Of a stretch of 32,239 nucleotides of DNA, positions 1 to 32,239 are shown one piece after another. Under the pieces are notes generated by a model. It was not told the DNA's origin, made no database searches, and saw nothing but the letters and a program-made list of their open reading frames with translations. Position 1 is the first letter of the stretch; each line of letters begins with the position of its first letter. This stretch comes from a virus (Duplodnaviria; Heunggongvirae; Uroviricota; Caudoviricetes). Both the position numbers and the translations under genes were made by a program. Where the stretch lies: the IMG/VR virus record IMGVR_UViG_2645727843_000011; one strand, written 5' to 3'.

Positions 1-219
1 TTACATCCACATAATTTGCTGCCCTGACGGCAACGGGTGCGGCCTTACGGCGTGGACTTCTCCCGGCTTCACGATGTATCGCTGTACCGACTCATAAGTG
101 ATGAACGTGGCGCTGCAATTCACGTTCTGACACTGGTGATAACGCTCTTTTGTCGTGTCAGTGATATAGCGGCTTGTACGCGCATGTGCGGCATGCTGGC
201 ATAAAGGACAATGAAACAT
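1..219 (-). CDS. ogr: Late gene transcription activator Ogr (zinc-finger), 72 aa
   Basis: Translation from ATG at 217..219 gives MFHCPLCQHAAHARTSRY...QQIMWM, matching recalled P2 Ogr with its Cys motifs; GAGGTG RBS upstream; the longer ORF in the track (to 282) is an upstream in-frame extension. Confidence 0.9.
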   Translation of the reverse strand: MFHCPLCQHAAHARTSRYITDTTKERYHQCQNVNCSATFITYESVQRYIVKPGEVHAVRPHPLPSGQQIMWM

Positions 220-300
220 CGCGAGCACCTCTTCCGGTTTTGTTGATGGTGCCATTTTAGTTAATTTATCCTTATAAAACAAACAGATAAAATAAAAACA
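220..300 (-). promoter_or_regulatory. Putative ogr promoter region (intergenic D stop to ogr start)
   Basis: 81-bp non-coding gap upstream of ogr; in P2 ogr has its own promoter (established knowledge); no motif confirmed here. Confidence 0.3.
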
Positions 301-1464
301 TCACTCATCATCTTCTGTTTCGTACTCCACATCAGAAAGCCTGACCTCAAGCTCTAAGGACGTCGTGAAGCCGCTATTATTCAGAAAATGTGTCACCTTA
401 GTGATTGTCCAGTCCTGCTCGTCTATGACGCGCTTAAAGCCTGACACTTTGACCGGCGTTTCCGTGTAAATATCTGCCCGACCAGTAGCCAGACTGATGG
501 AGAACTCCGCAACGCCCCGTTGCAGCTTATCCCACTTTGCCTGAGCGGCGCGCATGGCCTGCGCTTTTGTGGCATATACCGTAGTCAGGGCAAAAACGTT
601 GTCAGCTTCACCGGCCATGTATTCACCTTCGCGCGCTTCCGGTACTTTTGGCGCTTTCTTCTGCGTGACCGGTTTCGCTTTGGGGTGCTCCAGTGCGCGC
701 AGGTGTTTCTCTTTCTTTTTGCGTTTCAGTTTTACCTTCTGCTTTTGCGGCTTCGGGTCTTTGGTGTGTAACCACTTTGCCGTTACGCCGGTGTAAGCTC
801 CACGGTCAGCAATCGCAAAATGATGACGGTCGCCGTCGCTGCGGGTGATGGTAATCTGCGGGATTTTTTTACCGCTGGCCGTCACCCCCTGCCCCGCTTT
901 GAGAAACAGCAGTTTTCCCATTTTTACCGACACCTCACCGCCGTTGCGTTCTGCAAGACGGGTCAGGAATTTCGCATCAGACTCCTGCGACTGGTCGATG
1001 TGCGGGATTTTAATTCCGGCCAGTGACGGAGCGACACTGGCTTCCAGCCTGTTACGGGAGGCTATCGCCTCAACAATCGCACCGAGCGTGGTGTCATGCC
1101 ATGACCCTTCACGGCGGGAATTGAGCGTCCCGCGAAAATCTGCACTCCGGGCGCGGATGGTGACCACATCCGGTGCGCCCCGGTGTTCAACCTCATCAAC
1201 GGTAAATTTCCCTTTGCATACCAGGGCAAAACCTTTCCAGCCGATATACACCGTCAGAACAGCACCACGAACCGGCAGTTCGACCTGCCCGTCGGCATCG
1301 TTCAGTTCAATATCAAGCTGGTCAGCCTCAAAGCCCCGGTTATCCGTCAGGGTCATGCTCATCAGACGGTCGCTGATATTGCCGGTAATATCCCTGCTGT
1401 CGAGCATCAGCATGTAATCCGGCGTCAGCGTACTGCCTGCATCAAATGTCAGCGCATCCAGCAT
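301..1464 (-). CDS. D: Tail protein gpD, 387 aa
   Basis: 387-aa ORF, ATG start at 1462..1464, position between U and ogr; translation recognised as P2 gpD-like. Confidence 0.9.
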   Translation of the reverse strand: MLDALTFDAGSTLTPDYMLMLDSRDITGNISDRLMSMTLTDNRGFEADQLDIELNDADGQVELPVRGAVLTVYIGWKGFALVCKGKFTVDEVEHRGAPDVVTIRARSADFRGTLNSRREGSWHDTTLGAIVEAIASRNRLEASVAPSLAGIKIPHIDQSQESDAKFLTRLAERNGGEVSVKMGKLLFLKAGQGVTASGKKIPQITITRSDGDRHHFAIADRGAYTGVTAKWLHTKDPKPQKQKVKLKRKKKEKHLRALEHPKAKPVTQKKAPKVPEAREGEYMAGEADNVFALTTVYATKAQAMRAAQAKWDKLQRGVAEFSISLATGRADIYTETPVKVSGFKRVIDEQDWTITKVTHFLNNSGFTTSLELEVRLSDVEYETEDDE

Positions 1465-1943
1465 TATCCCGCCCCCGTCATACCCGTGAATCTGGTCGCC
1501 ACACTGCCAGCCTTACCGATGAGCGATTCCGCCTGTTTACCGATATCGCCATAAAGCGCGGCCAGTGATTCATCCACGCGGGTGAGCGACAGCGTAAAAT
1601 CAATTTTCCGGGGTGTGCCGTCTGCAAAGAAAATACTCCCTGTTTCACTCACCCTGCTGATGACATACATGCCGTAAATCATGCCGGTGCCATCCAGCAA
1701 CGGCCACGCCCGGCCTTCCTCTGCCATCAGCCTGAGCGTGGTCATCGTCAGCTTCCCGCCGGTCAGTTCGGGATAAAGCACGCCGGCAAGCGTCATGTTT
1801 TCCTCACCCACACCGAGAAACTGAAAGGCATCCCGTTTACCGATACGGGAATTTGACGGCCAGCGATAATCTGATTCACGCTGCATGGTCTGGTGTGGCA
1901 GCGTCTGGCGCATAAAAACAAACATACCTAACGCGAGCATCAT
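1464..1943 (-). CDS. U: Tail protein gpU, 159 aa
   Basis: 159-aa ORF with ATG start; synteny T-U-D; length matches recalled P2 gpU. Confidence 0.88.
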   Translation of the reverse strand: MMLALGMFVFMRQTLPHQTMQRESDYRWPSNSRIGKRDAFQFLGVGEENMTLAGVLYPELTGGKLTMTTLRLMAEEGRAWPLLDGTGMIYGMYVISRVSETGSIFFADGTPRKIDFTLSLTRVDESLAALYGDIGKQAESLIGKAGSVATRFTGMTGAG

Positions 1944-1957
1944 TTTTCGTCACCTCC

Positions 1958-4405
1958 TTAACCGTCATGCATCATGCTGGCACGGGCACGCGCACGTTTA
2001 TCCCGCTCGTATTTTTCGAGCGCATCCTGTAACTGGCGGTCAAGCTGTGTCCCCGGCGCAGTACCACCCGTCAGGCTGATGTGATATTCGTTTTTACTCT
2101 GGTCCACATAAGAGCGGCCAGCCAGTGCCGTGACTGGCTGATAAGCCTGATAGCCTGCATAAGAGCTGGTCGCCGGAATATAACCACCGGTGCCATACGT
2201 GGCGGCATGAGTTCTGGCGGCGGTCTGGTCAAGTGTGTCTGACTCTTTGTTGATGACCCCGAGCTTTTCCAGTACCCAGTCAATACCGCTGCGCAGTTTG
2301 TTGAACGCATTAAGCGGCAGCATCAGCGCGTCAGCCAGTGCCTGCCCGAACATGACGCCCGTGTCACGGCAACGGTTCAGGGTGTCCTGGGTGGCTTTAA
2401 CCGGGGCAATCAGGTTTTTAAACCACTGCCACGCGGCCTGTAACTTTTCACCCAGCCAGTCAAACAGCGGCTTAAGTGGCGTGAACAGTTCCCCCACCGG
2501 CGCAAATGCCGCTTTCAGCCCTTCAACCACACCGCCAAAGAATGCGCTGACAGGCTCCCAGTATTTACGGATAAGTAACGCCCCGGCGACAATAGCGGCC
2601 ACCACGGCCACAACCGGCCAGCTAATCGCCCCGATGGCCGTCATAACGGCACTGCCAACCGTCGTGAAGATTGCCCCCATTGCGCCTGCTGCCGCGATGA
2701 TGGCATTGATGCCGGTGATAACCGGCCAGGCGACAAGACCAATGGCACCGATGATGCCAGTAAGCGCCAGCGCGCCACCGGCAATGAGGCCAATGGTTGA
2801 CGCCAGTGATTTGTTTTTCTGTATCCAGCCGTCGAGTTTTAACACATACTTTGTGGCCGTCTGTGTGAGCTTACGCAGTGCGCCTTCCTGCTGGTCAAAC
2901 AGGTCAGTCCCCACCGCCTCATAAGCGGACTGAAACTCCTTAAAGTCACCGCCGAGGTTGTCCTGCATGATATTTACCAGCTCTGCGGTCTTCCCGTCTG
3001 AGGCTTTAAACGCAGCGGTCAGTTTGTCCAGCTTTCCGGTTGAGGCGGCAGTCATCAGCACGGCGGCGGCTGAGCTGGCCTCCTCCCCGAAAATAGTTTT
3101 CATGTATTCAGCCTGCTGGGCAGTACCGAGCCGGTTTTTCTCAAAACTGGCCTGCATTTCTTTCAGAATGGTAAATACTGGTCGGGTGTTTCCCTTGCTG
3201 TCTGAGGTTTTCACACCAAGCTCTTTCAGTGCATCCCACGCTTTTCCCGTCGGTGCCTGCAGGCGGCTTAACACGGCACGGCTTCCCGTCCCCGCCATTG
3301 AGCCTGTGATTTTTGCATCATGCAGCGCCCCGACCATTGCGGCGGTTTCTTCAATGCTGACACCGGCATTTTTTGCCACAGGTGCGGCATAGGTCAGCGC
3401 ATCGCTCATGCCGTCAAAATCGGCGGCGGTTTTGTTCATCGTCATGGAGAGAACATCCCCGATATGAGCGACCTTATCGTTTGAAAGCTGAAAGGCGGAT
3501 TTCATCCCCATCAGCAGGGCGGCGTTTTCTTCCATCGTGCGACGGTTCGCCAGCGCCATATTCAGCGTGACCGGCGTTGCCGCCTGAATGGCATCAACAT
3601 CCCCACCGGCTTTTGCAATGATAATCTGCGCACCGGCTGCATCATCCGCCGAGGCGGCGGTGTTGTCGCCGAGCTGGCGCGCCTGTTTGCGGAGCGCGGC
3701 CATTTCGGCGGAGTCTTTTGCCACGCCGAGCACAGCCTGTAATTCTGAGTTTTTCTGCGCAAACTCATAACCGGGCATCAGCAGCTTAACTCCGGCCATC
3801 GTTCCCGCCGCCGCAATCCCCACACCGGCAGCGCCCACTGAGGCCATATTTCCGGCCAGTTCCTTTCCGGCCTGATAACGCTGTTTGACTGCGTTAAGTT
3901 TTGCCTGTTGCGCACTGACACGCGCCAGCGCGTCACGCTGCCGGTTAAGCTGCGCGGTGGTTTCACTGATACGGTTTTTCAGCCCCTGCTCATCATGTGC
4001 AAGATTGCGGGTATTAATTCCCACAGCAGCCAGTTCCCGCTGCTGGCGTTTAACGGAATCCGTCAGGCGGTTATATTTCGCCTGTAAGTCCTCCGCCGCT
4101 CGCTTTGCGGATTCCAGCACTTTCGCCTGAGCACGGGTCGGACGTTCGGTATTTTTAAACTGTGTGGCAAGGGCTTCGGCTTCCAGCCGTGCCTTCTCAA
4201 GTGCATGACCAGTCACGGCGAGCTGTGCGCTGGTCTTGCGAAATCCCTCAATACGGGATGCGTGACCGTTCAGCTCGCGCAGTGATTTTTGTGTGTCCCG
4301 GATATCCCCCGACAGCGACTTGCTCGCTGTACGGATGGATTTAAACGGGCGGGATGCCTGGTCAACAGCCCTGAGCAATACCTGTAATTTTACATTGTTA
4401 CTCAT
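1958..4405 (-). CDS. T: Tail tape measure protein gpT, 815 aa
   Basis: 815-aa ORF, coiled-coil-rich N-terminal half and Ala/Gly-rich hydrophobic stretches typical of tape measure proteins; ATG at 4403..4405; follows E/E'. Confidence 0.9.
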   Translation of the reverse strand: MSNNVKLQVLLRAVDQASRPFKSIRTASKSLSGDIRDTQKSLRELNGHASRIEGFRKTSAQLAVTGHALEKARLEAEALATQFKNTERPTRAQAKVLESAKRAAEDLQAKYNRLTDSVKRQQRELAAVGINTRNLAHDEQGLKNRISETTAQLNRQRDALARVSAQQAKLNAVKQRYQAGKELAGNMASVGAAGVGIAAAGTMAGVKLLMPGYEFAQKNSELQAVLGVAKDSAEMAALRKQARQLGDNTAASADDAAGAQIIIAKAGGDVDAIQAATPVTLNMALANRRTMEENAALLMGMKSAFQLSNDKVAHIGDVLSMTMNKTAADFDGMSDALTYAAPVAKNAGVSIEETAAMVGALHDAKITGSMAGTGSRAVLSRLQAPTGKAWDALKELGVKTSDSKGNTRPVFTILKEMQASFEKNRLGTAQQAEYMKTIFGEEASSAAAVLMTAASTGKLDKLTAAFKASDGKTAELVNIMQDNLGGDFKEFQSAYEAVGTDLFDQQEGALRKLTQTATKYVLKLDGWIQKNKSLASTIGLIAGGALALTGIIGAIGLVAWPVITGINAIIAAAGAMGAIFTTVGSAVMTAIGAISWPVVAVVAAIVAGALLIRKYWEPVSAFFGGVVEGLKAAFAPVGELFTPLKPLFDWLGEKLQAAWQWFKNLIAPVKATQDTLNRCRDTGVMFGQALADALMLPLNAFNKLRSGIDWVLEKLGVINKESDTLDQTAARTHAATYGTGGYIPATSSYAGYQAYQPVTALAGRSYVDQSKNEYHISLTGGTAPGTQLDRQLQDALEKYERDKRARARASMMHDG

Positions 4406-4825
4406 TCGTGTTTCCGCTTCGCCGGAGCGCCTTTTCGCGCCATGTGATGAGTTCGGTCAGGCTCATGGGATACAGTTCTGATGGCGGCCAGTGAAATATC
4501 ACTGCCACATCCGCCATCAGGTCATCGACCGACAGATTTTTCGGAAACGTCACTGCACCGAGTTCGGCGACAAAAAACCGACCACCTTACCGGCCAGCGC
4601 CACAAGGTCAGGCAGTTCCAGCGCGGCGACTTCCTGCTCGGTCAGCATCGGTGCCGTCATGCGCGGCAGCACCTTAATCAGTGCATCGACTTCGGAGTTT
4701 GCAACCGCAGCCAGACTGACACCGCGCAGCGTCCCGGCATTGGGTTTCATCAGCGTGACCTGTTCGATAACCTGCTCACCACGTTTGACCGGATTTTCCA
4801 GGGTAATGACATTTTCTTTGTTCAT
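4398..4825 (-). CDS. E': gpE+E' frameshift-extended tail chaperone (-1 programmed frameshift at T-TTT-TTG, 4571..4577), predicted 142 aa
   Basis: Hand translation: - strand mRNA reads GGT TTT TTG TCG; after a -1 slip the frame stays open for 57 codons (VAELGAVTFPKNLSVDDLMADVAVIFHWPPSELYPMSLTELITWREKALRRSGNTNE) and stops at TAA 4398..4400, overlapping the T start codon; 85+57=142 aa. Confidence 0.75.
4550..4825 (-). CDS. E: Tail assembly chaperone gpE, 91 aa
   Basis: 91-aa ORF ending ...VGFLSPNSVQ with TGA at 4550..4552; ATG at 4823..4825; upstream of T as in P2. Confidence 0.88.
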   Translation of the reverse strand: MNKENVITLENPVKRGEQVIEQVTLMKPNAGTLRGVSLAAVANSEVDALIKVLPRMTAPMLTEQEVAALELPDLVALAGKVVGFLSPNSVQ

Positions 4826-4881
4826 GGTTTTCTCACTTCTGAATCAGGGTTAACCGGTCAGCCTGGCTGACCGTATGAAAA

Positions 4882-5400
4882 TCACAGGCCGATATTTCGG
4901 CGGTGTTGCTCCAGCCGGTCGACGCCGTTCACCTTCTCAATCATGTTGATGGTGTCGATTTCGACCAGCTCCTTACCGTCCATCGTCAGCCGGAAATAAG
5001 TACAAATCACCGGGAGTTTCGATTCGGTATCCTCTCCCTGTTTACCCTCTCCGGTGTCGACTTCTTTCTGACGCCCACGCATGACCACTTCGACGGCCAC
5101 CGTTTCGCCGGTATCGTCGCGCTGGTAAGAACCAGCAAAACGAATCGGTACGGCATCAGCACTGGTTGCAGCGTAAAGCTCCCAGATAACCGAATCCGGG
5201 AACCCCCCGAGCGACCACTCCATTGACAGCGCATCGTCATCAAGGCCGAGGTCTACCGGTGCGCTGCCGTTCATCCCCGCACCGCGATAATTTTCGAGCT
5301 TACGGGTCAGTTTTGGCAGCGTGACGGACGTTGCAACGCCCTGATAGCTGTAGCCGTTCAGAAAGACATTCATGTATTTGAGTTTGCGCGGCATTGCCAT
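4882..5400 (-). CDS. FII: Tail tube protein gpFII, 172 aa
   Basis: 172-aa ORF, ATG at 5398..5400, immediately downstream of FI as in P2. Confidence 0.9.
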   Translation of the reverse strand: MAMPRKLKYMNVFLNGYSYQGVATSVTLPKLTRKLENYRGAGMNGSAPVDLGLDDDALSMEWSLGGFPDSVIWELYAATSADAVPIRFAGSYQRDDTGETVAVEVVMRGRQKEVDTGEGKQGEDTESKLPVICTYFRLTMDGKELVEIDTINMIEKVNGVDRLEQHRRNIGL

Positions 5401-5412
5401 CGGTCAGGCTCC

Positions 5413-6603
5413 TTAATTGCTGTTAACCGAGGTGACCAGATTTGCCAGGTATTTATCGGTAATACGCTGGCGCAGGGTCAGGTTTTCGAGAGGAGGCACC
5501 GGGGTATAGTCGTAGTCGATATACAGTTTTCCGGCCTTGAGGGTTTCCGCATCGTTGGATTCTTCGCTGAACCAGCAGGTCGCATCCACGATATAGCCGT
5601 TTGTTTTCAGCTCTCGGAATTTGGCATTGATGCCGTCAACGATGTCGCGAATCAGCGTTGCGGTGATGGGCTTGTCCACCGCCCACATGTGCGCCTCAGC
5701 CATCGTGTCGGCCAGCACCTGCGCGGTGCGGGTGTAGTTTTCAAAGAGGAACAGCGGGTCATCAGAGCAGGTACGGTTACCCCAGAAGCGGAAACCGTCA
5801 CGGCGAATCAGCGTTGTGACGCCTGACTCGTTAAGCAGGTCAGCATCGGTGCCGGACTCCTGCAAATCCCAGAATACGGACGCGCTGATGCCGGTAACAC
5901 CGTTTACCCCGACGTTGGACAGCGTTTTATGCCAGCCCTGCTCCTGGTCGATTTTAGCGCGCAGACCCAGCGCACGGGCGGTGGCATACGCGGTGGCGGT
6001 GGTACTGGTGACCGTATCCCATGCGAGGAAATCCGGCCAGATGACCATCAGCTCACGCTGGCTGAAATTCTGGCGGTAGGCTTTCACCTCGGAAATGGTC
6101 TTACAGCCCCATGCGCTGATATATCCGAAAGCGCGCAGCTTCTGACAGACGGATGCCAGTGCAACAGCCACCTCTTTGGTATCCAGTCCCGGCACACCGA
6201 GAATACGCGGTTTAACACCGGTTACCGACTCCGCCGCCAGCAGGGCTTTTAGTCCGGTGTACTGACCGTTTTCGTCGGTAGTGCCGATGATATTGGAAAC
6301 GGTCTGCGCGAGTTTCGTTTCCTCGTCATCACCGGTGCCGTCTTCCACGCGCACGACAACGGTGACCGGTTTTGACTGGTCAGCGATGGCCTGCAACGAT
6401 GCCGCCAGCGTGCCTTTTTTACCGGCCTTTGCAATTGCGCTTTGCACATTGGTAATCAGCACCGGTTTATTGAGGGGGAAGGTTTCCGCATCCGCATCGC
6501 TGGCCGTGCAGACCATGCCGACAATGGCAGTGGATACGGTGGAAATGACGCGGGTGCCGTCGTTAATCTCCAGCACCTGCACGCCATGATGATAGTCACT
6601 CAT
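5413..6603 (-). CDS. FI: Contractile tail sheath protein gpFI, 396 aa
   Basis: 396-aa ORF beginning MSDYHHGVQVLEINDGTRVISTVSTA..., ATG at 6601..6603; length and position match P2 FI. Confidence 0.9.
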   Translation of the reverse strand: MSDYHHGVQVLEINDGTRVISTVSTAIVGMVCTASDADAETFPLNKPVLITNVQSAIAKAGKKGTLAASLQAIADQSKPVTVVVRVEDGTGDDEETKLAQTVSNIIGTTDENGQYTGLKALLAAESVTGVKPRILGVPGLDTKEVAVALASVCQKLRAFGYISAWGCKTISEVKAYRQNFSQRELMVIWPDFLAWDTVTSTTATAYATARALGLRAKIDQEQGWHKTLSNVGVNGVTGISASVFWDLQESGTDADLLNESGVTTLIRRDGFRFWGNRTCSDDPLFLFENYTRTAQVLADTMAEAHMWAVDKPITATLIRDIVDGINAKFRELKTNGYIVDATCWFSEESNDAETLKAGKLYIDYDYTPVPPLENLTLRQRITDKYLANLVTSVNSN

Positions 6604-6694
6604 CCGTTTAACTCCGTGGTTAATGGGTGCAACTATTTTCTGTTGTGCAGAGCATAAGACGCTATTTGACCTGGCTGGTCAGTGGATGAAACAA
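6604..6694 (-). promoter_or_regulatory. Putative late promoter region for the FI operon (PF-equivalent)
   Basis: Non-coding interval between the intrinsic terminator at 6695..6726 and the FI start; P2 has an Ogr-dependent late promoter upstream of FI (established knowledge); exact -10 and Ogr dyad not resolved by eye. Confidence 0.35.
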
Positions 6695-6726
6695 CAGATA
6701 AAGAAAAGGCGGGCAATTCGCCCGCC
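6695..6726 (-). terminator. Rho-independent terminator on the - strand upstream of FI
   Basis: On the - strand: GGCGGGC-GAATT-GCCCGCC followed by TTTTCTTTATCTG; perfect 7-bp GC stem and U-rich tail. Confidence 0.6.
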
Positions 6727-6786
6727 TGTCCTGATTTGTACTCACTCATTTTCCGCCTGACAATTTACATAGCCCAAATGCTATCA

Positions 6787-6802
6787 AATCTGACAGTCTG
6801 CT
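6787..6802 (+). repeat. Copy A of 16-bp site aatctgacagtctgct (putative recombinase site or cassette boundary)
   Basis: Exact 16-mer shared with the reverse complement of 9220..9235; 11-bp core ctgacagtctg shared with 9099..9109. Confidence 0.6.
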
Positions 6803-6933
6803 TTGAGCGAAAAGTGGACATTAGAGTTACAAAAGCAAGTTTAAATCATCCAAAATATTACAATGTCCTTATCTATCTGATATCGTTATGATAAAAAGCT
6901 CCTGAATATAATCGATAGTAGGTGGTTATTTCC

Positions 6934-7311
6934 ATGAAATCAATTTTAGAGGTTTTTACTCAAGGAAATACTAAAGAAAAACTGGCTGTTATCGCCGATC
7001 TCACAACCATTGCGGGAATATCGATTGCAACTATTATTGCTGGTTTGTTAACCCTAGTTGCAAAAACAGATAAACTAGATGTTGGAAATCTGTTTGGAGT
7101 TGTCATAATATCTCTGCTCGGATTGGCTGGTGTTTGCTGTTTTGTGGCCTTATTTATTTGGGTTATAACCCAAATGTCTAAACCATGGGGAACACCTCGG
7201 GGGGTTCAGCCCTTAGTTAAGTGTGCTATTTCCCTTATCTTTATCTGTATGTTTTTGCTGGCTGTCTTTACATTTTATGAGTTTATTTCTTCGATGAGCA
7301 TACGCTATTGA
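6934..7311 (+). CDS. Small hydrophobic membrane protein (about 125 aa, 3-4 predicted TM segments), cargo gene
   Basis: ORF 6922..7311 in the track begins with GTG; the first ATG at 6934 follows a GGTGG RBS with 8-nt spacing; translation is dominated by hydrophobic stretches (IAGISIATIIAGLLTLVA, GVVIISLLGLAGVCCFVALFIWVI, ISLIFICMFLLAVFTF); AT-rich. Confidence 0.6.
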   Translation: MKSILEVFTQGNTKEKLAVIADLTTIAGISIATIIAGLLTLVAKTDKLDVGNLFGVVIISLLGLAGVCCFVALFIWVITQMSKPWGTPRGVQPLVKCAISLIFICMFLLAVFTFYEFISSMSIRY

Positions 7312-7333
7312 ATATAAAATCAGCCCCCATAAC

Positions 7334-7918
7334 TTAAAAGAGACCTTCTATATCGACTTCAATGCCCAAATAACGGACTGTGCTTTCCAGTTTCTTATGG
7401 CCCAACAGAAGTTGGATCACCCAGAGACTCTTGGTTTTCTTGTAGATTAAGTAAGGTTTTGTTCTTCTCATGGAATGTGTGCTGTACAGCGAATCTTCGA
7501 GACCAAGCTTTTCTACCCACCCATGAAAAATTCGGTTGTATTGCCGGGTTGATATATGGTGGTTAGTTCCGACCCGAGAGCGGAACAGGAAGCCTTTACT
7601 ATGCCAGTTGCCGAGCTTTATCAATGCAGTAACCGCTTCCCTTGTCCCTTTGGTTATCTCAAATTGGACAGGGCTGCCGGTTTTCTGTTGCAACACCGTT
7701 GCTCTGCTTGAGACAGAACTGCCATATGCAGCATCTGATACTTTGAGTTTGACCAAATCACAGCCCCGTAGCTTAGTGTCCAAAGCCATGTTGAACAGAG
7801 CTAGATCGCGTGTTTTACCTTCCAACTCAAGTCTAATCCGGATCCCCCAGATATGAGATATCTGAAGTGGCCTTTTTTGACCGATGGTACGGTCTTTATT
7901 CCACGGTGACGTTTTCAT
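7334..7918 (-). CDS. Short tyrosine site-specific recombinase, FimB/FimE-like (about 194 aa from the ATG at 7918; the track ORF extends to 8020 from a TTG)
   Basis: Translation carries the tyrosine recombinase catalytic signature: Arg box (LDTKLRGCDLVKLKVSD), KTG lysine, HSMRRT (HxxR) and LLGH...TVRYL with the catalytic Tyr; size is that of FimB/FimE-type invertases rather than a 330-400 aa phage integrase; AGGAG RBS 9 nt before the ATG at 7916..7918. Confidence 0.7.
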   Translation of the reverse strand: MKTSPWNKDRTIGQKRPLQISHIWGIRIRLELEGKTRDLALFNMALDTKLRGCDLVKLKVSDAAYGSSVSSRATVLQQKTGSPVQFEITKGTREAVTALIKLGNWHSKGFLFRSRVGTNHHISTRQYNRIFHGWVEKLGLEDSLYSTHSMRRTKPYLIYKKTKSLWVIQLLLGHKKLESTVRYLGIEVDIEGLF

Positions 7919-7920
7919 AT

Positions 7921-7949
7921 TCAAATCTCCTGCAATGTGGGAGATTTGA
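7921..7949 (-). promoter_or_regulatory. RNA hairpin sequestering the recombinase Shine-Dalgarno
   Basis: 10-bp perfect inverted repeat tcaaatctcc (7921..7930) and ggagatttga (7940..7949) with a 9-nt loop; on the - strand mRNA the SD GGAG lies in the 3' arm, 2 nt before the ATG. Confidence 0.45.
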
Positions 7950-8024
7950 GTATGGTTGTCTCTCAAGAGCGAAAATAAGTCAACTATCACTAGTTGTTGC
8001 GCATGTACGTATTCTGTCAATTAA

Positions 8025-8867
8025 TTATTGACAATCATCAATTCTGGAATGATCAAAATCATCATATCGAATTATAGTCTGGTTGACTGTATCTATTGTT
8101 GGTGTCATTTCTGTTATAATATCCTGATAACCTAAAGAGTTAAATACATTTACTAAGGCCTCACACCGAAGGGCCGTAGCAATTACAAAATTATAAATTG
8201 CCAGCCGTTTATTTTCTTGTTTAACTGCAAGAATGAATTCGATAGAAGTATTTTCATCACTTTGGATTGCATTATATAGAGATACTATATTTACCATATC
8301 ATCAGAGAATGTATGTATTGAATCACAAAGGGGAACGTAATGGGCATGATAGTGTGTTTCCCAGCCAATTAATTCAAAAAGTTTTCTGGTTCCTGGATAT
8401 TCAGGTGTATTTGGCCACAATCTATTAAATAGATCAGTTAGTTCTTTTCCCATGCGAATCCTTTCATTTGCTGCTGGATTAGTCATTCCTTTGGATTTTA
8501 AACACTCCAGCCACCGTTTTCCATTACTATGAACTAATTTCTTACTAGCCTTGAGTAATGCTTGTGCATTTTCGCCATCATCTATTGCTATATAAAATTG
8601 ATTGGCAGCCTGTTCTATTATAACCCTAGCTAATACTTCCGATGCTGAAAAGGCTCCTATATTCAAAGAAGAGATAGCCTGATTACTAAGTTCATTCAGT
8701 ACATTAAAGTACTGTAAGACCATCAATTTTTGTTCCACACCCTTTAGGTTGTCTATTTTATTTTTATGCTCCTCAAATTTTGCATGGATATATTTATTTA
8801 TCGCGGCTATTTTTTTTACATCTTCGTCAAGATCAAACGGGCAACGTCCAAACAATTCTTTTTTCAT
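8025..8867 (-). CDS. Hypothetical protein, 280 aa, AT-rich cargo gene upstream of the recombinase
   Basis: 280-aa ORF, ATG at 8865..8867 with an AGGAG RBS; no family recognised by eye; same strand as the recombinase gene, which follows 106 bp downstream. Confidence 0.6.
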   Translation of the reverse strand: MKKELFGRCPFDLDEDVKKIAAINKYIHAKFEEHKNKIDNLKGVEQKLMVLQYFNVLNELSNQAISSLNIGAFSASEVLARVIIEQAANQFYIAIDDGENAQALLKASKKLVHSNGKRWLECLKSKGMTNPAANERIRMGKELTDLFNRLWPNTPEYPGTRKLFELIGWETHYHAHYVPLCDSIHTFSDDMVNIVSLYNAIQSDENTSIEFILAVKQENKRLAIYNFVIATALRCEALVNVFNSLGYQDIITEMTPTIDTVNQTIIRYDDFDHSRIDDCQ

Positions 8868-16736: not shown

Positions 16737-17149
16737 GGTTCCCGCCCCTCAAAACGCTGACGACAGGCCGTGCGTATCAGCCGGAAGAACACCGACGCCA
16801 CGAGGTAAATCAGCGCGGTAAAAATCCACCCGGCAGCGACCAGCGAGATAAACGTCGCCACCATCACCACCAGAGCCGCCGCCCGTCTGCGCCACGGCAC
16901 CGGCTGCAAAAACAGCGACGCGACAATCTTCACGGCCAGCGATTCCGGCGGCAGCTCCCGCCCGTAGCGTTCCAGCACATACTCAGTGGCATACACGCCG
17001 ACACCACCGGCAACCACACAGATAACCGTCGCCAGAATCGCCCAGGCGGCGACAAAATTGACGGCCACGCTCTGCGGGTAAATCAGGGACAGTGCCAGCA
17101 TCAGCGCCAGCGACACGTTCAGCATCAGTGAAAGGGATAATTTCTTCAT
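16724..17149 (-). CDS. lysA: LysA lysis-timing membrane protein, 141 aa
   Basis: 141-aa multi-TM ORF between K and lysB, ATG at 17147..17149. Confidence 0.85.
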   Translation of the reverse strand: MKKLSLSLMLNVSLALMLALSLIYPQSVAVNFVAAWAILATVICVVAGGVGVYATEYVLERYGRELPPESLAVKIVASLFLQPVPWRRRAAALVVMVATFISLVAAGWIFTALIYLVASVFFRLIRTACRQRFEGREPCQS

Positions 17150-17163
17150 GGTGTTTACTCCGT

Positions 17164-17661
17164 TTAAGCCGGTACGCCGCCAGCGGTACGCCAGACGGTG
17201 ACCAGTTTTTCCAGTGAATGCTCACGCTGACCGTAACCGGCACCCGGCAGGGACGCCCAGATATTGCGACAGCGTGAAATGGCGCGCTCAATGCGTCCCG
17301 CCCGGATGTCATCCAGTGCACCGCGTTCGCGGATCAACTGAATGGCGAGTCTGTCCTGTGACAACGGGCTGAAATCAGGCAGGGCAAGCTGTTTACGGTA
17401 GTGCGGCCAGAACAGGTAAAGCTGCTGATAGCGACCGGAGGCCGTGGATTTTTCACCGCGACGGTTAAACACCTTCGCCGGTCGGCCATGTGCGAACGGG
17501 TGGTCACTGTAGTCGGTGAAAATTTCCGGCTTTCCGTCCAGTCCGGTGACTATCACGTCATAGCCCCGGTTTTTTGTCAGCGGATGATTCGCCGTCCCTT
17601 CGGACACGGCCAGCATGTCGAGAAAGGCGGCGATATTCTGATGCGTGTTAATTACCGGCAT
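17164..17661 (-). CDS. K: Endolysin gpK, 165 aa
   Basis: 165-aa ORF beginning MPVINTHQNIAAFLDMLAVSEGTANHP..., lysozyme-like, position Y-K-lysA. Confidence 0.88.
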   Translation of the reverse strand: MPVINTHQNIAAFLDMLAVSEGTANHPLTKNRGYDVIVTGLDGKPEIFTDYSDHPFAHGRPAKVFNRRGEKSTASGRYQQLYLFWPHYRKQLALPDFSPLSQDRLAIQLIRERGALDDIRAGRIERAISRCRNIWASLPGAGYGQREHSLEKLVTVWRTAGGVPA

Positions 17662-17942
17662 TACGGTTTCCCCCTGCCCTTAAAGCGGCGCTGAATGGCA
17701 ATCTCAATCACCTGATAGCCGGCGATACCCAGCATGGAGCCGATGCCGCACACCGCAGGCAGTGACAGGTCAGGAAACTGCACCAGAACAACACCGGCAA
17801 CCATCGAGACAAAACCACCGAGCAACATGCGCCCGATAAACAGACGCGGGGTGATGGGTTCACCACCGGCAAGCACCTTGCCGACAACAATCAGCACCCC
17901 AATCATGAAAAGCGACAGGACGCTTTTTTCTTCTGCTGTCAT
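17661..17942 (-). CDS. Y: Holin gpY, 93 aa
   Basis: 93-aa ORF with hydrophobic TM segments and a charged C-terminus (RRFKGRGKP); ATG at 17940..17942; ATGA overlap with K. Confidence 0.88.
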   Translation of the reverse strand: MTAEEKSVLSLFMIGVLIVVGKVLAGGEPITPRLFIGRMLLGGFVSMVAGVVLVQFPDLSLPAVCGIGSMLGIAGYQVIEIAIQRRFKGRGKP

Positions 17943-17945
17943 GCG

Positions 17946-18149
17946 TTACTCCCACAGATTGACAGTTTCAGCCACGGGCGCGGTCTGAACGTCGGGCAGT
18001 TCGACGGCGGTACCGTGCGGCAGCACCGCACCCAGTTCAGCCAGTCCCGGATTTGCGGCGAGCACGGCCTCGACCACGCCCTCAGTGCGCCCGTAATACC
18101 GGACACAGATGGCGTCGAGCGTGTCGCCCTGTAGCGCAAAGGTCTTCAT
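17946..18149 (-). CDS. X: Tail protein gpX, 67 aa (LysM-like)
   Basis: Translation from ATG at 18147..18149: MKTFALQGDTLDAICVRYYGRTEGVVEAVLAANPGL..., recognised as P2 gpX; the track ORF is extended upstream to 18218. Confidence 0.85.
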   Translation of the reverse strand: MKTFALQGDTLDAICVRYYGRTEGVVEAVLAANPGLAELGAVLPHGTAVELPDVQTAPVAETVNLWE

Positions 18150-18658
18150 CAGATTTGACTCACAATGCAGCGCGGCTTGTCCTGGATTCGCGCCACTGCC
18201 CAGCGCATATCCCGCCACAGCTCATCAATGGTGCTGTCAATGCTGTCGGCCTTCTTGTCGCCTTTCGCACTGGCATCCACGCCGCGATAACGCTCATAAA
18301 GCGATGCGGTCGCCATCGCACACACGGCGCGCTCGTAGTAAAAAACTTTGATGCTTTCACCGTCGATGTCGTCCGCCGGGACGTCCGCCAGACGCGTAAA
18401 ACCGGCGGCAATTTTCTGTTCGCGGTACTCGTACAGCTCCGCATTCGTCTCCGCCATGCCTGACTTGATGGCCTCACGCAGACGGGCGGGGGCGACGGTC
18501 TGCTCAAGGCGCATACGTTCCCGGACGCGCTTCGGGTCGATATCGGGAAAAAAGAACGTGTTTTTAATCACCGGCTCGTCGCCTGCCGGTTGCGGGATGA
18601 CCACCGTACCCTCACCGGACACGGGAGCCTCCTTTCGCGGAATAATCAGCGTCATCAT
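18149..18658 (-). CDS. L: Head completion protein gpL, 169 aa
   Basis: Translation from ATG at 18656..18658: MMTLIIPRKEAPVSGEGTVVIPQP...; the track ORF is extended to 18718; L stop overlaps the X start. Confidence 0.88.
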   Translation of the reverse strand: MMTLIIPRKEAPVSGEGTVVIPQPAGDEPVIKNTFFFPDIDPKRVRERMRLEQTVAPARLREAIKSGMAETNAELYEYREQKIAAGFTRLADVPADDIDGESIKVFYYERAVCAMATASLYERYRGVDASAKGDKKADSIDSTIDELWRDMRWAVARIQDKPRCIVSQI

Positions 18659-18757
18659 GACTACCTCTGAAAAGTCGGGCGGTGGACGCCGGTGCAGTGT
18701 CAGGTGATTCACCCTCACTGACCGGCGTGCCGCCCTGGCGCGGGGCGCATTCGGTTG

Positions 18758-19501
18758 TTAACTGGCTTTCTTTTTCGGGCGTCCACGTTTTGCCGGTGTC
18801 ACGCTCCGGGTCTTACGCGGGGCGCGGGTGGCCGCTTTGGGCTGCGGCTCCGGCTTCGGTTTCAGCTCCCGCTCCAGTCGTTCAATCTCTTTTTTGACGC
18901 CTGCCTGACAGTCGAGCTGTGTCGCACGTTGCAGGTGAGCCAGCGCACCGGCGGCATCACCAGCGTCACGCAGAAACAGACCGGTGATTTTGTGCAGCTT
19001 TGCGCGCACTTCATCAGGCATGTCAGCCGTGGCAGTCAGTTCAAGGGTGTCCGTCAGCAGGCGGGTATCCACAGACTCACCGGCAGCGTGGGCGCGCATG
19101 GCCGCAAGTGCCACCTCCTCGGTGAACATGTACGGCGGGGTACGGCGGTGTTTACCCGGCATGGTCAGACCGTATTTCAGGGCATAACGGGCAATCTCCA
19201 GCGCACCGGCAATATCGCCGGTATCCAGACGCCACAGCATGACCATCATCAGAATGTCATCCTGTGCACCTTTGCCCTGCTCCAGCACGCCGTTCACCCA
19301 CGGCAACCAGAACGGCAGCAGTTCGCGTTTTTTCGCGGCTTTCAGCTCTTTTGAATAAATCGCTTTCAGTGTGCGCTGGTCTGCGGCCAGCTTGACCAGC
19401 ATCTGCTCATAGACAGTTGCATGTCGTAGCGGGGCGGCTTCCCGCTGCGCGGTCATCGCTGCCGAGACCCGCATCATGTGGCGCTGTGCGGGACTCGTCA
19501 T
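18758..19501 (-). CDS. M: Terminase small (endonuclease) subunit gpM, 247 aa
   Basis: 247-aa ORF, ATG at 19499..19501, basic C-terminus; synteny N-M-L. Confidence 0.88.
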   Translation of the reverse strand: MTSPAQRHMMRVSAAMTAQREAAPLRHATVYEQMLVKLAADQRTLKAIYSKELKAAKKRELLPFWLPWVNGVLEQGKGAQDDILMMVMLWRLDTGDIAGALEIARYALKYGLTMPGKHRRTPPYMFTEEVALAAMRAHAAGESVDTRLLTDTLELTATADMPDEVRAKLHKITGLFLRDAGDAAGALAHLQRATQLDCQAGVKKEIERLERELKPKPEPQPKAATRAPRKTRSVTPAKRGRPKKKAS

Positions 19502-19504
19502 CGG

Positions 19505-20578
19505 TTACGCTCCCGGCTCTGCGGTCGCTTTATCCGGTGTAGAGAAATCACCGACCTTAATTTTTTCCACCAGACAACCGGCGGCGTAATCTTCCACCAC
19601 GTAATCAATGTTCATTGACTCGTAGTTCTCCACGCGGTCGAGTTTCGGGTTTTCCTCAATCACGCGGCGATGGCTGTCATCCATGTAGTAGATGGACAGG
19701 TTTTCCAGCTTCGTGATGAGCATCGCATCTGCCGGGAAGTACGGGACGCGCACTGCCGGCAGGTTACCGATGCGTTTCTGGCTGATGATGACGTCAGCGG
19801 CCAGCATTTCGCTGTTGTCCTGCTCCCTGTTGACGATGGGGAAATACTTGTCCGCCAGTAGCTGACGCCCCACAATCACCACAAGGTCAGGGTCTTCCTG
19901 ATACCACGGCTCAATCAGGTTGTTGGTCGCATCCATCACCAGTGCATCGAGGCTGGCATAATCACCGCCCTTACCCACGCGGATGACCTCAGAGGTCGTG
20001 TGACCTTCCTCGTCAGTAACCTTGCTCATCACGCGCGCCGGGGCTTCATTGCGGTATTTCTGCAGCCAGCCGACCGCCACATCCTGCAGCATCTGGTTAC
20101 TGCTGCGGTCAGAGGTTTCGGCACGCCTCACGCCGTTAAAACCGGCCATGATTAAATCAAGGGACTGGCGTTTGATAATGGCGTTACGGACACGGAGCTG
20201 GAAATCCTGATAACGCGCCCACAGGTCCAGCGTTTTGTAGCGGATATAAAAATCGAAGTTAATCTGGTCGCATTCGTACTTGTTTGACGCCAGCTTCGAG
20301 AAGTCCTTCGGCTGACGCTCGGTACCACCGGCAGTGTCGGTAGTGCTGGCGATGGAGCCGGTGACACCGATACCAATTTTTTCCCCTTTCATTTCGCTGA
20401 CCGGCACAATGTTGATGCGGGTCAGAAAGTCAGAGGACTCCTGCATGGTGTTCATCAGGGTCTGGGTGACCGACGGTTCAACGGTGAATTTTTTCGACAC
20501 ATCACCGGCGTCGATGCCGTTCAGTTCGGCAACACGGGACAGGTAAGCATTAAATTTAAAGCGGGTTTCCTGGCGCAT
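19505..20578 (-). CDS. N: Major capsid protein gpN, 357 aa
   Basis: 357-aa ORF, ATG at 20576..20578; synteny O-N-M. Confidence 0.9.
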   Translation of the reverse strand: MRQETRFKFNAYLSRVAELNGIDAGDVSKKFTVEPSVTQTLMNTMQESSDFLTRINIVPVSEMKGEKIGIGVTGSIASTTDTAGGTERQPKDFSKLASNKYECDQINFDFYIRYKTLDLWARYQDFQLRVRNAIIKRQSLDLIMAGFNGVRRAETSDRSSNQMLQDVAVGWLQKYRNEAPARVMSKVTDEEGHTTSEVIRVGKGGDYASLDALVMDATNNLIEPWYQEDPDLVVIVGRQLLADKYFPIVNREQDNSEMLAADVIISQKRIGNLPAVRVPYFPADAMLITKLENLSIYYMDDSHRRVIEENPKLDRVENYESMNIDYVVEDYAAGCLVEKIKVGDFSTPDKATAEPGA

Positions 20579-20636
20579 AGTTTTTCCTGAAATTAAGGGT
20601 TAATCGTGAAGGTTTTCCCGGACTGACTGACGCCGG

Positions 20637-21491
20637 TCAGCAGTTCGTCATCAGGGCGTCACCGCCACCACCGGTGGCCTTGCTGCGGCGCTGCTGGGTC
20701 AGACTTTCGGTGTGGTCGAGACTGTTTTTCAGGCGGGTGAATGCCTGGCTGGTTTCATCCGCCCTGTCAGTCACCTCCTGCTTAAGTGCGGAAAAGGCGG
20801 TTTCCATCTCAGCAAGGCGCTGCTCAGTGGCGCTCAGTTTTTCCTGCACATGTTCAGCAACAGCGGTCACCGCTTCATGCACGTCATTCAGACGGGCGTC
20901 ATCGCTGGCCTGTTTGCGGCCAAAAATGGATTTCACCTTTTCGGTCAGGGCGGTGAACACGGTTTCAGGCAGGTCTTCAAATTCCAGCTCAACAGGCGTT
21001 GCCACTGAAATCAGGTTTTCAGGGCTTAATTTGAAGCGGTTCAGGGGGTTGTGTTTTGCCGTGCGGCAGAATTCCAGGTATTCCGTGCCGAGGCTTGCCG
21101 GGTCATCGGTGACGGCCAGCCCCACCAGATAACATTTGCCGGTGTTGGCAAAGTTCGGCTGAATTTCCATTGAGGTGTAGACCTTCTGCGCGGCCTTGTT
21201 CATCGCGATAAGGTCATCGGTCGGGGTGATTTTCGCAAACAGCGCCCATTTGCCTTTCAGCGCCGAATCATCGTCAATCTTTTCGGCCTTCAGTTCGACC
21301 ACATCGCCATAACGCTTAAAAATACCGTCAGGCAGGATGCCGCGCAGATGTTCCAGGTTAATGCGGCAACCATAGACTCGCGGGTCAAAGGTTTCGGCCA
21401 TTTCCTGAATATCCTGCGCACTGATGACACGCCCGTCACAGGTGTCACCCTCAACGCCGATACGAAAGAATTTTGAGACTTTTTTTGCCAT
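20637..21491 (-). CDS. O: Capsid scaffold protein gpO, 284 aa
   Basis: Translation from ATG at 21489..21491: MAKKVSKFFRIGVEGDTCDGRVISAQDIQ...; the track ORF is extended upstream to 21557. Confidence 0.88.
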   Translation of the reverse strand: MAKKVSKFFRIGVEGDTCDGRVISAQDIQEMAETFDPRVYGCRINLEHLRGILPDGIFKRYGDVVELKAEKIDDDSALKGKWALFAKITPTDDLIAMNKAAQKVYTSMEIQPNFANTGKCYLVGLAVTDDPASLGTEYLEFCRTAKHNPLNRFKLSPENLISVATPVELEFEDLPETVFTALTEKVKSIFGRKQASDDARLNDVHEAVTAVAEHVQEKLSATEQRLAEMETAFSALKQEVTDRADETSQAFTRLKNSLDHTESLTQQRRSKATGGGGDALMTNC

Positions 21492-21664
21492 TGTCAGGAG
21501 TCCTGAATAGTGATTAGAGGAGTCACATGTCGGCATCAGTTTCCCGACGATGCGCATCCTCCGCCATCAGTCCCGGATGGCTTATCACTGACACAACAGC
21601 ACCTTAGCGAATCGCGGGGCGCGACTCAGTAGCCTTGCCGTGTATTCATCACGGCGAGGTATTC
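21492..21664. promoter_or_regulatory. Divergent late promoter region between O (- strand) and P (+ strand)
   Basis: 173-bp non-coding gap between divergently transcribed late operons; in P2 both are Ogr-activated (established knowledge); motifs not resolved by eye. Confidence 0.4.
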
Positions 21665-23437
21665 ATGACCATCACCACAGACACCACTCTTTTGCACGAC
21701 CCGCGTCGTCAGGCGGCGCTGCTGTACTGGCAGGGGTTTTCCGTGCCGCAGATTGCCGCCATGTTGCAGATGAAACGCCCGACGGTGCAGAGCTGGAAAC
21801 AGCGCGACGGCTGGGACAGCGTTGCCCCCATCAGCCGTGTCGAAATGAGTCTGGAAGCGCGGCTGACCCAGCTCATTATCAAACCGCAGAAAACCGGCGG
21901 TGACTTCAAGGAAATTGACCTGCTCGGACGCCAGATTGAACGACTGGCACGGGTAAACCGCTACAGCCAGACCGGCAACGAGGCAGACCTTAATCCGAAC
22001 GTCGCTAACCGCAACAAAGGCGGGCGTCGCAAACCGAAAAAGAATTTTTTCAGTGACGAGGCTATCGAAAAGCTGGAGCAGATTTTCTTTGAGCAGTCTT
22101 TCGACTATCAGTTGCACTGGTATCGCGCCGGGCTTGAGCACCGCATCCGCGATATCCTGAAATCCCGCCAGATTGGCGCGACGTTTTATTTTTCCCGCGA
22201 GGCGCTGCTGCGCGCCCTGAAAACAGGTCATAACCAGATTTTTCTGTCGGCCAGTAAAACGCAGGCGTATGTATTCCGTGAATACATCATCGCCTTTGCC
22301 CGTCTGGTTGACGTTGACCTGACCGGTGACCCGATTGTCCTTGGCAATAACGGCGCAAAACTGATTTTTCTCGGCACCAACTCCAACACCGCACAGAGCC
22401 ATAACGGCGACCTGTACGTCGACGAGATTTTCTGGATCCCGACTTTTCAGGTACTGCGTAAGGTGGCATCAGGTATGGCCTCACAGAGTCACCTGCGCTC
22501 GACCTATTTCTCCACCCCGTCCACGCTGGCGCACGACGCCTACCCGTTCTGGTCCGGTGAACTGTTCAACCGGGGACGCGCCAGCGCCGCTGAACGCGTG
22601 GAAATCGACGTCAGTCATAACGCCCTTGCCGGTGGGCTTCTCTGTGCGGACGGACAGTGGCGGCAGATTGTCACCATTGAGGACGCCCTGAAAGGTGGCT
22701 GCACACTGTTCGACATTGAGCAGCTCAAACGTGAAAACAGCGCCGACGATTTTAAAAACCTGTTCATGTGTGAATTTGTTGACGACAAGGCGTCGGTGTT
22801 CCCGTTCGAGGAACTGCAACGCTGCATGGTCGACACGCTGGAAGAATGGGAAGACTATGCCCCCTTTGCCGCAAATCCGTTCGGCTCCCGCCCGGTATGG
22901 ATTGGTTACGACCCGTCACACCGTGGCGACAGCGCCGGATGCGTGGTGCTGGCACCGCCGGTGGTGGCCGGTGGCAAATTCAGAATACTTGAGCGTCACC
23001 AGTGGAAAGGCATGGACTTTGCCACTCAGGCGGAATCCATCCGCAAACTCACCGAAAAATACAACGTCGAATACATCGGTATCGATGCCACCGGCCTCGG
23101 TGTCGGCGTGTTCCAGCTCGTGCGCTCGTTCTATCCCGCCGCGCGCGATATCCGCTACACGCCGGAAATGAAAACCGCAATGGTACTCAAGGCAAAAGAC
23201 GTTATCCGCCGTGGCTGTCTGGAATACGACGTCAGCGCCACCGACATCACCAGCTCGTTTATGGCTATCCGCAAGACCATGACCAGCAGCGGACGCAGCG
23301 CCACCTATGAGGCCAGCCGCAGCGAGGAAGCCAGCCACGCCGACCTCGCCTGGGCGACCATGCACGCTCTGTTAAATGAGCCACTCACCGCCGGTATCAG
23401 CACCCCGCTGACATCCACCATTCTGGAGTTTTACTGA
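21665..23437 (+). CDS. P: Terminase large (ATPase) subunit gpP, 590 aa
   Basis: Translation from ATG at 21665: MTITTDTTLLHDPRRQAALLYWQGFSVPQIAAML...; the track ORF begins 30 nt earlier at 21635. Confidence 0.9.
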   Translation: MTITTDTTLLHDPRRQAALLYWQGFSVPQIAAMLQMKRPTVQSWKQRDGWDSVAPISRVEMSLEARLTQLIIKPQKTGGDFKEIDLLGRQIERLARVNRYSQTGNEADLNPNVANRNKGGRRKPKKNFFSDEAIEKLEQIFFEQSFDYQLHWYRAGLEHRIRDILKSRQIGATFYFSREALLRALKTGHNQIFLSASKTQAYVFREYIIAFARLVDVDLTGDPIVLGNNGAKLIFLGTNSNTAQSHNGDLYVDEIFWIPTFQVLRKVASGMASQSHLRSTYFSTPSTLAHDAYPFWSGELFNRGRASAAERVEIDVSHNALAGGLLCADGQWRQIVTIEDALKGGCTLFDIEQLKRENSADDFKNLFMCEFVDDKASVFPFEELQRCMVDTLEEWEDYAPFAANPFGSRPVWIGYDPSHRGDSAGCVVLAPPVVAGGKFRILERHQWKGMDFATQAESIRKLTEKYNVEYIGIDATGLGVGVFQLVRSFYPAARDIRYTPEMKTAMVLKAKDVIRRGCLEYDVSATDITSSFMAIRKTMTSSGRSATYEASRSEEASHADLAWATMHALLNEPLTAGISTPLTSTILEFY

Positions 23438-24471
23438 TGAGCAAGAAAAAAGGGAAAACACCGCAACCTGCGGCAAAAAAAATGACCGCCAGCGCCCCGA
23501 AAATGGAGGCATTCACCTTTGGTGAGCCGGTGCCGGTACTCGACCGCCGTGACATTCTGGATTATGTCGAGTGCATCAGTAACGGCAGATGGTATGAGCC
23601 ACCGGTCAGCTTTACCGGTCTGGCAAAAAGCCTGCGTGCTGCCGTGCATCACAGCTCACCGATTTACGTCAAACGCAATATTCTGGCCTCGACATTTATC
23701 CCGCATCCGTGGCTTTCTCAGCAGGATTTCAGCCGCTTTGTGCTGGATTTTCTGGTGTTCGGTAATGCGTTTCTGGAAAAGCGTTACAGCACCACCGGTA
23801 AGGTCATCAGACTGGAAACCTCACCGGCAAAATATACCCGCCGTGGCGTGGAAGAGGATGTTTACTGGTGGGTGCCGTCCTTCCATGAGCCGACACCTTT
23901 CGCGCCCGGCTCCGTGTTTCACCTGCTGGAGCCGGATATTAATCAGGAGCTGTACGGTCTGCCGGAATATCTCAGCGCCCTTAACTCTGCCTGGCTGAAT
24001 GAATCAGCCACGCTGTTCCGCCGCAAGTATTACGAAAACGGCGCTCATGCCGGATATATCATGTACGTCACTGATGCCGTGCAGGATCGCAACGATATCG
24101 AAATGCTCCGCGAAAACATGGTGAAGTCGAAAGGCCGCAACAACTTTAAAAACCTGTTTCTCTATGCCCCGCAGGGGAAAGCTGACGGCATTAAAATTAT
24201 CCCGCTCAGTGAAGTGGCAACGAAGGACGATTTTTTTAATATCAAAAAAGCCAGCGCCGCTGACCTGCTGGACGCGCACCGCATCCCCTTTCAGTTGATG
24301 GGCGGCAAGCCGGAGAACGTCGGATCGCTGGGTGATATTGAGAAAGTGGCAAAGGTCTTTGTCCGCAATGAGCTTATCCCGTTACAGGACAGGATCCGGG
24401 AAATAAACGGCTGGCTCGGTCAGGAGGTCATCCGCTTTAAAAACTACTCACTGGACACTGACAACGGCTGA
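23437..24471 (+). CDS. Q: Portal protein gpQ, 344 aa
   Basis: 344-aa ORF overlapping the P stop (ATGA), last late gene before cos. Confidence 0.9.
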   Translation: MSKKKGKTPQPAAKKMTASAPKMEAFTFGEPVPVLDRRDILDYVECISNGRWYEPPVSFTGLAKSLRAAVHHSSPIYVKRNILASTFIPHPWLSQQDFSRFVLDFLVFGNAFLEKRYSTTGKVIRLETSPAKYTRRGVEEDVYWWVPSFHEPTPFAPGSVFHLLEPDINQELYGLPEYLSALNSAWLNESATLFRRKYYENGAHAGYIMYVTDAVQDRNDIEMLRENMVKSKGRNNFKNLFLYAPQGKADGIKIIPLSEVATKDDFFNIKKASAADLLDAHRIPFQLMGGKPENVGSLGDIEKVAKVFVRNELIPLQDRIREINGWLGQEVIRFKNYSLDTDNG

Positions 24472-24476
24472 ACATC

Positions 24477-24498
24477 GCCGCCTGCGGGCGGCTTTTTT
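24477..24498 (+). terminator. Rho-independent terminator downstream of Q
   Basis: gccgcc-tgcg-ggcggc stem-loop followed by tttttt, 6 bp after the Q stop codon. Confidence 0.7.
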
Positions 24499-24640
24499 AT
24501 ACCCCGTCATCACGCCCTCACACGCTCACCACCGCACAAAACACCCCGCAGACACACCAACGCCCCGGCGCACAATCTAAACGCCATCACGACGCGCTCA
24601 GACGCTGAAAAAATAAAATCAGCACCACCGCCAGCGCGCA

Positions 24641-24659
24641 GTGCTTTCCCCGCCTCGCC
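24641..24659. other. cos: cos site: 19-nt cohesive-end sequence
   Basis: gtgctttccccgcctcgcc is the exact reverse complement of the recalled P2 cohesive end GGCGAGGCGGGGAAAGCAC; located just beyond Q as expected. Confidence 0.8.
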
Positions 24660-24810
24660 CGCCCGCTTCATGGGGCGGTTTTAATGCAGGTGCAATACCG
24701 CTTTTGAGCCAAGCCCGTCCTGGCGGCGCACGGCCAGAACTGGCAACATCTATGCATGCAAAATCATGCACCCTATGCGGGCATTGCTAACATCCGTATT
24801 GTCCAGCGTG

Positions 24811-25746
24811 CTATTTGCTTAACAATTTATCATTTGGTGTAGCCTCAATAACCCTAATATCCAAGTCTAAATATGCAAAAATCGCACGCGCTTTGGCACA
24901 AAATTTTTGGTCTTTACTCAAAATAGCATCACAATAAATAGCCATAGCGGTGTGGTTCGCATCACTTAAAATGCCAGGCATTTTTTCAATACGGTTAAGC
25001 CCCTTGTCAGGGTGGAAACCCAGAAAATTAAGAACAGTATGGCAACCTACAACTCCCAAATATAAAGGCCACTCTTCATAACCCTGTTTATTCAGTGGGT
25101 CAAATCCATAGAATTGATCAATTGTTATTCCCTGATAATTATCACGCAACATATCCCATATCAGCTTCAAGGGATTATCCTTTATTGAAAGGTTACTTGC
25201 CCTACCGTTACCGGTGCCGATTGCCGCACGTGACGTTACCAGGCTTTGAGCATTCTGTAATTGCCCGTGAGTAACTAACTTAATGTCTTCAACTGCCTGT
25301 TCTATCTGAGATTCAATTTCGTCAGTGATGAGGTCATGTGGTGATAAGAGAGCATAAAGAAACTCTTTTAATTTATTATGTTGATGAAGAATTTCACTGT
25401 AATTATCTGCGCCAGCTAACCGTATCAAAAACTGCATTTGTGATTGTATGCATTCATCAACATGGATTTCATTGATGTTATCAAGCCACTGCTGATACAT
25501 ATCCTTTGGCTCACAATAATCATGAAGAAATGCACGCCCGGTAAGCCTAAATTGATTATCGAATTCGAGTTCCAACTTTCTTGCTTTAAGCTGTCTCAAC
25601 ACATCTAAAAATCGCATATCTCTAGCGCGTTTTATTTCATTGAAGTTTTCGTCAGAATAAACCCATATCGTGTCATCAGGCACTTCTAAGGTCATTCTAT
25701 TCTTGCTTAGGTCGTCCAAAATATTGTGGTCAAGATAAATCTTCAT
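24811..25746 (-). CDS. Hypothetical protein, 311 aa, AT-rich cargo gene at the tin/old-equivalent position
   Basis: 311-aa ORF, ATG at 25744..25746 with a GAGGTG RBS; no recognisable family by eye; lies between A and cos where P2 carries orf91, tin and old. Confidence 0.65.
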   Translation of the reverse strand: MKIYLDHNILDDLSKNRMTLEVPDDTIWVYSDENFNEIKRARDMRFLDVLRQLKARKLELEFDNQFRLTGRAFLHDYCEPKDMYQQWLDNINEIHVDECIQSQMQFLIRLAGADNYSEILHQHNKLKEFLYALLSPHDLITDEIESQIEQAVEDIKLVTHGQLQNAQSLVTSRAAIGTGNGRASNLSIKDNPLKLIWDMLRDNYQGITIDQFYGFDPLNKQGYEEWPLYLGVVGCHTVLNFLGFHPDKGLNRIEKMPGILSDANHTAMAIYCDAILSKDQKFCAKARAIFAYLDLDIRVIEATPNDKLLSK

Positions 25747-26105
25747 AACACCTCAACGTGACGTTGGGAAACATTACCAATACGCGAAATTTCTGATTCT
25801 AATGATATCTTACTTTTCCCATGTCATAGCTAACGCCTCGCGGGCTCGTTGTTCATCCCGACCAGCACTGAAAGAGAGTTTCAGCATCGACGGCGTTTTC
25901 TTTGGTCAGATAGATCACCTCCCTTCGAAGCAACCATACCCCTTCACCATGCACTTATTGTTTATAAAAACAGCCGTGATTTTCAGCTCTGTTGCTATCC
26001 GTTCCTCACTGTCTTTGCGGTCTTGCTCACCCGCCCAACAAAGAAGCAGTAAGAAAAGCCACAGCCCAGCAATCTACCCAACAATAACACAGATTTTTCT
26101 CACAA

Positions 26106-28391
26106 TTACCCCCATTCATATATACCAGTAAACCCCGGCCACTCATCAGCAACAGGATATGTGAATTTCTGCCCGTCGTATATCACAGACGCCCCGCGCG
26201 CCAGCGCCTCAAGCTCCCATCGCTGCGGCCTGATACCGTTCTGAGCAAGGTCAACGCGGATACGGGTAATTTGCATTCGTTCCGGCCGGGTCAGCCTGGC
26301 CGATGGTGCCATTTCATGCGGTTTTAACGGGCTTCCGTTTCTTTGCTGACGATTTGGTGTTCTCAGTCCGTGTTTTAATGCACCTCTGAGCGCCCTCACG
26401 ACCTCCGGGTCATTCCATTCGATAACACCGTCATCAACCAGATTAAGCACTGCTGCGGCGTGTTCAGAAGGTGTGGGAGCCGGTAACGAAGTATCACCAC
26501 CGGTGACCTTTCCACAGTTATTGACAGGACTCCGAGGCGCGGCGATGCCGCTTTTTAAAGTCAAAGGCTCAACGACCGGCACTTTCGGAACAATGCGCCA
26601 GTCCGTCGTTCTGGTGATATGAATATGACGCGCGCCGAGATGCGGCGCGTAAATGCCGACCACTCTCTCGACTTCTTCCTCGTACTCGTTAACTTCATCC
26701 GACGGACTACGGGCGACCCTGACAGTCTGACAATCGCGCGGGACATTTGCCCCACCCTGCGCGCTGATATACAGCGCAAAATCGCCACTGTCTGCGGCAG
26801 CGCGTGCAGCCTCGACGCGTTCGTCAAACTCATCAGCAATGCTGACGCCGCGAGGCAATTTGCGTAGTTCACGGTAAGCCCCCATTGTCGGCAGGCCAAC
26901 CGTTTTAAATTGCGGAATGCGCCACGTTGACGCCCATGCGGTAACAGCCGCGGCAGTGTCTTTCAGCGGCCTGCCGGTATCGTTATCGAGCTGACCATCC
27001 AGTGCATAGCCGTCGATGTTTTTTGAAATGTATTTCGCGATATATCCCGCAGCACCGCCCCGGTTAAGGTGTTTTGCCTGAAAACGGTTTCGCGCAGCTC
27101 CTCTTTCGTCGCCATCCTCTTTGAGCGCGTAGCGACGCATGATTTCAATAATCTGGTTACGCTGGCGTGGATGACAAAAAAGCATCATATGCCAGTGCGG
27201 CGTTCCGTCGTGGTGTGGCTCGACGACACGCAAACCGTAGACCTGTAAATCATTATCCTTGAATGCCGTGCGCATCAGGCTCCAGATGCGGCAGAGATAA
27301 CGCTGCGCATCCTTTGGATTAAATGCCTCATCATTCCAGCCGTGATTAAGCTGGACGGTTTTATTTTCGCCTTTTCCAACCTGACGTGTCGGGTGATACT
27401 TTGACGGCGCGGTAAGCGTGATAAACATCCCCACATCACCCTCTGCGGCGGCGTAATGCTCAATACCGGCGATGGTGTTCATCAGCTCCATCCGGCGAAT
27501 TTCAGGATTAGAAATACTGCCCATCACCTTACTGATAAGGTCGATGCGCTCGCCGGTTTCCCTGTTTTCAAGGTCACACGATTTAAGAAATTCCAGATTT
27601 GCCTGGCGGCGTGCACGTACATCACGAATGGCATGTTTACTGGCATAAGGAGAACGGTCTTTATTCACCTCCCCGACAGCAATCAGTAACGCCTCATGCC
27701 AGCGCATACGCTGGCCTTTAAGCTGATGAGTCCACCACTCATCGTTAAACAGACGGGCAATGGCAGAATATGCCTGCCTCGTGGTTATCTGTCCTTTACG
27801 GTATTTTTTCCAGTAGAGCGGGGAAATATTGAAAGCACGTGCAGCGCCAGCAACATGACCATACAGATGATCCTGCGCCTCATCCGTAAACAGCGATTCT
27901 TTTTCGCCATGCGCATCCACCCAGGCATCGCAGAGTTCCTCATACATCATGAAAAGCTGCGATGAGATACGGGCGGCAAACTTTTTCAGCTCCTTGTCAT
28001 TCATCCCCGGCAGACGCGCATAATGGTCACGCTCTGCCAGAAACAGCAACGACGCGTCGGTGTTCATTTCATGGCGCTGATTCACACGCTCAATGCGCGG
28101 CCATAAACGACGCTGAAAAGTGGATGTGAGAAAATAAAACCCGTGCACCGGGCTTTTATTGCGCCGGATGTAGTCATAGCGTGAAGTAAACAGCGAGCGC
28201 AAAAAGTAAGGCAGGCGGTTAATCGTGGATAAAACACCTTGCACCTGACGCATCTCGTCACGTGTAAGGGGTCTTTCGCGCCCGACAGCCTCGCGTGGCG
28301 CGTTCCATGCATAAGCACCGGTAAACGTCTTACCGGTGCCTGCGGCAAATGCTGACGGAGGGACAAAGCGCCCGGAGGCTTTAACGGCCAT
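26106..28391 (-). CDS. A: Replication initiation protein gpA (rolling-circle nickase), 761 aa
   Basis: Translation from ATG at 28389..28391: MAVKASGRFVPPSAFAAGTGKTFTGAYAWNAPREA...; the track ORF is extended to 28433. Confidence 0.9.
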   Translation of the reverse strand: MAVKASGRFVPPSAFAAGTGKTFTGAYAWNAPREAVGRERPLTRDEMRQVQGVLSTINRLPYFLRSLFTSRYDYIRRNKSPVHGFYFLTSTFQRRLWPRIERVNQRHEMNTDASLLFLAERDHYARLPGMNDKELKKFAARISSQLFMMYEELCDAWVDAHGEKESLFTDEAQDHLYGHVAGAARAFNISPLYWKKYRKGQITTRQAYSAIARLFNDEWWTHQLKGQRMRWHEALLIAVGEVNKDRSPYASKHAIRDVRARRQANLEFLKSCDLENRETGERIDLISKVMGSISNPEIRRMELMNTIAGIEHYAAAEGDVGMFITLTAPSKYHPTRQVGKGENKTVQLNHGWNDEAFNPKDAQRYLCRIWSLMRTAFKDNDLQVYGLRVVEPHHDGTPHWHMMLFCHPRQRNQIIEIMRRYALKEDGDERGAARNRFQAKHLNRGGAAGYIAKYISKNIDGYALDGQLDNDTGRPLKDTAAAVTAWASTWRIPQFKTVGLPTMGAYRELRKLPRGVSIADEFDERVEAARAAADSGDFALYISAQGGANVPRDCQTVRVARSPSDEVNEYEEEVERVVGIYAPHLGARHIHITRTTDWRIVPKVPVVEPLTLKSGIAAPRSPVNNCGKVTGGDTSLPAPTPSEHAAAVLNLVDDGVIEWNDPEVVRALRGALKHGLRTPNRQQRNGSPLKPHEMAPSARLTRPERMQITRIRVDLAQNGIRPQRWELEALARGASVIYDGQKFTYPVADEWPGFTGIYEWG

Positions 28392-28656
28392 ATGAGCCAA
28401 AAGCCTCTGAACAACGCTTGCTGAGTTGCTCAACCTGCGCGTTTAAATCGGCAAAAGATTTTGCGCTTCCGGTCAGAATATCGTGATGCATCAGGCCGGA
28501 AACGAGCTGGCTTAATTTCGGGTAATAACCAACCACCGCCAGCCATTCCTGACCGGCGTTTTTACCGCTTTCCGCTCTCTTTTTCTCGTGGAGAATAAAC
28601 TGAAAGCTGTCACTGGTAACGACATAACGTTCGCCAATTTCAATACGAATACTCAT
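28381..28656 (-). CDS. Hypothetical early protein, 91 aa
   Basis: ATG-initiated ORF overlapping the A start by 11 bp; part of the early operon between B and A. Confidence 0.6.
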   Translation of the reverse strand: MSIRIEIGERYVVTSDSFQFILHEKKRAESGKNAGQEWLAVVGYYPKLSQLVSGLMHHDILTGSAKSFADLNAQVEQLSKRCSEAFGSYGR

Positions 28657-28877
28657 GCCGTTCTCCGGTAATGTTTGTTTTTTGCTTCAAAGACTGACTG
28701 ACAGGAAACACAACGCGTGGCTGAGGGATAAGCAGCACGACGGGCAGCAGGTATTGGCGCGTCACACTCTTCGCAAACCAGCGCAGAAGCACCGCAATGT
28801 TTTACCCTTGCCGCGTTAATCTGGCGCTCCAGTAATTCAGCCTGTTGTTCCTGAATAAAATCTACGTTGTCCGGCAT
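28653..28877 (-). CDS. TraR/DksA-type C4 zinc-finger protein, 74 aa
   Basis: Two Cys pairs (CEECDAPIP ... CVSCQ) in a 74-aa protein; ATG start; overlaps the neighbouring ORF stop. Confidence 0.65.
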   Translation of the reverse strand: MPDNVDFIQEQQAELLERQINAARVKHCGASALVCEECDAPIPAARRAAYPSATRCVSCQSVFEAKNKHYRRTA

Positions 28878-28879
28878 TA

Positions 28880-29167
28880 TCAGCTCCTTTTGTCGTTCAG
28901 CTTCTTAAATTCATCAGCGCAATAGCTGGCGATTTCTGTCGTTAATTTTGTCAGTTCATCCACGGATGAAATTTGCTTATGAAATACAGCGCGTTTAACA
29001 AGTAAATTGACCACATCAGACAGGAGATTTAATTTATCCGCATAAATGGCTATAGTTGATTCCACCATATCCCCAGTGTTTTTATCGCGTTTAATATCAG
29101 CTAGCGACAAATCACCATTTTTCATGACTGAAATCTTCAGCCAGTTATTAAGCAATATATTTTTCAT
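28880..29167 (-). CDS. Hypothetical early protein, 95 aa
   Basis: ATG at 29165..29167; compact early operon context. Confidence 0.55.
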   Translation of the reverse strand: MKNILLNNWLKISVMKNGDLSLADIKRDKNTGDMVESTIAIYADKLNLLSDVVNLLVKRAVFHKQISSVDELTKLTTEIASYCADEFKKLNDKRS

Positions 29168-29409
29168 TCGCTATATGCCCTCTCCGCAGAATCAATCATT
29201 TCCCGGCCATTATCGGTAATACAGAAACCTTCTCTTGATTTGGTCACAAGCCCCCATTTCCCCATTGCTATAAATGCTTTTTCCACACGACTAGGACAGG
29301 AGCGGAAGACATCGCTTGAAGGATGTAGTGGAGTCTTGTCATCTAATTTTTTAAGTAATGAAAGTTGATAATCTGTTAAGCGTTTCCTGAACCATTTTGT
29401 ATTTGTCAT
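29164..29409 (-). CDS. Hypothetical early protein, 81 aa (P2 orf81-like by size and position)
   Basis: First ATG at 29407..29409 (the track ORF starts at a TTG at 29415); overlaps the downstream ORF by 4 bp. Confidence 0.55.
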   Translation of the reverse strand: MTNTKWFRKRLTDYQLSLLKKLDDKTPLHPSSDVFRSCPSRVEKAFIAMGKWGLVTKSREGFCITDNGREMIDSAERAYSE

Positions 29410-29423
29410 CTCCAACTTTCCTG

Positions 29424-29636
29424 TTATTTATTGAGTCCTAGATTATGGAATTTGGCAGACTCCTGACTGAGCAACTCGACTATCTCCACGCGGGATAACT
29501 CCGCCTTTGTGATGTGGCGAATCATGGCATCAAGATGAGACGAAAAGCGCGTTGCTGCATCGGCCTGTGCTTCGGTTCTGGCCTGTTGCAGCATTAATGC
29601 GTATTTACCGCACTGATTTTCAGAAACTGTATGCAT
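29424..29636 (-). CDS. Hypothetical early protein, 70 aa
   Basis: ATG at 29634..29636; located between B and the orf81-like gene. Confidence 0.55.
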
Positions 29637-29699
29637 GACTTTCTCCAGGCAAAAAGAAGCCCCGCACGATTAAGTGCGTTAAAAACTTTGGTTAATTAC

Positions 29700-30200
29700 T
29701 TAATGCAGATATTGCTCTGGTTTTACCGACGTCAGAATTGTCGGTGCATATTCAAACAGACTGAATAATTCACGTAATGCACGGAATAAAGCATCACGCC
29801 AGTAACATGACTCTTCATTAATTCGCCAGTATGGCTGGTTAAATTCTTTTTCTGTCAGTCGTGCGTGCATAAATAAAGTACGGCGCTGACTGACAGTTAA
29901 AAAGCTAATATATGCATACTCACTTGCACCAACCTGACGGCGTTTTGAGAATGCCCCACGCAATTCATCAATTGCACAAACCAGCCGTTCACGTTCGACG
30001 TCGTTCATTTCTTCAAAACGCATCGTTGCATGACGCTGTTTTAACTGCGCATGGAAGCAAACCGTTAGCCGTTCGCGCTCCATCATCTGATTATAATAAT
30101 CACATGTCTCCTGCCAGCGAGGGACGGCAAGATGCTTACCAATTATCCGGCGCATAGTTGCTGGTTGTTTTTCAACGAGATTGAGCGTCATCACTGTCAT
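29700..30200 (-). CDS. B: Replication protein gpB (helicase loader), 166 aa
   Basis: Translation MTVMTLNLVEKQPATMRRIIGKHLAVPRWQETCDYYNQMMERERL... recognised as P2 gpB; an alternative ATG two codons upstream at 30206. Confidence 0.85.
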   Translation of the reverse strand: MTVMTLNLVEKQPATMRRIIGKHLAVPRWQETCDYYNQMMERERLTVCFHAQLKQRHATMRFEEMNDVERERLVCAIDELRGAFSKRRQVGASEYAYISFLTVSQRRTLFMHARLTEKEFNQPYWRINEESCYWRDALFRALRELFSLFEYAPTILTSVKPEQYLH

Positions 30201-30433
30201 TTCCATACCCTCCGGCTTTTCAGAAAGGTCAGAGCCTTTTTTAACGGACTCTGTTTTTTGGTGCGGATAATGATTCCCTTACGCCCCTTACCGTGGGTAA
30301 TGGTGAAGTCAATCGCCCTGGGGCTTTCGTTACGCAATAACTGAGCAATACAACGAGGCTCGTTCATCCTTTCCACCTTAAGCCGCACGGCTATGTCTTG
30401 ATTTGCTGTAACTAATGCGATTTTTCCAGTCAT
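30197..30433 (-). CDS. Hypothetical protein, 78 aa (P2 orf78-like), overlapping the 3' end of cox
   Basis: ATG at 30431..30433 gives 78 aa (MTGKIALVTANQDIAVRLKVERMNEPRCIAQ...); the track ORF is extended to 30457; position between cox and B. Confidence 0.5.
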   Translation of the reverse strand: MTGKIALVTANQDIAVRLKVERMNEPRCIAQLLRNESPRAIDFTITHGKGRKGIIIRTKKQSPLKKALTFLKSRRVWK

Positions 30434-30734
30434 GCCATTCTGTCGGAGCTTCATCAACTAGTTGGGCTGCGTACTTGTCCCACTCACAGCGATTAATCCA
30501 TAACTCAGCATGACCGCCCGGCTTTAATGGGTCCGTCATATAAAAGGCTGGTAACTTGCCTGCTTTCGCCATTTCAGCAACAGCACGAGGCGTCTTACCG
30601 ATGTAAAGAGCAAATCCCTCTTTCGAGAGCAAATCCGACGGTGCGGCTGCAAGTTTGATGTCACATTTTTTACTTTTTGTGAGATCAGATACTTTTTCTC
30701 CAACATCGTTATTCATTTCTGATCCAATACTCAT
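30378..30734 (-). CDS. cox: Cox-like excisionase / early repressor of Pc, about 118 aa
   Basis: Contains a Cox-like HTH region (FALYIGKTPRAVAEMAKAGKLPAFYMTDP) aligning with recalled P2 Cox (FAKLIGKSTGAVRRMIDKGKLPVIDMTDP); ATG at 30732..30734 with a GAGGA RBS; divergent from C. Confidence 0.7.
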   Translation of the reverse strand: MSIGSEMNNDVGEKVSDLTKSKKCDIKLAAAPSDLLSKEGFALYIGKTPRAVAEMAKAGKLPAFYMTDPLKPGGHAELWINRCEWDKYAAQLVDEAPTEWHDWKNRISYSKSRHSRAA

Positions 30735-30838
30735 TTTGATATCCTCAACTTTGGTGCCATTCAACCAGAGCTATTTGAAGCCGCTCTGCGTTGCTCTGGC
30801 GTGTCGCATGCAACATAAATTACGAGATACGACAATTC
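30735..30838. promoter_or_regulatory. Immunity switch region: divergent early (Pe) and repressor (Pc) promoters and operators
   Basis: 104-bp gap between divergent cox and C starts; contains the inverted repeat ccagag / ctctgg (30765..30770 and 30795..30800) and a direct repeat gctctg at 30783 and 30793. Confidence 0.5.
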
Positions 30839-31150
30839 ATGTCAAATACACAAATCACATCTCAAGCAGAGAAACTCGCACTTATTCGGGAGTCAGAAAG
30901 AATGACAAGGAAGCAAGTTGCTGAATTAACTGGAATTAACTACAACACCTATGCTGGATATGAGCAGGGAAAAGTAAAGATGTCTTTTGACGCAGGCATG
31001 AAATTTTTCAAGCCAGAAAGATTTCGCAAGTACCGTGACTGGTTCATGTTTGATGAAACTGATCCCGCTGGCGGACAAATAGCCCCGGCGCTCGCGCACA
31101 TTGGGCAAGACTCAACAACCTTGCACCACTCAGACCAAAAGACTGGCTGA
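30839..31150 (+). CDS. C: Immunity repressor C, 103 aa
   Basis: Translation from ATG at 30839: MSNTQITSQAEKLALIRESERMTRKQVAELTGINYNTYAGYEQGK... with an HTH, ending ...GQIAPALAHIGQ...SDQKTG, which I recall as P2 C-like; the track ORF begins at a TTG at 30791. Confidence 0.8.
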   Translation: MSNTQITSQAEKLALIRESERMTRKQVAELTGINYNTYAGYEQGKVKMSFDAGMKFFKPERFRKYRDWFMFDETDPAGGQIAPALAHIGQDSTTLHHSDQKTG

Positions 31151-31243
31151 CGATTTATTCAGCATATGTGTGCAGTAAATGTACGAAAGAAAATTGCATT
31201 AATTTTCAAGTAGTAGAAGTAAACAGCGTCATCGGAGGGCTTT

Positions 31244-32239
31244 ATGTCTATTAAAAAGCTCGATGATGGTCGTTATGAAGTGGACGTCAGACCGCAGGGT
31301 GCAGATGGAAAACGTATCAGGCGGAAATTTAAAACTAAAGGTGAAGCTCAAGCATTCGAACGTCATGTACTGGTTAACTACCACAACAAAGAGTGGCTGG
31401 AGAAGCCAGCCGACCGCCGAACTCTTACAGAGTTGTTAGGCAGATGGTGGATATATCACGGAAAATCACATGAGCGTGGAGATATTGAACGGGGGCGTTT
31501 GACGACAATAATCGCCAAATTTGCAGAAATGGGAGTGTCCAGAGCTGACCAGCTAACAAAGAAAACGATAACTGATTATCGCGTTGTAATGATGAACGAT
31601 GGTCTAAAACCAGCCAGCGTAAATCGGCATCTGGCAATAATGAGCGGGATGTTCACCAAGTTAATTGACGCCGGTGAATACCATTCTCACAACCCGTTCC
31701 GTGAGGTTAAGCGATTACGTGAAGCTGTTACAGAAATGGCTTTTTTGTCCAGTGAAGAGATTACACGGCTGTTATCCATGCTCGATGGTGATGAATTAAA
31801 TGCGACTCTGGTCTGCCTTTCTACTGGTGGACGTTGGAGTGAAGTGTCTAATTTAAAAGCTGAACACATCATTCACCAGATGGTTACGTTTATGAAAACT
31901 AAAAACGGAAAGCGCAGAACAATTCCCGTTTCGCAGGACCTGATTAAACGGATCAAGACCAAAAATTCAGGCAGGCTTTTTAATGCCAGTTACTACAAAG
32001 TGCGCAACGCTCTCAGGGAAGTAAAACCCGATTTACCTGACGGACAGGCAGTGCATGTTTTGAGGCATACATTTGCCACACATTTTATAATGAATGGAGG
32101 TAACATAATCACATTGCAGCGCATCCTGGGTCATTCTAACATTCAGCAAACTATGACCTACGCACACTTTGCACCGGATTTCTTACAAGATGCAGTGACT
32201 CTTAACCCGGTGTCAGGAATGTCCATAATGCGTCCATAA
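31244..32239 (+). CDS. int: Phage integrase (tyrosine recombinase), 331 aa
   Basis: 331-aa ORF with a GGAGGG RBS and ATG at 31244; C-terminal catalytic motifs HVLRHTFATHF and LGHSNIQQTMTYAH; terminal gene next to the (unseen) att site, as in P2. Confidence 0.88.
   Translation: MSIKKLDDGRYEVDVRPQGADGKRIRRKFKTKGEAQAFERHVLVNYHNKEWLEKPADRRTLTELLGRWWIYHGKSHERGDIERGRLTTIIAKFAEMGVSRADQLTKKTITDYRVVMMNDGLKPASVNRHLAIMSGMFTKLIDAGEYHSHNPFREVKRLREAVTEMAFLSSEEITRLLSMLDGDELNATLVCLSTGGRWSEVSNLKAEHIIHQMVTFMKTKNGKRRTIPVSQDLIKRIKTKNSGRLFNASYYKVRNALREVKPDLPDGQAVHVLRHTFATHFIMNGGNIITLQRILGHSNIQQTMTYAHFAPDFLQDAVTLNPVSGMSIMRP

What the first reader, a model, noticed from the sequence alone, without database searches (positions are those of the whole stretch)
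6934..7311. Small multi-TM protein at the FI-proximal edge of the cargo slot
A roughly 125-aa protein with three or four hydrophobic helices, transcribed opposite to the late genes, with its own RBS. Small prophage membrane proteins at hotspot positions often mediate superinfection exclusion (blocking DNA injection) or act as abortive-infection effectors. Copy A of the 16-bp site lies about 130 bp upstream of its start.
Basis: inference. Interest (0 to 1): 0.45.

Follow-up and report, generated by a model that had tools for sequence, protein, structure and literature searches.

The report
Orphaned prophage membrane-protein gene cassette
The ORF is a real, conserved gene for a small three-helix inner-membrane protein of unknown function: it is the surviving half of a mobile two-gene cassette (membrane protein plus P-loop ATPase) sitting in a known phage-defence hotspot of a P2-like prophage, and a defence role is plausible but untested.

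Summary
Observation confirmed. Window 6934-7311 (+) encodes a 125-aa protein with an AGGTGG RBS and three (not four) TM helices. It is transcribed opposite to the late genes, in the P2 Z/fun slot between FI and G.

It belongs to phrog_4155 (function unknown). No Pfam, NCBIfam, PADLOC, PDB or fold match was found. Close relatives occur only in Enterobacterales. A wider family of about 56 cluster representatives shares its length, its topology and an N-terminal motif.

In Serratia, Enterobacter, Klebsiella and a plasmid-like contig this module also holds a convergent 556-aa Sll1717-family/nSTAND1 P-loop ATPase. The two genes have co-diverged. All 64 E. coli copies have lost the ATPase. Most keep its last 53-59 codons; this window lost even that to an unrelated recombinase + DUF5677 segment.

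The gene also stands alone in some P2 slots. In a lambdoid prophage it lies next to PD-T7-1.

The defence or exclusion reading rests only on location and neighbours. Best guess is an autonomous membrane-acting exclusion factor (about 0.35). The main rival is an orphaned partner or effector of the ATPase.

The parts
6787..6805 (+). It is the junction of the conserved P2 flank (...AATCTGACAG) with the left arm of the cassette L site.
   Evidence: 3 copies in the window, 0.01 expected; homology to other P2 phages ends at 6813, and homology to non-P2 loci starts at 6796-6800.
6796..6819 (+). Cassette 'L' site, GTCTGCTTTGAGCGAAAAGTGGAC. It consists of 7-bp inverted arms, NN, a 6-bp core GAGCGA and NN. 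This is the left boundary of the TM module.
   Evidence: The same site precedes the TM gene in L015, L017, L020, L022, L023 and L024. In arrays it is paired with an R site 16-19 bp upstream.
6820..6933 (+). Upstream region that travels with the ORF. It holds a conserved block at about 6857-6895, a possible weak promoter read by eye (-35 TTACAA 6858-6863, extended -10 TGaTATCGT 6878-6886), and the RBS AGGTGG at 6919-6924.
   Evidence: conserved in Serratia, Yersinia and Pectobacterium. The consensus scan found no sigma-70 site here, so the promoter assignment is inference only.
6934..7311 (+). The ORF: a 125-aa three-TM inner-membrane protein in phrog_4155. Conserved N-terminal motif: G-N-x-K-E-K-L-A-V-I-A-D-L-T-T-I-A-G-I-S.
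7336..7352 (.). Left arm and loop (AAAAGAGACC TTCTATA) of the ancestral bidirectional hairpin terminator AAAAGAGACCTTCTATAAGGTCTCTTTT. The right arm is missing. The breakpoint with the recombinase/DUF5677 segment lies after 7352.
   Evidence: alignment with L015, L017, L020 and Serratia L006.
7334..7918 (-). Short (194-aa) tyrosine recombinase, convergent with the TM gene. Its last ~6 codons are encoded by TM-cassette sequence, so its 3' end was replaced at the breakpoint. It is not part of the TM module.
   Evidence: the family is normally 200 aa and ends ...GIEVDDALEISESIEV.
8025..8867 (-). DUF5677 protein (phrog_4167). It travels with the short recombinase independently of the TM gene.
9066..9114 (+). 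Diverged duplicate (71%) of the P2 left flank plus the L-site left arm.
   Evidence: (family D1).
9203..9226 (+). Cassette 'R' site, GTCCGCTCCTAGCACAGAGCAGAC. It is followed by TGTCAGATT, an inverted copy of the P2 left flank. This is the right boundary of the slot.
   Evidence: (I1).

Best explanation
SHOWN.
- Window 6934-7311 is a genuine gene for a 125-aa inner-membrane protein with three TM helices. The predicted topology is N-in/C-out, with only about 8 + 5 residues exposed to the periplasm.
- The gene is part of a discrete mobile module that starts at a 24-bp site (6796-6819) and carries its own upstream region.
- In its complete form the module is a two-gene cassette: TM gene, bidirectional hairpin terminator, then a convergent 556-aa Sll1717-family (nSTAND1-like) P-loop ATPase. 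This form is found in Serratia, Enterobacter, Klebsiella and a plasmid-like contig.
- All E. coli copies are orphans. Most share one internal deletion that leaves the last 53-59 ATPase codons.
- In this window the remnant itself was replaced, by illegitimate recombination inside the terminator loop, with an unrelated short-recombinase + DUF5677 segment.
- The orphan gene has stayed intact. It has been moved into at least four arrangements: alone in the P2 slot, with DUF6650, with recombinase/DUF5677, and in a lambdoid hotspot.

INFERRED.
- The protein is made in the lysogen from its own promoter and acts on its own in the cytoplasmic membrane as a phage-exclusion factor.
- With so little periplasmic exposure, it would most likely act in the membrane plane or at the cytoplasmic face. 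It could interfere with genome entry, or with a membrane step of superinfecting phages, rather than with adsorption.
For: Gene reality.
- ORF, RBS and RefSeq annotation.
- phrog_4155 match, E = 8e-83 over the full length.
- 21 close clusters. 56 remote representatives of 112-135 aa (two of them short fragments of ~70 aa, one 183 aa) with a shared motif.
- dN/dS 0.15-0.5.
- AF2 model with pLDDT 79.5 and three long helices.

Discrete module.
- DNA homology to Serratia, Yersinia and Pectobacterium is confined to window ~6800/6857-7300/7350.
- IMG/VR loci match 6796-7352.

Complete pair.
- Found in five contexts.
- ATPase family assignment.
- Co-divergence. ATPase dS 0.2-0.53 with omega 0.02-0.04; TM dS 0.12-0.29.

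Orphan status in E. coli.
- ATPase remnant starting at residue 498 in 11 loci.
- No megablast match to the ATPase gene in 5,426 E. coli genomes.
- TM module present in 64 genomes, with at least 80% of the query covered in 63.

Autonomy.
- TM is the only cargo in some P2 slots, encoding the identical protein.
- It has different convergent neighbours in Yersinia, Pectobacterium, L021 and L169.
- The recombinase + DUF5677 pair travels separately.
- DS-41, a validated distant relative of the lost ATPase, works as a single gene.

Defence context.
- Literature on the slot.
- Defence-type neighbours.
Against: - No homology or fold similarity to any characterised exclusion, Abi, holin or immunity protein.
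- The gene's longest-standing neighbour is the ATPase, so it may need that partner.
- dN/dS among the orphan E. coli alleles is 0.42-0.75 on very few substitutions. That is compatible with relaxed constraint.
- One copy is IS5-disrupted and one relative is truncated, so loss is tolerated.
- The consensus scan found no sigma-70 promoter upstream.
- In this window the terminator is broken, so transcripts would run antisense into the recombinase gene.
- There are no expression or phenotype data.
- The protein is absent from all 50,697 sequenced phage isolates searched.
Confidence: 0.35

Rival explanations
1. The protein is the membrane partner (effector or anchor) of the convergent Sll1717-family/nSTAND1 P-loop ATPase in a two-gene defence system. 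The ATPase senses infection and acts through the TM protein, for example by membrane permeabilisation. In this window the sensor is gone, so the TM gene is a non-functional or only residually functional orphan.
For: - The pair is conserved as one L-R-bounded unit in Serratia, Enterobacter, Klebsiella, an unassigned chromosome and a plasmid-like contig. It has co-diverged to dS 0.2-0.5.
- The ATPase has no recognisable effector domain: the P-loop starts at about residue 50.
- The TM family has a strongly conserved cytoplasmic N-terminal motif that could be a docking surface.
- TM proteins are frequent effectors next to NTPases in P2/P4 hotspots (Rousset 2022).
- Orphan alleles show a higher dN/dS.
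Against: - The two genes are convergent and separated by a bidirectional terminator; they do not form an operon.
- Close TM homologues (74-79% identity) have other neighbours and no ATPase remnant in Yersinia and Pectobacterium.
- The orphan stayed intact and spread into several contexts in 64 E. coli genomes.
- DS-41, a distant relative of the ATPase, defends as a single gene.
- The ATPase is far more constrained (omega 0.02-0.04) than the TM protein.
Confidence: 0.25
2. It is a membrane protein with a non-antiphage role. It could confer immunity to a pore-forming bacteriocin or another membrane-targeting toxin; E1-type colicin immunity proteins are also ~110-aa, three-TM, N-in proteins. Other forms of lysogenic conversion of envelope physiology are also possible.
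For: - Size and predicted topology.
- Polymorphic-toxin-like genes (DUF8093 with phospholipase or endonuclease domains, plus Ank proteins) lie a few kb away in Serratia and Yersinia.
- One relative sits next to a TolA C-terminal-domain protein.
Against: - No Pfam or NCBIfam hit to any immunity family at E <= 1.
- No cognate toxin is consistently adjacent.
- The resemblance to colicin immunity proteins is recalled from general knowledge, not tested here.
Confidence: 0.15
3. In this prophage the gene is a hitch-hiking remnant with no current function. It persists only because the cassette was acquired recently.
For: - Orphan alleles are 95-100% identical, leaving little time for decay.
- dN/dS is 0.42-0.75.
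- The partner gene and the terminator are lost.
- IS-disrupted and truncated copies exist.
Against: - At least 80% of the module is covered in 63 of 64 E. coli genomes, and the copies annotated here carry full-length ORFs.
- The family-wide invariant residues L17, D22, G28 and S30 are retained.
- The same orphan cassette has been re-mobilised into several hotspots.
- There is long-term purifying selection in relatives that also lack the ATPase.
Confidence: 0.15

Closest known systems
P2 Fun(Z), the reference occupant of this slot
   Same: It occupies the same position between G and FI. It has the same orientation, opposite to the late genes. It is a non-essential lysogenic-conversion gene, and the cloned gene blocks T5.
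   Different: Fun(Z) is a 528-aa protein with no sequence similarity to this one (BLASTP E = 1.3).
Prophage or phage inner-membrane superinfection-exclusion proteins (T4 Imm, P22 SieA, HK97 gp15; own knowledge)
   Same: They are small polytopic or bitopic inner-membrane proteins. They are expressed constitutively from a moron and act alone.
   Different: No PHROG, Pfam or NCBIfam family annotated as exclusion matches this protein. No phenotype is known. Periplasmic exposure is very small.
Transmembrane effectors paired with NTPases or enzymes in P2/P4 hotspot defence systems (Rousset 2022, PMC9122126; RexB type)
   Same: A small TM protein is encoded next to a P-loop NTPase inside a defence hotspot, and the pair is conserved across genera.
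   Different: The arrangement is convergent across a terminator rather than an operon. In this window the partner is absent. There is no PADLOC hit.
DS-41 single-gene defence protein (DefensePredictor, PMC13092281), relevant to the lost partner
   Same: The 556-aa partner hits NCBIfam NF053860 'DS41_1 anti-phage protein' at E = 3.7e-15 and belongs to the Sll1717 P-loop ATPase family.
   Different: The score is 55.8 bits against a cut-off of 370, so it is not a member. DS-41 has no TM partner listed.
Integron gene cassettes
   Same: Cargo units are bounded by short imperfect-palindrome sites and arranged in arrays. In some chromosomes a tyrosine recombinase gene lies next to them (L036, L163, L166, Nissle L159).
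   Different: The sites are pairs of 24-bp elements (R, 16-19 bp, L), not attC. The recombinase is ~200 aa and scores 14-16 bits against IntI models with cut-offs of 265-435. Cassettes carry their own promoters and terminators and occur in both orientations.

Membership tests
phrog_4155 (PHROGs, unknown function) | Full-length match to the family profile | tested here: met
   E = 8.3e-83, residues 1-125 on profile positions 5-129 of 129.
Characterised superinfection-exclusion, holin or hemolysin families (PHROGs, Pfam, NCBIfam) | Significant profile match to an annotated family | tested here: not met
   The best annotated PHROG hits are hemolysin at E = 0.13 and holin at E = 0.16. Pfam and NCBIfam give nothing below E = 0.1. 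0 of 38 family members give a consistent Pfam hit.
Known anti-phage defence proteins (PADLOC-DB 2.0.0) | Match to any of 5,027 defence-protein models | tested here: not met
   No hit at E <= 1. The library dates from 2023, so later systems are not covered.
Superinfection-exclusion proteins (functional class) | Expression in the lysogen blocks infection after adsorption | not testable with these tools
   This needs plaque, adsorption and DNA-entry assays.
Inner-membrane polytopic protein | At least two hydrophobic helices of ~20 residues with a positive-inside charge bias | tested here: met
   The KD 19-residue window peaks at 2.2, 2.8 and 2.7. AF2 gives helices at 13-44, 50-81 and 91-120 with pLDDT 79.5. 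Loop 81-96 carries +3.
Two-gene TM + Sll1717/nSTAND1 ATPase cassette | A convergent 556-aa P-loop ATPase downstream of the TM gene within the same L-R unit | tested here: not met
   The ATPase is present in L006, L163-L168. It is absent from the window, which diverges inside the terminator loop at 7352. tblastn found no significant ATPase match in the window.
P2 Fun(Z) | Sequence similarity to NP_046777 | tested here: not met
   BLASTP E = 1.3.
Integron cassette | An attC site with GTTRRRY/RYYYAAC cores, and an IntI-type integrase | tested here: not met
   The sites are GTCCGCT-NN-TGGCAC/GAGCGA-NN-AGCGGAC. The recombinase scores far below the IntI cut-offs.

The most novel reading that the evidence does not exclude
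The TM protein and the convergent Sll1717-family ATPase form a previously undescribed two-gene anti-phage system. That system is one cargo of a wider, integron-like but non-integron cassette platform in Enterobacterales. The platform consists of ~200-aa tyrosine recombinases plus paired 24-bp sites (R, 16-19 bp, L). It feeds defence genes into the P2 Z/fun slot, lambdoid hotspots, mobilisable elements and chromosomal arrays. The orphan TM gene in this window would then be a trace of that traffic.
Probability: 0.2. Interest if true: 0.7.

Novelty: new member of a known kind. Interest (0 to 1): 0.42.

Why it matters
The Z/fun slot of P2-like prophages is a recognised reservoir of anti-phage genes, yet most of its cargo is unannotated. 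This analysis turns an anonymous ORF into three testable objects.

1. A small membrane-protein family. It has about 56 cluster representatives and no Pfam model, and it recurs in defence-type neighbourhoods.
2. A conserved pairing with a P-loop ATPase whose family contains a validated defence protein.
3. A defined 24-bp site pair at cassette boundaries. This explains how such cargo is swapped between P2-like, lambdoid and chromosomal hotspots.

If the protein excludes phages on its own, it adds a compact single-gene defence. If it needs the ATPase, E. coli lysogens carry a disarmed remnant.

Tried and rejected
- Fold searches gave no match at E <= 0.001. The first AF2 model was searched against PDB and the better model against BFVD. 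Top hits were 14-3-3 and assorted uncharacterised viral proteins, which are meaningless for a three-helix bundle. The afdb50 library was unavailable.
- A PDB sequence search with the family profile gave only chance hits to hydrophobic segments, best E = 0.023.
- Rfam found nothing in 6000-9900 at E <= 1.
- The consensus promoter scan found no sigma-70 site upstream of the ORF. The promoter I suggest was read by eye.
- I considered that the TM gene works with the adjacent short recombinase and DUF5677 protein. I rejected this as an obligate link. The TM module occurs in 64 E. coli genomes but the full slot in only 36. The recombinase + DUF5677 pair occurs in 55 genomes, including a lambdoid prophage locus in which no TM gene is annotated. 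The junction between the two is an illegitimate breakpoint that truncates both the terminator and the recombinase 3' end.
- I considered that the 16-bp site is an operator or promoter element of this gene. I rejected this because it is the hybrid junction of the P2 flank with the cassette L site.
- A GTDB species-representative scan found only one locus, in Pectobacterium. Scans for remote relatives in IMG/VR and JGI metagenomes added little.
- Nilsson et al. 2004 (Mol Biol Evol 21:1), which first described the inverted repeats at this slot, is not held in the library. Only its GenBank annotation could be used.
- No paper in the library cites the protein accessions, the PHROG ids or the site sequences.

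Full report

Yes. An ORF runs from ATG 6934 to the stop at 7309-7311 on the + strand and encodes 125 aa. AGGTGG lies at 6919-6924, 9 nt before the ATG. RefSeq annotates exactly this ORF (WP_000836023.1) in E. coli S88 and other genomes that carry the same prophage segment at 99.7-100% identity.

- The window is a P2-like prophage. The tail sheath gene FI (5413-6603), the tube gene FII, the tail-fibre assembly gene G (9288-9815) and the fibre gene H are all on the - strand. The ORF is therefore antisense to the late genes, like fun(Z) in P2 itself.
- GC content is 38% against 51% for the window.
- Hydropathy analysis and two AlphaFold2 runs (pLDDT 64, rising to 79.5 with a deeper alignment) give three long helices: about 13-44, 50-81 and 91-120. 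A short amphipathic helix precedes them at 4-10. So there are three TM segments, not four.
- Net charge is +3 in loop 81-96 and about 0 in loop 44-51. This implies N-in/C-out, with only about 8 loop residues and a 5-residue tail in the periplasm.
Two further copies lie at 9096-9114 (+) and 9217-9235 (-); 0.01 matches are expected by chance.

**2. Is it a gene under selection?**

- The protein matches phrog_4155 (unknown function) over its full length, E = 8e-83.
- It has 21 close clusters at 57-99% identity. All named ones are from Enterobacterales: E. coli, Enterobacter, Klebsiella, Serratia, Yersinia and Pectobacterium.
- An exhaustive profile search found 56 cluster representatives at E <= 1e-3. 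Apart from a few shorter or longer entries they are 112-135 aa long. The 38 aligned have three hydrophobic segments and a conserved N-terminal motif, G-x-A-K/R-E-R/K-L-A-V/I-I/V-A-D-x-x-S-I-x-G-V-S. L17, D22, G28 and S30 are invariant or nearly so.
- dN/dS is 0.19-0.41 between E. coli, Serratia, Yersinia and Pectobacterium copies.
- No Pfam, NCBIfam, PADLOC or PDB family matches. Fold searches were uninformative.

**3. The gene is a discrete mobile module.**

- DNA similarity between the window and the Serratia, Yersinia and Pectobacterium loci is confined to about 6800/6857-7300/7350. That is the ORF plus 77-135 bp upstream.
- In IMG/VR contigs the unit 6796-7352 recurs at 96-98% identity in several settings:
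  - a P2 slot that holds nothing else (L015);
  - P2 slots that also hold a DUF6650 gene, where the site is duplicated on both sides of that gene (L017-L019);
  - a non-P2 79-kb contig (L020).
- In complete E. coli genomes the module is present in 64 of 5,426, always chromosomal. The whole slot as in the window is present in 36.
- Annotated examples confirm the arrangements:
  - TM alone, encoding the identical protein (CP054282);
  - DUF6650 + TM (SaT040);
  - a lambdoid prophage between the hokD side and the replication genes, about 570 bp from a PD-T7-1 homologue with PADLOC E = 8e-159 (CP076709);
  - an IS5-disrupted copy.
- No sequenced phage isolate encodes the protein (tblastn against 50,697 records).

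**4. What the '16-bp site' is.**

It is part of a 24-bp element with 7-bp inverted arms.
- L flavour: GTCCGCT-GT-GAGCGA-AA-AGTGGAC (window 6796-6819).
- R flavour: GTCCGCT-CC-TGGCAC-AG-AGCGGAC (window 9203-9226).

In the P2 slot the outermost L and R abut the inverted backbone sequences AATCTGACAG and CTGTCAGATT. Where two cargo units are adjacent, the junction is R, 16-19 bp, L. Twelve distinct junction sequences were found in the loci held.

Of the 80 loci fetched, 24 are P2-like and 56 are other contexts, and 39 carry 2-6 sites.

GenBank AJ512683 (Nilsson et al. 2004) annotates 'left/right inverted repeat' at these positions. The existence of repeats at the slot is therefore already known; I could not read that paper. 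'Copy A' is thus the cassette boundary, not a regulatory site of the ORF.

**5. The ancestral cassette had two genes.**

Downstream of the TM stop codon, intact cassettes carry a perfect hairpin, AAAAGAGACC-TTCTATAA-GGTCTCTTTT.

In five contexts this hairpin is followed by a convergent 556-aa gene, its upstream region and an R-like site:
- Serratia (L006);
- Enterobacter ludwigii (L163, L165);
- a plasmid-like contig with ArdA and IS66 (L164);
- an unassigned chromosome next to SymE, HicB and CbtA genes (L166, L167);
- a Klebsiella michiganensis mobilisable element next to HEPN_AbiV (L168).

The 556-aa protein is a P-loop ATPase.
- NCBIfam Sll1717 family: 208.9 bits against a cut-off of 75.
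- Pfam nSTAND1: 27.3 bits against 27.1.
- It is distantly similar to the NCBIfam model for the validated single-gene defence protein DS-41: 55.8 bits against a cut-off of 370, so it is not a member.

The two genes have co-diverged. ATPase dS is 0.2-0.53 with omega 0.02-0.04. TM dS is 0.12-0.29 with omega 0.15-0.5.

The E. coli 'TM-alone' cassettes retain the last 53-59 ATPase codons (81-89% aa identity, starting at residue 498 in 11 loci) together with the ATPase upstream region. This points to one internal deletion followed by spread. No ATPase gene was found by megablast in the 5,426 E. coli genomes or in PLSDB.

**6. What happened in this window.**

Similarity to the intact cassette stops after 7352, inside the terminator loop. 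From there to about 9065 lies a different segment. It encodes a 194-aa tyrosine recombinase (7334-7918, -) and a DUF5677 protein (8025-8867, -).

- The recombinase family is normally 200 aa. Here the last ~11 codons are replaced by 5 codons read from TM-cassette sequence. The junction is therefore an illegitimate breakpoint, not a site-specific one.
- This pair travels independently of TM. It covers at least 80% of the query in 55 genomes, including a lambdoid hotspot where the recombinase is a pseudogene.
- Homologues of the recombinase at 88-95% identity occur in 845 of 5,426 E. coli genomes. Some lie next to L/R-type sites and arrays:
  - Nissle L159;
  - the chromosomal array L036, which also contains a truncated TM homologue;
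  - L163 and L166, next to the intact TM + ATPase pair.
- A 49-nt diverged copy of the P2 left flank sits at 9066-9114.

**7. Function.**

Nothing identifies the biochemical role.

Facts that bear on it:
- It is a polytopic inner-membrane protein with minimal periplasmic exposure and a family-wide conserved cytoplasmic or interfacial N-terminus.
- It has its own upstream region and terminator.
- It is always found in accessory hotspots of mobile elements among defence-type genes: PD-T7-1, AbiV, PIN_12, a RelA_SpoT-like protein, a DUF2971-like protein and the Sll1717 ATPase.
- The slot is a documented defence hotspot.
- It has a long association with the ATPase in one clade, but different neighbours in Yersinia, Pectobacterium, L021 and L169.
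- It persists intact as an orphan in several arrangements.

I rank four readings:
- an autonomous membrane-acting exclusion factor, about 0.35;
- an orphaned partner or effector of the ATPase, about 0.25;
- a non-phage membrane role such as toxin immunity, about 0.15;
- a functionless remnant, about 0.15.

The convergent, terminator-separated layout, the variable neighbours and the single-gene precedent of DS-41 favour autonomy. The co-diverged pair and the lack of an effector domain in the ATPase favour partnership.

dN/dS among orphan alleles is 0.42-0.75, but it rests on about 10 substitutions per comparison. It cannot discriminate between these readings.

**8. Comparison with what is known, and verdict.**

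The gene is a new, uncharacterised member of a familiar kind: a moron-type membrane protein in a prophage defence hotspot. It is not a member of any characterised exclusion, holin, Abi or immunity family tested, and it is unrelated to Fun(Z).

Its interpretation is reasonable by location but unproven. It also missed two points: the gene is half of a two-gene cassette, and the repeat is the cassette boundary.

The most novel reading still open is a TM + ATPase defence system carried by a recombinase-and-site cassette platform that is distinct from integrons.

Noticed in passing
window 6796-6819 and 9203-9226; L017 7650-7715; L020 8921-8986 and 9820-9885; L036 5860-5925; L159 1840-1905: Paired 24-bp sites delimit cargo units in P2 slots, in other prophages and in chromosomal arrays. 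R is GTCCGCTYCTGGCACNNAGCGGAC and L is GTCCGCTGTGAGCGANNAGCGGAC, with junctions of R, 16-19 bp, L. The R pattern has at least 120 exact hits in IMG/VR, most of them outside P2-like contigs. No paper in the library prints these sequences.
   Followed up: partly
window 7334-7918 (-); L159 3964-4566; L163 5732-6334; L166 8384-8986; L036 4509-5039: A family of very short (~200-aa, catalytic-domain-only) tyrosine recombinases occurs at 88-95% identity in 845 of 5,426 E. coli genomes. Members often lie beside L/R-type sites or the TM + ATPase cassette. The window copy has a replaced C-terminus (194 aa) but keeps the HxxR and RY motifs. Whether this family acts on the 24-bp sites is untested.
   Followed up: partly
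window 8025-8867 (-): The DUF5677 protein (phrog_4167, 280 aa) always accompanies the short recombinase. The pair is found in 55 E. coli genomes, in the P2 Z/fun slot and in a lambdoid hokD-side hotspot next to an AAA ATPase + HNH pair. A preprint (PMC12632615) tested a DUF5677 ORF from Bacillota; it is not among the ORFs that preprint names as giving antiphage defence.
   Followed up: partly
window 9066-9114: A diverged (71%) direct duplicate of 49 nt of the P2 left flank plus the L-site arm lies about 90 bp before the R site. It looks like the relic of a second slot boundary brought in with the recombinase/DUF5677 segment.
   Followed up: no
L006 8506-10176; L163 8505-10175; L164 808-2478; L166 6507-8177; L168 6504-8174: The 556-aa Sll1717-family/nSTAND1 P-loop ATPase is 95.5-99.8% identical across four genera-level contexts, with omega 0.02-0.04. 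It is a candidate defence gene. No megablast match to it was found in the complete E. coli genomes or PLSDB plasmids searched.
   Followed up: partly
L024 1680-3038 (E. coli CP076709, lambdoid prophage): A PD-T7-1 homologue (PADLOC E = 8e-159) and a GIY-YIG fragment lie immediately upstream of a TM-gene copy. The same lambdoid hotspot in another strain (L160) holds the recombinase + DUF5677 pair. P2 and lambdoid hotspots therefore share cargo.
   Followed up: no
window about 10700-11400, within gene H (9819-11924, -): The tail-fibre protein contains about five tandem copies of a 44-aa unit (...GLVQLSSATNS.SETLAATPKAVK.AYDLANGKYTAQDATTARK...). They appear as 132-bp-spaced self-matches.
   Followed up: no
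window 6707-6727: A strong GC-rich hairpin (AGGCGGGCGAATTGCCCGCCT followed by a T-run on the - strand) lies between the slot and the FI upstream region. By position it lies near where the P2 reference annotates the pF activator site and transcription start.
   Followed up: no

Follow-up and report, generated by a model that had tools for sequence, protein, structure and literature searches.

The stretch of DNA analysed here, a window of 32,239 nucleotides, is a P2-like E. coli prophage. Its minus strand carries the tape measure gene (1958-4405) and the genes for tail tube FII (4882-5400), tail sheath FI (5413-6603), the tail fibre assembly protein G (9288-9815) and tail fibre H (9819-11924). 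FI and G are separated by an AT-rich island of 2.7 kb, with a GC content of 0.33-0.46 compared with 0.55-0.60 for the backbone; the flanks of the island correspond to the two inverted repeats, left and right, that the P2-EC58 Z-region record annotates. On the plus strand of the island is the resident cassette of the Z locus, a gene for a 129-aa three-segment membrane protein (phrog_4155; 6922-7311), which is also found without the genes that accompany it here. Convergent with it is the gene for a short tyrosine recombinase (194 aa; 7334-7918, minus strand), and 106 nt from the latter, co-directional with it, is an 843-nt ORF (8025-8867, minus strand) for a predicted cytoplasmic, all-alpha protein of 280 aa that belongs to the Pfam family DUF5677. 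The DUF5677 gene is placed between G and FI inside the conserved inverted repeats, at the P2 Z/fun moron site, or hotspot 2, and runs in the same direction as the late tail operons.

In P2, the classical Z/fun moron site is the interval between G and FI (PMC3573123). Vassallo et al. described it in 2022 as a second defence-enriched locus of P2, where fun and three of their validated systems are found (PMC9519451), and a 2026 survey also counts it among the P2 defence hotspots (PMC13586616). The DUF5677 gene is one more of these prophage hotspot morons: fun(Z) and the others occupy the same slot between the same inverted repeats as in the P2-EC58 Z region, and they too, including the three PD systems, are single genes, rich in AT and equipped with expression signals of their own. 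Hotspot 2 is a documented reservoir of anti-phage genes, and the DUF5677 gene differs from its other residents in having arrived together with a recombinase gene.

The ORF at 8025-8867 is a real, conserved gene. The same ORF is annotated by PGAP in E. coli S88 at an essentially identical locus, close homologues exist at 99, 86, 53 and 41-44% identity, dN/dS among close variants is 0.24-0.37, which indicates purifying selection, and the protein is modelled by AlphaFold2 with a pLDDT of 94.8. An AGGAG ribosome-binding site (8874-8878, minus strand) lies 6 nt 5′ of the ATG at 8867. Further upstream, a -10 box that reads TATAAT without mismatch and is paired with a weak -35 (8906-8911, minus strand), kept in the aligned copy of strain E2348/69, is likely to be the gene's own promoter; a consensus promoter scan left this box uncalled on account of its poor -35 and returned fewer sites than in shuffled sequence. 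The non-coding leader of the module (8868-9202, minus strand) is conserved and accompanies the gene elsewhere at 89-97% identity. Base composition points to a foreign origin: computed on 8025-8867, GC is 33.9% and GC3 is 24.6%, compared with GC values of 45% for the recombinase gene, 56.6% for the sheath gene FI, approximately 57% for the backbone and 51.4% for the whole window. The most frequent residues of the protein are L, I, A, N, K and E, its pI is 5.7 and its highest 19-residue hydropathy is 1.35; sequence analysis detected no signal peptide and no membrane or hydrophobic segment. An earlier note on this DNA had described a 280-aa, AT-rich and Lys/Asn/Ile-rich ORF with a strong AGGAG site, foreign to the GC-rich phage backbone, on the same strand as the recombinase and preceded by a repeat-flanked intergenic region. 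That description stands, with the recombinase gene directly 3′ of the DUF5677 gene and, 5′ of it, a non-coding stretch of 420 nt containing inverted motif copies.

The protein matches Pfam PF18928 (DUF5677) at 40.2 bits, against a gathering cut-off of 27.1, with residues 50-194 aligned to profile positions 4-158 of 166, and it matches phrog_4167 from end to end; both are families without an assigned function. All 54 aligned relatives match PF18928, and no other Pfam family is matched consistently. A profile search of 1.84 billion cluster representatives retrieved 80 relatives, indicating a rare and patchy family; each of the 80 is single-domain, and the full-length members are mostly about 270-310 aa. 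NCBIfam models gave no match, and none of the 5027 models of PADLOC-DB 2.0 was matched at E <= 1; those models include the PD-T4, PD-T7 and PD-lambda systems, to none of which the protein is related in sequence. A tblastn search of 50,697 phage records with the DUF5677 protein returned no match, and a genome-collection scan that used a shallow alignment yielded two loci only.

The AlphaFold2 model, computed on an alignment of DUF5677 relatives, consists of ten helices (pTM 0.92). Across the 54 relatives R81, E85, F164, Y173 and H185 are invariant, and N89, W119, P158, S183, D190, N193 and Y225 nearly so. The polar members of this group cluster, with R81, E85 and N89 on one helix face and S183, H185, D190 and N193 on a helix-turn-helix, an arrangement that suggests an active or ligand-binding site. 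Foldseek comparisons of the model with PDB and BFVD gave nothing below E = 0.06, and profile searches of PDB sequences yielded no meaningful match. The predicted all-alpha fold has only a weak resemblance to HEPN domains, which also occur in abortive-infection RNases of the AbiV, AbiD/F and HEC-08 types. R81 is invariant, and position 86 is His in 17/54 members and Gln in 15/54, the window protein among the latter; no other R-x4-6-H is conserved across the 54 members, so that Rx4-6H is not a family feature, and none of the 54 matches a Pfam HEPN family. With the family now recognised as PF18928 and phrog_4167, the earlier note's description of it as unrecognised needs amending, although neither family has a function attached; the protein, which the note could not assign to a nuclease, ATPase or NTase family, indeed falls into none that is known. 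The remote-homology and structure-prediction routes that it proposed gave the Pfam and phrog matches and a confident model on the one hand, and empty Foldseek and hhalign results on the other.

The neighbouring recombinase matches Pfam Phage_integrase at 1.9e-16. Its PGAP start is MKTSPW, and the longest ORF spans 7334-8020. The motifs LRGCD, HSMRRT, LLGH and RY are present, with the R..HxxR..H..Y positions assigned by inspection. A hairpin that pairs the GGAG of the recombinase gene with its ATG (7916-7954, minus strand; centroid -16.3 kcal/mol, z -2.4) is kept in every copy of the recombinase module. The family, of approximately 200 aa, is highly conserved, with 75-92% identity among members from Proteus, Providencia, Pantoea, Idiomarina and Cycloclasticus, and a search of the phage records gave distant matches only. 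About 850 of the 5426 complete E. coli genomes contain the recombinase gene (7352-7972), with 88-91% nucleotide identity.

Comparison with the P2-like prophage of E. coli Ec1119 defines the inserted segment. A block of 1851 bp (7353-9203) comprising the recombinase and DUF5677 genes stands in place of 325 bp of the Ec1119 Z locus, which has the membrane gene only. On the right, the junction coincides exactly with the core GTCCGCTCCTAGCACAGAGC (9203), which belongs to a palindromic site of 24-35 bp; on the left, it is within the hairpin that forms the membrane gene's terminator. To the left of 7352 the window sequence diverges from all other copies of the recombinase: the last 12 codons have been removed, together with the A-type half site that normally follows the stop codon, and the protein ends in ..DIEGLF instead of the canonical ..DDALEISESIEV. 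The simplest history would be site-specific integration at the right-hand site followed by an immobilising deletion. A unit consisting of the recombinase and one cargo gene would have integrated at the palindromic site on the right of the Z/fun hotspot, and a later deletion would have taken the 3′ end of the recombinase gene and the proximal site, fixing the block in place. We also entertained a fim-like invertible promoter switch, as the recombinase is the size of FimB/E and inverted repeats lie upstream. This was rejected because the likely promoter (the TATAAT at 8906-8911) is outside the repeat-bounded segment and all 25 genome copies listed are collinear and in a single piece.

The island contains repeats of a motif with CTGACAGTCTG, inverted copies of which lie at 9096-9123 and 9208-9235, both within the 420-nt non-coding stretch 5′ of the DUF5677 gene, and a third at 6787-6805 (three copies, compared with 0.01 expected by chance). 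The sites fall into two kinds, both of them imperfect palindromes of 24 bp, A (GTCCGCTCCTGGCACAGAGCGGAC) and B (GTCCGyTCCTCGCTCAnAGCGGAC), and in the P2 locus the A and B cores are each followed by TGTCAGATT. A type-A site, GTCCGCTCCTAGCACAGAGCAGACTGTCAGATTAG (9203-9237, plus strand), constitutes both the right insertion junction and the right-hand inverted repeat of the P2 Z region, and a type-B site, GTCCACTTTTCGCTCAAAGCAGACTGTCAGATTTG (6785-6819, minus strand), constitutes the left-hand one. The module itself carries a degenerate internal copy of the site tail, AAGCTGACAGTCTGGTTTGGACTGTGAG (9096-9123, plus strand), and, by alignment, a degenerate B-type core, TTTTCGCTCTTGAGAGAC, between the DUF5677 and recombinase genes (7958-7975, minus strand). 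In other contexts the B-type core 5′ of the recombinase gene is intact, as with GTCCACTCCTCGCTCATAAGGGAC in strain EC25. The 35-nt A site is present in about 2450-2700 of the 5426 E. coli genomes, in 1-6 copies each and always between genes. We found no paper giving the site sequence in the open-access literature.

All P2 Z loci that we examined follow one plan, [B, minus strand] cargo [A, plus strand]. That of SaT040 contains two such units, with an A][B junction of roughly 66 bp between them, and a clean array in the EC25 hotspot reads [B] 326-aa gene [A] recombinase [B] PD-T7-1 [A][B] 314-aa gene [A]. Here an A/B junction encloses the recombinase gene, with an A-type half site after its stop codon and a B-type core before the conserved hairpin. 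The PD-T7-1 unit also occurs without the recombinase, beside a type II restriction-modification system, and homology then stops at the B and A cores; in other genomes the end of the recombinase gene and the A][B junction are kept with different cargo in between. The idea of site-specific recombination at the P2 Z locus is itself older, and is said to have been first proposed by Nilsson et al. in 2004.

Similar architectures are familiar from integron cassettes, Acinetobacter pdif modules and engineered recombinase-mediated cassette exchange, in which single-gene units likewise lie between short palindromic sites of the tyrosine-recombinase type. As here, those systems include arrays with a recombinase gene inside and identical cassettes shared by unrelated backbones, where homology stops at the sites. 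The components differ. The present recombinase, at approximately 200 aa, has no N-terminal domain and is neither IntI nor XerC/D, with NCBIfam scores far below cut-offs; its scores with the integron integrase models are 13-14 bits, the cut-offs being 265-435. The 24-bp GTCCGC..GCGGAC palindromes are neither attC nor dif, and the cassettes are bounded by two heterotypic inverted cores, A and B, with the recombinase gene located within an A/B junction. The A/B architecture is reminiscent of integron, pdif and engineered cassette exchange with heterospecific sites, and its recombination activity is putative. One part of the earlier note's interpretation is supported, that of a foreign gene carried as cargo in a block bounded by repeats and linked to a recombinase.

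The DUF5677-recombinase unit has moved between phage families and beyond. Near-identical P2 copies are present in 36 E. coli genomes, a number that may reflect clonal descent and not selection, since several well-known extraintestinal and avian pathogenic strains (S88, APEC O1:K1:H7, APEC O2:K1:H7 and MS7163) are among the carriers. Lambdoid prophages, such as that of E2348/69, have the unit at 89% nucleotide identity, with the Septu genes PtuA/PtuB next to it and the recombinase reduced to a frameshifted pseudogene. In Buttiauxella it lies in the passenger region of a Tn3-family transposon, at 96.6% identity and with the recombinase intact. Strain BS0013 carries a 94%-identical copy of the DUF5677 gene without the recombinase.

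Elsewhere, the same recombinase and sites are associated with experimentally validated single-gene defences. In EC25 it is located in the same lambdoid hotspot as in E2348/69, divergently adjacent to PD-T7-1, a validated single-gene system (PMC9519451), and in Nissle it is divergently adjacent, in a genomic island, to HEC-08, which has also been validated as a single-gene defence. Like the DUF5677 gene, both are bounded by the same A/B sites, and both take the equivalent place beside the recombinase (88-91% nucleotide identity). They differ from it in sequence, hhalign comparisons of the DUF5677 family with HEC-08 and with PD-T7-1 giving probabilities below 1%, and HEC-08 needs for defence the canonical HEPN Rx4-6H motif that DUF5677 does not have. 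Adjacency to this recombinase is not specific to defence, since its family also adjoins arsenic, copper and redox cargo in integrative elements.

Distant DUF5677 genes, whose neighbourhoods were judged by the Pfam families of the flanking genes, are found in comparable company. One, in a lambdoid hotspot after lambda gene P, lies beside DUF4365, NADAR+PRTase-CE and a GAPS4-type PDDEXK gene; one, in a plasmid or ICE island, lies between Beta_protein+Peptidase_M78+P4 cII-like and SMODS+SLATT genes; two are Tn7-like cargo next to an MmeI-type restriction-modification gene; and another is next to a Cap4-nuclease gene and an SMC-type ATPase gene. Analysis of the neighbourhoods of homologues, which the earlier note had suggested, has revealed defence-rich surroundings: the setting of the gene here and its nine other independent contexts are of the type in which anti-phage systems are found. 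This is the pattern that would be expected of a defence gene. A search for a conserved 3′ partner of the distant homologues found neighbours of 237, 198 and 102 aa with no PADLOC match. Genes of the CBASS, Lamassu, GAPS4 and MmeI restriction-modification types are thus represented beside the distant homologues.

We consider the chances to be about even that DUF5677 is a stand-alone anti-phage factor, acting in single-gene defence or exclusion. As an accessory (moron) protein it would probably be expressed in the lysogen from its own promoter and would most likely guard the lysogen against other phages. The protein is modelled as a soluble ten-helix bundle in which the conserved polar set forms a putative active or ligand-binding site. 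A HEPN-like, RNase-type hydrolase triggered by infection may be the most plausible activity, and is offered as a weakly supported lead. A literature search on DUF5677 / PF18928 found one relevant preprint, in which the domain was statistically enriched beside, and predicted to be co-transcribed with, serine recombinases in Bacillota. A Bacillota DUF5677 gene was chosen for testing for that reason; of nine candidates assayed in E. faecalis with six phages, five gave protection, and the DUF5677 gene was not one of them (PMC12632615). We regard this as weak negative evidence because the homologue is distant and the phage panel was narrow.

A prophage moron need not act against phages, and DUF5677 might instead contribute to lysogenic conversion of a kind unrelated to phage, affecting host fitness or virulence, or to counter-defence that helps the prophage. 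Position 2 of the P2 morons also holds the acyltransferase gene neaT, which promotes fitness in bacteraemia (PMC3573123), the P2-borne copies are found in the extraintestinal and avian pathogens named above, and the shared direction with the late tail operons makes expression during lytic growth possible. What makes such a role unlikely, in our view, is the wider distribution of the family: homologues are carried as Tn7-like, plasmid/ICE and lambdoid cargo amid defence genes and not in virulence loci, their hosts are environmental as well as enteric bacteria, and the protein has no signal peptide, membrane segment or secretion-related neighbours.

The proximity of the two genes raises the further question of whether DUF5677 could be an accessory to site-specific recombination, as a directionality, excision or site-choice factor working with the adjacent recombinase. 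The genes are co-directional and 106 nt apart, and occur together in three unrelated backbones, P2-like, lambdoid and Tn3-family; in all three the core between them is degenerate, so that they behave as one unit, and the enrichment and predicted co-transcription with serine recombinases in Bacillota (PMC12632615) point the same way. Against this, only 55 of the about 850 recombinase-bearing E. coli genomes have an adjacent DUF5677 gene, about 800 being without one and nearly always carrying other cargo. Homologues below 86% identity (24-53%) never adjoin the recombinase, nor does the BS0013 copy, and the DUF5677 gene remains intact and under purifying selection even where the recombinase is frameshifted or truncated. 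The involvement of two unrelated classes of recombinase also fits a vehicle with its cargo better than a specific partnership. Known directionality factors are small, basic proteins, which a 280-aa acidic helical bundle does not resemble. Taken with the sequence comparisons, these points make an accessory role improbable, and recombinase and DUF5677 are best read as vehicle and cargo, not functional partners, since the recombinase mostly travels with other cargo, distant DUF5677 genes do without it, and it is broken both here and in the lambdoid copies. The gene had been put forward as the effector of the cassette; understood as a partnership with the recombinase, this finds no support, as most recombinase copies are without DUF5677, and the conservation with the recombinase across genomes that such a link implied breaks down below 86% identity.

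It is most improbable that DUF5677 is an addiction toxin that stabilises the cassette, held in check by an antitoxin RNA or small peptide in the 335-nt leader: the conservation of that leader equals that of the coding sequence, and the two always occur together; hok-type toxins also occupy neighbouring slots of the lambdoid hotspot, but an Rfam scan of 6500-9400 gave no match, inspection of the leader revealed no conserved small ORF, upstream regions differ in more distant homologues, and the leader's conservation is explained by the part with site remnants.

For the preferred reading, that of a candidate anti-phage gene delivered as cargo, the implications extend beyond this prophage. If DUF5677 defends against phage, it would represent a family unseen by current defence-finding tools, with a fold and conserved residues unlike those of known effectors. 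A bolder and rather doubtful form of the proposal holds that DUF5677 is a new single-protein defence family with a new all-alpha catalytic arrangement (an R-E-N helix and an S-x-H..D-x-x-N hairpin), and that it travels in an undescribed cassette system in which a minimal tyrosine recombinase of 200 aa swaps single defence genes, each set between heterotypic A/B cores, among P2 hotspot 2, lambdoid hotspots, transposons and islands. Recent work on P2/P4 hotspots describes a mechanism as still missing (PMC13586616), and recombinase-mediated exchange at these sites, if it takes place, would be a natural form of cassette exchange that provides it. The same palindromic sites bound the P2 hotspot and delimit PD-T7-1, HEC-08 and other single-gene units beside the minimal recombinase, which is widespread. 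Shared sites and a shared recombinase would offer a concrete, testable mechanism for the shuffling of defence genes among unrelated phages, transposons and islands, and the site/recombinase architecture may deserve more attention than the DUF5677 gene itself. Traffic of this kind between phage families reportedly has a precedent in the sopE moron cassette, which Mirold et al. are said to have found in 2001 to be common to the P2-like SopE-phi and lambdoid Salmonella phages. Like the DUF5677 block, it is reported to be a short cargo segment located in a P2-like tail region and in lambdoid prophages; the cargo differs.

Single-gene units are flanked by 24-bp imperfect palindromes of two kinds, A (core GTCCGCTCCTGGCACAGAGCGGAC) and B (core GTCCGyTCCTCGCTCAnAGCGGAC), in the layout [B-] cargo [A+], and neighbouring units are joined through A][B junctions of ~66 bp. 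Such palindromes lie at 6785-6819 and 9203-9237 in the window and, in the other loci compared with it, at 1567-1601, 2435-2500 and 3358-3392 of L030, at 4841-4906, 5886-5920 and 9109-9143 of L024, and at 5366-5400, 9548-9613 and 10764-10798 of L025. They form the borders of the P2 Z/fun hotspot, of one lambdoid hotspot and of one Nissle island, and PD-T7-1 cassettes that are identical in unrelated contexts stop at the A/B cores. Judged from these sequences, the bracketed units look like products of a natural recombinase-mediated cassette exchange.

The minimal 200-aa tyrosine recombinase (window 7352-7972, minus strand; also present in L024, L025 and L026 6920-7625) is always encoded within an A/B junction. 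It retains 75-92% identity across many gammaproteobacterial genera and is found in ~850 of 5426 E. coli genomes. The adjoining cargo varies, and includes PD-T7-1, HEC-08, a CBS-domain protein and, in ICEs, arsenic or copper resistance modules. The copy in the window is without its last 12 codons and the 3′ site. Both the GGAG and the ATG of this gene are base-paired in a hairpin at 7916-7954 (minus strand; centroid -16.3 kcal/mol, z -2.4), and the conservation of the hairpin in every copy examined suggests that translation of the recombinase is silenced.

The resident cassette at the Z locus of the window is a plus-strand gene (6922-7311) for a 129-aa protein of phrog_4155 with three hydrophobic segments, for which no Pfam family was found. 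Of the 64 E. coli genomes that carry this gene, ~28 lack the recombinase/DUF5677 block; in SaT040 the gene adjoins a DUF6650 cassette. Membrane morons at the Z site could have a role in exclusion. In lambdoid prophages (L027 4557-6552 and loci L008-L013), a DUF5677-pseudorecombinase unit is abutted by Septu (PtuA, 457 aa; PtuB, 211 aa), followed by hokD and rem, and the edges of this hotspot have received an IS3 or IS481 insertion in several strains.

The window carries further AT-rich genes. An island of GC ~0.40 between portal gene Q and replication gene A, at the old/tin site, which is the principal defence hotspot of P2, holds a 311-aa ORF (24811-25746, minus strand) accompanied by a 109-aa ORF (25802-26131, plus strand). 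The 311-aa ORF had no match in Pfam or PADLOC and is a further putative defence candidate. Another gene (14434-15219, plus strand; GC 0.32) is flanked by gene V, for the baseplate spike, on one side and by the genes for tail completion on the other, and runs in the opposite orientation; its 261-aa product has hydrophobic segments and likewise gave no Pfam or PADLOC match. Finally, in the tail fibre protein that gene H encodes (9819-11924 on the minus strand), a ~44-aa unit with the pattern ..KGLVQLSSATNS.SETLAATPKAVK.AYDLANGKYTAQDATTAR.. is repeated five times in tandem, thus creating a long internally repetitive stretch of DNA at 10760-11400.

What the first reader, a model, noticed from the sequence alone, without database searches (positions are those of the whole stretch)
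24700..26105. Unknown 311-aa protein occupying the tin/old hotspot next to cos
In P2 the interval between A and cos carries orf91, tin and old (phage-exclusion genes) and is a known variable slot. Here it is replaced by a single AT-rich gene (24811..25746, -) of unrecognised family with a strong RBS, plus about 360 bp of non-coding sequence upstream. This is a candidate single-gene anti-phage or abortive-infection determinant.
Basis: partly seen in the sequence, partly recalled or inferred. Interest (0 to 1): 0.62.

Follow-up and report, generated by a model that had tools for sequence, protein, structure and literature searches.

The report
Orphan split-PIN nuclease in P2 hotspot
The gene next to cos in this P2-like prophage is real and encodes a predicted PIN-type nuclease interrupted by a large helical domain; it sits where P2-like phages carry anti-phage genes, so it is a reasonable but untested single-gene defence candidate.

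Summary
A 311-aa gene (24811-25746, minus strand; GC 38% against 51-53% backbone) is the only cargo in the variable A-to-Q/cos slot (cargo 24772-26129) of a complete P2-like prophage. It is a working gene (dN/dS 0.13 against the Salmonella copy).

The gene moves alone. It occupies the same slot in E. coli, Salmonella and Serratia P2/186-like prophages, forms a single-gene integron cassette in Vibrio, and lies in islands with R-M, Gabija-like, OLD-like and TA genes.

The nearest precedent in kind is Cosus (Brc24), a validated single-gene PIN_12 integron-cassette defence. Membership in PIN_12 was tested and not met.

Defence remains inferred. Phage P2_SIDE7 encodes the identical protein, and its lysogen was not reported as protective in an eight-phage test. 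No convincing promoter was found. This is a good candidate, moderately interesting, and not a new principle.

The parts
24772..26129 (-). Variable cargo of the A-Q/cos hotspot: everything between the conserved P2 backbone flanks
   Evidence: blastn against P2-like prophages with other cargo (L011, L012): homology ends at 24771 and resumes at 26130-26131. Only 4 of 5,426 complete E. coli genomes carry this cargo, while 2,162 have the flanks.
24811..25746 (-). 311-aa protein-coding gene: predicted split-PIN nuclease
25522..25746 (-). N-terminal half of the PIN core (residues 1-75): strands b1-b3, invariant Y4, D6, N8 (near-invariant), S31, E37
   Evidence: Secondary structure of the model; invariant columns in the divergent alignment A2.
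24991..25521 (-). All-helical insert of ~175 residues (residues 76-252) splitting the PIN core; proposed regulatory/sensor domain
24814..24990 (-). C-terminal half of the PIN core (residues 253-311): invariant D262, H265, D279 in the motif D-x-x-H-x-A-x-A...S-x-D
   Evidence: Alignments A1 and A2. The only local hhalign match to authentic PF01850 PIN proteins places D262/S277-x-D279 on the PIN D...T-x-D motif (the score itself is not significant).
25749..25754 (-). Shine-Dalgarno GAGGTG
   Evidence: Read directly; identical in the Salmonella and Serratia copies.
25829..25908 (-). Conserved ~80-nt hotspot element with a ~15-bp hairpin, ending ...GGCGTTAG exactly where cargos diverge
   Evidence: Found in 191 of 5,426 E. 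coli genomes, 187 of which lack this gene. It lies downstream of A and next to unrelated cargo. Alignment A5 shows the sharp 3' edge. No Rfam match. Fold z-score -0.39.
25962..25988 (-). Terminator-like hairpin plus T-run downstream of gene A
   Evidence: Consensus scan: AGCTGAAAATCACGGCT followed by GTTTTTATAA.
24641..24659 (.). cos cohesive-end sequence (context)
   Evidence: GTGCTTTCCCCGCCTCGCC read; its identity with the P2 cos 19-mer is from memory.

Best explanation
The gene encodes a stand-alone, metal-dependent PIN-type nuclease. Its catalytic core (D6, E37, D262, D279, assisted by S31, N8 and H265) is split by a ~175-residue helical domain. It is carried as interchangeable cargo in the P2 A-Q/cos hotspot. 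The most likely role is a one-protein anti-phage (inter-viral competition) determinant. In this model the helical insert holds the nuclease inactive or sets its specificity. An infection cue then licenses cleavage of nucleic acid, most likely RNA as for VapC-type PIN enzymes, which blocks the invader's gene expression. Shown here: an intact gene under purifying selection, the PIN fold, a conserved acidic quartet, movement as a single gene, and residence in hotspots and conflict islands. Inferred: nuclease activity, an RNA target, regulation by the insert, expression in the lysogen, and any protective phenotype. Whether the outcome would be abortive or direct immunity cannot be said. [quoted passage not shown]
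Against: No phenotype is known. The P2_SIDE7 lysogen, which encodes the identical protein, was tested against eight phages and only AC1 was reported as protective. There is no PADLOC hit. No convincing or conserved sigma-70 promoter lies upstream. The gene is co-oriented with A, so expression could be lytic rather than lysogenic. Many neighbours outside prophages are housekeeping genes. The PIN assignment rests on fold and motifs; sequence-profile tests against PIN families were not significant. I could not check the 3-D clustering of the acidic residues because coordinates are not exposed.
Confidence: 0.5

Rival explanations
1. The nuclease serves the phage's own lytic cycle or counter-defence. 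It would be transcribed by read-through from the early operon (cox-B-A) during replication. It would degrade host or competitor RNA, process phage transcripts, or disarm a host or satellite system, rather than protect the lysogen.
For: It has the same orientation as A and lies 359 bp downstream. No convincing sigma-70 promoter was found in the conserved leader. The SIDE7 lysogen was not reported as protective. SIDE7 is a viable, spontaneously released phage, so the gene is compatible with lytic growth.
Against: A terminator-like hairpin separates it from A. The same gene works as a promoter-less integron cassette and in non-phage chromosomal islands, where a role in the P2 lytic cycle makes no sense. 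Known cargo of this slot is expressed from the prophage (PMC9122126).
Confidence: 0.2
2. It is a solitary PIN toxin or addiction-type module that stabilises the element carrying it (prophage, integron array, island). It would be neutralised by an unrecognised antitoxin, such as a small RNA or peptide in the leader, or by its own insert.
For: PIN is the classic VapC toxin fold. Sedentary integrons and the L013 island are rich in TA modules. The conserved structured leader might hide an RNA partner.
Against: No adjacent small gene is conserved in any context. The Vibrio cassette leaves only ~13 nt between attC and the start codon, so there is no room for an antitoxin. The leader element is shared with unrelated cargo, so it is not specific to this gene. 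There is no Rfam hit. The size and architecture are unlike the 130-150-aa VapC toxins.
Confidence: 0.12
3. It is a PIN-like protein with a cellular function unrelated to conflict (RNA processing or turnover, or RNA binding without catalysis), hitch-hiking as a moron.
For: Many PIN-like families have housekeeping roles (PMC5499597). Several chromosomal neighbours are metabolic genes. The family is broad, with 1,159 representatives.
Against: Distribution is patchy (4 of 5,426 E. coli genomes). The GC content is foreign. It resides in hotspots, integrons and islands. A full acidic quartet is retained.
Confidence: 0.1

Closest known systems
Cosus (Brc24), the PIN_12/PF16289 single-gene phage-resistance integron cassette (Kieffer et al., bioRxiv 10.1101/2024.07.02.601719)
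   Same: Both are single proteins with no partner. Both have an N-terminal PIN-like strand motif (ITID14N against YLD6HN) and a (S/T)-D-x-x-x-N-E motif after strand 2. Both have helical additions to the PIN core. Both occur as integron cassettes in marine Gammaproteobacteria and as isolated genes in Escherichia.
   Different: The window protein gives no hit to PF16289, whereas a 78-aa Brc24 fragment scores E=4e-10. hhalign against Brc24 relatives is null (E 0.44 and 0.47). From the primer names, Brc24's candidate PIN residues all lie within residue 177 of a protein I estimate at roughly 390 aa from the OCR-damaged cassette sequence. Here the core is split, with the third and fourth Asp at 262 and 279. 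No phenotype is known for this protein.
DUF4935 / PIN_12 clusters of the VapC-like group (Matelska et al. 2017, PMC5499597)
   Same: Both are uncharacterised, mono-cistronic bacterial proteins of about 300-380 aa with a PIN-like domain bearing helical inserts. UniRef labels the identical SIDE7 protein 'DUF4935 domain-containing protein'.
   Different: My Pfam scan does not reproduce the label, either for this protein or for 38 divergent relatives, and no homologue carries a precomputed Pfam domain. DUF4935 is described with its insert after strand 2 and a separate alpha/beta C-terminal region. Here the insert follows strand 3 and the C-terminus completes the PIN core.
VapC toxins of VapBC type II toxin-antitoxin systems
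   Different: There is no antitoxin gene. The protein is 311 aa rather than about 135 aa, because of the 175-aa insert. Sequence profiles do not match.
P2 Old and Tin (canonical cargo of the same slot)
   Same: Same genomic position next to cos, AT-rich accessory cargo, nuclease-based in the case of Old.
   Different: The folds are unrelated (Old is an ABC ATPase plus TOPRIM). This is one gene instead of orf91-tin-old. No exclusion phenotype is known.

Membership tests
PIN domain-like superfamily (VapC-like group) | Three-layer alpha/beta/alpha fold with a parallel beta-sheet, matching solved PIN domains | tested here: met
PIN domain-like superfamily (VapC-like group) | Three to four conserved acidic residues after strand 1, in the helix after strand 2, and after the later strands, plus a Ser/Thr | tested here: met
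   D6, E37, D262, D279 and S31 are invariant in 39 divergent sequences. Motif register matches authentic PIN proteins. Their spatial clustering could not be measured because no coordinates are available.
PIN domain-like superfamily (VapC-like group) | Significant sequence-profile match to a PIN-clan family | tested here: not met
   No Pfam PIN-clan hit at E<=10 for the protein or at E<=0.1 for 38 relatives. hhalign against four PF01850 proteins gave E=0.15.
PIN domain-like superfamily (VapC-like group) | Divalent-metal-dependent nuclease activity | not testable with these tools
   Requires biochemistry.
PIN_12 / DUF4935 (PF16289), including Cosus/Brc24 | Match to the PF16289 model above its gathering score | tested here: not met
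   No hit. Positive control: Brc24 N-terminal 78 aa at E=4e-10, and P0232 at E=1e-17.
PIN_12 / DUF4935 (PF16289), including Cosus/Brc24 | Profile-profile similarity to Brc24 relatives | tested here: not met
   hhalign of A2 and of A1 against A7: E=0.44 and 0.47. Caveat: A7 is shallow and covers only the N-terminal ~130 residues.
PIN_12 / DUF4935 (PF16289), including Cosus/Brc24 | Database label | tested here: inconclusive
   UniRef calls A0ABM8Y509_9CAUD 'DUF4935 domain-containing protein'. The basis of that label is unknown and I could not reproduce it.
PIN_12 / DUF4935 (PF16289), including Cosus/Brc24 | Anti-phage phenotype dependent on PIN residues | not testable with these tools
   Shown for Brc24 only.
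VapBC type II toxin-antitoxin | Adjacent, co-transcribed small antitoxin gene | tested here: not met
   No conserved neighbouring small ORF in the window, Serratia, Salmonella or Vibrio contexts.
P2 A-Q/cos defence-hotspot cargo | Lies between A and Q next to cos, and is replaced by other genes in otherwise syntenic prophages | tested here: met
P2 A-Q/cos defence-hotspot cargo | Belongs to a recognised defence family | tested here: not met
   PADLOC-DB v2: no match at E<=10.
P2 A-Q/cos defence-hotspot cargo | Protects the lysogen against other phages | not testable with these tools
   Literature only: the SIDE7 lysogen was tested and only AC1 was reported as protective.
Integron gene cassette | A single ORF bounded by attC recombination sites within an array | tested here: met
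   Met for the Vibrio parahaemolyticus homologue P0015 (attC copies at L006 4580-4703 and 5630-5756, within an array of 16-17). Not met for the window copy (only 39 bp lie downstream of the stop), nor for eight other genomic loci.

The most novel reading that the evidence does not exclude
This is the founding E. coli example of a large (over 1,000 clusters) and unmodelled family of one-protein immune nucleases. In this reading a PIN active site is assembled across a 175-residue helical sensor domain, the family is evolutionarily separate from Cosus/PIN_12, and it has a narrow or conditional phage range that the eight-phage lysogen test missed. The conserved ~80-nt element ending in GTTAG just upstream would be the junction at which P2-like phages swap such cargo.
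Probability: 0.3. Interest if true: 0.62.

Novelty: new variant of a known kind. Interest (0 to 1): 0.42.

Why it matters
If it is protective, it would add a compact (0.94 kb) single-protein nuclease system to the defence catalogue and assign a function to an orphan family of more than a thousand sequence clusters that no domain or defence database recognises. It would also give a tractable model for how a potentially toxic PIN nuclease is kept safe without an antitoxin, with the split core and helical insert as the obvious place to look. The gene links three cargo-exchange platforms: P2/186-like hotspots, Vibrio chromosomal integrons and genomic islands. If it is not protective, it is a caution that residence in the P2 hotspot is not enough to call a gene a defence gene.

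Tried and rejected
1. Foldseek against PDB gave no hit with E<=0.001. The afdb50 library was unavailable.
2. A PDB sequence-profile search returned only noise from helical proteins.
3. hhalign against four authentic PIN proteins from L013 was not significant (E=0.15). I used it only for motif register.
4. hhalign against Brc24 relatives was null. tblastn against the OCR-damaged brc24 cassette was null. My last homology search retrieved only Brc24-like fragments.
6. Rfam found nothing in 24400-26300. The ~80-nt element does not fold better than shuffled sequence (z = -0.39).
7. I tested whether the 359-bp spacer holds a remnant of the ~69-aa gene that precedes the element in other prophages. 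tblastn rejected this.
8. I tested whether non-Vibrio genomic copies are integron cassettes. No attC-like repeats were found in eight loci.
9. Promoter search: the consensus scan found none upstream. A relaxed scan gave only 8/12 matches that are not conserved in Salmonella.
10. I searched the Rousset 2022 supplements for the protein or genome accession. It was not found, but the files are truncated. No supplements are held for the NAR 2026 paper.
11. The search for related loci with the divergent alignment A2 failed for lack of a conserved stretch. I reran it with A1.
12. Pseudogene or chance ORF was rejected by dN/dS and the breadth of homologues.

Full report
**1. What is in the sequence**

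The window is a complete P2-like prophage. It encodes integrase (31244-32239), Cox (30378-30764), a DUF5405 protein, replication endonuclease A (26106-28433, minus strand), terminase P (21635-23437) and portal Q (23437-24471). RefSeq annotates a 99.4%-identical stretch of E. coli M8 the same way.

The finding's ORF is present exactly as described: 24811..25746 on the minus strand, 311 aa, ATG start. A GAGGTG Shine-Dalgarno lies two bases upstream. The P2 cos 19-mer (recalled from memory) reads at 24641-24659, about 150 bp beyond the stop codon.

The gene has 38% GC (GC3 36%), against 51% for the window and 53% for A and Q.

Comparison with P2-like prophages carrying other cargo places the edges of the variable segment at 24772 and 26129. 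Of 5,426 complete E. coli genomes, 2,162 match the flanks but only 4 carry this cargo.

**2. It is a real gene**

Against the 81%-identical Salmonella copy, dS is 0.85 and dN 0.11, so dN/dS is 0.13.

A word-indexed search found 33 clusters, all annotated as hypothetical and with no Pfam domain, in Escherichia, Salmonella, Serratia, Enterobacter, Citrobacter, Vibrio and Photobacterium. An exhaustive profile search found 1,159 representatives at 50% clustering, 254 of them below 1e-30. Nearly all are stand-alone proteins of 295-350 aa.

A species-representative genome scan adds Motilimonas, Ectothiorhodospira, Alteromonas, Pseudomonas, Shewanella, Sideroxydans, Burkholderiales, Geotalea, Smithella and Lentisphaeria.

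**3. What the protein is**

The protein matches nothing in Pfam, PADLOC, PHROGs or NCBIfam, and nothing in PDB by sequence profile. Thirty-eight divergent relatives also lack any consistent Pfam hit.

Foldseek's global search finds nothing. This fits the anatomy. Strands 1-3 and their helices occupy residues 1-75, a helical block occupies roughly 76-252, and the final helix-strand-helix-strand occupies 253-301.

In an alignment reaching down to 19% identity, the invariant residues are Y4, D6, S31, E37, D262, H265 and D279. N8, G112, L239, G243 and A288 are nearly invariant.

These residues fall where PIN enzymes place their metal ligands. 'YLD6HN' corresponds to the PIN 'LDTN' after strand 1. 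E37 lies in the helix after strand 2. 'D262-x-x-H-x-A-x-A ... S277-x-D279' corresponds to the PIN 'D-x-x-I-x-A-x-A ... T-x-D'. That last correspondence is the only local alignment hhalign produced against four authentic PF01850 proteins taken from locus L013. Its score is not significant (E=0.15), so I use it for register only.

Modelled alone, the insert (pLDDT 80) resembles only generic helical bundles.

I could not measure whether the four carboxylates cluster in space, because model coordinates are not exposed.

**4. How it travels**

The gene always moves alone.

- In Serratia it sits in a P2-like prophage with the same ~355-bp spacer after A.
- In Salmonella it sits in 186-like prophages after A, a DinI-like gene and an unknown 243-aa gene.
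- In IMG/VR, 13 of 14 loci are P2/186-like with the gene in the A-Q slot.
- In one of those loci (L053) it is stacked with a protein matching the PADLOC candidate PDC-S02 and a further 229-aa protein.
- In Vibrio parahaemolyticus the 56%-identical homologue is a single-gene cassette in a chromosomal integron. Sixteen to seventeen attC-type repeats punctuate the contig, two of them bracket the gene, and only about 13 nt separate the attC from the likely start codon.
- In Pseudomonas aeruginosa a 346-aa relative lies in an island with integrases, a resolvase, two OLD-like ATPase-TOPRIM genes and a HigBA-like pair.
- Metagenomic relatives sit in a TA-dense island and next to ArdC, a NERD-helicase/TOTE system and HipA.

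I scanned 145 neighbour ORFs from 21 non-prophage loci. Type I restriction enzymes, GajB-like helicases, a TOTE primase, transposases and integrases recur, but clearly metabolic genes are also present. The association with conflict and mobile DNA is therefore frequent but not universal. Eight of these loci show no attC arrays.

**5. The upstream 359 bp**

This stretch has three parts.

- Next to A there is a terminator-like hairpin with a T-run (25988-25962).
- Then comes an ~80-nt element (25908-25829 in the gene's sense). It is present in 191 E. coli genomes, 187 of which lack this gene. There it lies downstream of A, or of small genes after A, directly beside unrelated cargo such as reverse transcriptases and other hypotheticals. 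Copies agree up to '...GCGAGGCGTTAG' and diverge immediately afterwards, so its 3' edge is the cargo junction. It contains a ~15-bp hairpin whose G-U pairs are valid only in the A-sense strand. It has no Rfam match, and its folding energy is unremarkable. It is not a remnant of the small gene that precedes it elsewhere.
- The last ~80 bp are the cargo-specific leader, about 80% conserved among the E. coli, Salmonella and Serratia copies.

Neither the standard scan nor a relaxed one finds a convincing, conserved sigma-70 promoter. How and when the gene is transcribed remains open.

**6. Comparison with what is known**

The slot is the tin/old locus, which Rousset et al. (2022) showed to be a reservoir of anti-phage systems.

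That paper also matters directly. The phage record with a 100%-identical protein, OU784746, is their isolate P2_SIDE7. They lysogenised E. coli C with four new P2-like phages and tested the lysogens against eight phages. They report protection only for AC1. The negative for SIDE7 is implied and not displayed, and eight phages is a small panel. It is still the only experimental datum, and it does not favour a broad defence.

UniRef names the SIDE7 protein 'DUF4935 domain-containing protein'. Matelska et al. (2017) describe DUF4935 (PF16289, now PIN_12) as mono-cistronic bacterial proteins of about 350 aa, with a VapC-group PIN domain carrying helical inserts, and of unknown function.

[quoted passage not shown] The mutations T12A, D14A and D96A reduce that resistance.

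I therefore tested membership in PIN_12:

- PF16289 is in the library and detects a 78-residue Brc24 fragment at E=4e-10. It gives nothing for the window protein.
- Profile-profile comparison with Brc24 relatives is null, although that alignment is shallow.
- The architecture also differs. Judging from the mutagenesis primer names, Brc24's candidate PIN residues all lie within residue 177. Here the third and fourth Asp are at 262 and 279, after the insert.

Short motifs are shared: I-x-(I/L)-D-x-N and (S/T)-D-x-x-x-N-E. These are general PIN features. I conclude that the protein works like Cosus in kind, as a single-protein PIN nuclease on exchangeable cargo, but I do not file it as a member of that family.

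It is not a VapBC toxin either. It has no antitoxin gene, and it is more than twice the size of a VapC.

**7. Mechanism and rivals**

The best-supported reading (confidence about 0.5) is a stand-alone PIN nuclease used in inter-viral or host-virus conflict, with the helical insert gating or targeting the active site. The fold, the catalytic residues, the autonomy and the genomic habitats are shown. Nuclease activity, an RNA substrate, gating by the insert, lysogenic expression and protection are inferred.

The rivals are:

- a lytic-cycle or counter-defence nuclease expressed with the early operon (0.2). This is favoured by orientation, the lack of a promoter and the SIDE7 result, and disfavoured by the terminator-like hairpin and by the gene's life in integrons and islands;
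- a solitary toxin or addiction module (0.12). This is disfavoured because no partner exists and the Vibrio cassette has no room for one;
- a non-conflict RNA-processing protein (0.1).

A decayed or chance ORF is excluded.

**8. Verdict**

The novelty lies in the protein family. It is large, unmodelled, and has a PIN core split by a sensor-sized insert. The principle is not new, because both the hotspot and single-gene PIN defences are already described.

I score interest at 0.42. This is a well-defined, cheap-to-test candidate, tempered by an implied negative lysogen test.

Noticed in passing
window 25829-25908 (minus-strand sense): An ~80-nt conserved element with a ~15-bp hairpin, ending ...GGCGTTAG exactly where different P2 hotspot cargos diverge. 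It is present in 191 of 5,426 E. coli genomes next to unrelated cargo. It may be a cargo-exchange junction, a processing site or a regulatory element. Its GTTAG end resembles the R' core of the Vibrio attC sites in L006, which may be chance.
   Followed up: partly
window 6604-9287 (Z/fun-equivalent slot between tail sheath and tail-fibre genes): A second low-GC cargo region (33-46% GC) holds a 280-aa DUF5677 protein (8025-8867, -), a 228-aa small tyrosine-recombinase-like protein (7334-8020, -) and an unassigned 129-aa ORF (6922-7311, +). None has a PADLOC hit.
   Followed up: partly
window 14434-15219 (+): A very AT-rich (about 32% GC) 261-aa ORF is embedded among the lysis/tail genes, with no Pfam or PADLOC match. 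It is another moron-like insertion.
   Followed up: no
L053 7313-9105 (IMG/VR P2-like contig): Here the same 311-aa gene shares the A-Q slot with a 366-aa protein matching the PADLOC candidate PDC-S02 (E=2.5e-12) and a 229-aa protein with a weak DUF4131 hit. This is an example of stacked cargo.
   Followed up: partly
L019-L021 (Pseudomonas aeruginosa island), genes at 5887-7638 and 15995-17377: The P. aeruginosa relative lies in an integrase/resolvase-bounded island that also carries two OLD-like ATPase-TOPRIM proteins, a DUF4365 protein and a Gp49/HTH pair. This echoes the old gene that occupies the P2 slot.
   Followed up: no
L002-L005 7103-7834 (Salmonella 186-like prophages): An unknown 243-aa protein with no Pfam or PADLOC hit lies between the DinI-like gene and the 311-aa gene. 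It is absent from the E. coli and Serratia versions, so it is not an obligate partner.
   Followed up: partly
L006 4671-4715: The annotated 15-residue N-terminal extension of the Vibrio homologue P0015 overlaps the upstream attC site. The true start is probably the Met that aligns with M1 of the family.
   Followed up: no
window 25802-26131 (+): A 109-aa ORF lies antisense to the spacer and to the end of A. It is not annotated in RefSeq relatives and spans the conserved element, so it is probably spurious.
   Followed up: no
L013 5408-7927: In a metagenomic TA-dense island, an 839-aa Band_7/SPFH protein lies immediately upstream (74-bp gap, same strand) of the family member P0031.
   Followed up: no
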